Assembly (NCBI GenBank): GCA_964016885.1
Contig: OZ024742.1
Coordinates: 138,756,001 to 138,820,000 of the forward strand
Length of the DNA: 64,000 bases
Direction: 5' to 3'
Origin: Eledone cirrhosa
Taxonomy: Eukaryota
Shown here piece after piece: positions 1 to 64,000 of the stretch (positions within the stretch are counted from its first letter, which is position 1; each line of letters begins with the position of its first letter). The notes beneath the pieces were generated by a model. The model was not told the origin of the DNA and ran no database searches. It saw nothing but the letters and a program-made list of their open reading frames with translations. A program made the translations under genes and the position numbers.

Positions 1-1372
1 AGACCTCCAGGTGGATAATAATTGGGACGAGGTGACGGCAGGGTAGCCAGTCTCACCCAGAAATGGACTGCGGGAAAGCTATCACTGAAAGGTCGGGCGA
101 AGGTGGCAAACGCGTACATCGCGTCCGTCATCTACTACCATCTGACCGTCGTCCCTTGCCCCCGTTCGCTACTCGCCATCTTGGAGTGGCTCCTCTTCAA
201 ATTCTTGTGGAGGGGTCAGGTTCCGCTGGTGAGGCGCTCCATCTGCTGCCAGCACCCTCTACGTGGAGGGCTGGGCATGCCGTGGCTAATGATGCGCAGA
301 CACGCGCTGAGGCTGCGGTATCTCTAGATATTCTGCCTAAACGTTGAACAGGTGTGGTCGTCGTTTGTCAGACGGGCCTTTCCGCAGCTCGTTTCTTTGA
401 CTGAGCTGCAGTCCTGGGTCAAGAAGAGACCGAGACCCTCTACCAGGCAGGCGATGCTGACAGTGGAACTTCCACTCTCGTCTTCTATAGAGGATCAGTG
501 GTGGGCAAGTGCGACAACGCACTCGGAGAGGCTCTGAGCGTCGACGAAGTTGAACTAACCAGTCTGTACCGGAGGACTTTCGAGCCGGGGACGATGGATA
601 ATTTCCAAAAATCCCTTGCTTGGCAGTGCTACCGGTGAGCACTGTCGGTTCGAGATAAACTCTACAGGCACGGAAGTGCTGTCAGACGGACCTACCCGAG
701 ATGCGCGCAGAGCGACGAAACCGTCCTGCACGCACACGTCCAGTGTCCGTGCATTTCTGACTTGTGGAGTTATGTCAAACAGCTGTAGTCGCGTGCAGAA
801 CGGATCCGGCTATCGGCCGAGTCCATAGTGAAGATCGACCCACCGCCTTCTTTTGGCCAGGAAGAGCAGGAAATTTTCCTCTGTCTGGTGGCAGTTGCGA
901 AAGAGGTTGTATGGTGGACGAGATTGAAAGGACTGAAGACAGACACTTTTCTCTTCGGCCAATCCCTCATCAACTTTTTCAGGTTTCACTTGGAAAGGAA
1001 GTTGAGGGTGGAGAGAGAAGTGCTGTGCTCCCCCCCCCCCTCCCAGTACATATGCTGAAAGGTGGGTGAATGTGGCGAGAATGGCCCGTGTGAGTGGGCT
1101 TACTCTGGTCATGCGCCTGTAGGTGGATAAATTTGAGGAGGAGAGGGGTGCCCTTCCAGGGTGCTCTCGAAGCGTCGGGTCGTTCAGGATTGGTGGGGTA
1201 CCTGAGCGAACTCTGGGTGGTCATCCCCCTATTGAGGAATTTTTCTTGTATTTTTATTCTTACTTTGTTATTGTTATTCATATTGTTTACTCGATTTTTC
1301 TGTAAAACCCCACTGTCCCAGTCTTTTGTATTGCCCTCTATATGTCGGCCCTTGTGGCCAATAAATGAAATC
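1..1372 (+). mobile_element. Tx1-like non-LTR retrotransposon, decayed 3' part of ORF2 and 3' UTR
   Basis: LSLKGRAKVAN...FLWRG...GGLGMP post-RT motif; zinc-binding region (RDKLYRHG..CPRC..ET); stops and frameshifts; AATAAA then an ATT/ACT tail. Homologous to 56551-57270. Confidence 0.85.
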
Positions 1373-1485
1373 ATTATTATACTACTAAAACCACCACCAT
1401 TACTACTACTACTACTACTACATAATTTCTCTGTAGCATTTACAAAAGACAAAAAATATGACTGAAAAAAAGAAGTTTTACTTAC

Positions 1486-1634
1486 TGTGGATGCATCAAT
1501 GTCGTTGCCGCTTGCCCGGTAGGCGGCGATAGTAGTTATTGAAGTGAGGGTCGGTATGATGGGAACTATACCATTAGCGACTCCTTGTAGGACACTGATT
1601 CGTTTTAATGTTTTTCTTTCAGCTCTCCGCAATG
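1486..1634 (-). CDS. ABCC5: ABCC5-like coding exon 10 ([17 protein letters not shown]...DIDAST)
   Basis: tcacag acceptor, gtaagt donor, 149 nt, phase 1/0. Confidence 0.92.
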
Positions 1635-2255
1635 CTGTGAAAGAGAGGACATGACTATATTTGATTCTTTGTTTCGAAACACTTCTTTACATTTTCAGAA
1701 AGAAAAACAGGCAAATAATAAAATTAATTAATTAACTAATTGAATAATAAATAAATAATTGTTTCTACTTTAGGCACAAGGCCAGCAATTACCCAGTGCA
1801 TTACTGGTACTTTATTTTATCGACCCCGTAAGGATGAAAGGCAAAGTCAACCTCGGCGGGATTTGAACTCAGATCGTAAAGGGACGTAACTATGCTGGAA
1901 AGCATGGCGTCCGACCCTCTACCGATACTGCCAATCCAATGTTAGTTATATATAATATTTAGGTTGAGAGGATGAAAAGAAGCAGCATGCTTACATGTTA
2001 TTACAGACGAGAAAGCTGCTTCCCAATTGTACATCTTGATTAACTTGATGCTGTTGATAATTTCATTCATTTTTCGAACCTATCAAAAAAACATATAACA
2101 GAAAATCATTTAACGACATTTCACTGAAAGTAGGTATATAAATAAAAGAAGCATATATGTGAAAATACGTAAATCTTCAATCGGTACTCATGAGTGCATG
2201 CTTGTGAAAATGCATGTTGGTGCGAGTGCACATGTGTGTGTGTGCGTGTGAGTGA

Positions 2256-2350
<95 letters not shown>

Positions 2351-5300
2351 CGTGTGCGTGTGTGTGTGTATACGTGTGTTTTGTATGTAAACAAGAAATA
2401 CATGAGAATATCTTACTCTTTTGTCGGTTAGTGCCGTCGCTTTCTTTAAGAGTGTTGCAATGTAAGCTGATAGAAACCTCTGAAAGAACAAATATAAAAT
2501 ATAAACAAATTTGAATTAAATGACTAACTAATTACATCAAATCCATTTCAATCCAGGGCCTTCTCACATATGCTGGAGGAAGCCCTCCCTGGCTGACCTC
2601 CGATTTCTGTTTGGTTTTAGTCAGTCAGGGATGTAGCCGGCTCACCAGGCTTGGCCAATTGCGGTTTTGGGAAGGTTATTTAACCCATAGGTGGGGGAGA
2701 TGGCCGTTAACTCTTAGGAATTTCTCCATCTTTTTAACAGCTCGTGTTTTGTGTGCTGCTGGGGTACCACTTACCCTCCTCAACAGAATAGGGTCTGGTA
2801 GACACTGCCGGTATTGACGTCTAAACAAGATTAACAACACTTCACAGTGCAAAACGTAATTCAACCGTGAGTGAATCGAGCTTGATTCTCACGACGATGT
2901 TAAAATCTGTTGAATTACAATAAAATCGCTGCAAAATCTTGATGAAAATATAGTTGAAATATAGTTTAAATATAGTTGAAATAAAGAAATCTGAACGTCA
3001 TTTAGTGTACTATACAGGTGCCTTTGGTGCCCATCGATTTCGACGATGAATGTCACAGTTGTTCCAACAACGACACAGACAACTCATATAATTAAGGTGC
3101 AAATGTCTGAGTATTCCCGAGGCACGTTTACTCTAAACGTAATTTTCAAGGAGATTCTACATGAAACAATGCCTGAAAAGATTGAATTACAGGTACAACT
3201 CAGTTTGTTCCACCTGTGTAAACTGGAGCAAAGTATAATAATTGTTTCTACTTTTGGTACAAGGCCAGCAATTACCCACTACATTACTGGTACTTTATTT
3301 TATCGACCCCATAAGGATGAAAGGCAAAGCTAACCTCGGCGGGATTTGAACTCAAACCATAAAGGGCCGTAACTCTTTGCTGCAAAGCATGGCGTCCGAC
3401 CCTCTACCAATACTGCCAATTCACCGACATGATATGCCGCCGGGACTCAATCACACGCCCCTCGAACTTGAGCTAAACATTCTAACCACTAAATCACGTT
3501 CCTTCACAACCTACTATATAAACACATGAAAATAAGAAATTGTACGAGTGTAGCTCTTCATATGATCCAATTTTATAAACAACTTCTTCAGCAAAACAGT
3601 TGTGTCAACACACTGATACTGAGCAACAGCAACAGCAGTGGCAACAACAGCAGCGACAGCAAGTCAATACTACGACATCTACGTCAGCTGAGTCCACTTT
3701 ATCAGGTCAGAAGCTAGATCAACATATTGATACACATCATCATCACCATCTGCAGCAGCAGTGGCAGCCACAGCAGCAAACCCTTATTACAATGATAGTT
3801 ATATATGCACAAAAGTGTGTTAAAGCCTGTTTTTACTGGGAAATTGCCTGAAAATGCAACAATAACCAGTTAAAAAGTACGAAGCGAAAAATTAAGAAAT
3901 AACTAGAATCAGCGTCCTAGTACTAATGAATAAAGAACTGCTCCAAACAGAAAGATCAACTATGTTGAAGTATCCTTTGCAGGGATCATATAAGGCTGGA
4001 TCTCCTCATCAGAGATTAACTATGGCTAGGTCACCGCACCAGAGATCAACTATGGGTAGGTATCCGTACCAAAGGTCTGCTACCTCTAGATCATCTCAAC
4101 AAAGTTCAACAATGACAAAACCACCTAACCTAAGATCAACTATGGCGAAATCTTCTGAATGAAAATTAACGATATTCTTTAATTGTTTCAAATAAAGTGT
4201 ATTGCATTAGAAATATGACCATGAAGGCGTTAACAGCCATATTTACACAGTATATACTTGATAGTAGTGTGGTGATTTATGAACAGCTGGAAAGTAATTT
4301 AACACTTCAGTTTTATACTTATAATTTCAGCCACCGTGTATATCATGTCATGATAAGAAAATGGCCGATTTTAGAACATGTTTATAGCTTAGAGAGAAAA
4401 GTGCAGTGTCCATGAGCTTTTTCAGAATCTCCAAGTTTGTTAAGAGGAATTCGCAGAAGTATATGGCATGATTACGGCTGGATTAACTTTGGTCATAGGT
4501 TTGATGAACCAGAATGATCTGAAGCTAGCCAACAATAATATAGATGCGTAATGTTGCTGAGAAAGTAAGATATATGCTTGGTAATAGGTTGTAACGATGG
4601 CAATAAACAAGACATTATACCATCAAACTTTATTTTTAAATTTAAAATCTTGCCACCGCAAAACTAATTGCTGTCCAAAACAAGTATTGGATATTTAATC
4701 AATGAGGTATATTCCAGCATATGTTATTATAGAGATTAGTATTCTTATTTACAAATATTTACACGTATATATTTACCTGTATCTGGTAGCTAGAGAGAAA
4801 TATGGCGGCAGCAAGTAAACCCCACTCACGTATCAGGAAGATACAATAGCCAAGTGCAACAATCATAAAAAACGGAGCTGATAGAAAGTAGGGGGAGGTC
4901 AGGCAGACCATATAAAGACGATATCCATCAGCCACAAAAATATTCACTAACTGTAATATACAAAAGAAAGAAAGAAAATAATGTATGTATGCATATAAGT
5001 ATGTATGTATGTATGTATGTATGTATGTATGTATGTATGTATGTATGTATGTATGTATGATGTTGACTTGTTCTTCTTTTTGGTAAATATCATATTGGTT
5101 AAGAGAGTGGGACTGGCTTTGTGCAGTGCCTTTCCTCACTATAAAAGCTTCACGGCACAGGCATTGCTTTATATTTGGAGATCTCTCTGCACTTGTCGTC
5201 ACATGGTACCATGGGCCCAGCACTATGTGTCAGTAATTGTCACAAGTGTAGTGTTTGTACCAGAGTTTTCAAGTCGCTGGCTGGACTAAAAAGTCACACT

Positions 5301-5968
5301 CGTTCAGCGCATCAGTAGGGGTTCTCCTTCATGGATATAAAGTAGTGGCCGTACTCGAAAACGAGTTGGCAGCCACCATGTATGTACGTACGTACGTACG
5401 TACGTGTGTATGCATGCATGTATGAATGTATGTACATAAATATATATGTATATATTTATGTATATATGTATATATGTATGTAATGTATGTATATATGTAT
5501 ATATGTAATGTACATATATATGTATGTTTGTTTGTATGTATGTTTATTTAAGGTCGCTCTTCAGCGCTACTGGTAACATGTAAACTAGTAAAACTTGTGC
5601 ATGGTTGGGTTGTCGGCAAATAAACCGGCAACCCCACTAAGTGGTGACGAGGGTGATTTGCTTGGTGACGAGGGTGATTTGCTTGGTGACGAGGGTGATT
5701 TTCGACACTCTATGGGATGAAAAACATTTTCGTCCAGTTAAGAAAGTGTGACGCCAGGAATAAAACGACCAAGTGTATGTGGTCATATTCATATATATAT
5801 ATATGGCCTTGGGCGCGCCGCTGATCACTTTTGATGTCCTGTTTTAAGCGCCGAAACATCTAGGATCTGCGGTTAGCAGCTGATGAAGGATTTCTTCTCT
5901 TTTTTCGTCCATAGTGCTATCTTAAACTTTGTTTACAGTAACCACAGAGCTCGCTTCGTTTCTTGTAA

Positions 5969-6061
<93 letters not shown>

Positions 6062-6561
6062 GCAGTTTATCTTCAAGCATAGTTGTATATAGATATCTAT
6101 AGATATCTATTGGAATTGCGTATTTCAGAAGAAATACGGTATGTTTAAAATAAACATTTGGCGAGCCGTAGCTATGCCAAAACGTCACCGACTAACGCCG
6201 TCTGGCGGTGTCCAGACGAGAAAACCATATATTCTCACCTGTTTTCAAAGTTCAGCAGTTGCAAGAGTGGGAGGGATTGTGTTGATGAGAACCAGTTCAG
6301 TTCGAAATGCGCATCTACGATTGTCCCCCTTGCTTCTGCTGGACACCGCCAGACAGCGTTAGTCGCTGGTGATTTGGCATAGTTACGGCTCTCCACAAAA
6401 CACATTGCCCTAACTTGTGTATTGAAAAGAACTTGCCAGGTATAAGCCCATGGTCAGTCATGACAGAAGGGATCTCATCAATATCAATCATCTCCCTCTC
6501 CCCCACACACAAATATTACATCTCTCTCTCTCTCACATACACATATATACAGTCACACAGC

Positions 6562-6593
<32 letters not shown>

Positions 6594-7687
6594 ATATAAA
6601 TATAAATACAAATATATAGAGAGATGTGTGTGTGTGTGTGTGTGTGTGTACATATATATCATCATCATTCTGGGGGGACACTCTTTTGCAAGGAAGGCAT
6701 TTATAAACTGTATTTTCTAAATCTGAGGGCGCACCGTTATAAAGTAAGGAAGGGGGAAGTACCATTCATTTCCCCCTCTTGGGGACGGATCCGTGTGTGT
6801 TTAATGCCTATATTCTGCAACGGCAGGAGTGTGTTGTACATCTACAATATTTAAGATATAAGCAGCTCGCCTCATTGATCTTTTTACTACTTATTGCGTA
6901 TAACTGCAGCAGTGTAATCGACAATATATAAAAGAGGACCAGCTCACCTCACCCATCTGTTTACTACTTATAGTTTGTAATCGCAGTAATTTATCGTACA
7001 TCAAACCTAGGCAGCTATTTCGAACACGGTTGCCTGAAAAAGAAATAAAAAAGATATTGTTACTTTTTAAAAAAAATATTACTATAAAAGATAAATGTTT
7101 TTGGAGGGGGAAAATGACAAACGTTGGTTGAAAAACACCCCTGATATTGATGTTGGAGTTTTCAATGTATTTCTGCTCCCAAATTTGTCACCATTTAATA
7201 TTTCTTTGACAGAATATACTGAAGTGAGTTTACGTTGCCTATGTTAAATATGATGTCGCACTGTAATTTGATTACATATTAGGTAATTACATAACATTAG
7301 AGCTACTTTTAGTATCTACATACGGTATTTAATTATAATTAAACGGGCTGGGTACTACTGAAATAAAATGTCTTGGCGAGAGAAACATATTTAATATAGA
7401 AGAGCTTCTACAGGACTAGAACTTACTGATTTCTCCCGAATGAAACAGTTCTAGTTCTGTAGAAGCCTTTCTATTAAATATTTATACTCTGCTTTGTATT
7501 GAGTACCTTACTTATTGTGGTTACCCCTGATTGAACCCGGGATAAACTTATATATATCTATATCTATATATATATATACATATATACAAGCGTATTTAAA
7601 AAGGCTATACTTAGTCATTATATATATATATATACATATATATACAAATATATATATATATATATACAAATATATATATATATATAT

Positions 7688-7739
<52 letters not shown>

Positions 7740-7936
7740 CGAAGGAAAAGTGGTAAGGAACCAGGTGGACCATAACGCACCAAAGTACTCAATACTTAGG
7801 GTAGTAGAGTGGGTAATAGGAGTAAGTAAGACCCCGACGGCTGAGCTCAAGCCGTTTCGACGGCTAATTCTGTACTGTACAGTACAGAATTAGCCGTCGA
7901 AACGGCTTGAGCTCAGCCGTCGGGGTCTTACTTACT

Positions 7937-7982
<46 letters not shown>

Positions 7983-8955
7983 TAACAGATTAAAGTTTAA
8001 GCAAAGAATCGCTGCTTTCACCCTTAACGGGATCTTCTGAAACTAACCAATGGGTTTGGCTATGTGTATACGGGAGTTTTGCGTCTGTGTGAGTATGCGG
8101 GTTCGTACGTATGGTGGGTGTGTGTATACGTGTACTTCTTGTTTTAGTTGACTTACGTCTCCGAACATTCGTGTATTTATATGTAGGTATGTGTGTGCGC
8201 TTGTTATATACGTATTTATTTATTTATATACGTTTATATAATTATTTATTTATTTGTATACACGCATACACACACACACATATTTATATGTGCGTGGTTT
8301 TGTATACCTATGGTAAGGTTTTGCGTATGCTTGTGTATGTACGTATTTGTTTGCGTGTATGTATTTATTTATTTCTATTACTTCAGTATTGTATTTATTT
8401 ACTTGTTCCTAACTCTGTAGCGGAGATTTATTTGGTCTCCTAGTTAGAATTTTAGTCTACGACTTCTGCTATACCATTTACGTGGTTTTGTCTTTGCGTG
8501 CTATTGTTCTCCACGCTCCACATATGACGTATTATTTTCATTTTTTCCGTTCATTGCCAGAGAACGTCTCTATGCACCACCTAAGAGAACATTAGTCTAC
8601 GACCTCTTTTATACCATAAACGTGGTTCTGTCTTTGCGCGTAATTGTTTTTCACCGCTCCTATTTATGACGTATTATTCGTTTTTTGCCGTTCTTTGCCA
8701 GCGAACGTTTCCACGAACCAAAGTATCGTCTTCCTGTCTTCCTCCGGTTGCAACGTTTTTTGAAATATCCAGTTCTGCGTTTACAGATTGACTTTGTTAG
8801 TTTCAGAAGATCCCGTTAAGGGTGAAAGCAGCGATTCTTTGCTTAAACTTTAATCTGTTATTTTAATAAATATTTGCTCTACGGTTCTTATATATTTGAT
8901 ATATATTTATCCTTATCGAGCCCTCTTTGGATTTAGTCTTCAAATTTATTATTAT

Positions 8956-8986
<31 letters not shown>

Positions 8987-10324
8987 ATGACTAAGTATAG
9001 CCTTTTTAAATACGCTTAACCGTAACGTAATTCTCAGGGCAATTTGAAAATTCAGCGTGAAATAGTGTGTGATAAGAGAAGCCCTTCGAATTACAGGTAC
9101 AACCCATCCGACAGACATCCAAACAGTTTCTATCGTCACAATTTTACTCACAGTGTATGAGTCGACAAATGGCTATGGTAAATGACACCTGCCTAACATG
9201 CCACGCCGTGTGTACAATACCGCTACCTAACGTTTTCGAAGCGAACTTCTTTACCATTTGGCTATAATGCGTCAATACACACTTTTTTTCTCTGTTAGAC
9301 CCTTAACTCCTAACAGAGTTTTAGGAATGGTGTATTGATATACGGCGTTTCTTAGGGCATTTTAAATCTGAGTACAGCAAATATCTTAAAGAAAAGGATA
9401 GAGCGTAAGGGAATGGGACTGAGAGAGATATATAAAAGAAGAAACGAGCCTGAGTACAAGACTGGTGCTTTTTTATCGACCCCGAATGGATGTAAGGCAA
9501 TGTGGACTCGGTGGGATTTGAACTCAAATGGCAGAGAGTCGAAACGAATAACGCAAATGATTATATCCAACATTCTAACGATTATGCCAATTCGCCACCT
9601 TCCCATACACGTTATAATGTCTTTAAAACTTTAATATCTTGTTTCCTGATTAACATTTTATGTTGAAATATTTCAAAGGCGACTGTAATAAAACACTTAC
9701 CAGTAACAAAGCAAGTACACCATATAAACGAATAAGTAAAATTTCGAATAAAGTGGCACACAGTTAAAGCTGTTGCTATAATGAGTCCTGTAGTTAAAGT
9801 TTGGTCAGGCGACTCTAGATACTGAACGAACAGTTGAATAAGGAAGCTCTACAAATAAAATATAAAAATCAATAGTAAAAAAACAAAAAAAAACAATTGA
9901 AATTATGGAAGAAATTCTGAAACTTTTTTAATGAATTAGCTAACGCTTTTTAAGGCGCGTGGCATAGTGGTTAGAATATTCGGCTCACGTTCGTAAGGTC
10001 TTATGTTCGATTTCCAGCAGCACATTGTGTCCTTGAGCAAGATACTTTATTTCACGTTGCTCCAGTCCACGCAGCTGGCAAAAATAGGTTGCACCTGTAT
10101 TCTTTTATATTTGTATTTTGCTATTAATAGAGCTTTCTATAGTCAATCCTTTCGTTGTTTGTAGAATTCCATATACAATGATAGGCGGTGAAGTAGCAGA
10201 GTCTTTGGAACATTGGCGATAACTGTTCCTGGGATTCGTTCTGGATCTTTGTGATCTGAGTTAAACTCCACAGAAGTCAACTTTGCCTTTCATTTGTCCT
10301 CTATATATCTCTCTCTTTCTCTCT

Positions 10325-10360
<36 letters not shown>

Positions 10361-13046
10361 CTCTCTCTCTCTCTTTCTCTCTCTCATACACACACACACT
10401 CTCTCTCTCTCTCATACGCACACACACACACACTCTCTCTCTCATACACACACACACACTCTCTCATACACACACACACTCTCTCTGTTCTCTCTTTTCT
10501 CTCTCTCTCATACGCACACACACACACACACACACACACACTCTATCTCTCATACACACACACACTCTCCCTGGCACTTTCACTCTCTCTTCACAGGAAG
10601 AAATCGGCCGTGTTGACACAGTTGTTTTCATTTTTAGAGTTCAGTCTATTTTAACTAAGATCCTTATCAATTAAATCCAGTCTAATTTCACTAAGCCCCC
10701 TTATAAATTAAATACGTGTGAGGGGAAGAGCTCTCTGGCAGGCAAGACCCCTGACGCTTGTCCCCGCGTAATCCCAGTGAACAGAATGGAGAAAGAGTTT
10801 CCCCACGGGATGGTGAGGGAGATACTTTGTAATAACCATCCCAACTCCCGAGGCTCACCCCTATGGGTAGCCAAATCTACACCGATAGTAGTGATTTGGA
10901 ACGTGGTCCCTGGATCAAGAACGCCTGAAGTCTCCACTATTACAACTTTGACAACAACCCTATTAGAGAGCGATCTATATATCGACAGCTTGAGATCTTC
11001 GGCTTAAATGGCAGCGAAGCCTGGGTCTATCGCCGAACGCACCAGGTTGCCAATGGAGAAGGTATCACTGCATGTTTCGTTTCAGACTTGAGGTCGAGGA
11101 ATGGGAAGATCAATATGCCGTCTGGCTTTCTGCCGTTCCCTCGATCATGCCCCACTGGCGCGAGCTGAGAAGAGAACAGTGCAGCTTCCTCGTCATGCTT
11201 CATGATCTCGTTGAGAGCAGCATGGTTTGGGGAGGGGACACAGTAACGTACTGATAGAGGGTGATGAGTTTTGTTTGATTCCTGAATTTTGTTTTATGAA
11301 AATTTACGTTATAGTCACCGAATTTGAAACTAGGGAAAGACAGACGAGTGGATGGAAGTGGTATCTAACTACCTGAAGAGCAGAAGTTGTCGTAGTAGTG
11401 ACTAAATGGAGAGAAAGAGAGGGTGGGCTTAAGAGAGAAAAGGGGCGAGAGCGAGGGGGCGGATAATGATAACAGAGTGAAATAATAAGTGACTTTGATG
11501 TTTTGTTAACATTTTAACTCTCTCTTTAAAAACAATTGGCCTCAACGTGATTGCTCGACTTGCTAGAATGGGCGGCCAAGTCTCCCCCAAATCACAACGC
11601 AGTCACATGTAGGTTGACTACAATAGTATTTTGTGGACCCTGTTGAAACACATTTAAACATAAATTTACTAATTCATGTCCAACTTGGAGCTGAATAATG
11701 ATTTCTAGTATAGGCAAGAGGCCAGTAATTTAGAGGACAGGGGAAAGTCGATTAAATCGACCCAGTACGTGACTGGTGCTTTATTATATTGACCCCGTAA
11801 GGATGAATGGCAAAGTTAACCTCGGTGGGATTTGAACTCACTTTGAGCTAAATAATAACAACAAAACAAATCACTGATAAAGACTAATAAAAATGTTTCT
11901 CTTACAGCCGCAAGAAAAGACACAATTGCATTGAAGCAAATTACTATTATTGCTATTATAATCCTAGTTCGGGCAAAACGCATGATTGCTCGGATAAATG
12001 AAGCCTTTTTTGGTCCTTCCTTCGAAAGTTCCTCGTTCCAGATATTTTTCAGCCTAAAAAAGTGAAAAAAAGGAAAGTAAAGTAAAAATATCCAATTTGT
12101 TTTGAGTGCTTCCATGGCTAAATAGAACAATGTAAGTGACAACAAGCCCAGAAGGCTGAGGTTGATATGTTTGACTAATAAATAATAGGTACGCTACAGA
12201 ATATATTTACGTATTTTCAACCAACTCTGTATGTATAGACAGACTGAGACACCTTTGTGTATACAATATATTCATGGACATTGCATATAAAATATTTTCT
12301 ACCTATGAACATATTGTACATACAAACACGACAAACTATTTACATCTGTCTGTTGTGTAGTCTATGGATATATTCTATAGTACAGAGAGGCAGCCTCTAA
12401 TATAAAGTCTTAACTCAATAACTACAGAACAACATCAGATATAAAACATTTTTCTGCAGTACAGCAGAATCTAATCTTTAGAAGAAATCTGCTGTTTTCA
12501 GACCTGGTGATGCATGGGCTCCGCCAGGCTTAAAATGCCCAAGGAACGCCGTACACTACTACGGTGCCCATAAAACCCCCTCGTGATTTACGGGACCCGA
12601 GAAAGTTGTAGGTTCAGCGAAGTAGTATACATACATACATACTTTCATACATACATACATGATGGCTGCCCCCTCGTTATCGAGTATGGCCATTGCACGA
12701 TATACCATTATTAATAATTATCAATTAATTCTATCGTGCAATGCCTATGCGTGAAGATTTTTTTTTAAATGAGGAAAAACTATGCACTGAGCCAATCCCA
12801 CTCTCTGAGCGACAGTAGCTATAACCCGAAAAGAAGAAAAGATCAACATCATCGGTAACTATTGAGCCGCAGATTTTATGTCGGAGTTATCCCAGTTTCC
12901 TGAGTTGCCTTCTCCTATAAGAATGCCATGACAAATGCTAGGGGTCTTTCACTCCCAGTGGTTTAACCGCACGATCGGGTATCCAGCCCGACTATTTCTA
13001 TCTCCCCACGCATATACATACACATGCATACATGTATATACATATA

Positions 13047-13115
<69 letters not shown>

Positions 13116-13355
13116 AAAGGTTCAGGACCCCTGTTTTAGCATGGTAGGTATTTTGAAGAAACCGGAGCTTGGTGGAAAAATCGGGATATGGCGTGGTAGG
13201 GTCGGAAAGTGCTCCACTACGGAGGTAGGAGCTAGATAACGAAGGAAGTGTGGTAACAGGGTCCTGAACCTTTTCCTATTACCCACTCTACTACCTAAAG
13301 TCCCGAGTACTCTGGTTCGTTATGGTCCACCTGGTCCCTTACCACATTTCCTGCG

Positions 13356-13406
<51 letters not shown>

Positions 13407-13749
13407 TATATATATATATATATATATATACATGCGTACATGTATATACATATTTACGCATTTTTGGATGGCCGTTGACTCTTATGAGTTTTTCCGCCCT
13501 TTGTCAGGTTTTGTTTTTTGACTTGCGGGGTGTCCAAAATCACCCTCCTTACCAAATATACTTGGTGGCGTTGCCGATTTAATCCCCGACGACCCGACCA
13601 TGCGACAGGTTGTACTGGGTTACATATTACCAGTAGCACTCAAGAGTGACCCGATATAACATACATACATACATACATACATACATACATACATGATGGC
13701 TGCCCCTCGTTATCGAGTATGGCCATTGCACGAGGAGAAAGAAAAAAAA

Positions 13750-13782
<33 letters not shown>

Positions 13783-13815
13783 AATAAAAATAAAATAAAA
13801 AAAAAATAAATAAAA

Positions 13816-13848
<33 letters not shown>

Positions 13849-16800
13849 CACATATACACACACACTCACACACACATATACACACACACATACATTAATA
13901 ACAATAATAATAATAATAATCATAACAACAATAATAATAACGACAACAACAATAATAATATACATATACATATATATATACACACACACGCACACACAAG
14001 CATATCTACACACACACACACACACACGATAGCAACTAACAGCGCTGCGATCGAATGTGGCTTTTTAGCCCAGCCAATGATCTAAAATGTCTTGCACAGA
14101 GTCGGCAACCAAAACATTCACTGGGAATAGTCGGCTGTGGTTGGAGTTCGTGTACTTTTGCATGTCGCTTGAGCCCTCCTGCTGATTTACATTCTCTACC
14201 ACATGTTTGGCAAGCATGATGAGTAGCATCTCCAACAGCAGCCTGGTAGTCAACCACTGGTCTTACTTTATGACTGCGAAGATGACTTTCGAGTCCAGCT
14301 TTGCTTAGGCAGAGTCTCGCACATACGCTGCATGTCAGCACCATAGGAGGACCCTCGCCGTCTGGAAGTGCAACAGCAATGCCCTTCCTCACATCCCGCT
14401 TTACTTTCTCGTATGCGATTCGAGATGCCTCAAAGGCAACTTTTCCCTCATATACAGTCTTTCTCCATTTATTACGATCAGCAGCAATATTCTCCCATGT
14501 ATCAGCAGAGATGTTAGCTTCTTTCAGAGAGGCTTTCAAGGAATCCTTATACCTCTTTTTTGGTTTATGTGGCGGTCGTTTTCCTTTAACCAACTCTCCA
14601 TAAAAGAGTTGTTTTGGTATTCTAGAATCCTTCTACATACATACATACATACATACATACATACATACATACATACATACATACATACATACATACATAC
14701 CTTGGAATGTTCTTTACACAGCTGTCTTCTTCGCAACACATTAAAATACTCGCCATTTCTCCTTTCCTTTGCATGCGAAAGAATTCGAAAAGCTTGTTTG
14801 TGAACCATGTTATATAAGCGAATGAAAATAACCCTATTTTATGAGTGGGTATGATTCCCTCTCTGGAAATAGAAATCAATTATATTTAGTTTTATAATGA
14901 AAAATTTGACAGCAATGTGCTGTCCAGCACTAAAGATAAAAAACCGGGCCGCCCACCCAATATCTTCATGGTCACTCGACATTCTAGAAATAGCAGCCAA
15001 ATATCATTCAAATTACGCTCTAGCGCTTTAAAAATGGAAGGATACATTGAATAGTGTGATTCTAAATATTTGATTTACTAAATATTTGATATACTACAAT
15101 GTTTCTCCCTAGTTTCAACTAACATATTATTGAATAGGGACATTGTATGATTGAATGTTTCCAAGCTGGCTTAACAATCATGAGAGTCAGGGTTCGATCA
15201 TGTTGCGTGGCATGTTAGGCAAGTCTTTTTTTTTCATTATAGCCTCAGTTCAGACCAATACATATGAATTAAATTTGGTTGGTGGAATCTGTTTGGAAGC
15301 CATTCATGTGGACTGTAAAAGTCTGTTTCAAGCCCCGAAGCTCATCAGTTCGGTGCTTGTCCCGGTTTCCATAGCCTCAAGCGACTGAAAGTACAAGATT
15401 TCCTCCCACTAGACAGAACGCCAATCCATCGCAAGGTTAAACCCCCAGCTATTGCCGGTACTCATTTTCAACTGAGTATACGCGAGTAACGTGAAATGAA
15501 ATGTTTTGCTCAAGAACACAACACATGACCTAATCCAAGAATAGAACCCACGACATTATGATCGTAAATCCAGCACCCTTACCACTAGGCCACGCGCCTT
15601 TTGATGGACTGTATCTGTCATTCAAAGTGGAAGCCTTGTCACATAGAATCTCTTGTATATTGACGAGGTTGATTACTGTAAACTCTAATAACACTCACTC
15701 ATGGACGACTCCTTACCTAAGGCTAAGCTATTGCTAAATAACAATTATATTTACTATTATTCATTCTGATGAAAATTTATGATAAAATAAAACTTACACT
15801 TTTCCTGTTAGACGTACGGGAAGCAACATTTTCATGGCGGTTTTATATTTGGCAACGGAATCAACATGTCGGCTGGTTGATGTTAAATTATAGTTACCAG
15901 TAATTGGAGCTGAATGGATGTTAAATCTGAAATTGTAAGACACGAGTAAAACACTTGCTTTGGTTCAGGTTCTAGGATACACAGAAACACACAGACACAC
16001 AATTACACACACACATACACATAAACACATACACCTACATATATTCACATACACATGCACATACATATACTCACATACACACGCATGCACACACGCTTAA
16101 ACGTACATTTACACATACACACAGAGTTACAAACACACATAAATACATACATATACACATACATACACATTCGAACACGCACACACATGCACATACATAC
16201 ACATAATCATACACACACATATATATATACACTCTCATATACGCACATGTACACATACCCTTACATACAGGCATACACGAAACATTGACGCGAAGTTTGA
16301 AAGGCGAAGTTAATCCCGACGTAATTTGAAATCATCGTTTAAAGTAACTTAATTAAACATCACAAGGTATTTAGTTCGGCGCTCTTCAGCTTTTGATACG
16401 CCACTACACTAAACATAACTATAACAACAATAGTAATAAGTTCTTGTTTAGGCATAATGTCAGCAAAGCAATTTGAGGGGAGAGAAAAATCGATTAAATT
16501 GACCCCATATTGTCCGACGCTTTAACAACTCAGCCAATCAATAATAATTGTTTCTACTTCAGGCACAAGGCCAGCAATTTGAAGGGGCGGGGAAAGTCGA
16601 TTAAATCGATCCCAGTGCATTACTGGGGCTTTATTTTATCGACCCCGTAAGAACGAAAGGCAAAGCTAATCTCGCAGGCATTTGAACTCAGAACGTAATG
16701 GGACGTAACTATGATTCAAAGCATCATGTCTGACGCTTTACCGATACTGCCAATTCCTAATAATAATTGTTTCTACTTTAGGCACAAGACCAGCAATTAC

Positions 16801-17758
16801 CCAGTGCATTACTGGTACTTTATTTTATCGACCCCGTAAGGATGAAAGGCAAAGTTAACCTCGGCCAATTCCTAATAATAATAATGGTCATTATGAGCAA
16901 GTGGAAATCTAATCTGTATGCTGTTTTGTGTTACAGTCTAGATCAAAATAGATATCTTTCAGGGAGATTATCTCCACGTTTTTTGGTAGCAACACAAACC
17001 AAAATCTGTGGTAGAAAACAAGTTTTATGATATTGTGGAATAGGAACATTCAAACGGATAGAGAAATCAAACACAGACAATTTGACATTGTATTGATCGA
17101 GAAAACGGCAAATAAGGGTTTCTTAATACATATAGTTTGTCTATCCGGCGGAAAAGAGAACTGAGAAGTTGGGAAATTACTTTGAGTGTTGGGTGGAATA
17201 AAAGATGGGGAATAAAGAAATAAGTATTATCTCCGTGGTCATTGATCCCATCAAATTTTCACGACTCCTAAGTAAAATACAACATAGAGTACGAGGTGAG
17301 AACTCTTCATAAATCAGTGCTTTTAAGGACATATTCTTTAAAATATTCTGTCTCTTAAATTATAAGGCCAGTCGTTCGCCGCGTCTTAAGCTTCTGTTAA
17401 GCCTGATGTGGAGTCCTAAATAACCATCAGTAATACTCAAAACGTAACACACGTGTTAAGGGGATAATTCTTTTTCTGATTTAGGCATACGGCCAACGAA
17501 TTTGGAAAGAGGAAAGTCGATAAAATCCATCCCAGTGCGGATGAAAGGCAAAGTTAACCTCGACTGGATTTGAACTCAGAACGTAAAGGGCCGTAACAGT
17601 ATGCCGTAAAGCATGTTGTCCGACGCTCTTTCGCTCCTGATAATCAGTTAATAAAAGCAAGCCGACCTGCCGATATCCAAGCCGGAATCAACAGACTTCA
17701 ATGTGTTAGATTTTTCTGCAGCAGACGAATGCTGAATAACATGTTTCCTGGTTGGCAT
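1486..17758 (-). CDS. ABCC5: ABCC5/MRP5-like ABC transporter, 5' part, spliced: join of 17667-17758, 15798-15926, 14701-14862, 11906-12053, 9701-9848, 6948-7033, 4777-4950, 2417-2479, 1995-2079, 1486-1634; continues beyond the left edge
   Basis: Ten GT-AG exons with matching phases total 1236 nt (412 codons) with no stop. Motifs recalled from ABCC5-type transporters: [64 protein letters not shown]. No TMD0, so a short-type MRP. Exact orthology (ABCC5 vs ABCC11/12-like paralog) not resolved. Confidence 0.9.
1755..1940 (-). mobile_element. tRNA-derived SINE (octopus type); further copies near 3237-3430, 9455-9605, 11700-11840, 16540-16870, 17470-17640, 21470-21570, 30245-30320, 41315-41540, 42080-42180 (-) and 10183-10300, 30590-30760, 30950-31110, 41020-41200 (+)
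   Basis: A box TGGCAGTATCGG and B box GAGTTCAAATCC; shared body GACTTTGCCTTTCATCCTTACGGGGTCGATAAAATAAAGTACCAG repeated through the window. Confidence 0.85.
1995..2079 (-). CDS. ABCC5: ABCC5-like coding exon 9 ([28 protein letters not shown])
   Basis: tgatag acceptor, gtaagc donor, 85 nt, phase 0/1; hallmark IK.IKMY.WE motif. Confidence 0.95.
2417..2479 (-). CDS. ABCC5: ABCC5-like coding exon 8 ([21 protein letters not shown])
   Basis: tttcag acceptor, gtaaga donor, 63 nt, phase 0/0. Confidence 0.9.
2585..2830 (-). mobile_element. RTE-like 5' UTR fragment
   Basis: Shares GAGGAGGGT and TAAGAGTYAAYGGCCATC motifs with the 5' ends at 13461-13655 and 51480-51592. Confidence 0.5.
3950..4160. repeat. 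Degenerate ~30-bp minisatellite, about 7 units
   Basis: Recurring AGATCAACTATG-like motif at roughly 30-bp spacing. Confidence 0.6.
4777..4950 (-). CDS. ABCC5: ABCC5-like coding exon 7 ([13 protein letters not shown]...SSYQIQ)
   Basis: ttacag acceptor, gtaaat donor, 174 nt, phase 0/0. Confidence 0.92.
5058..5378 (+). mobile_element. Non-autonomous RTE-derived element (3' portion) inside (TATG)n
   Basis: Ends in the C2H2 finger [17 protein letters not shown] and GGCAGCCACC(ATGT)n; near-identical to 51094-51396 reverse complement. Confidence 0.75.
5641..5701. repeat. 21-bp tandem repeat x3 (GGTGACGAGGGTGATTTGCTT) within an RTE 5'-end fragment (5551-5720)
   Basis: Directly visible repeat. Confidence 0.85.
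6275..6322 (+). ncRNA. Type I hammerhead ribozyme candidate (C3U variant, AUC site) in the loop of a fold-back element (6160-6395)
   Basis: gattgtg-TTGATGA-gaac(cagttca)gttc-GAAA-tgcgca-TC-tacgatt; palindromic stem III ATGCGCAT. Confidence 0.65.
6948..7033 (-). CDS. ABCC5: ABCC5-like coding exon 6 ([29 protein letters not shown])
   Basis: tttcag acceptor, gtgagc donor, 86 nt, phase 1/0; G.R.R...Y.K.L.L...GE ABCC motif. Confidence 0.9.
7738..7941 (-). mobile_element. Fold-back short element (family A) carrying the 3' half of a hammerhead; copies at 18452-18606, 18676-18830, 22619-22825, 32058-32267, 42345-42548; tail fragment 13274-13358
   Basis: Same ~140-bp body in every copy, always next to (TA)n; perfect palindrome 7816-7941; C-GAAA-CGGCT(tgagctc)AGCCG-TC motif. 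Confidence 0.8.
7977..8958 (+). mobile_element. Penelope-pLTR/retrozyme-like element (family B) with 5' inverted arm (7977-8048) and internal ~140-bp tandem duplication (8452-8720); fragments at 25376-25480, 37252-37350, 42175-42290
   Basis: 7977-8048 is the reverse complement of about 8797-8868; flanked by (TA)n on both sides. Confidence 0.7.
8783..8858 (+). ncRNA. Type I hammerhead fold with U4A core change (probably inactive); inverted copy at 7994-8044
   Basis: agttt-CAGAAGA-t-ccc(gttaa)ggg-t-GAAA-gcag(cgattct)ttgc-TT-aaact; distal stem I acagattga/ttaatctgt. Confidence 0.65.
9701..9848 (-). CDS. ABCC5: ABCC5-like coding exon 5 ([13 protein letters not shown]...WCTCFVT)
   Basis: ttgtag acceptor, gtaagt donor, 148 nt, phase 0/1; hydrophobic TM segment. 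Confidence 0.88.
10700..11250 (-). mobile_element. CRE-like non-LTR retrotransposon 3' fragment (restriction-like endonuclease end)
   Basis: VETSGVL...[14 protein letters not shown] resembles the CRE ET.G...QRIS.AIQRGN terminus; decayed. Confidence 0.6.
11906..12053 (-). CDS. ABCC5: ABCC5-like coding exon 4 ([19 protein letters not shown]...VSFLAA)
   Basis: ttttag acceptor, gtaaga donor, 148 nt, phase 2/0. Confidence 0.92.
12661..13657 (-). mobile_element. Non-autonomous RTE-derived element (5' UTR joined to 3' end), interrupted at about 13000-13455 by a (TA)n/fold-back insertion
   Basis: 5' UTR pieces 13461-13655 and 12870-12960 match 51410-51592; 3' end 12661-12700 matches 13695-13733; (CATA)n on both sides. 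Confidence 0.6.
13695..14633 (-). mobile_element. RTE-clade LINE, 5'-truncated (ORF C-terminus with three C2H2 fingers), 3' UTR split by a microsatellite block
   Basis: [17 protein letters not shown]...[15 protein letters not shown] motif; CxxC..S.AGL..H fingers; (TATG)n on both sides. Confidence 0.85.
14701..14862 (-). CDS. ABCC5: ABCC5-like coding exon 3 ([20 protein letters not shown]...DSCVKNIP)
   Basis: ttccag acceptor, gtatgt donor, 162 nt, phase 2/2; lasso-type GLFS..TW motif. Confidence 0.9.
15330..15600 (-). mobile_element. Second tRNA-derived SINE family; related copies near 9010-9270, 9950-10100, 27780-28010, 40700-40900, 46870-47100
   Basis: AGGCGCGTGGCCTAGTGGTAAG head and TGTGTTCTTGAGCAAAACATTTCATTTCACG core. 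Confidence 0.7.
15798..15926 (-). CDS. ABCC5: ABCC5-like coding exon 2 (FNIHSAP...[17 protein letters not shown])
   Basis: tttcag acceptor, gtaagt donor, 129 nt, phase 2/2. Confidence 0.85.
17667..17758 (-). CDS. ABCC5: ABCC5-like coding exon 1 ([31 protein letters not shown]); exon begins at 17819 in the 5' UTR
   Basis: Polypyrimidine-AG acceptor at 17820-17821; in-frame TAA four codons upstream of the ATG; donor AG|gtcggc, phase 2, matching the next exon. Confidence 0.7.
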
Positions 17759-18166
17759 CTTAAGTGTTTATTCGCGAAACTTCTCTTGATATGTTTCTTT
17801 TTCTTATTGGAATTCTTTCCTAAAATATAAAAGACAAAATAGCTGATAATATTACAACTAAACATAATATTACAAACGACCAGGAATGTTTGCTATGTTT
17901 TGTTTATCTTTCTTTACCTTGAAATTATTATCATATGAGAAGATACATTTCATTATCACTATACACTACTCATGGTGTATTCAATTTAATACGACAATAT
18001 TTATTTTCAACGGAACAGATACACACACACACACACATATATGCTTTTATATATATATATATGAATGTATATATAGTGTATTTTTCAATACACTTTATGC
18101 TTAATTAAAAGCATTTTGAAGACCGTATGCTATTGTTTTAGAGTAGTGACAGACTCACTTACTTTA

Positions 18167-18260
18167 ATCTCAGCAAACAGGGGGAGATAAAGCTGACAAG
18201 GCCTTGTTTCTGCATTTATTGATGCTTATCAAAGCCAAGTACTCCCCCGTCTGCTGAGAT
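18167..18260 (-). ncRNA. Type I hammerhead candidate (U3-A8 variant, GUC site) with long distal stem I, between inverted arms 18049-18157 and 18325-18420
   Basis: Minus strand: ggct-TTGATAA-gcat(caataa)atgc-a-GAAA-caaggccttg-TC-agct; distal stem atctcagcagacgggggag/ctccccctgtttgctgagat. Confidence 0.65.
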
Positions 18261-18420
18261 TACGGATGTTATTTTCTTATAGAATTCTAGTAAATAATCA
18301 GGAACTGATTATACAGAGCGGTTGAGTCTGTCACTACTCTAAAACAATAGCATACGGTCTTCAAAATGCTTTTAATTAAGCATAGTATTGCAAAATACAC
18401 TATATATACATTCATATAAT

Positions 18421-18454
<34 letters not shown>

Positions 18455-18603
18455 CGAAGGAATTGTGGTAAGGAACCAGATGGACCATAACGCACCAGAG
18501 TACTCAATACTTAGGGTAGTAGAGTGGGTAATAGGAAAAAGTATGACCCTGACGGCAGAGCTCAAGCCGTTTCGACGGCTATTTCTGGACTCGTCCACTT
18601 TTT

Positions 18604-18678
<75 letters not shown>

Positions 18679-18827
18679 CGAAGGAATTGTGGTAAGGAAC
18701 CAGATGGACCATAACGCACCAGAGTACTCAATACTTAGGGTAGCAGAGTGAGTAATAGGAAAAAGTATGACCCCGACGGCAGAGCTCAAGCCGTTTCGAC
18801 GGCTATTTCTGGACTCGTCCACTTTTT

Positions 18828-18873
<46 letters not shown>

Positions 18874-19609
18874 ATAATAATTATATTCAATTTGTTTCAA
18901 GCAAATAGCCTCATAATACAATGTGTTTTAGACGACTATCGTCATCCTAGCGATGGCAGAGAGAAATAATCGACTATTGTTTCAGAATTCCTCTGCTTTT
19001 GAAGGATGGCTCCTTCATTCACTAAATCCACAGGATTTGCAGATCACAAGATTGAACATTAGCGCATACAAATGAGTGAACAATGTACTTAATATGAAAA
19101 ACAGTATGATATAATTTTTGATAGAAGTCGAAAAGTCATGATTACTACCCCGCCTTTACTTTCCGGACTTTCGAATACATATTTTTAAAATGTTGAAATT
19201 TAGATAACATTTGAAAATTAACTGTTGTATAATTGGTGTCAAAATTATACAGTTAACATTGATGAAAAGTCGGATTTACCTTTGTGGACGCACTGGTGAA
19301 ATAGAAAAGACTTTCTTCCTAAACCTAATTCTGGCTAGAGTGAAAAAAAAATTGATAGCAAGGCAGCAAATTTAGGAGGAATTGAAAAGATAGTTAAATC
19401 AACATCAGCATATGACTGGTACTTTAATTTATCAATCCAAGAAGCATGAAACGTAACGTTGAACTCGATAAAGAGCTAAAACAAATACTGCAATGATATT
19501 TCGTCCTACCATCTACTAATTCTGCCAATCCTCCAACCTGCCAAACAGAAAACTTGCCATAGATTTAACATCATTCAGCAATGCCGCTACATACTGGAAG
19601 GAGGAAGAA

Positions 19610-20790
19610 ATGTACATTCAGTATCCAGCCTACCACTAAACCTTTCAGCAACAGGAATTAAAAGAGTTGGACCGGTATAAGGTCTGGATATGTATAAAAC
19701 GCATTTGTTGGTACAGAAGCATTGAATCAAACCAACAGAAACCATGTTTATTTGTGGCATCACTGTCATTATCTAGGAAGATTTTCGTCAAACCTTCCCA
19801 GATACCCGCCAAAGTATTGCATCAGCTTGACTGAGGGCATGCATTAAAACAACGCATCTACGGCATCGTGTTAATGTGACCGGTTTGTAAACCAGCATGA
19901 GAGTGCATCAACATAGAAACAACAGAGTTGGGGATTTTTTAGAATTATTACTCGGCATTGAAACTTCAGAAATCAGATCGTTATTCGAGAAGGTTGTGGA
20001 AAAACTGTGACGACATTGCTCCAAACTAGTGCAAAATTATACCCTAATCAACACCTGAATTATAACAAAGAAAACTTACCATATGAAAAGGCAATACTTG
20101 CATCTATGATTGAGGTTTACAGTATCAAAAATTAACGTCTCCAAGATATTGCCTTTAACTTTGGATAAAGCCACTGCAAGTGAATTTTCCAGTTGACTTC
20201 CTGAAGTTGTTAAGCCCACTTTGGATCCTTTTTCACAAGCTGGGACTCAAGTTGGGAAAGCCAATCATGCTTCCTATGTATCTTCATCCACCAAACATGT
20301 ACAATAAACCAAAACTGATCGTCAAACAGATACTTCCAAATCTCATCGAAGCAACCATTATCCCCGGTTGTGGAAAAGGAAAGGTAGTATTCATATAACT
20401 GTTTCTACTTTAGGCACAAGGCCAGCAATTACCCAGTGCATTACTGGTACTTTATTTTATCGACCCCGTAAGGATGAAAGGCAAAGTCAACCTCGGCGGG
20501 ATTTGAACTCAGATCGCAAAGGGACGTAACTATGCTGGAAAGCATGGCGTCCGACCCTCTACCGATACTGCCAATCCACCGCCCTTAAGGTAGTATTCAT
20601 ATAACGGTTTCCAATAATATTAACATAACTTCCACTCCTGTTCAAAAGACTTCAGTTTCCTGTCAGACTGAGCCTTTTAAAGTCAATCAACAGGTCCCTG
20701 CTTTGCTTCACACTACTTCGCCTTACTTTCCACAGTTTTACTTGGGTTGTTCAAGAGTTGGAAATCCCTCAAATGTTTTCATGCCTAGAT
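19610..20790 (+). mobile_element. Helitron PIF1-helicase remnant interrupted by a SINE
   Basis: HSV..LPLNL, DFRQT, LKLGKPIML...IEATIIPGCGKGKVVFI and FKRLQFPVRLS...SIN in broken frames. Confidence 0.75.
20400..20586 (-). mobile_element. Full-length SINE with ~19-bp target-site duplication
   Basis: AAGGTAGTATTCATATAAC at 20381-20399 and 20587-20605. Confidence 0.9.
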
Positions 20791-21918
20791 ATTCTAAACA
20801 TATGCTGTAGTTGGTCAATCTTGGGAGGAAATAACTTATGATCAAATGGATGACAGTCAAGCCCATCTTCTCTGTAATTAAGAGTTTCAAGTACAACATT
20901 ATCGCGTATGTCTTTCCTGCTTTAAGCCGGAAGAGGCGTAGTTTGAAGAAGATTTAGTTGATATTTCTAGGTCGAGCAAGCACAGAGAGGATCCTATGTT
21001 GATATAGTGGCAGCTTTACATCCACTTGTCATAGATACTTCAAATGAAACCAGTTGGACTATCAATAGATATAACCTCATTAAAAGATCTTATCAATAAC
21101 AAGCACTCTCTTCACCTACTTAAGTTAAAGACGGAATAATAAAAGGACCTCGGTTTAGCAACTCAATCTGATACAAATAGCTGCTAAATCTCCCATCGAA
21201 CAACATCCAAGTGCCTTAATAATGAAGGACAGTCTAGTTCTAGATATACAAAAAGATGGGATGGTCATGGCTGGAATGCTTTTGATCAGCGTCCTACTCA
21301 ATGAGGATGCCTGTTCTATGTAAGTTCTGTCTCATATAATCCTAACTCATGAAATGGTATCATTGGAAACAGGTGATGATTGTAATACTGAGCAGCCATT
21401 ATTGAAGAAGCCATTGTTACATTAATCTATCTGAAATGAGGCAGCATAGCTATTTTGTATAAAACTATATATATTGTTTCTACTCTTGGGACAAGGCCAG
21501 TAATTACCCCAGTGCATTACTGGTGTTTTATTTTATCGATCCCGTAAGGATGAAAGGCAAAGTTAATCTAAAACTATATGAATAAATTAGCGTCCACTGT
21601 CATATGTTGCGTAATTTGGCCAGTGTATATTTGCTACGGTTGTGAACATCTGGCGCTTGTACAATATAATGAAATAAACATTAATTTTGGGAATTGTTAA
21701 TCTAGAATAAGACATTTGAAACAAATTTATCTTAAGATAATACAGAGCTCTTTTAACAAGGAAAAAAAGAGGGAATATTCTAGAAAAGAAATCAAAGAAA
21801 TTTCATTTGGGCTATAAAAAGTAAATAAATGAATCATTTTATAAATAAACATAGATAGATAAATAGATATCGCTGTAATGCACTCATTCAAACGCTACAA
21901 GTATTTGCTCTTCAACAG

Positions 21919-21992
<74 letters not shown>

Positions 21993-22544
21993 CACAAGAA
22001 CGTCCCCCGCCATATACACACAACCGCCTATATATTTCTCCATCTCTCTCTATATATACAAGCTACCGAGCGTCTCGCCATGTAGCGGCTAGGGAAGTGA
22101 CACTTAGATATGGAAGCCAGCTGCGAAATAAGTATGTTTACCCAATGAATGGGCAGTCAAGGAACACCAGTGAGGGCTACCGCGAGCACAGTGGAGTAGT
22201 GGGAGTGGGGCATACTTTTCTATAAAAATTCTGCAATACTCAATGAAAGTATCCTGATCCTAATGAAGCAAGTGCAATCAACCATCTAAATAATTCTCTC
22301 CCAAGTGGAAGCATTCCTTCTAAACTGATGGGTGGCAGCACCAACTCTGTTTCACAAAGAATGTATATGTAAGCAAGGAACTGGACACCCTACTTATGTA
22401 TAGCTGTTCAAAAATATCTCTCAATAAAACAATGAAAATAGTCGCATAATTGATAAATGCAATGAGAGACTATTTAGGAAATGGAAGATCCCCAACCTCA
22501 TAATTGAATTGAATATGCAAACCGTACATACATATATACATACA

Positions 22545-22621
<77 letters not shown>

Positions 22622-22820
22622 CGAAGGAAATGTGGTAAGGAACCAGGTGGACCATAACGCACCAAAGTACTCAATACTTGAGGTAGTAGAGTGGGTAATA
22701 GGAACCAGTAAGACCCCGACAGCTGAGCTCAAGCCGTTTCGACGGCTAATTCTGGACTAAATTTAGTCCAGAATTAGCCGTCGAAACGGCTTGAGCTCAG
22801 CTGTCGGGGTCTTACTGGTT

Positions 22821-22889
<69 letters not shown>

Positions 22890-23189
22890 GCATATATGCA
22901 TACGTACATAGAGATGCAGAGTTTCATACATACATACATTTCAAACATTCATGCATTCATACATAAATACATACATACATGCGTACATTCATGCAAACAT
23001 ACATGCATATATAAAGAGATGCAGAGTTACATACATACATATATACTTACTTGCATAAATACGTAGATGCATACACACATACATATATACATGCATGTAT
23101 GCATGCATACATAAATACATAAAACATACATACATGCATGAATACATATATGTAAGCATGCATACATACATACATACATACATATACAC

Positions 23190-25060
23190 ATACATTCATA
23201 TGTCAGATATGATGGAGTAATATGTAAGGAGAAAGCAAGGAACACTACCTCAGGAGAATGAAAGGAATATGGTCATCAGAACTACCAGCCTACAGCAAGC
23301 ACATTGCGCAAAACACATTTACTGTGCCCCATTCTAACACTACCATTTGACTTTTTGAGATTTGTCACTACCTGAACTGACCCAAATGGGTGTAAGTACT
23401 TGGAAGTTGCACAATGTTAGTTGAAACTGACATTAATTGGTATGTGTATAGGCTATATTTCGCAAGGAGGGGTGACCGGGACTTAACATTCGTATTAACA
23501 TCGTACATTCAACAGATGAAAAAGTCAGCGGCCGGCTTGATCAGGTTTACGAACATGAAAATATATATATTGTTAGGATAATCTTTGAAGTTGTGGAGAG
23601 ATATGAAGTAAATCTGAGACAGATCTCTCTCATAAGAACATTGGAAAACTCTATCAACACTCGAGCAAAAATTGACCTGTTCACTGAGAAGGCAGTACAT
23701 GTGTACTTGAGACTTAAAAGACAAATCCACAGACAACAACATTAATAGCCTGACATGTAGATGTGACTAGGCTATCAAACTTGATCTTGAAGGATACCTC
23801 CATACAATCCAGGAACAAGAAATCCCCAAGTACTTACTGCATAAACATGGAAAAATCATCAGCTGACAATTAACGTAAGCTGTGCAAAACAAAGACCAAA
23901 GATGCTGGTCACAATTTTCCAACTGCAAGACAATCTCTTCTCATTATTAACTTTCCATGAGACATAATTTGGTAGAACAATCTGGAAGGCACTACGGAAG
24001 ACAAAATCAAAATCAAGCCTTTTGAGACTGATGGATTAGAGAAATATTGGTAGGACCTAAATATTAAAAGGAAATCCCACTAAATTGAAAAGAAACCGGT
24101 CTGCTATTGTGTTTTGAGGGCTTAGATTGAAAACATTCTTTGTTGTAGAAATCATCTGCCAAGTCGATTGTAATGTAATAAGGCACAAATCAGAGAAGTG
24201 GGTATTTACGAATTATTAATGCGGAGTTTGCAGATCTTGTATCCAAAACATATGTTTTACACCTATTCTTATCGTAGCTACAGGTTATATACCAACTCAA
24301 CTGTACCAAAGTATGATTATTGGAGAAAGTGCCCTGTTCCTTAATTCATAAATTAGAAATAGTAACGATATATGGAACCTTCAAAACCTGTAAAACATAC
24401 TTTAAGTTCGAAGAATGAATGATGACACAAAGAACAGTAAGAAATTCCTTTTTAACAAGTTTGCAAATGGAAGGTGGCTCGTGAAAATAAACTGAAACTT
24501 GAGAAATGTAGACACGTACGTGTAGTGGCTAAAACACTATATAAGGCAATCTGCAGATAAACATTTCAAACGTTACAGATATGCGGAAAGCATACTTACA
24601 CATAATATGAAATAGTATAGGCGAAATATTCCTGTCAAAACCCGAGTAAAATAAAGACATAATGGTATAAGAAAGAGAAAAGAACGCATGCACATCAGTG
24701 GGATTAAGCTACCCAGCAGATGAAAATATCGTGTTAAAGATTAGTGAAAAAGATAACATCTATTCCAAACTTGTAAGAAACTTGTAGGCACCTATCCTAA
24801 CTATAGCTTTAGGTGTGTACCTCTGATCATGGGGACACATGACTATGTTACTGACTGTCTCAGTCTAAATATTAGGAAATTGGGCTACACAGAGCCCAAT
24901 GACGGAAGCCATCTGCTTTGTTCCGACAGAAGCAGGTAGGAAGCAACCGACTGCTGTTTCTTGTTGTGTGGCCGTTGCCAAGCAAAAAGCACGGCTAATT
25001 AGTAAATTACTGGTACAGTCCTTTAATGGAACTGTGAACACATGTTAAAACATTCCACGC
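23190..25060 (+). mobile_element. Highly decayed RLE-type (R4/Dong-like or related) LINE fragments; related pieces at 51700-51860 and 52080-52340
   Basis: GYLHTIQEQEIP, PADENIVLKISEKDNIYSKLVRNL, VPLIMG and ALGYVSNHL motifs in broken frames. Confidence 0.5.
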
Positions 25061-25260
25061 ATGTGGAAATATAGAATTATATGTAAATGTGCACATATAA
25101 CCTCTAAACATAGAGTCACACATATACAATGACATCCATATCTGCATGCACACACACAAATCTATACATACATATATACGTATGTACGTATAATAATTAC
25201 ATCGAATCTAAATTCCAATGATAGCGGCTCGTTTCTAGGTTAGAATCCCATTCTCACTCT

Positions 25261-25349
<89 letters not shown>

Positions 25350-25502
25350 ACTATATATATATATATATATTTATTTATTAAAATAACAGATTAAAGTTTA
25401 AGCAAAGAATCGCTGCTTTCACCCTCAACGGGATCATCGAGCCCTCTTCGGATTTTAGTCTTCGAATTTATTATTATTACTATATATATATATATATGTA
25501 TA

Positions 25503-25584
<82 letters not shown>

Positions 25585-25589
25585 GTAAT

Positions 25590-25631
<42 letters not shown>

Positions 25632-25682
25632 TACATATATACATTAATATATATAATGTATCTACACACACACATACATATA

Positions 25683-25744
<62 letters not shown>

Positions 25745-25870
25745 TTTATATACACATTTATATATATATATATATATACACATATATAAATATATACATA
25801 TATTATATATATGTTTATATATAGTATATATATACATACATATACATATTTGTACATATATAAGTGCTTT

Positions 25871-25936
<66 letters not shown>

Positions 25937-25959
25937 TACATACATTTATATATATATAT

Positions 25960-26268
25960 ATGAGAAAGAAACTGGGTATAAGTTGTGATGTGCAGGAGAG
26001 AAGGCTGAGATGGTATGGACATGTGATGCGTATCGAGGATGACCGCTGCGTAAAGAAGTGCCAAGAAATCCCAGTAGAAGGAAGACGCAGTAGAGGTAGA
26101 CCACGAAAAACATAGGCGGAGGTGGTGAGAGCAGACCTCAGATCGCTGAAACCAACCGAGGAGATGACGAAGGACCGTGAAAAGTGGAGAGATGCTGTGC
26201 TGAATAGGACCCGTCCAACCCTTGCAAGCAGGACAAAGCGGACGTAAGATGCTGATGATGATGATGAT
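25960..26268 (+). mobile_element. RTE-like LINE 3' fragment with (GAT)n tail
   Basis: [12 protein letters not shown]...[13 protein letters not shown] motif. Confidence 0.85.
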
Positions 26269-26960
26269 ATATATATATATATGTACATATGTATATATAC
26301 TTATACATACATACTTTTATATATATAGTTATGTAATAAACAACATAAGATAATTATTTCATTTACCAGTGGTTTCTTGAAAGCAACCAAAATTGCTTTC
26401 ATTTCATCAGAATGAAAAAATCCTGGTGTCTTTATTCTCTCTCTCTCTCTCTCTATAGATATATATATATTGTTTAAGATGTTTGATAGCTAACTTACCT
26501 GCAGAAAAACAGAAAAGGCTGTTCTAACCGCCGTAATGAATGTGGCTTCCAAAATTTATTACTGATCACAACTGTAGCACGAAGAAATCTGGTAGTGTAA
26601 GGTTTTATGTGATTCAATATCTTAAAGATTTACCGGCTCGTTATGTCTCCTATCCCACTCCTATGCTCCGCAGTTGTTTATAATTATCCTATTTAATTCA
26701 TGACAAAGCATTTCATCATACGATGGAAAAGTGATGTTATCATTGACAAAAATACCCTACAAATTTAAATAACATTACGCCTTATCTCATAACCCCTAAA
26801 CCTTGACACAAGGAGAAAACAAACCAAAAAAAACGCACATGTATGCGTATTTAAGCATATAAAATCACGTGCCAACCTCACATACCTCACCCTCATTCAC
26901 TTTCTCACGCACGCACACACATACATACACACAAACACACACACACACACATATATACAT

Positions 26961-27030
<70 letters not shown>

Positions 27031-27034
27031 ATAC

Positions 27035-27201
<167 letters not shown>

Positions 27202-27348
27202 GTATTTACGTATCGAGAAAGAGAGAAAAAGGAGGGATAGGTGATACATATAGTTATTTGCCAAGTAGCGTATGCCAAAGGTGTTCGATACTAGTGCCGG
27301 CAGTATTAAATATTTGAAGTGTTAATATTTAGTGGGCTAGAGAGTATA

Positions 27349-27453
<105 letters not shown>

Positions 27454-27503
27454 GTGTATATATATATGTATATGTATACAAATACATTTTTATAAGAAAA
27501 TAA

Positions 27504-27560
<57 letters not shown>

Positions 27561-28196
27561 CACACACACAGACACATATATTTGAATAATTTGTCACATG
27601 GCAAATGAGGTAGCACCCAATACTGTGAAAATACGAATGAGTATTTTACATTTATTTTTTATAATAATGTGAAGACTTTACTTAGAGTTTCAGATATGTG
27701 GTGTTGTTGCTGAAATAATTGAATACAGCCGTCTAGGTTAACTATCACCAGTTATCTTGTCAGCTATTCAATATATGACGGCTCATGGCCCAATGGTTGA
27801 CGTACGATTGTAATTTCGTCAGTTCGATTCCTGTTGCATTTTATTTCATGTTGTTCCAGTAAACTCAATACAATAAGTACCAACAGTTAATCTTGTGATA
27901 GACTGGCAACCTATCTAATGGGCGTCTTACTGTCGCTTATCGCCAAGAAAACTTGGGATAAACACCAGCCTGATGAACCTCCGGCTTAGAACAGACTTCA
28001 ACTTAACTGACTCCATATATGGTCTGAGTAGGTGAAAGATAAACGAGTTGTGTGTATGACATTTTCGCTTGCTAGTTGAATTGATTTATTCAAGCAGTAT
28101 TGCATCTCATGTTCCGTTCTCCTTTCAAATTTATTTGAAGCTTTCAGCAATTAACACGTCTTGGTGAAATTCAACATCAGATATAATAACATAATA

Positions 28197-28797
28197 GAAA
28201 TTGTTTCTACTTTTGGCACAAGGCCAGCAATTATCCCAGTGCACTACTGGTATTTTATTTTATTTTATCGCCCCCGTAAGGAAGTAAGGCAAAGTTAAGC
28301 TCGGAGGGATTTGAACTCAGACCGTAAAGGGACGTATCTCTATGCTGGAAAGCATAGTGTCCGACCCTCTACCGATACTGCCAATCCACTAGCATAATAT
28401 AATGGTTTCTAGTATAGGCACAGGGTCAGCAATTTTGGGGGAGGGGAAAGTCGATATATCGACCCCATTGCGTGACTGGTACTTTATTTAATCGACCCCG
28501 TAAGGATGAAAGGCAAAGTTAACCGCGGTGGGATTTGAACTCAGACCGTAAAGGGGCGTAACTCTATGCTGGAAAGCATAGTGGCCGACTATCTACCGAT
28601 ACTGCCAATCCACTAACATATATAATTGTTTCTACTTTTGGCACAAGGCCAGCAATTACCACAGTGTATTACTGGTACTTTATTTTATCGACCCCGTAAG
28701 GATGAAAGGCAAAGTTAACCTCGGCGGGATTTGAACTCAGATCATAAAGAGCCGTAACTCTTTGCTGCAAAGCATGGCGTCCGACCCTCTACCGATG
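28197..28797 (-). mobile_element. Three SINEs in head-to-tail tandem
   Basis: Three consecutive copies of the 1755-1940 family separated by short AT spacers. Confidence 0.85.
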
Positions 28798-28854
28798 GAA
28801 CATAGTATAATGATATAATATAAGCAGATATAATATCATATATATATATATATA

Positions 28855-29488
28855 AAATCGATATGGACAAACTGTAGTATAATAATTAGTATACTTCAAT
28901 CTGGCTAAATTTTTCTTTTACAATATATATACAGATGTGTTGGTATCTGTGTTTCATCACATACATATTAATTTATACACTGCTCAGGGGGTATTTTTCC
29001 TCCTTCGAGCTGATTCCATTGTAAAAGAATTCATTACCTTATTAATTTTAACTGCTCCTAGTTTGAGCTGCAAGCCGCCTCATATATACGACTGTTATTT
29101 CTAGCAGTACGGTTATGAGACTAGTTAGATACTGTAAAGCCATGTGCGTCACGCAGTCTTTTAAATTATTTAGAAGTGAAGCATATCAATTTGTCTCTGG
29201 ATGTTTACTGAGGAGAGCGGGACATGATATTCCTACACTTATTTAACTCGAAACATATTTGGATCTTAAAGTCTAAACTTATCTACGGAACAGGTTTGAT
29301 TTTGAAATTTAAATGTGTCTAAACATCACGGCCTCTTGGCAATACAGTTCGTCTCCGTTGTTTTATTATTTTAAATCGATATGGACAAACTGTAGTATAA
29401 TAATTAGTATACTTCGATCTGGCTAAATTTTTCTTTTACAATATATATACAGATGTGTTGGTATCTGTGTTTCATCACATACATATTA

Positions 29489-29495
<7 letters not shown>
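28855..29495 (+). mobile_element. Retrozyme/pLTR-like element: ~518-bp unit with ~120-bp terminal direct repeat, in (TA)n
   Basis: 28855-28977 repeated at 29373-29495; contains a hammerhead at 29200-29327. Confidence 0.75.
29200..29327 (+). ncRNA. Type I hammerhead ribozyme, canonical core, long stem III, predicted cleavage after C29319 (GUC)
   Basis: gatgttta-CTGAGGA-gag...ctc-GAAA-catattt...aaatgtg-TC-taaacatc: 8-bp stem I and a long imperfect stem III hairpin. Confidence 0.8.
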
Positions 29496-29536
<41 letters not shown>

Positions 29537-29589
29537 CGTTCCTGAATTTGTTTAGCAAGATTCTTTATCTGAAAACGTGTGTTGAAACC

Positions 29590-30206
<617 letters not shown>

Positions 30207-31208
30207 AGGAAAAGCGAAGTAGTTTCAGATGTTCAAGTCTTTTAATAATTGTTTCTACTTTAGGCACAAGGCCTGCAATTACCCAGTGCATTACTGGTAC
30301 TTTATTTTATCGACCCCAATAATGCTGTGATATATATTTCTGAAACTACTTCGCTTTTCCTTATTCGATATTTACTCCGGCACTCCTATGTGGAAAAAGT
30401 ACGTTGAGTGCTTGAATTGAATTACATCAATGTGTACCCTAAGTATATATATATATATATATATAGGAAAATGTTTCGACAGCTATTTCTGGACTCTGGT
30501 GGTAGTGCTGCAGTATGACCACAGTTCAATGGGTGAAGGTACAATAGAGATGATATCTGTATGACATTGTAAAAAGACACAGATAACCAGACTGAATATG
30601 CAGTGAATAGGCAGAATCTTTAAAACATCGGATAGAATGCTTTGCAGTATTCGTTTCACCGTTCTACTCTCTTAGTTCAAATACCACCGAGGTCAACGTT
30701 ACCTTTCATCCATTTGAGATAAATTAAAAAGTACTAGTCTAGTATTTGGGTCGATTCTTCCTCTATATCTCTTTCTCACTTCCATTGCCTCAATCTCCCT
30801 ATCCTTCTATAGAAAAATTCTGCTGTATTCAAACCTGGAAAGGAGATGGACTCCGTCAGATTTTAAAATGACCGAGAAACGCCGTATACAGCGCCTCTAT
30901 GACTATACTCACCCAGCCTGAGTACCTGTAGGTTAATGTCGGATTAAAAGGCGGTGAATTGGCAGAGTCATTAGAACATCGGATTGAATGCTTTGAATAT
31001 TCGATCCGGCTCTTTGCTCACATTCCGCTGAGGTCAACTTTGCCTTTTGTCCTTTCTGCGTCGATATATATATATATATATATGTACTAGTCCAGTATTG
31101 GGATTGATTCTTCCACTATATCTGTTTCTGACATCTTCACTTTCTTTCTTTCTCTCTCTTCCTCTCCCCCTTTCTTTATTTATCTCACTCTCTTTTTATC
31201 TCTCACTT

Positions 31209-31240
<32 letters not shown>

Positions 31241-31964
31241 ACACAAACATAGACACACAGACCACACCCACACATACACACACATCCACACTCTTTCTCA
31301 GGAAGAGACTGGTTGTGTTCAGACCTGGGGAGTTTGAAAACAATATAGCTAAGACTCACTGCATGTTGATACGACGCTCACTCGGCTAGAGCAATGTGTT
31401 ACAGGAAAGAAAGATTGTCAGATGACAATGTAGGAGGAGAAAAAAAAATAGAGGTTTGTTCCAAAGAAATATCATCTAAATCTAATTGCGGCATTTGTCT
31501 GTTGCTTGTCTATAGTTCTTATAATTATTTATGGTAGAAAAAGAAAATTATAAAATAACACCATCACCATTAACAACAAGAACATTAAAAAGAAAAATGA
31601 AACAAAACAAAAACTAGAATATATATCCCATTTTGTTCTCATTTCCTTCTGAAAGTATTTTATAAAAAGAAAAAAGCCTACAAAATGAACTCCCAAAGTC
31701 GCACGTACACAATACTATAGTTTGAATAAATAGGCGAGTAATCATTCCTTATTTATTCATAACACATTCTGTTTTCAAATCATATCACACATACACACAC
31801 GCACACACGCACACCCCCACACATACACGTGTATTTGTGTGGATATATATATATACGTGTGTGTGTAGATACATACATACATACACATATATATATATGT
31901 GTGTAGATACACACACAGCCACACACACACATATATATATTATCATTATTATCTATACGTACAT

Positions 31965-32016
<52 letters not shown>

Positions 32017-32262
32017 ATGTGTGTGTGTATATATGCCATGGACATATATATATATATAACGAAGGAAATGTGGTAAGGAACCAGATGGACCATAACGCAC
32101 CAAAGTACTCAATACTTAGGGTAGTAGAGTGGGTAATAGGAACGAGTAGGACCCCGACGGCTGAGCTCAAGCCGTTTCAACGGCTAATTCTGGACTAAAC
32201 ATTTTTAGTCCAGAATTAGCCGTCGAAACGGCTTGAGCTCAGCCGTCGGGGTCCTACTCGTT

Positions 32263-32307
<45 letters not shown>

Positions 32308-33249
32308 ATGTGTGTATATATGCCAATTCATGGATATATAGTTTTGTGTATGGAGAGGCTCATGTTAACTATAAATAAATACATTAGAAAAGTTTGAATT
32401 ACGTATTAACATATTTGACTTTCACCTGAAATGAGATTTTCTTAACTGCAGACACTCTCCTGCTGTTTCAACCTATGTTTCATTCACAGCGTCAAGCTTA
32501 ATAAACCTAATAGTCAAACTAATAATTCACTTCTATCAAACACATAAGCTTAAATTTTATGAGTGAAACTTGGAAATGAGATTGTGCTATATTCATGCCT
32601 TTCTTTCTCCAGAACATTATAGAATTACAAATGCAATATTTGGAAATGGCAATCAGATCGGATTTTGTAAACTTTCAAAGTCATGCGTTCATTTCTTAAT
32701 TTACTATGATAACTGTTTATTACGAAAAAAAACAAAATTGAAACAAAAAGCAAGAAAGCCAACAAATAAACCCAGAGCAAATATTGATTTCTGACTGTGG
32801 TATTTGACCTAAAATTTACAAGAGTAAGAGATAAAAAAGTTTGACATTCATCATTTTCCCTAGATTAGTTTGTTTTCGACAGTTGCAAGTGAGTGTGTGG
32901 GGATGGGCAGCAGATGTGGGTGTATATTTGTTTTTCTGTTGTAGCACGTGCTAGTGAAAGTGATTTTCTTTAGGCAAGAGTGACTCAATTTAATAGTGTG
33001 CACTTATGGTATTTATGGATATTTGAAAAGTGACCTAATTACGAATAACAAAGTTTCCTGGATATGTTGGTGGAGACATCTAAGTTGCACAGAAGATTTG
33101 ACAAAGTTATTTTCCTTCCTAATTCTCTTTGGTGGGTATGGGTTTAGACCCCATATGTAAACTAACTCCTCACTAAAGCCGCTCTATAACGCCCCGTTGT
33201 AATGGAGAGGTGGCTCTGCCAAAGATATCTCCAAAGTATAGCTGGATGG

Positions 33250-33930
33250 GAAAACCGTGTTATAGACTCCCTATGAATATATACGATATCTTCATTATAG
33301 TTTCTATATGGATAGTGTTTACCTATCTTGATATTTAAAGTAATGTCCAGCAATTTCACTTTCATTAGATTGGAAGTGATTGTTATATATATATGTTGAA
33401 TATTTCTATTGTTCTTTCTAAATCTATCCACATAAAAAAACTGTTGGTGAATGTACGCATTTTGTAGATGTCCTGGGTAAATATCCAACAAAGTCTGTGT
33501 ACACCCCCCCCCCCCCCACCCCCACCCCCACCCCATCCCGTCATCATAACTCTGGAAGGTGATATCGAAGACATGGTTCCCTTTTTTTAAAAACTTAATA
33601 GGAATCATCATGATATAGGAGTAACTTCTTAGCGTTCATGCCTATTCTAATATATATGTAGCTAGTCTTAATGTATTGCATTCCGAAATCTTCGGTTTTC
33701 AGTGGGGAAGGAATTGTATGTGGAAGCTATCAAAGCCTATTAGCCCGAGTAAAATGCTGATTTTGACACATCCCGTTTTGAAAATATTTTGAATAAATGC
33801 TTAGCCTCTTGCAAACAGCATAAAGTGCGATTGACAAGATACCAAACATCATTCGCTTACTGAGTGGGGTGGAACTCATCAAATCGGACAAAGAAACAAT
33901 GTGTCTATTGGTCTTTCCATTGTTGATACT
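33250..33930 (-). mobile_element. Penelope-like reverse transcriptase remnant
   Basis: VKLLDITLNIKIGKHYPYRNYNEDIVYIHRES resembles the PLE FLD.TL....Y.PY.K.N...YI...S motif; heavily decayed. Confidence 0.6.
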
Positions 33931-35517
33931 GTCTACAGGTCGCAACTCCTGGTAGAATGCCTCTTTCAAGCAATCTCCTAAATCACAGATAAAACGTAAA
34001 ACACATATAAAACTAATATTGTTCTACTATTCAGCACATATGAGCTATTTAACTCTTGTGACTGAGAGATTAGTCACCGCTCCCAAGTGCACCTCATGTA
34101 CACCAGAAGATACTGATGTGATCGGGTTTACGAGATTAGCAGAATATTCTCTCCACCTTACGAGGATGCACCTCTCTGAAGAGAGGAGAACCCTAGACGC
34201 GTTCCTGATAGTATGTGTGGAGAACGATCTTATTACGAAGTCGGCGGATGATTTGCTAGAACACTTTATTTGTTGATCTGAAGTCGGATTCCAGCTTAAC
34301 TCCAAAGTCCTCCCATCCCTTAACTTTGGACGCCTTTACTGTCTCTGCTGTGGTTCTTCATGTCTGCTTATACCACAAGTGTACGAAGGCGGATTCATTT
34401 TCAAGTCAAGCTTTGTAGGTTTTCTTCTTCGCACGGATGGCTTCCTTGACCTTTTGATTGAACCAAGGCGTCCTCCTTCTATTTGGTGCCACACCAAGCC
34501 TCTTTCTCCCACAGCATTTAACAGCTGAAATATAAATAGAAACTGTTGAGCTGAACAATCTCCACTCAGTTTCAACTTACTCAGCTTGCTCAAGGAGTTT
34601 TCTGAATTTAGATGCAATAGTGTCTGCACACTCAGTCCTGACTTCCTTATCCACCAACCCTTCCCCCTTTATCCTGTAGATCACCCTGGATCTGTCAATT
34701 TTGTGGGCGCCTTTTCCTTTAGGTAGTTTCAAGTTTCAGATAACTAGATGGTGATCAGTTGATAGCTCAGCCCCTCTCTAAACACGAAATTCCAGCACAG
34801 AATTGAAGAGATCAGAGACAAAAACAAAATCAGTAATTGATAGTGTAAATACATTTATGAATATACAAAATATGTATATTCTGAACAATAAATATACAGG
34901 TTTTATTTTATACACGCTCTTCTCTTTCTTTAGCTCATCTCTTCAATAGGAAGAACAGGATACAACAAAAACTAAAAGAAAATATTCCAAAAGTCTTTGT
35001 AAGTGTGATAGACTTGTAACTCTTGAGGGAGTCGTCCGGGGGCCGCAGTGACATATCTGTGTTTGGGCATTTTAAAATTTTTCCAAAACTATCCATTCTC
35101 TAGGTCTAAAAACAGCCGATTTCTAATAGAGAGGGAGAGAGGGAGGAGAGGGAGAGAGAGTGAGATAGAGAGAGAGAAAATTTACCCTTTACAAGGACTG
35201 GTACTTTTTTATCGACCTTGAAAGTATAAAGAATTCAACTGACCTCGGCGGTATTTGAACTTTGGAAAGCATTCTATCTGACCTTCTGCCGATTCGCAAT
35301 CACTTAAAGATTTTATAAATTACTTGAACCACTGTTTATAATTGGTATAAAAGGGCATCGTAGATTGTCCTGAAAGGAATACCTAAGGTAACAGCGGGGG
35401 AGTAGCTATCGGATTTAATATGAAAAAACAGACCGACAACTCGACCAAAAGCACGACCGAAAACATAGAATAGGTGGCAGTGTGGAACCAATAATAGTTA
35501 ATTGATTGATAAATATA

Positions 35518-36596
35518 AGTTTGTACACGTACATACATATATGTATACAGACGTACAGTAGTATGTATATATATATATACATACATGCATACATATATAT
35601 ATGTACGTATGGATTCACCGAACATTTATTATATTGCTCGGTGTGTTTGTAAACAAACATCCCGTATTAAACCGTAGTGTCCAGTAACCATCGTTGCTCG
35701 TTTGTTCAACACTGACAAAGGAACGCTGTACTAGTTTCAAGCTTATTAGCTATCGTAAGCAACGTATACCTTCCTGCCAGATTGTTGAACGTATATACTT
35801 ACCTTATGCATATTAACAGCTGAGAAGCCCAATTTGCATATCGAGTGGGTTAATCGGCCGGGTGCACCGAAAACGATAAACGGAAAAAATGAAACGAAAT
35901 TTCATTTCCCACTCTTAGTACGCTGTTACTTAAATATAAGTATGTACACGTACATACATATATGTATACAGACGTACAGTAGTATGTATATATATGTATA
36001 TATATATATACATACATGCACACATATATATATGTACGTATGGATTCACCGAACATTTATTATATTGCTCGGTGTGTTTGTAAACAAACATCCCGTATTA
36101 AGCCGTAGTGTCCAGTAACCATCGTTGCTCGTTTGTTCAACACTGACAAAGGAACGCTGTACTAGTTTCAAGCTTATTAGCTATCGTAAGCAACGTATAC
36201 CTTCCTGCCAAATTGTTGAACGTATTAATACGGCTGTTAATATGCATAAGGTAAGTATATACGTTCAACAATCTGGCAGGAAGATATACGTTGCTGACGA
36301 TAGCTAATAAGCTTGAAACTAGTACAGCGTTCCTTTGTCAGTGTTGAACAAACGAGCAACGATGGTTGCTGGACACTACGGCTTAAAACGGGATGTTTGT
36401 TTACAAACAAAACCGAGCAACATAATAAATGTTCGGTGAATCCATACGTACATATATATATGTGTGCATGTATGTATATATATATATACATACTACTGTA
36501 CGTCTGTATACATATATGTATGTACGTGTACATACTTATATTTAAGTAACAGCCGTACTAAGAGTGGGAAATGAAATTTCGTTTCATTTTTTTCCG
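35518..36596. mobile_element. Retrozyme-like composite (family C): ~431-bp direct tandem units plus inverted unit, flanked by a 16-bp direct repeat
   Basis: Hammerheads at 35723-35765 (-), 36154-36196 (-), 36288-36330 (+); TTGATTGATAAATATA at 35502-35517 and 36597-36612. Confidence 0.8.
36263..36349 (+). ncRNA. Type I hammerhead ribozyme, intact core, palindromic stem III, predicted cleavage after A36324 (GUA)
   Basis: acgttg-CTGACGA-t-agct(aata)agct-t-GAAA-ctag-TA-cagcgt; distal stems ctggcagg/tttgtcag and gttcaaca/tgttgaac. Confidence 0.8.
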
Positions 36597-36737
36597 TTGA
36601 TTGATAAATATATATTAAAAAATAGACAATCTCTATTATTTTCTGCGTACGAAGGTGAGACAAAATGTTTTTCCATTTGTTTATGTTTTCACAATCACGT
36701 TTACGATTATGAAAAACCTGTATATGTATGTGTGTAT

Positions 36738-36768
<31 letters not shown>

Positions 36769-36786
36769 AGAGAGAGTCTGTGTGTG

Positions 36787-36894
<108 letters not shown>

Positions 36895-37349
36895 TGTGTG
36901 CGTGCGCGTGCGTATGTACCTATGTATGTATATGCATATATGCATATATGTATAGGTGTATATCTATGTTGATGTCGTCCCTGAATATTCTACAAGGTAT
37001 TCATATCAATTTGGTGACAAAGTCTACAGTTCTGCTGCTAGACATAAACAGTACATAAGAGGGAATAAGTAGCCAGATTCATTCAAGGTTACCCAAGAGT
37101 TTTATGTGTGTTATATCTGCAAAAAGGTATGCAGGAGCGAAGCAGGGTTGCAGAGTCATTCGCGTGCTCATGGCTGTTCGGCACAACGTTGGAGAGATGT
37201 CACTCTTCTGTAAAAACGTGGCAGTTATCAATATATATATATATATATATAATAAAATAACAGATTAAAGTTTAAGCAAAGAATCGCTGCTTATTATTTA
37301 TCCTTATCGAACCCTCTTTGGATTTTAGTCTTCACATTTATTATTATTA

Positions 37350-37380
<31 letters not shown>

Positions 37381-37829
37381 GCACATGTGTGTGTGTATGT
37401 GGGGGTGTGTCTATGTGTGTGTGTGCGCGCGTGTGAGTGTGTGTGTGTGCATGTGTGACTGGTGCATATATTTATGGCGAAAAGAATAGCGAGATGTTAA
37501 CAATTGAAAACAAGAAGGAAAATCATTTAAATAAATAATTTACGTACTGTGTTTCCATGGAGATTATGGAAAAAATTCCAAATAAATTTAATATTCGTAG
37601 CGGCACATATTGGTGTGTTATTTCCATAAATCAAGAATATGGAAACCATAACGACGAAAAGCAAAAACGTTTATTAAAATATGAAGTATGCTCCGTATTT
37701 GCTTAAATTTATGTTTACAGTTGACATTAAAGAACGTGCTTTGTGCCGCGAACGCATTGAGTATTTGAACAAAAGGCAACTGTAAGAAGAGCGCTTAAAG
37801 TGTTACATCAACCATCAATGATATATTTA

Positions 37830-38125
37830 ACGCCTCGTGTTGTGACACGTTCTCCGCCGACAACTTTGTCGCTTCAGCCACAAACCCGGGCAACATCGCC
37901 TGAAAAGCACAGGAAAGGAAGATAGCTAAATACCGGAACTAGGCAGACTGCTTCCTTTTCGTGCCGGTCACCGTCGTGACCTCTGGTGTCCTCGATCGTT
38001 GAACTGTCATTTTCCTTCAAAAATTAAGAGAAGTGCATCCCACCTAAGGAAGAAACCCCATGAAATGGAATGGCTGATGCAGCGAGTGTCACTGGCTGTT
38101 CGAAGCAATGCCTTCGAACAACAAC
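37830..38125 (+). mobile_element. CRE-like LINE 3' fragment
   Basis: CCDTFSA...AQERKIAKY...FVPVTVVTSGVLD...WLMQRVSLAV; same family as 10700-11250. Confidence 0.65.
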
Positions 38126-39556
38126 AGGTTTAGAGGCATACTACAGGAAGCATTCAACGGGTAGGAAGAGGAGTTAGAAACGTAACACATAGAACATATA
38201 AGGTCTCTTACCTGACAACCTACTGATGGCCACAGACAAGATTTGTGGATGGGAAAAGCTAGCAATTAGACAGAAAGTGACTTGGAAGCGGAGCATTACT
38301 GTAGTTAGTGCCAGAAAAGCTCAGAGATGGGCATGGGAATTCTGGAAGGCGAGTGCAATAGAGAATACCAGTTAACTAGAGGAAAGGCCATATGTCGGAT
38401 ATATTTGGCATGAGGGAGGTAATAATCTGATGTTTTCCAATGTTCTGCAGCCTGAGGATTTCATATGTGAAGTGCTCTGGATTACAAGACTGTATAAGAG
38501 AGAACTAGAATGTTGTGGGAGTTAAGTATGTATGAAACGATAGTGGATCACTTACCGTTACTAACACCAAAAAGAATTAAGTATGGAAGTATTAATACGG
38601 TGGTTGTTGAATAAAGAGAATGCATAGTAGAGTGAGGGTCTATCCTAAGTTTACAAAGCTGAGGCACTAGTCATCGTAATGGACAGCAGCATGGTAGATA
38701 CGGCGATTAAGAAAATGAAGGTAGGAAAGGTAGCTGGACCTTCTGAGGATTGTCGCAGGGACTTTAACCTATCTGGAGGAGCAGGACACAGTCTAGCTGC
38801 TCATATAATAAATCGGGGCGTACAGGAAGGGGCCATACACAATGGCTGGCTTAGTAGCATAATCATCAGCAGCTAGAAGGGCAAAGGAGACGCACTAGAC
38901 GCACTAGAGAGTGGCATTACAAAAGCATTCACTCGTTGGTCCAAGTTATGAAGGGTACGGGAAGTGTGAGTGTCGTGGGTTCGATTCCTGGACTGGGTTG
39001 TGTGTAGCTTTCTTGAGCAGAACATTTCATTTCATATTGCTCAGTATGCTCAGCTATACTATTGCTAATTTCCTAATGAGAAAAATGCAAGACAGGTACT
39101 TAGATATGAATAAGCCCTAAAATTTAGCATTGTTGTTTGTTTTTTTTATCTGGAAACGTTCTTTGATAAAGTCCCACGCTCTATAATCTGGTGGACACTC
39201 GGGAATCTAGAGATAGACGAATGACTTATGATATCAGTACAAATCAAGATTTTAGTCAACTAGATTGGTTGCTTTATTACTATTATATATATTTTAGTGC
39301 TATATCTATTACTTAATGTTACATAATATTCAAGTATACTGACTTCATTATTATATTTATATTCCGTGGTACGTGAACCGGCGTGATTACATCACAAGTT
39401 GGAAAGTAAAATACGTCGAGAGCTCAGTCCTGTCTACAAGTTTGTTAGTTGATCAAGTACAACTTGAAAACCAACAACGGATTAATTAACACACAGGAAG
39501 TATACACACTTCAACAGCATCGTAATAATAACGGGTATACAATATTTGGGGCCCTG

Positions 39557-39662
<106 letters not shown>

Positions 39663-39667
39663 AGAAT

Positions 39668-40100
39668 TAGAATTTAGCTTCGACATAGCTGTATACATAT
39701 ATGTACGTTAATTTCGTACATCTAAAGATATACGGTATGTTTAGTAAATAAACATTTTGAAAGTCTCAGCTATGAATAGAAGGCTAACGAGCAGCGCCGT
39801 CTCGCGGAACCCAGCAGAAATAGTGGGAGATAATTGTCTATGCAATTCGAACATAAATGGTTCTCATCAGGATGATACTTCCCCCTGCCTACTGCTAGAC
39901 TTTGAGACGGGCGAAAGTATATAGTTTTTTCGCCTGTGTAGGTGGGATGATTAGCCTCATTTGCATACGAAGCTATATAAGTTGACTCAACTTAAAATAC
40001 AATTAGAATTTAACTTCTACATAGCTGTATACATACATGTATGTGAATTTCGTATATAATAAAGATATACGGGAAATTTAATAAATAAACAATGTTTTCA
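39668..40100 (-). mobile_element. Decayed relative of the 6057-6395 element, ~335-bp partial tandem, degenerate hammerhead at about 39833-39876
   Basis: Shares CATAG.TGTATA..TACGGTATGTTT..AATAAACATTT with 6080-6160; minus strand CTGATGA-gaac..gttc-GAAT. Confidence 0.5.
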
Positions 40101-40149
40101 AAATGTTTATTAAACATACATATGTTTATTTCACATGGCTTGGTCTTTC

Positions 40150-40690
40150 TTTATTGCAACCATGATATCTTTTGTCAACCTCTACGGTACTTCACCCGAC
40201 AGCAAGCAGTCATTGAACATGACCGTCTGTATCGAGTAGAGAAGTTATATTTTTAGTCCAATATCCTTGCACACCATCCGGGCCTCGTGATTTCCAGCTG
40301 GTTAATTTATTGGCCTGCTCTTTCGGGGTTTCAACCGAGATACTCAAATGATGTTGTTGGTGTGCTGCTTCATTAACCTCCCTTTTAAAAAGTTTCAGTC
40401 CTTTCTGCTCGACTATTATGCTTAACATTCTGCTCGCATGTCCCTCTCCAAAATGTGTTGGTCTGTTCAGCCTCATGAATAGGACGTCGCCTCTTTCTTT
40501 CCTTTCAAGCTGTTCAAATAACATCTGCTGGTGGTTGTCGAACATACGGTTTTATCTAACTCTGCTCTCATATCTTCTGATTTTTGCACTTTCGGCTATG
40601 ACACGTTGCTTTAGTTCCTCTATTATAATATTTAGCCCCTTTCCCTTTGTATTGTATTTGCTTGTTAATCTATCCCGGTTTCTACGGCGT
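40150..40690 (-). mobile_element. R4/Dong-like LINE fragment
   Basis: SWKSRGPDGVQGYWTKNITSL; homologous to 62390-62940. Confidence 0.8.
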
Positions 40691-41861
40691 TAAGTGACTG
40701 TGAGTATAAGACTCGCGCTGGACATTTTGCAGCGTTAACTCCCAGCTACTGCTGGTGCTAATTTCCAGCTGCGTTTACTGGGGTAAAGTGAAATGAAGTG
40801 TTTTGTTCAAGAACACAACGCGCAACTTAGTCCAAGAATCGAAACCAACACATTATGATCGTAAGTACAACATCCTCACCACTAGGCTATGCACCTTCAA
40901 TGTCCCAATGAGCCCTGAATATTTTAACGTGTAAATATTTATAGAATTCAGTTATATTTTAGCAATGAAAAAACAAAGATTTATAGAAAATGCTATAAAT
41001 CATATATAAATTTAGAATAGTGGTTTAGCAGGATCGTTAGAGAGACAGACAAAATTCTTCGGTTTATTTAGTCACAGATCTTTACGTTCTAAGTTCAAAT
41101 CCTGCCGAAGTTAACTTTACGTTTCTTCCTTCCATGGTCGAAAAATAAAGCACTAGTCAAGTACTGGGACCAGTGTAATCGACTTTTCTCTATACTCAAA
41201 AATTTCGATATTTCGATAAAAAGAATATTCTATATTTCGTCTAACTCTATCAAAATCAAATGTTCACCAAAATCCTGGATAACATAAACCTAGAAATGTA
41301 TTTATATCTGGATAGAATGTTTTCTACTTCAGGAACAAGACCAAAATCCTCTGGGGAGGGGAAAGTCGATAAAACCGACTCCAGTAACTTACTGTTTTTC
41401 TTTTTTTTTCTTCTTTTTTTAGGCAAACCCAGAAGGAAAAAAGGCAAATTGACCACAGAAAGATTTGAACTCAGAACGTAAAGAGCTGTAATGAAAGACC
41501 ACCCGATATTTATCGACGCTCTAACAATTCTGTCAATTTAACACCCCGTACATAAATAGAATAATAAAACCTTACCATTCGGACGCTATTTGATTGTCAA
41601 TTATTTTATAACGAATATCAGTGCTTTTATTTCTAATAGCCACTATTATGTTTTAGTTAAAAAAAACAAGGACATGATTAACTAAAAACGAACAATCGTC
41701 TGTTTTAATGAATAATGTGGTAATTGTCCCAAAGGTGCCAAAAGCTGCATGATTCAACGTGTAATAAGAAAAACATACACCAGCACGGAAATATATACAT
41801 ATATACTTTCAAATATGAGCATGTGCAAAAAGACATGTACACACGGACTCATACAACACAT

Positions 41862-41894
<33 letters not shown>

Positions 41895-42049
41895 CACGCA
41901 CACATACATACATACATACTTCATACCTACATACATACATACATACATACATACATACATACATACATACATACATACACTCATACATATATACATATAC
42001 AGAGAGTGAGATGCATACGGTATATATATATATATACACGCAATCTATG

Positions 42050-42083
<34 letters not shown>

Positions 42084-42285
42084 ACTGTTTCTACTTTAGG
42101 CACAAGGCCAGAAATTATCCAGTGCATTACTGGTACTTTATTTTATCGACCCCGTAAGGATGAAAAGCAAAGTCAAACTTTAATCTGTTATTTTAATAAA
42201 TATTTGCTCTACGGTTCTTATATATTTGATATATATTTTCCTTATCGAGCCCTCTTTGGATTTTAGTCTTCAATTTTATTATTAT

Positions 42286-42347
<62 letters not shown>

Positions 42348-42545
42348 CGAATGAATTGTGGTAAGGAACCAGATGGACCATAACGCACCAGAGTACTCAA
42401 TACTTAGGGTAGTAGAGTGGGTAATAGGATAAAGTATGACTCCGACGGCAGAGCTCAAGCTGTTTCGACGGCTATTTTGGGACTTCTGAGTCCAGAAATA
42501 GCCGTCGAAACGGCTTGAGCTCTGCCGTCGGGGTCATGCTTTTTC

Positions 42546-43532
<987 letters not shown>

Positions 43533-44067
43533 TATATATAAATATATATATATATATGAATGTATGTATGTATATATCTTGTCCTTTCATTGAGATGCTT
43601 ACGCATTAGACAGTCCACTTACGCATTAGACAGTCCACTTTATTTATAGAGTTATAGATTGATAGTGACTGCTCCATCATTTTTGAGCTTTTTATGTGGT
43701 TTTGGCTGCTATTTTCAACATAAGCCTGTCATTTGGTCCTAATGCATTAAGTAGAAAGTATTAATACAGTAATTCTGTGCAACACGTTGCTTCATCATGC
43801 GGTCTACTAACGGCACGGAATGTATGATACATATCCAACTTGTCTCTTTGGGTGGAATATATTCATATAGTAATTGAATGCTACAGCACCTTGTACACCA
43901 TACTGTCTAACAACGAAATGGTATGTATGATATATTTTCAACTTGTTCCCTTATTTCTATGAAGAATTCAAGTCCCGATGAAGAAACTTAAATGTTTCCA
44001 GTATTAGTTATTCCAATGTCTTGGAAGAAACCATGGCCGTGATATATTTTAAAAAATATTTTGAACC

Positions 44068-44094
44068 TGACCCAACGGGTCACGGCTGGTCTAG
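44068..44094 (+). mobile_element. Helitron-type 3' terminus
   Basis: Hairpin TGACCC-AAC-GGGTCA, 8 nt, then CTAG followed by T. Confidence 0.6.
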
Positions 44095-44105
44095 TATATA
44101 TATAA

Positions 44106-44139
<34 letters not shown>

Positions 44140-44531
44140 TTGTGTGCGCGTCTATGTGTGTGTCTATGTGTGTGTCTATGTATGTGTGTGTCTATGTATG
44201 TGTGTGTATTAGTAAAATCCGAGGTGGCCTGGTTAGGCCTGCGTTGAGATTCTACTAATTACTTTACCAGTTCTGTACCTGAAAATATTATCATCATCAT
44301 AATCATCTTTATCATACAACAACCTTTTAGTCCGTTATCCCTTCTTACATGGGTTGGTGGTGGGCGTTTGTATACGGCACTCGTTACCTTATTTCGTCAT
44401 CTCGCCGTTTTTTAGTTCAGCTGTAACCACTACTGCCCAGATAAAGTATAAAATTGTTAAAAAGTGGATTAAAGAGATTTATTGATACTGGATTTTCGCA
44501 CCCTGAATAAAGGGTAAGTTGTGTTTTAAGC

Positions 44532-45906
44532 ATTCGTCTCCAGGATGAAGCGGTGGAACTTGGTCAAGGGGGAAGTACAGGTGACAAGTCAGAGAAGTCG
44601 ACACGAACCTTTCTCAGGCTTTTACACTCTTAGGGATGGCCTCTGCTTCTGCCATGACGTGCCTGGACTGTTTGACGTTATTGGGGTGCCGTTTGTGCCT
44701 AAGGAGTGGCGGCTATTTATACACAGCTGCACCACAAGTTTGAAGGCTGTCCTCCTCCATAATGGAAACATGTTCCCGACACTGCCCCTAGCTCATTCAG
44801 TCTGCCTGAAGGAAGATTACTACAGTGTGAAAGTCCTCTTGGAAGCTCTGCAATACAACCAGTACAATTGGAAAATCATTGGAGATTTCAAGATGGTGGC
44901 TTTCCTGCTTGGACTCCAAGGAGGCTTTATCAAATTCCAATGCTTCCTATGCCTTTGGGACAGCAGAGCCACCTCTGACCACTACAAAAGAAAGAACTGG
45001 GAGCAGCGAACAGAATTTGTAGTTGGGACCCGGACCGTCATGTAGGAGCCACTGGTTGATCCCAGGATTGTGCTCATGCCGCCACTGCACATTAAGTTGG
45101 GGTTGATGAAGCAGTTTGTGAAGGCTCTCAACCAAGAATCAGCTGCTTTTAAGTACCTTCTTGAGTTCTTCCCCAAGTTATCTGAGGCCAAAATCAAAGG
45201 TGGAATTCTTGTTGGACCTCAGATAAAGAAGGTGTTTGAGTCTACGGAGTTCTCCAATAAGCTCAATAGGATTAAGAGAACAGCATGGAACTGTTTCAAG
45301 GCTGTTGTTAAGAGCTTCCTGGGAAACTACAGAGCTGAAAACTAACAGCAACTGGTGCAGGATCTGATAAAGGCTTTTGGCGCCATGGGATGCCGGATGT
45401 CGCTTAAACTCCATATCCTGGACGCTCACCTGGAAAAATTCAAGGACAATATGGGCGCCTACTCAGAAGAACAAGGCGAACGATTCCACCAAGATGTGAA
45501 AGAGATAGAGCGGCGGTATCAGAGCCACTACAATGAAAAAATGATGGGTGGCTATATCTGAGGGCTAGTGTGGGAATGCGACCTGGACCACAACCGCAAA
45601 TCTAGGAAATCCAATCATTTCTGACGTGTATAAGTTTCTTTATAAGTGTTATTTGTTTTTACTTGTTTGCTTTTGATAAGCTTGTGTAATAAAATAAATA
45701 TATACTCTGTTGATTTAATTATATGAACTGATAAATGTTTTTAAAATGTGTTTTTTCTTGAAAAATATGAAAATTTCGAAATATCAAACTCCTGACCGCA
45801 AACCCAAACTTCTGATTAAATAATAGTGTTTTTTTTTATAATAATGGGATACAACAAACCAGTAAATGACACTTAGAACCGGGGAACAAAAATATGTTAC
45901 ACGGTG
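44532..45906 (+). mobile_element. 5'-truncated Chapaev3-like (CMC) DNA transposon, transposase pseudogene 44545-45624
   Basis: WRLFI(H)S..SLKAVLLHNGN, IIGDFKM, PPLHIKLGLMK, MSLKLHILDAHL, SEEQGERFHQD in one frame with 3 premature stops; right end ...GTTACACGGTG then TTA. Family name is from recall of the motifs. Confidence 0.75.
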
Positions 45907-48099
45907 TTATTCTTATGTCCAGTTTTTACACTCTGCTCTCCCGTGCGTCATTGTTCCTGCTCATTAGTATTACACGTCCATCCGACTTTGCTCAGTTTTC
46001 TTCAGCCTTAGCATATCCTCCGTATTTATCTACTATGTCTCTCTGCCATGAAACGTCGCACTTTTCACGTAAGCATCATACAATCTACCATTTGCTCGGA
46101 GTGAAAATCCCTTTGTTGTCAATAGAGGTATTAACTCGCTGGTCTTCTTCTAGCCTGCTCTTATTCTAGCGACCACCTCCACTGCTGTTTAGGTCACATT
46201 GATAACAGAAACGATTAATAAATTATATAGATCGCTGATTTCATAATCCCAAACATGAGAAGAGCGATGTTAAAATAGAATTTTATTTTAGTATTATCAT
46301 AATATATATAGTATTATCATAAATAGATTTATATTCACACTTGGCCACAGTGTTTCAACAAAGCATGTTTTTGTTAAGCTTGTTTGATGAGCTTAGTGTA
46401 CACATGGCTTGATGAAACATTGTGGCTATATTGTAAAAGTATGAATACATCTATTCCCGTGCTCCCGCGCCTACACATACTAACACAAACACACCCTAGC
46501 ACAAAACACACATACTAGCACAACACACACTAGCACACGCACACACATACATACACACTAGCACACACAAACTCTCACACACATATTAGCATATATGGAA
46601 ACACACACACACAAGTACTTACTTGTGCATATATATTGATCGAACAACAAACTTACACAGCAAGTCAGGATCTAAAAAACATATCTGCAGAAATACAACA
46701 GTTGAACAAAAAACAATATTCATAACTCATAAATATTTGTAGCGACTCAATTTCACCGTTTTGTCACGTGTGTCATTTGAGCCAACTAGACTAGAAACCT
46801 TTCAGCTAGATTTAGGTAAACAACAATGTTAATTTCACTGCTGTGTTATAAATTATTTTCTAGTCTAAAGCCCGGTGCTTATTCCGGATTCCGTGATGGT
46901 AAGCAACTGAGAGTACAAAACTCCCCCCTGGACAGCATCCCAGTCCATCGCAGTCCATCCAGCTTTTGCTGGTACTCGTTTTTAGCTGAGTGTACTAAAG
47001 GAACATGAAATAAAGGACTTTGGTCAAGAACACAACACACAACCCAGTCCACCTTCGAACCCCGACATTATAATCGTAAGTCAAACACCCTTACCACTAG
47101 GAGGTGTGGAGGAGAACTTCTTATTACGAAGTCGGTTATTTGTTGATCTGAAGTCGGCAGCTGGATGTATGCCATAACAATTACCGCAAAGCGTCATATT
47201 TGACGTTCTAACCACTGTGCCAATTTTCCGCCTTTTGTCTAATAACAACTTGGATATTTTCAGCTATTTTTCACGTAGTATAATCGAATTGTTAAGAAGT
47301 TTGTTTCACACTCACAAGGATGCGAGTTCCACTGCGTGGCACTGTTTTTGCATATCCACGAATCGACCCAGACCTTTTGAGTGAAATAAGATATACGGAA
47401 ATTGGGAGTTGAACAGAAGTCAGGCGGATAATACAGCCTTGTCGCCCACTCTGTCAAGCTGAATTTGCTCGAGGATTACTTTACGGCTACACGTATCTCT
47501 GAAATAATTAGTCGTGTATAACGCTAATACAATAAGCAGGTAGTTTCGTTCATTGAATAATTGAATACTCATCAGTCAACCGATATAAATCTATTTTCAT
47601 AAAACAATATATGTCGCAAAACAAATAAGCAGAAAGTGTGTACTAACTATTCTGAAAGGAGATATAGTATCATATACCAGATATTTATCATCTAGTAAAT
47701 AAAAAGTAACTCCAGTTTAGGATATTCCATTTAACTGGCTTAAGTGGAGGTAGTCTGAGATGAAACACACGGGCCAAATATAATTAAGGTTCTATTTATC
47801 TTTGCTGTTAGTCAGATATAAAACCTATGAAACATGATCTAAAATATTCTGATAAGGTTCCCGAATTAAAATTGAGCCTTGTCATTTCTGTTTAATGTTT
47901 CATACTTATATAATAGCAACGAAACAAAAGAACGTTGTTGTGGTCTGTTATCTCATTTTTATTAACTTGACTTCATTTTTGTTTTGTCTTATGTACACAA
48001 CCTACGAACGAGATTGGGAAACTAAGGTAGAAGTCACATCAAAAGGGTATACACACACACACACACACACACACAGAGAGACACACACACATACACACA

Positions 48100-48202
<103 letters not shown>

Positions 48203-48339
48203 GCGTGCGTGTGTGTATGTCTGTGTGTGTGTGTGTGTGTATGTATGTGTGTGTGCTTGATGAACATACAACAGTAACAAAGTCCAGAATCAGATAAAAT
48301 AAAATGTCCATCTTGTCATATGAGTTGCCAGTCACTAGA

Positions 48340-49480
48340 TAGATGAAAGATTCATCTCAGAAGTCAAGTAAAGTTAACGAGGTTCAAAGTCTCTCCTCAT
48401 CCATTCTCCGAGAATCTCTGTTTCTATCCACTACAGCTCTTGGAACTCCTTAGACCACCAATAACTCTTCGACCATATTTCCTCGCGTATTGAGGACAAA
48501 TATCGTTCTTCCTCTCTTTTCTGTATTAAGTACATATATCTCCCCCAACCTCTCCCTTCTAGCGAGAACATACATCTCTCTTCACCTCACACCCAAGCCA
48601 TCATTCACGTTGAATTCAAAGCTCACAAATGTTCGAGATCTTCACACTCATTCCACACCGACGCCACCTATGTTGAAACTGAATCTATTGCAATCCTGAA
48701 CTCATTATATCAACATATTTGCTCCTCCACGCGCATCACAGACACTTCAAACAACCCCAATCTCTTTCTCACCTGTAAACCTAACCAGTACCAGATCATA
48801 GTTGTCTCTGCCTCTAACAGGTCGTCCGATCACAAACATCTGGTTGGAGCATCGCCTGTTTAATACCAGCTAACCTTAGCTACACATGTGTTTCGCATCT
48901 GCCCCACAAACAGCTAAGTCTGTTACTGAAGCCAGACACATAGACATACACCTCCTTATTCTATCCCATTCAATGTTCCAAGTAATTCAGTTGTATTTGC
49001 ACAACACCATTTCAGACAAAAAGTCAACGACAACAAAGCAATGGCGACAACGACTGGAGAAAGTTAACTTCCTCCGAGCACTGAAGAGCGTTTACCTAGC
49101 ATCACAACTCTTAATAGATTATTGTCAGAACTTTAAAGGATGCCCCTGTGCATCACACAGCTCTCATGATTTCCCCTCTACCCAACTACAGCCGATCATT
49201 CTGGTACCTCGTAATCAATTTTACAGACTCCTCCTTTCTCTTATTAAGATGGTTCTGCGGGCAATACCCCCGCGAAGGAAACCGCCAACTTCGTTACCTG
49301 CGTTGTATCCAACCTCACACTTCCCACATATCTACCCACTTCGATCCTACTCTATACTCCTCTCTGCATACATAACCACCAAGTATAAAGGTATTCCGGT
49401 GACTACAAACCAACTAGGCCACCAACCCTATACACGCCAAACTTTTCTATCTGTCTTTCTCTACAGGGACAAATCCTGAT
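48340..49480 (-). mobile_element. Decayed RTE-like LINE (endonuclease region); other RTE remnants about 38130-38960 (+), 45920-46190 (-), 55420-55820 (-)
   Basis: Scattered motifs, e.g. AEMGFLRRVFRVTLLDR...LR.YGHI at 55.6-55.8 kb; the 48-49 kb assignment is weaker. Confidence 0.45.
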
Positions 49481-50245
49481 ATTTGGAAATGTACTACAGT
49501 GTTTCCCATATACCCAGGCATATACAGGCAACACAAAGATACACAGACGTATAGACACATACATATATACACACACACACTCTCGCAAACATACTTGGAG
49601 GTAGATATGTACATACATATATACCCTCAAACACGCACATGCAGATGCACATAGATATATGCGCAGAAATACAAGTACATATGCATACACATACACGCTA
49701 GTACAAACCGGTAGACACAAACATTTCAGCACCCATATATATGCATACACATATACAAACATGTACAAAATATAAAACAAGCATACATGCATAGATACAC
49801 GAAAACACAGATATATATTCATTCTTACACACATATACACGCTTTTATAAATACACATATGCACATATAGAAACCTATGCACAAATATATGCAAACACAT
49901 AATTGCATACACACATATGTACACATGCTCAAACATAAACACAAAAACAGTCAGAAACAAGGAGACATATACACACACGTATGCGCACATTTTGTGCGCA
50001 TATATGCCTTCACACATAGACGCATACACATAAGGCACACACTCACACACCTTCATACACACACATACATTGCTACAACTGGTGGTTTTACGAAGCTAAG
50101 GTTGAAATAAAAACAGATTACATTCTTTATTTCTCTCTTACATTCCATCGCTTTTATATCCTCTCTTTTCACTTTTTCTTTTCTCCCTCCCTCTCTCTTT
50201 CCTATTCTTTTACCTCGGTTTTACACACATATATGAAAAAACGTT

Positions 50246-50364
<119 letters not shown>

Positions 50365-50879
50365 GGTAAAACAGACAAGGCGTGATTGGAAAAACTTATT
50401 TAATTATACATTCTAAAATGCGTTTCATCATTGAATTACATCACAGTATCTACGAGAGCTGTTTAACGATGTTATTTTTTCCAATCACTCTCCCTCGCAA
50501 TCCATTGTTACTCAACGAAACTTCAGAGAATAAATACATTTTTTTAGAATTTAAAGTTATATTAGTATCGAATACAAAGAGGAAGAATTGATAAGTTGAC
50601 CTATAGGCTTCATTTTTTATTACTTAAATGAAATATATCATTGGATGAGAAAGAATTAATCCATAGGTCAAAGGGGGTCGTATAAGTGATGGGAGTGGCT
50701 ACTGTAAAAAAATAAACAGGTCGTAAATTGGCACCACTTGTCTATGAAATAAAACTGGCTATTTGAAAGAGATATAAATTTCTTTAAAACAGGAAAATGG
50801 AAGTAGGCTAATAGGTTCTAATCATGAGTTAGCTAGGGTTATAATAGAAATATATTTTAGGAATTTGTGCTTACAGGTG

Positions 50880-51030
50880 AATATCCTACAGTTGAATATT
50901 CTATCCTAATTTTTTTCCTGTCAAGATTTATAGTACTTCCTATCGCACAAAGATCACAATCTTTTCTTTCACCTCGGTAGGGGTCGGTGAATCGTAGAAT
51001 GGACCGCGATAAATTATATTCTATTTTTTT
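50880..51030 (-). mobile_element. Penelope GIY-YIG C-terminal remnant
   Basis: YNLSRSILRFTDPYRGERKDCDLC resembles the PLE W.IL....PY....K.C.LC motif. Confidence 0.5.
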
Positions 51031-51093
51031 TTTAATTCCTATATTAGCCGATACACCAATCACCCTAATGCATACATACATACATGCATACAT

Positions 51094-51592
51094 GGTGTGG
51101 CTGCCAACTCGTTTTCGAGTACGGCCACTACTTTATATCCATGCAGGAGAACCCCTACCGATGGGAGTTCAGCCAGCGACCTGAAAACTCTGGCACAAAC
51201 ACTACACCTGTGACAATCACTGACACACAGTGCTGGGCCCATGGTACCATGTGACGACAAGCGCAGAGAGATCTCCAGATATAAAGCAATGCCTGTGCCG
51301 TGAAGCTTTTATAGTGATCAAAGGCACTGCACAAAGCCAGTCCCACTCTCTTAACCAAGATGATATTTACCAAAAAGAAGAACAAGTCAACATCATTGGA
51401 TACCATCAGGGTTGCAGGTGTTATATCAGAGTTTTCCTTCTCCTAGAATTCTGCCTTGACAAAGGCTAAGGGGTCATCTCTCCCGGTGATTTTGGATGGC
51501 CATTGACTCTTAAGAGCTCCTTTGCCCTTTGACAGGTTTTGTTTTTAGTCCTGCAGGATGTCCAAAGCCACCCTCCTCACCAAGAAAACTTG
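51094..51592 (-). mobile_element. Non-autonomous RTE-derived element, ~500 bp, in (CATA)n
   Basis: RTE 5' UTR fused to a zinc-finger 3' end; (CATA)n on both flanks; matches 5058-5378. Confidence 0.8.
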
Positions 51593-52686
51593 CATACATA
51601 CATACATACATACATACATACATACATACATACATACATACATACATACATACATACATACATACATACATACATACATACATACATACATACATACATA
51701 CATAGGGCACTGGGATATGTTAGTAACCACCTCAATACAAATCTTGAGAAGATGGGCTTCACAGTAATAGAAAGAACATGACTAGTTAAGAAATTACAAG
51801 TACAATCCATCAATGGAACAATAAATAATGTAAAACATTCCAAAGATTCTGCATCTAATAACTGCATGTACAGATACAAAGCATATGAACATGCACACAT
51901 ACAAATCAAAACATACACATACAATAACATCCATACCTGCACACACATGCATGCATGAGACTTGCATACATATCTACTTAGTTGATGTTGTGTAAATTCC
52001 AATGAGAGAGTCTTGTGTCTATGTTAGAAACCGAGTCTCTCTCTATTGGCAAAAATTTGTGAAATTATAAAATCAGAAGAATGCATACATACATACCAAT
52101 ATAATGCTAAATATCGAAAAGAAGAATATGTATGTTGAACTATCTGCATATACTCTACATTGACTATATTTTTAGATGTGTACCTGTGATCATTGGTACT
52201 CTTGGATATTTTACTAACTGCCGCTGTATAAATATTGAGAAGCTGAGCTTCACAGAACCAGAAAGATCACGGCTAGTTAGGAAGTCGCAAGTATAGTTTA
52301 TTAATGGAACTGTAATGATATGTAAAACATTTCAGATATTAAGCATGTAACAACTGCATATACACACATATTGATGCAAAAGCAAATACATGTGTACACA
52401 TATAACTAAAAAAATACAGATCTACATATATAATAACACCCATACCTAGTTACACACACACAAACACGTACAGGCATGCATAGCTATTTACCTAGTTGAT
52501 GTCTAAATTCCCATAAAAGTTTCTTCTTTCTGCGTTAGAAACTGGATCTCTAGTGATGACAATTTATAGTGGCTAGAGAAATTCAGCTCACCATCATAAG
52601 GTTGCGTGTTCGAGTCTTGGTGAGGGGTTGTGTCCTTGAGTAAGACACTTGTAAGTGTAGACATGTATACATATATATATGTATAT

Positions 52687-53721
52687 AAATATAAATTCAG
52701 CGAGAATCGCATTTCGAACTCAACCGGGCAGTTTTTAAAATAAACTTATGCAATTAATTTGTCAATAGAATTATTAACAGGTTAATTGTAAGACTCAGGA
52801 GATTAATACAAATATAAATTCAGCGATAATCGCATTTCGGCGGGTAGAAAAAGCGCAACGAAACGCAAAAATCAGAGTTATGCTGGCAAGCGCTCCATAG
52901 TTAAAAAATACCAGAGCTAAACAATATGTTAAAACGCCATACAAACTGAAAAAGTGGTCAAGAAGGTATTAACCACCTAAGCCAAAAAGCAAATCAAGCT
53001 AAACAGGTCAAAATAAAATAAATGATAAAAAACAGACCTGGACCCATTGGAATTGATGGTAAAATCCAAATGCAGGGTTTCTATGACACCTAAATCAATA
53101 ATACTGTCTGCTTAAAACTATAAGCTTTAGGTATAATGATCGAACAAGGAATATCACGTTATCAACAGGTATTTTGCTCTGTACCAAGTTTGTGAATGAC
53201 ATAGAGCTTCGTAAAAGCACATGTGTAACTCACAAGGGGAAAAACCCCAGATTTTGGCAAATGAATTCAGTATGTGTATATCATGCAAAAAAATTGCATA
53301 AATAGCACAAATCGAACTCAACCGGGCAGTTTTTAAAATAAACTTATGCAATTAATTTGTCAATAGAATTATTAACAGGTTAATTGTAAGACTCAGGAGA
53401 TTAATACAAATATAAATTCAGCGATAATCGCATTTCGGCGGGTAGAAAAAGCGCAACGATACGCAAAAATCAGAGTTATGCTGGCAAGCGCTCCATAGTT
53501 TAAAAAAAAACAGAGCTAAACGATATGTTAAAACGCCATACAAACTGAAAAAGTGGTCAAGAAAGCATTAACCAACTAAGCCAAAAAGCAAATCAAGCTA
53601 AACAGATCAAAATAAAATAAATGATAAAAAACAAATCTGGACCCATTGGAATTGATGGTAAAATCCAAATGCAGGGTTTCTATGATACCTAAATTAATAA
53701 TACTGTATGCTTAAAACTATA
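52687..53721. repeat. ~598-bp tandem duplication (1.7 units), pLTR-like
   Basis: 52714-53122 repeated at 53312-53721; 30-bp segment 52687-52716 repeated at 52811-52840. Confidence 0.85.
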
Positions 53722-53929
53722 GCGAATTTAGCAGACCAAATTTGCAAGATGGTGGCCTTGATGCCGCTGGGTGTCAGATCTGTCTGCCATGGGTGAGCCT
53801 ACCAGGAAATAGTTTTCCAGGCGGCATAACTCCAACACCTCCAACACCTGCACCAACATCTATAGCACCGCTTTGTAGACGATATTGCGTGTTATCCCTT
53901 GAGGAGTGTAAGCAAAAAGTCCATTCCTA

Positions 53930-54125
53930 CTCCCTACGCGGGAACAGGCAACATAAAGTTGGCCATGGGAGAAGATTGGCTCCCCACAAATGGATGCCCG
54001 TCACCGACAATGTTTGCCCTTGTGACTTGTTAATGGACATGGCAAAACATGGTCTCACCTGGAATTGGGATCGCCGGAAATCAAACGGGATATCTGACGC
54101 CGAGGGGAAAAGGTTCATCCTTGGC
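53930..54125 (-). mobile_element. Helitron PIF1-helicase remnant
   Basis: PFDFRRSQFQVRPCFAMSINKSQGQTL followed, after a frameshift, by SHGQLYVACSRVG. Confidence 0.85.
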
Positions 54126-54716
54126 AGTGTATTCGGCAGAATTGCCAGAAGTACAACGCTGTGGGTGTTGTCATATTAATATTTAACCAATAAAAGTCGT
54201 AAAAAATAAATAATTTAAACATTCCGATGTATATGTCTATAGCATTAATCTGTTATATGAAGTGTTATTTTGCGGGTTGTTATTTGCAATAAGCCGATTT
54301 AAAATATCCCAGAAAATGTCAATACGGAACTCCAATGACTCCCCCAGCAGTTAAATTATAGAGAGGGGGAATTATCTATTATAGAGAGAGGGAAGAGCGA
54401 CGGAGAGAGCGTTATGACTATGTTTGTTGTTGTATAAAATGATGTGTTGCTTAGTTTTCAAAGTTTATGTCGCGTTCCTGAACGAAGTTTTGTCACTGTT
54501 GGGTAGTAAAGAGTGAATAAGCGTGTAAGAGAGAGGGTTACAACATGTATTTAGTTTTAACGATTTTTCTCATAGAAGCAGGAAATTTTTGGCAAAGTTT
54601 AATACCCGTTGACCATCCTTGGTAAATTTGGAGCACATTGGAAAAAAATAATCGAAATCGGTAGAGAAATGTGGAAATGCATAAAAATCATACACACACA
54701 CAGACAGACATCTTCC

Positions 54717-54803
<87 letters not shown>

Positions 54804-54809
54804 TATCTC

Positions 54810-54842
<33 letters not shown>

Positions 54843-55313
54843 ATATGTGTGTGTGTGTGTATATATATGTGTGTGTGTATATATGTGTGTGTGTGTGTAT
54901 ATATGTGTGTGTGTATAATATATTAGTAGGCATACCTATACTCTACGTACGTACATACATATATACATATATACATATATACATACACACATATATATAT
55001 ATACGTACATGCATACATATATACATACATATACGCATGTGTATGTTTGTGAGTGTGTGTGTGTGTGTGTGTGTGTATAATTAAATTTTATGAGGCAGTG
55101 TGACAAAGCTACAATTAATTTATAATACATTAATTTCATGGAAGTAAGGAATGGGGGATTAAAACCAAAATCAAAGAAAGAAATGGTTATACTTTTACCT
55201 TATATTTCGGTTATAAAATGCCCTAATCCTGAAGAGTGGATAGTGCGGCGTAGTACTAACCAGCACAGGCATCTGGTATAAGAGATGGTTACGACATGCG
55301 CAGATTGATAGTC

Positions 55314-55400
55314 TTCTTCTTCTTCTTCTTCTTCTTCTTCTTCTTCTTCTTCTTCTTCTTCTTCTTCTTCTTCTTCTTCTTCTTCTTCTTCTTCTTCTTC
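55314..55400. repeat. (TTC)n microsatellite; the window also has dozens of (TA)n, (CA)n, (GA)n, (CATA)n and (TAA)n tracts
   Basis: Directly visible. Confidence 0.95.
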
Positions 55401-56460
55401 GCCATTATCATCATCATCCTCAGATAATTGCACCCAAGCAATAATGTATCGCAGAAGGTAACGATTTACTGTCATCTTGTTTTATTTGTCCCAAGACCAA
55501 CAACAACGACGTCGAAGACATCTTCTTGGGAGGGTCGTGGTAGCAGTGTCCCCAAACACACCTTCCAGCGGGTCCTGCTGGTTGGTTTTGTCAATAAAAT
55601 TTGTCCAGCGATTATTTGCTGTGACTTCGTAACAATATGCCCATATTATCGGAGCTGTGAGTTCTCAATTCGGAGAAGTAGTTGCTCTATCTGGAGTGAC
55701 TCTTCGATCTCCGAGCTGTGCACTCTGTCGAGTAGCGTTACTCTAAAGACTCTTCGGAGGAAGCCCATTTCGGCTGTTTGTGTTCACGATTGTATTCTTT
55801 CTGCCACTACCCTTATATGAATATTTTATGTATGTATATGTGTTAAATTAATGAATTAAAGCTGTCTTCCTTGTGTAAGCAAGCAAAAAAAGTTCAATCA
55901 CCATTTATTCATGATTGCTTGCTTAGGCTCTGAAATTCTGATGCAATCGTAGAAGCGCCGTCATTACATGCTGTTTATTCATCTTCTCTATCTGTGTTGG
56001 CATATTTCAAGATCTAATATCTCTACTAAAGGTTTTCCTGACCATTCTTGTCCTATATCCATCTATCTTAATCTGCCGGTCCGTAATTCTCCGTGGGAGA
56101 AACATATCGTTAAGAGAGCAGACATTAAGAATATGACAATTGAATTGAGGATGTAAGGTCTGTTATTCATACTTGTAAGAATTATTCACTTTATAGTAGC
56201 TTTGGAAGCAACAAAGTTTAAAATCTAAACTATAGGTAGGATTGTAACATGCAACATTTCGATTTCGTCTTTTTGTTTGTTTGGAAAAATATGTCATGTA
56301 TTAAAATATTACGTAATAAGTTCGATCTTTAAAGCCACTTTATTTTAATACAGCATTGGTCAAAAGATGAGCTGCATACAGGACGATATATATATATATG
56401 ATAGAAATGACTTCTACGGTTTTAGATCTATTTTGTTTCGTGAGAAATCGATACATATAT

Positions 56461-56491
<31 letters not shown>

Positions 56492-56518
56492 ATAATAATG
56501 ATAATAATAATAATAATG

Positions 56519-56550
<32 letters not shown>

Positions 56551-56551
<1 letters not shown>

Positions 56552-59491
56552 CTTTCTTTATTAACCACAGGGGTTTACATAAAGTAGACATTAAGGACAG
56601 TACAGGACAATACAGGGCGCTAAAATGGGCATTTCTGCGTGTAAAAAACAAGAAACAGAGGATGCAGTAATAGAACAATGAAAAAATTCCCCAATAGGGG
56701 GGAGACTTCCGAGGGACATTCAAAAGCCACAGTGACCCTGACCACCAGAGCAAGTGCCCTCTCCCAGTTTTCCACCTTTAATTTACAGACACATACTCAG
56801 AGTAGGCCCATTCACTCGAGCCATTCTTGCCTCTCTCACCCATCTTTCAACAAAATGCTGGAAAGAGAACACTTCCCTTTCTACCCTGATTTTCCTTTTC
56901 AAAATGAAATTTGAAAACGTTAATCAGGGCATCGACGAAGAGGTGAATGCTCGTCTTCAGCCCTTTCAAACGTGTCCACCATACTATCTCTTTCGCCATG
57001 GCCACCAGACAGATAAAAACTGCCTGCCCTTCCCGGCTAAAGGAAGAGGGTGGGGCAAACCTCACGATGGACTCAGCTGATAGCCGGATCCATCCTACAC
57101 GCGACAGCAGGTGTTCTACATAAACCCACAAGTCAGCAATGCTCGGACACTGGACGAGTGCGCGCAGGACGGTTTCGTCGCCTTGCGCGCATCTCGGACA
57201 TGCCCGGCTGACGGCACCTCCATGCCTGTAGAGTTTATCCCGAACTGGCAAAGCTCCTCGGTAGCACTGCGCATTTATGCTGCCTATTCTGAGAGAGGTC
57301 ATGTTGAAATGGAGTGGAAAAGATGGGAAAGACAACTTACCTTACTTCTCGTAGAGGAAGGATGGTTTGTCCATCCGTTTCACTGCTTGTGGCCTCCTCC
57401 GGAAGGATGTCCTTATAAATCCCCCTGGAGAGTGTTTGTCGGAAGTCTCCGATGTCTTTGGGGAATTTTTGTTTTAGTGTCGTGTACGTTTTCTGTGTGA
57501 TGCAAGTGATTTGTATATGTGGAGGTGGTGTGAACTTTTGGGTTGTTGTGTAGTCTTTTTCTGTGATGCTGGTGTTGTGTTGCATGTAGTGTAATAATTG
57601 GTTGTTGTTCAAATTTATTGCTCTGTAGTGTGTATCGTTTTGGTTGTTTTGTTTTGTTTGCGTTTGTTGTGGGTTTGTTTCTGTTACGCTTTTTGGTGAC
57701 TTTTGTGGTGTTGGTAATGGTGGTGTTGGGGTTAATGATGGTGATGGTGTTGGTGTTTGTGGTGATGGGGTTGGTGATGCTGGTGTGGATGGTGGCATAT
57801 CTGTCCTAACTTTTTTGTTTGTTAATTTATTTGTTTCCCTCTGTATTTTGCTTTTGGAGGGGGAAGGAAATGGATTTTTTCTTTTTTGGTTTCTTTTTTT
57901 TTTCTTTTACCTGATACCGTTTCCCACTCCTCGTCGTCACAATCTGTCTCCAGTTGCGATAGGCCGGGGAGTGGAAAATCCTCCACAGGCGTTGGTTTTG
58001 GTTTATGCGTGGTGGGTGGTGTAGGCGCTGGTGCTAGTTCTGGCGCGTTGGGTGGTGGTGGTGTTGGTTTTGCTACTGTTGCTGGTGTTGTTGCTGTTAC
58101 AGTTGCTTCTGTTGTTGCTGCTACAGTTGTTGCTGCCATTTCTGCTGCTGGTGGTGTTGATGGTTGAGTCACTGGGGTGGGTAAGAGAGGTGGCCTCAAC
58201 CTTTTAGCCTGAGGGCAGAAAGCCCTTAGGTGGGTTCCTTCACCACAAACGACACACCAAGGCCTTCTGCCCTCGACGATTACGGTGAGGTGGCTGCCGT
58301 CACTGAGGTCTATTACCTCTGGGATCTCCTCAATGCTTTTTGGTCCGCTTTGATCCGGAGCTCCATCCCAGATCCGGACCAATGCTCCTGCTTTTCTGTC
58401 GCTATTTCGATTATTTTGGTGTTGGCCTCGATGCCGGCGAGGACGGCAGCCATTATCCAGGGAATTTCGATGGCCGGTGGAACGTGGGTTACGCTGATCT
58501 TCACGAGTCTCTGGCCACAATAGCTTGGGACGAGTGTGAAGTCGTCACTTCTTAATGGGGCCATGGAGTGTTCTCTGGCCTCCTGTGGTGTTTCAAAGAA
58601 CACGTCCACGGTTCCATTTTTCTGCCCACGTCTGATGTGGGGTTTTTCTGCCCACACATGTCCCAAAGCTTTTTGGATTTGGGACTCGGATGCCCGTTCC
58701 ACTCGGCGCGATTTTATGTCCGATAAGACACGGTGCATAGGCGCTGATGCTCCATTTTATTAGGTGTGTGTGTGGGGGGGGGCTGACCCTGTACCCATCT
58801 TTCTTTACCATTCCTTTGGCTTCTTCTAATTCCTCCTGAGTTACCTCGAATGCTTCGCACGTTTTCGCTACTCTGGCAAAAGACAGGGTTTTCTTTTACT
58901 TATTGTTGATGTTGCTGTTATCGTTATTTTTGTTATTGTTAATTTTAGTTTTAGTTGTGGTGGTGGTGGCGTCAGTGGTGTTCGGTGTGGACGAGTTCAT
59001 TTTGGTTGAATTCATTTCGATATCACGAGATAATTTATTTTTTTCTTTTGTTTCTGTTGTTGCTGTGGTGGTGATGGTGGGGGTGGCGGCTTCAACACCT
59101 GCAGTCATTGGTAATGGCGGGAAATGAATGTCTGCCTGAGACAAATTTAAAATATTGGTACTGCTTATATTTTTAGTGTTGTCAAACGTCGTAATATTTA
59201 CAATGGTGGTGTCGGTGTGAGGTGTTAGTTTGTGAGGAAGGCTCTCAGCTACTGGGTTCAGCTGTGAGTCGGCCATGATTTTTCAAAGAAATTTTTTTTT
59301 TGTTTGATAATTATAAAAGTTTAAATTTGGGCTCAAGGTCCCAATCTTTTTGAGTGTCCTCTTCAGAAATCAATGTATGTGCACGTATAAACAGTTAACA
59401 ATAAAGATTTTCCATAAATGGCAATTTTAAACAACTGAAAATAACAAACCTTTGCGGAGCTCACGATAATACGATTTACTACGTAGGTCGC
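56551..59491 (-). mobile_element. Tx1-like LINE with both ends, frameshifted ORF1 (59276-57337, CCHC knuckle) and ORF2 almost entirely deleted
   Basis: CVVCGEGTHLRAFC knuckle; ORF2 start MTSLRIGSINA fused in frame to QCYRGALPVRDKLYRHG; AATAAA; (AAT)n on both flanks. Confidence 0.85.
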
Positions 59492-59557
<66 letters not shown>

Positions 59558-59560
<3 letters not shown>

Positions 59561-61303
59561 CCATTAAGTAAAATGCTCAATGAAACAAAACATGGATATA
59601 AAGTCTATGACAAAACCATTAATCACCTGTTCTACATGGATGACCTGAAACTATTTGCAAAAAATGATGAACAATTGCAAGGGCTATTATCCACTGTGAA
59701 GCAGTTCAGTGATGACATTAAAATGGAGTTTGGACTAGATAAATGCGCCAAAGCAACGTTCACCAGAGGAAAGCTGCTGAAGAGTTCAGACATTAATCTT
59801 GATCGGGGGAACGTGATAAGAGAACTTGATCAAGAAAAAACTTACAAATATCTAGGTGTTGTGAAGGAGACGGAGTCAAGCACTCGACAATGAGGGAAAG
59901 GATAAGGAAGGAATGTTACCGCAGAGTAAGAGCAATCTTGAGAACGGAATTGAATGCAAGGAATAGGATCGATGCCATAAACACGCTTGCCATACCAGTA
60001 GTAACCTATAGTTACAATGTCATCAACTGGTCAAGCACAGAGATCCGTAGGCTCGATACAAAAATTAGAAAATTCTTAACCATGCACAGAATACATCACC
60101 CTAAGGCAGATATAGATAGAATATATCTCCCTAGGAAAGAAGGAGGACGTGGGTTAATCCAGTTAGACATTGCGTTGAAAACTGTAACAATTGGATTATC
60201 TACATATCTAAGGGAATCACATGATTGGATGATCAAACTCGTTTTGAAACACGAAAGCATCAAAAGATCATATTCCATTACAAAAGATGCACAAAGATAC
60301 AGTAATGGACTACAAATTTCAGAAGTCCCATTTACTACTGAAATGGAAAACACAGAAAAAGCAAAGCAGGTAAAAGTAACTGCAAAGAAAGAACTGCATG
60401 GAAAATACTACTGTATGGAAAATACCCAGAGCGAGCTAACAATCCTGATGTTGACAAAACTTTAACCCATCAGTGGTTGGCATCCTCTGGACTGAAATTG
60501 GAGACTGAAGGACTGATTATATCGGCACAAGATCAGTGTCTGCCAACAAAAAATTTCCAAGCCAACATAATAAAAAATGGGTGCAGCCCATTATGCCGTG
60601 TATGCAAAAAACAACCAGAGACCATTGACCATATAATTTCAATGTGCAGTCCTATAGCTCCAACCGAATACCTAAACAGGCATGACAGAGCTGCACAATA
60701 CATACATTGGATAATGTGTAAGCATTTTGACCTGCCCCATCAAAAGAATTGGTGGGAGCATCAACCACCTCCCATACTTGAAAAAGATCACATCTCAATC
60801 TTGTGGAACTTTAGCATCCAAACAGACCGAAAAATAGATGCAAACAGACCTGATATAATATTGAAAGACTTTCAAAAGAGGGTATGCCTGCTAATTGATA
60901 TGTCTGTTCCAATAGACAAGAATGTATCTATAAAAACATTTGAAAAATTGAGCAATTATAAGGACCTGGAGATAGAAATTGGAAAAATGTGGAAATTGAG
61001 AACTAAAACAATACCAGTGGTTGTAGGCGCTCTGGGAATGATACCTAGGGGGTCTAGTGATTACATATCGCAAATCCCAGGAAACCCGCGTATAGGAGAA
61101 ATACAAAAGATAGTACTAATGGGAACTTCCCATATACTAAGGAAGATTCTGTCAATATAAGTACATCACAAGTCTAAACACTAAAGATGCATGTGTGAAT
61201 ATGTATGTTCTTTCTTGAACATGGCGGACCTTGTTGTCTCTTGAGGTCACTGGTTGTGACTTGGTGATAACTCGTATGAACATAAAGCAAGATAAATGCA
61301 ACT

Positions 61304-61304
<1 letters not shown>
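59558..61304 (+). mobile_element. R4/Dong-like LINE, 5'-truncated (RT C-terminus, CCHC, RLE), (TAA)n tail
   Basis: HLFYMDDLKL, EGGRGL, CRVC...ETIDHIISMC, RHD, RPDII..D..K; two frameshifts. Confidence 0.9.
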
Positions 61305-61349
<45 letters not shown>

Positions 61350-61398
61350 TAATAATTATTTTTTTTAGGTTTTTACCTATTTATTTGTTTATTTATTT

Positions 61399-64000
61399 AT
61401 GTTCGTCTACAGCGTGATAGTGCCACGCTAAAATCACTGGGGGTGATGAAATCACCGGTGGTTATGTAACCATACATTCACCAATCCTCGATATGAGTGT
61501 TTAAATGTCGAACCTAAACAGTTCGAATAACGGTGAAGTGGAGACTGGAATGTCATGTGACAGACTCTCATCCAACAGGTGCTCCCTGGCCCAGCAGCAG
61601 GGACCTGGCTGTCATCCAAATACTGCTGGTGTTGGAGGAAGAAGAAGAAGGAAAGGGACCAGAACCAACTGGACGAAAGAATTGAATAGAACTGTTATGC
61701 AATGTTACCTGAAGAGTAACCCCAAGGAAAAAGGCTATAGGAAACGGATGCATAGCATCTGGAACGAGATTGGTCTATTTAAATTAGATGAACAAAAATT
61801 GGCCGGGCAGGCTCGGATAATAAGAACTAATGCGTGGATAAGCGAGCTGGAACTGGAGGAACTCAGCAGAGAGATTAGATTGGAAATGGAGAGTGGAGTA
61901 TGCCAGGCAAACGAGACAGCGGGAGATGAACGTGGAGAAGAGGTTGAGAGAACGGAGGAACCATCCGAAGCAGACAATGATCTGAATGCTGAGATAAATA
62001 ACATCTGGAACAAAGATACGGTCATTGAGGAAATGAATGTTGACGGGCTAGGACAAGATTTGGTTGATATCCTAAACTTAGTGGTAGATGAAATGAACAA
62101 TGATAGTGGGAAACCTATGAACCTAAGATTTGTAGACAAGAAAAAGTTAGAAGAAACAACAGCTAAGGTAAACAAAGTCATCCCATACCTTGAGGCGAGG
62201 AGCCTTCACCAGTGCAACAATATCCTCAAAGCAATAGCAAATGCGGTGAGGAAATTACTTGGCATAAAAGCGAGAGGAAACAACAAACAAGAAAGATCAG
62301 AACCTTGGTGGAAGAAACGACTGAATGGTCAAATCGGGGAAATGAGAAATGACATTGGAAAGCTGAATGGGACACTAAAAAACATAGACACTAAAAATAG
62401 ACTTGAAATAAAGTACAAAACTAGGAGGAAAAGGCTAAATATTATCATAGAGGAACTGAAGCAACGCATTATAGCAAAGAGTGCAAAAATTAGGCGATAC
62501 GAGAGCAGAGTCAGTCAGTATAGACAGAACCTCATGTTTGACAACAACCAGAAGATGTTGTTTGGACAGCTTGAAGAGAAAGAAAGAGGCAACGACTTGA
62601 TCCCTGAGGCGGAACAAACTAAGACATTCTGGAGAGGAATATGGGAGCAGGATGTTAAACATAATGACCAGGCAGTGTGGATTGAGACAGTACAAAAGGA
62701 GATTAGTGAACAGGCACACCAACAAACTGATTTGAGTATCACAGTTGAAACTCTCAAGGAGCAGGCTAAAAAACTAACCAGCTGTAGATCACCAGGCCCA
62801 GATGGTGTGCAGGGGTATTGGATTAAAAATGTAACATCCCTCCACCCGAAACTGACAACCATGTTCAATGACTGCTTGATGTCAGGTGAGGTACCAGAGT
62901 GGTTGACAAAAGGTACCACAGTTCTGGTAATCAAAGACCGAATCAAGGATAATGATGTTACCAACTATAGACCTATCACATGACTGTCAGTAATGTGGAA
63001 ACTGTTAACGAGCATTGTGTCTGAGGAAATCTACCATCACCTCCACACAAACAACTTGTTACCGGACGAACAGAAAGGATGCCGAAAGAAGACCCGTGGT
63101 ACAAAGGACCAGTTACTTATTGATAAGATGGTAATGAGGAATTGCAAGAGGAGACACACTGGTATTGCCATGGGATGGATAGAATACAAAAAGGCATTTG
63201 ACATGGTGCCTCATTCTTGGATCACCAAAAGCCTAGAGATCTTCAAGGTGGCAGATAACATCAGACAGTTGTTGAGCAAAAGTATGAAGTCCTGGAAAAC
63301 ACAGTAAACATCAGCTGGAGAATCCTTGGGAGGCGTGAAGATCAAGAGAGGTATCTTCCAGGGAGATAGTCTGTCCCCTCTGTTGTTTGTCCTTGCCCTG
63401 ATGCCCCTGACCATTATACTGCGAAAAGTGAGAGCAGGATACAAGTTGGGAAAGGGAGAGCTTACCATCAATCACCTCCTCTTCATGGACGATCTTAAGC
63501 TCTTCGGGAAGAGTGAGAAGGAGTTGGATGTGCTTGTTGACACTGTCCGTATTTTCACCAATGATATATATATGCAATTTGGTATTAGTAAGTGTGGAGT
63601 CCTTGTGATGAAGAGGGGTAAATTGAGCAGAAGCAACGGAATCCAGGTACCAACAGGTGAGATGATAAAGGAAATTTATACTGAAGAAGGATACAAGTAT
63701 TTGGGTATTCTGGAGGCTGATGTCATCAAAAACAAAAAAATGAAGGAATTGATAAGATCTGAATACATTCGGAGAGTAAGGAGCGTATTAAAGTCACATC
63801 TGAACAGTAGGAATGCCATAAGTGCAGTAAATTCCAGAGCTGTGTCTATTGTTAGGTACAGTGCGGAAATTCTGAGATGGAATGTTGCTGAACAAAAAGA
63901 AATGGATAGGAAGACTAGGAAGCTATTGACTATCTACAACATGTTCCACAAGAGGAGTAATGTCGATAGACTCTACTTAAGGAGATCTGAAGGTGGAAGA
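61399..64000 (+). mobile_element. Second R4/Dong-like LINE from its 5' end, ORF from 61505 with premature stops at 62981 and 63305; runs off the right edge
   Basis: [59 protein letters not shown]. Confidence 0.9.

Follow-up and report, generated by a model that had tools for sequence, protein, structure and literature searches.

Metazoan non-LTR retrozymes have been described by Cervera and de la Pena 2020 (PMC7229834) and by Li et al. 2026 (bioRxiv 10.64898/2026.07.22.740005), and in the sections of these papers drawn on here, the case for their mobilization by Penelope-like elements (PLEs) rests on co-occurrence and on pLTR homology. Hammerheads with a weak helix III are reported to require dimers (PMC4209133; PMC7229834), and cleavage is given for one of nine predicted dimers in the cited section of Li 2026 (bioRxiv 10.64898/2026.07.22.740005). 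EN+ PLE insertions are described as carrying tandem and inverted repeats, a target-site duplication (TSD), and a tail on one end (PMC3846280; PMC8557442). The cited part of Craig 2021 (PMC8557442) calls the origin of such tandem-plus-inverted, one-tailed PLE insertions undefined. In vitro, two internal RT start sites define the tail of the Poseidon element PAc of Anolis, according to the cited results of Frangieh 2024 (PMC11167929). A search of titles and abstracts, mostly of open-access literature, listed no publication on the family described below or on a counted one-tail rule.

Layout of the locus

The window analyzed here is a 64-kb stretch of the Eledone cirrhosa genome (contig OZ024742.1), within which positions 35502-36612 hold three hammerheads and an inverted arm, bracketed by an exact 16-bp repeat. 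We number the monomer M1-421, with M421 being the commonest 3′ end of the family. On the minus strand, Unit A (35510..35875, M1-366) forms the 3′ part of a tailless arm that ends at the fixed site M366, and its Hammerhead A (35704..35790, core start at 35759) carries G5U at 35757 and is predicted to be dead. Unit B (35876..36225, minus strand, M82-421) is 5′-truncated, has gained 10 nt by microsatellite expansion, and contains an internal tail (35876-35930, minus strand) as well as Hammerhead B (36135..36221, minus strand, core start at 36190, G5U at 36188). Together, they make a minus arm of 716 nt that reads M82-421 and then M1-366. The plus arm of 369 nt, Unit C (36233..36601, M56-421), is also 5′-truncated but tailed, its 55-nt “tail” (M367-421, 36545..36601, plus strand) lying between the two fixed 3′ ends and bearing a conserved hairpin. 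Hammerhead C (36263..36349, plus strand) is of type I, with a U-U at the base of helix II, a helix III of one pair plus a palindromic CUAG, an intact core at 36294, and a predicted cut after 36324. The 5′ ends of the arms meet at the inversion junction (36221..36232), a 12-bp palindrome in which 7 nt of filler separate the arms. All three cores carry GAAACUAGUA, and no unit of the three is complete.

The earlier note had reported two minus-strand hammerheads 431 bp apart, both reading CUUACGA, and an inverted plus-strand hammerhead reading CUGACGA, and all are found at the core positions given above. Its 431-bp unit, however, gives way to a monomer of 421 bp, as the middle copy has gained 10 nt of microsatellite that the 431-bp spacing includes; a circle, if formed, would measure about 421 nt. 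The inverted copy has kept its CUGACGA core, as claimed, but is not wholly intact, since a rare G>A at 36284, seen in 3 of 164 units, falls in distal helix I of Hammerhead C. With two damaged cores on the minus strand and a single hammerhead on the plus strand, the locus is predicted to be unable to release a monomer.

The reported 16-bp bracket is exact at 35502-35517 on the left and 36597-36612 on the right. These are the only two occurrences in the window, against 0.0004 expected from base composition. The last 8 nt of the left copy are the reverse complement of M359-366, so that the left end matches this stretch over 8 nt, while on the right the match covers the final 5 nt before the M421 terminus, with one mismatch. 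Because element sequence also covers 8 nt (left) and 2 nt (right) of the 16-mer, the duplication doubles as primer microhomology. The value of this locus lies mainly in its having landed outside a (TA)n run, which leaves both the TSD and the primer microhomologies readable. No frame of 130 amino acids lies inside the element, although its right end is overlapped by two frames of simple repeats. The 2-kb bins containing it have a GC content of 37-39%.

Elsewhere in the window, a second and older copy of the family (42591-43437, 85-88% identity) sits in (TA)n and combines a tailless minus arm with a tailed plus arm, with an intact CUGAUGA core at 42834 (minus strand). A repeat of approximately 200 bp occurs in (TA)n runs at 18401-18870 and 42346-42540; it is tandem at 18.4 kb (period 224), forms a long hairpin at about 42451-42523, and is possibly another element of PLE type. 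At 59830-62983 and 14036-14632 lie broken reverse transcriptase frames that are LINE-like. A minus-strand frame at about 1480-1600 resembles an ABCC-type transporter exon, and the window may be largely intron.

A hammerhead repeat family and its sisters

The intact 36-nt core has 5,299 exact matches in the 3.0-Gb assembly. Two further, mutually exclusive core patterns match 11,816 and 11,012 times, respectively, and reversed control patterns have no matches. Intact cores thus number about 28,000 with the sister families included. Within the family, the spacings cluster at 420-423 and 427-429, whereas the sister units measure 466 nt (M2) and 465 nt (M3), and the M3 copies are about 99% alike. 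Arrays of the family range from one to tens of units. The earlier assignment to a retrozyme family is supported. Family pieces also occur in sequencing contigs of four other organisms and, thinly, of a fifth.

Rfam at gathering thresholds produced no match in the window, and the hammerhead call accordingly rests on motif and covariation. We aligned 10 hand-picked hammerheads from the three families, in which the catalytic core is invariant except at N7 and 91% of the alignment cells are paired. Two-sided changes are found in 6 of 21 pairs, all in helices I and II, compared to 0 to 3 in slid controls and 0 of 500 shuffles, a result that does not amount to a probability because the sequences are kin. 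The palindromic helix III is unchanged throughout, and nine of the 10 have U-U as the basal pair of helix II. By predicted structure, the family hammerhead is a canonical type I with an extended helix I and a weak helix III. The earlier description of stem III as a dimer-type palindrome is in agreement, as weak palindromic helices III are of the kind reported to require dimers in the cited parts of PMC4209133 and PMC7229834. The minimum-energy fold of the monomer keeps helices I and II and mispairs the core (z −2.1). We set aside the homodimer fold as evidence (−55.1 versus 2 × −25.4 kcal/mol) because that fold is not catalytic.

Several further features concern the wider family. At M35-42 (window 35834-35841, minus strand) lies ATGCAAAT, which occupies the same place in M2 and M3 and is conserved in the three families; it matches the POU octamer motif and may be a promoter element. 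Satellite-like retrozyme arrays of tens of units are present at L121-L123, L161-L163, and L299-L318, and the L161 array begins with a short inverted tailed arm. The 3.9 M2 units at L244-L247 (C1, 11.82 Mb) are 100% identical, including the truncated one, which marks a very young insertion and a good candidate for rolling-circle copying. The two-arm M3 array at L278-L288 (C3, 267.526-267.533 Mb) has about 14 units, with one arm repeating at a five-unit period.

Two-arm insertions mostly pair a tailed with a tailless arm

We sampled 130 loci, dropped 17 that were redundant or within long arrays, left out insertions at locus edges or shorter than 200 bp, and classed 113 insertions. The loci are a nonrandom set of best hits, first places on contig C1, and G5U carriers, and nearly all were picked for containing a hammerhead, which biases the counts of 5′ ends. 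A head-to-head two-arm layout is present in 52 of the 113 insertions. Single-arm insertions end at M421 (24), at M366 (20), or elsewhere (13), and the remaining four have other layouts. The strand inversion proposed in the earlier note is no one-off switch; it is a regular PLE-type outcome in this family, recurring in 52 of 113 sampled insertions with the arms ending at different fixed sites.

The ends of the 52 two-arm insertions are uneven: 38 pair M421 with M366, one has M421 at both ends, none has M366 at both, and in 13 one of the ends is unclassified. Tailed and tailless arms are thus mixed in 38 of the 39 classifiable cases (p about 5e-11). A tail-selected sample is mixed in all eight classifiable insertions, two of which are one duplicated locus, with four unclassified. 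The sister families follow suit, with mixed ends in 7 of 7 clear cases in M2 (two unclear) and in 14 of 14 classifiable cases, of 16, in M3. A near-strict rule of one tailed and one tailless arm per two-arm insertion emerges from these counts, and the two different fixed stops of the arms likely show how such elements get copied into DNA.

The flanks, judged by eye, are mostly (TA)n, which hides the TSD. Among two-arm loci with imperfect TA flanks, 16 of 18 have a TSD of 11 to 20 nt, a soft count since these flanks are TA-rich. One or both arms exceed the monomer length in 28 of 39 two-arm insertions, and only 4 of 135 5′ ends fall within M140-156, where the cut site lies, with no pile-up. Over-length arms without a gathering of 5′ ends at the cut site indicate that the templates ran through hammerhead sites. 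Of the multimeric or circular template suggested in the earlier note, a length beyond one monomer is supported in the window as well, where the 716-nt minus arm extends past one monomer and crosses the cut site twice. We disregarded an accumulation of 5′ ends at M1, which is probably an edge effect of BLAST.

A single source and the probable route of insertion

Across the family, 41% of derived alleles are shared between opposite arms, compared to 10% in random pairs. Rare alleles are shared by opposite arms in 8 of 34 insertions and at a similar rate by same-arm units (11 of 44), compared to 44 of 2,098 random pairs. In the window, M242 T>A is carried by all three units and by no other among the 199 units compared, which supports the earlier claim of one insertion event. 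As far as sequence can establish it, both arms came from one source; arm-to-arm conversion could also produce or add to the allele sharing between them.

The family, the architecture, the two fixed 3′ ends, the TSD, and the single source of both arms established above are probably the product of one insertion of a non-coding, ~421-nt non-LTR retrozyme, copied in by a PLE reverse transcriptase with its GIY-YIG endonuclease. The PLE enzyme would nick the two strands of an AT-rich target at positions separated by 16 nt. Each free 3′ end would then base-pair with a short, AU-rich segment of the RNA to prime a cDNA of its own, starting at M421 in one case and at M366 in the other. Both cDNAs would pass hammerhead sites that are uncut or re-ligated, in a multimer or circle, before stopping at unrelated points and being joined head to head via a short palindrome. 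Covariation between M and M2 is seen in a helix that pairs the tail with M21-27; this helix spans M421, as would fit initiation within a longer or circular RNA. The 3.9 identical units at L244-L247 fit a circle as template, and the five-unit period in the M3 array fits either an array transcript or DNA duplication. The microhomology at both ends is a point against this route, as the initiation sites in the cited part of Frangieh 2024 are non-homologous to the target (PMC11167929).

The strongest competing explanation is that a single primed cDNA folds back by palindrome self-priming and copies itself or switches template, after which the endonuclease trims one tail. It would account for both the shared alleles and the single tail per insertion, and the window junction is a 12-bp palindrome. 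The literature also lends it support, with junction palindromes and a self-priming proposal in the cited part of Arkhipova 2013 (PMC3846280) and the tail ascribed to EN-mediated resolution in that of Craig 2021 (PMC8557442). However, the arms in the window are not plain copies of each other: the tailed arm starts at M56 and the other at M82, and M1-55 is present only in the tailless arm. Across 39 two-arm insertions, a set defined with a slightly wider threshold and one locus added relative to the end classification, arm lengths are uncorrelated (rho −0.15) and the breakpoints are at most 5 nt apart in only three (permutation p 0.18); 10 are at most 30 nt apart (p 0.09), which favors fold-back. 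The cited in vitro results, with two RT start sites and both strands nicked, also speak against it (Frangieh 2024, PMC11167929). We therefore consider it unlikely as the origin of the insertion, but some fold-back may contribute, given the 10 close breakpoints and the junction palindrome here.

Two-strand priming by a PLE enzyme could also be taken further. PLE integration may be obligately two-primer, with a dimeric enzyme reserving one nicked strand for the start at M421 and the second for that at M366, and with two RNA units from one source held by a palindromic helix III dimer, so that the ribozyme doubles as a template-dimerization signal. We regard this extension as decidedly unlikely; if true, the three families, whose copies number in the tens of thousands, would make it countable and testable. 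Among the listed sequencing contigs of eight runs over 35180-36715, no joint skips the element. The left junction is spanned by two runs from one sample, and the runs of other organisms cover the family, not the unique flanks.

The element has neither an RT nor a GIY-YIG ORF and is not an autonomous PLE. Matches to a GIY-YIG profile gave 10,595 first-look candidates, of which 150 were scored, and the genome is rich in autonomous PLEs, among them several families combining an RT with a C-terminal GIY-YIG, with ORFs of up to 1,096 amino acids stop to stop. No homolog of the monomer, including pLTR homology, was found in 50 GIY-YIG loci out of the 10,595 first-look candidates. In the absence of a sequence-sharing PLE, we infer the partner from the marks of insertion. 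Loci L212, L213, L216, and L224 represent a PLE family with an RT, a C-terminal GIY-YIG, and a 3′ hammerhead of retrozyme design. This hammerhead has a palindromic helix III and a U-U at the base of helix II, and it is through this design, rather than through sequence, that the L212 group is a candidate partner. Nine variant-hammerhead loci considered as PLE ends proved to be sister retrozymes.

The G5U change

G5 is essential for hammerhead cleavage. The G5U that the earlier note ascribed to the direct copies is indeed present in both, but it is a private change: the G5U core has 31 matches genome-wide versus 5,299 intact ones, or approximately 0.6% of intact cores as counted with patterns of unequal length, a frequency that agrees with neutral decay. 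At no other locus do two G5U cores lie within one unit length of each other. Both direct copies carry G5U together with M191 G>A, neither of which is in Unit C, and they differ from each other at M96, M205, M286, and M355. Since the shared changes are confined to a tract bounded by the differences at M96 and M205, G5U likely reflects a later local conversion between the direct copies, outside the insertion mechanism. A tract of 73 to 108 nt with G5U would have been copied between the two direct units after insertion. Higher-order repeats in long arrays, namely, alternating units (L120) and the five-unit period in the large M3 array, indicate that DNA-level exchange acts on the family.

The shared pair of changes, absent from Unit C, could also mean that G5U was already in the template, with dead ribozymes leaving a dimer uncut to serve as template for the minus arm, and a different RNA serving for the plus arm. 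We find this very unlikely. In the first 30 loci, 46 of 58 hammerheads are fully intact, and multi-unit arms with intact cores are common, so dead cores are unneeded. The other G5U matches of the 31 never lie within one unit length, the shared changes are limited to one tract between M96 and M205, and the private M242 allele is common to all three units. Assembly at the DNA level, through separate insertions or a tandem and an inverted duplication with the 16-mer as a chance AT-rich match, could draw on the DNA-level amplification evident in the higher-order repeats and on the two changes shared by the direct copies and absent from the third, but it is highly improbable given the private allele in all three units, the same geometry in dozens of loci of three families, a 16-mer that is exact at both ends, and the presence of M1-55 in Unit A and in neither other unit.

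Comparison with known systems

Conversion and DNA-level exchange aside, the preferred reading of PLE-driven insertion resembles L1 twin priming, in which two target 3′ ends prime two cDNAs and leave an inverted 5′ part within one TSD. The second primer of L1 lands variably and leaves adjacent breakpoints, whereas the sites here are fixed and the breakpoints mostly unrelated.

By its sequence features, the family is a non-LTR retrozyme, with one hammerhead per unit, 421-nt tandems, no coding capacity, low GC content, and a TSD. It thereby resembles the non-LTR retrozymes described so far in the cited sections of PMC7229834 and bioRxiv 10.64898/2026.07.22.740005, which have non-coding head-to-tail units of 150 to 450 nt with one type I hammerhead each, a GC content below 50%, a TSD of more than 4 bp, thousands of copies, and PLEs in the same genome. 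A helix III of one pair plus a palindromic tetraloop also characterizes the axolotl HHR_Amex1, and a U-U at the base of helix II characterizes HHR_Amex2 (both in the cited part of PMC7229834). In contrast, the fixed 3′ ends, the tail, and the inverted arm set the family apart from retrozymes as described, the word “inverted” being absent from the cited text of PMC7229834. No pLTR homolog is present in the 50 loci, compared to the 21 PLE matches given for Xenopus families in that literature. With G5U in two of three cores, the locus also falls outside the “active” class as defined in the cited section of Li 2026 by two consecutive complete motifs.

The likeness to EN+ PLE insertions, as far as the cited sections describe them, extends to two direct repeats and one inverted repeat, 5′ truncation, a TSD, a head-to-head palindrome junction, a tail at one end only, and a (TA)n bias. 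The differences are that there is no ORF here, the tail is 55 nt (about 70 in M3) rather than 30 to 40, and the TSD is about 11 to 20 rather than 8 to 10. The single tail is nearly strict here but “optional” or “often” present in EN+ PLEs (cited parts of PMC3846280 and PMC8557442). Poseidon PAc similarly cuts and extends both target strands at an AT-rich target, uses uncut RNA as the main template, and has a predicted protein dimer (cited part of PMC11167929). Its starts are AC-rich, within an ORF, and target-nonhomologous, while those here are AU-rich, non-coding, and microhomologous (same part of PMC11167929).

As a short substrate that lacks ORFs and has young copies in the thousands, the family offers a minimal RNA for in vitro work, and the one-tail rule with its two mapped starts gives direct, insertion-level support for PLE mobilization. 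Set against these systems, the kind of element is already known, the family is new, and what the family adds is the rule of end asymmetry.
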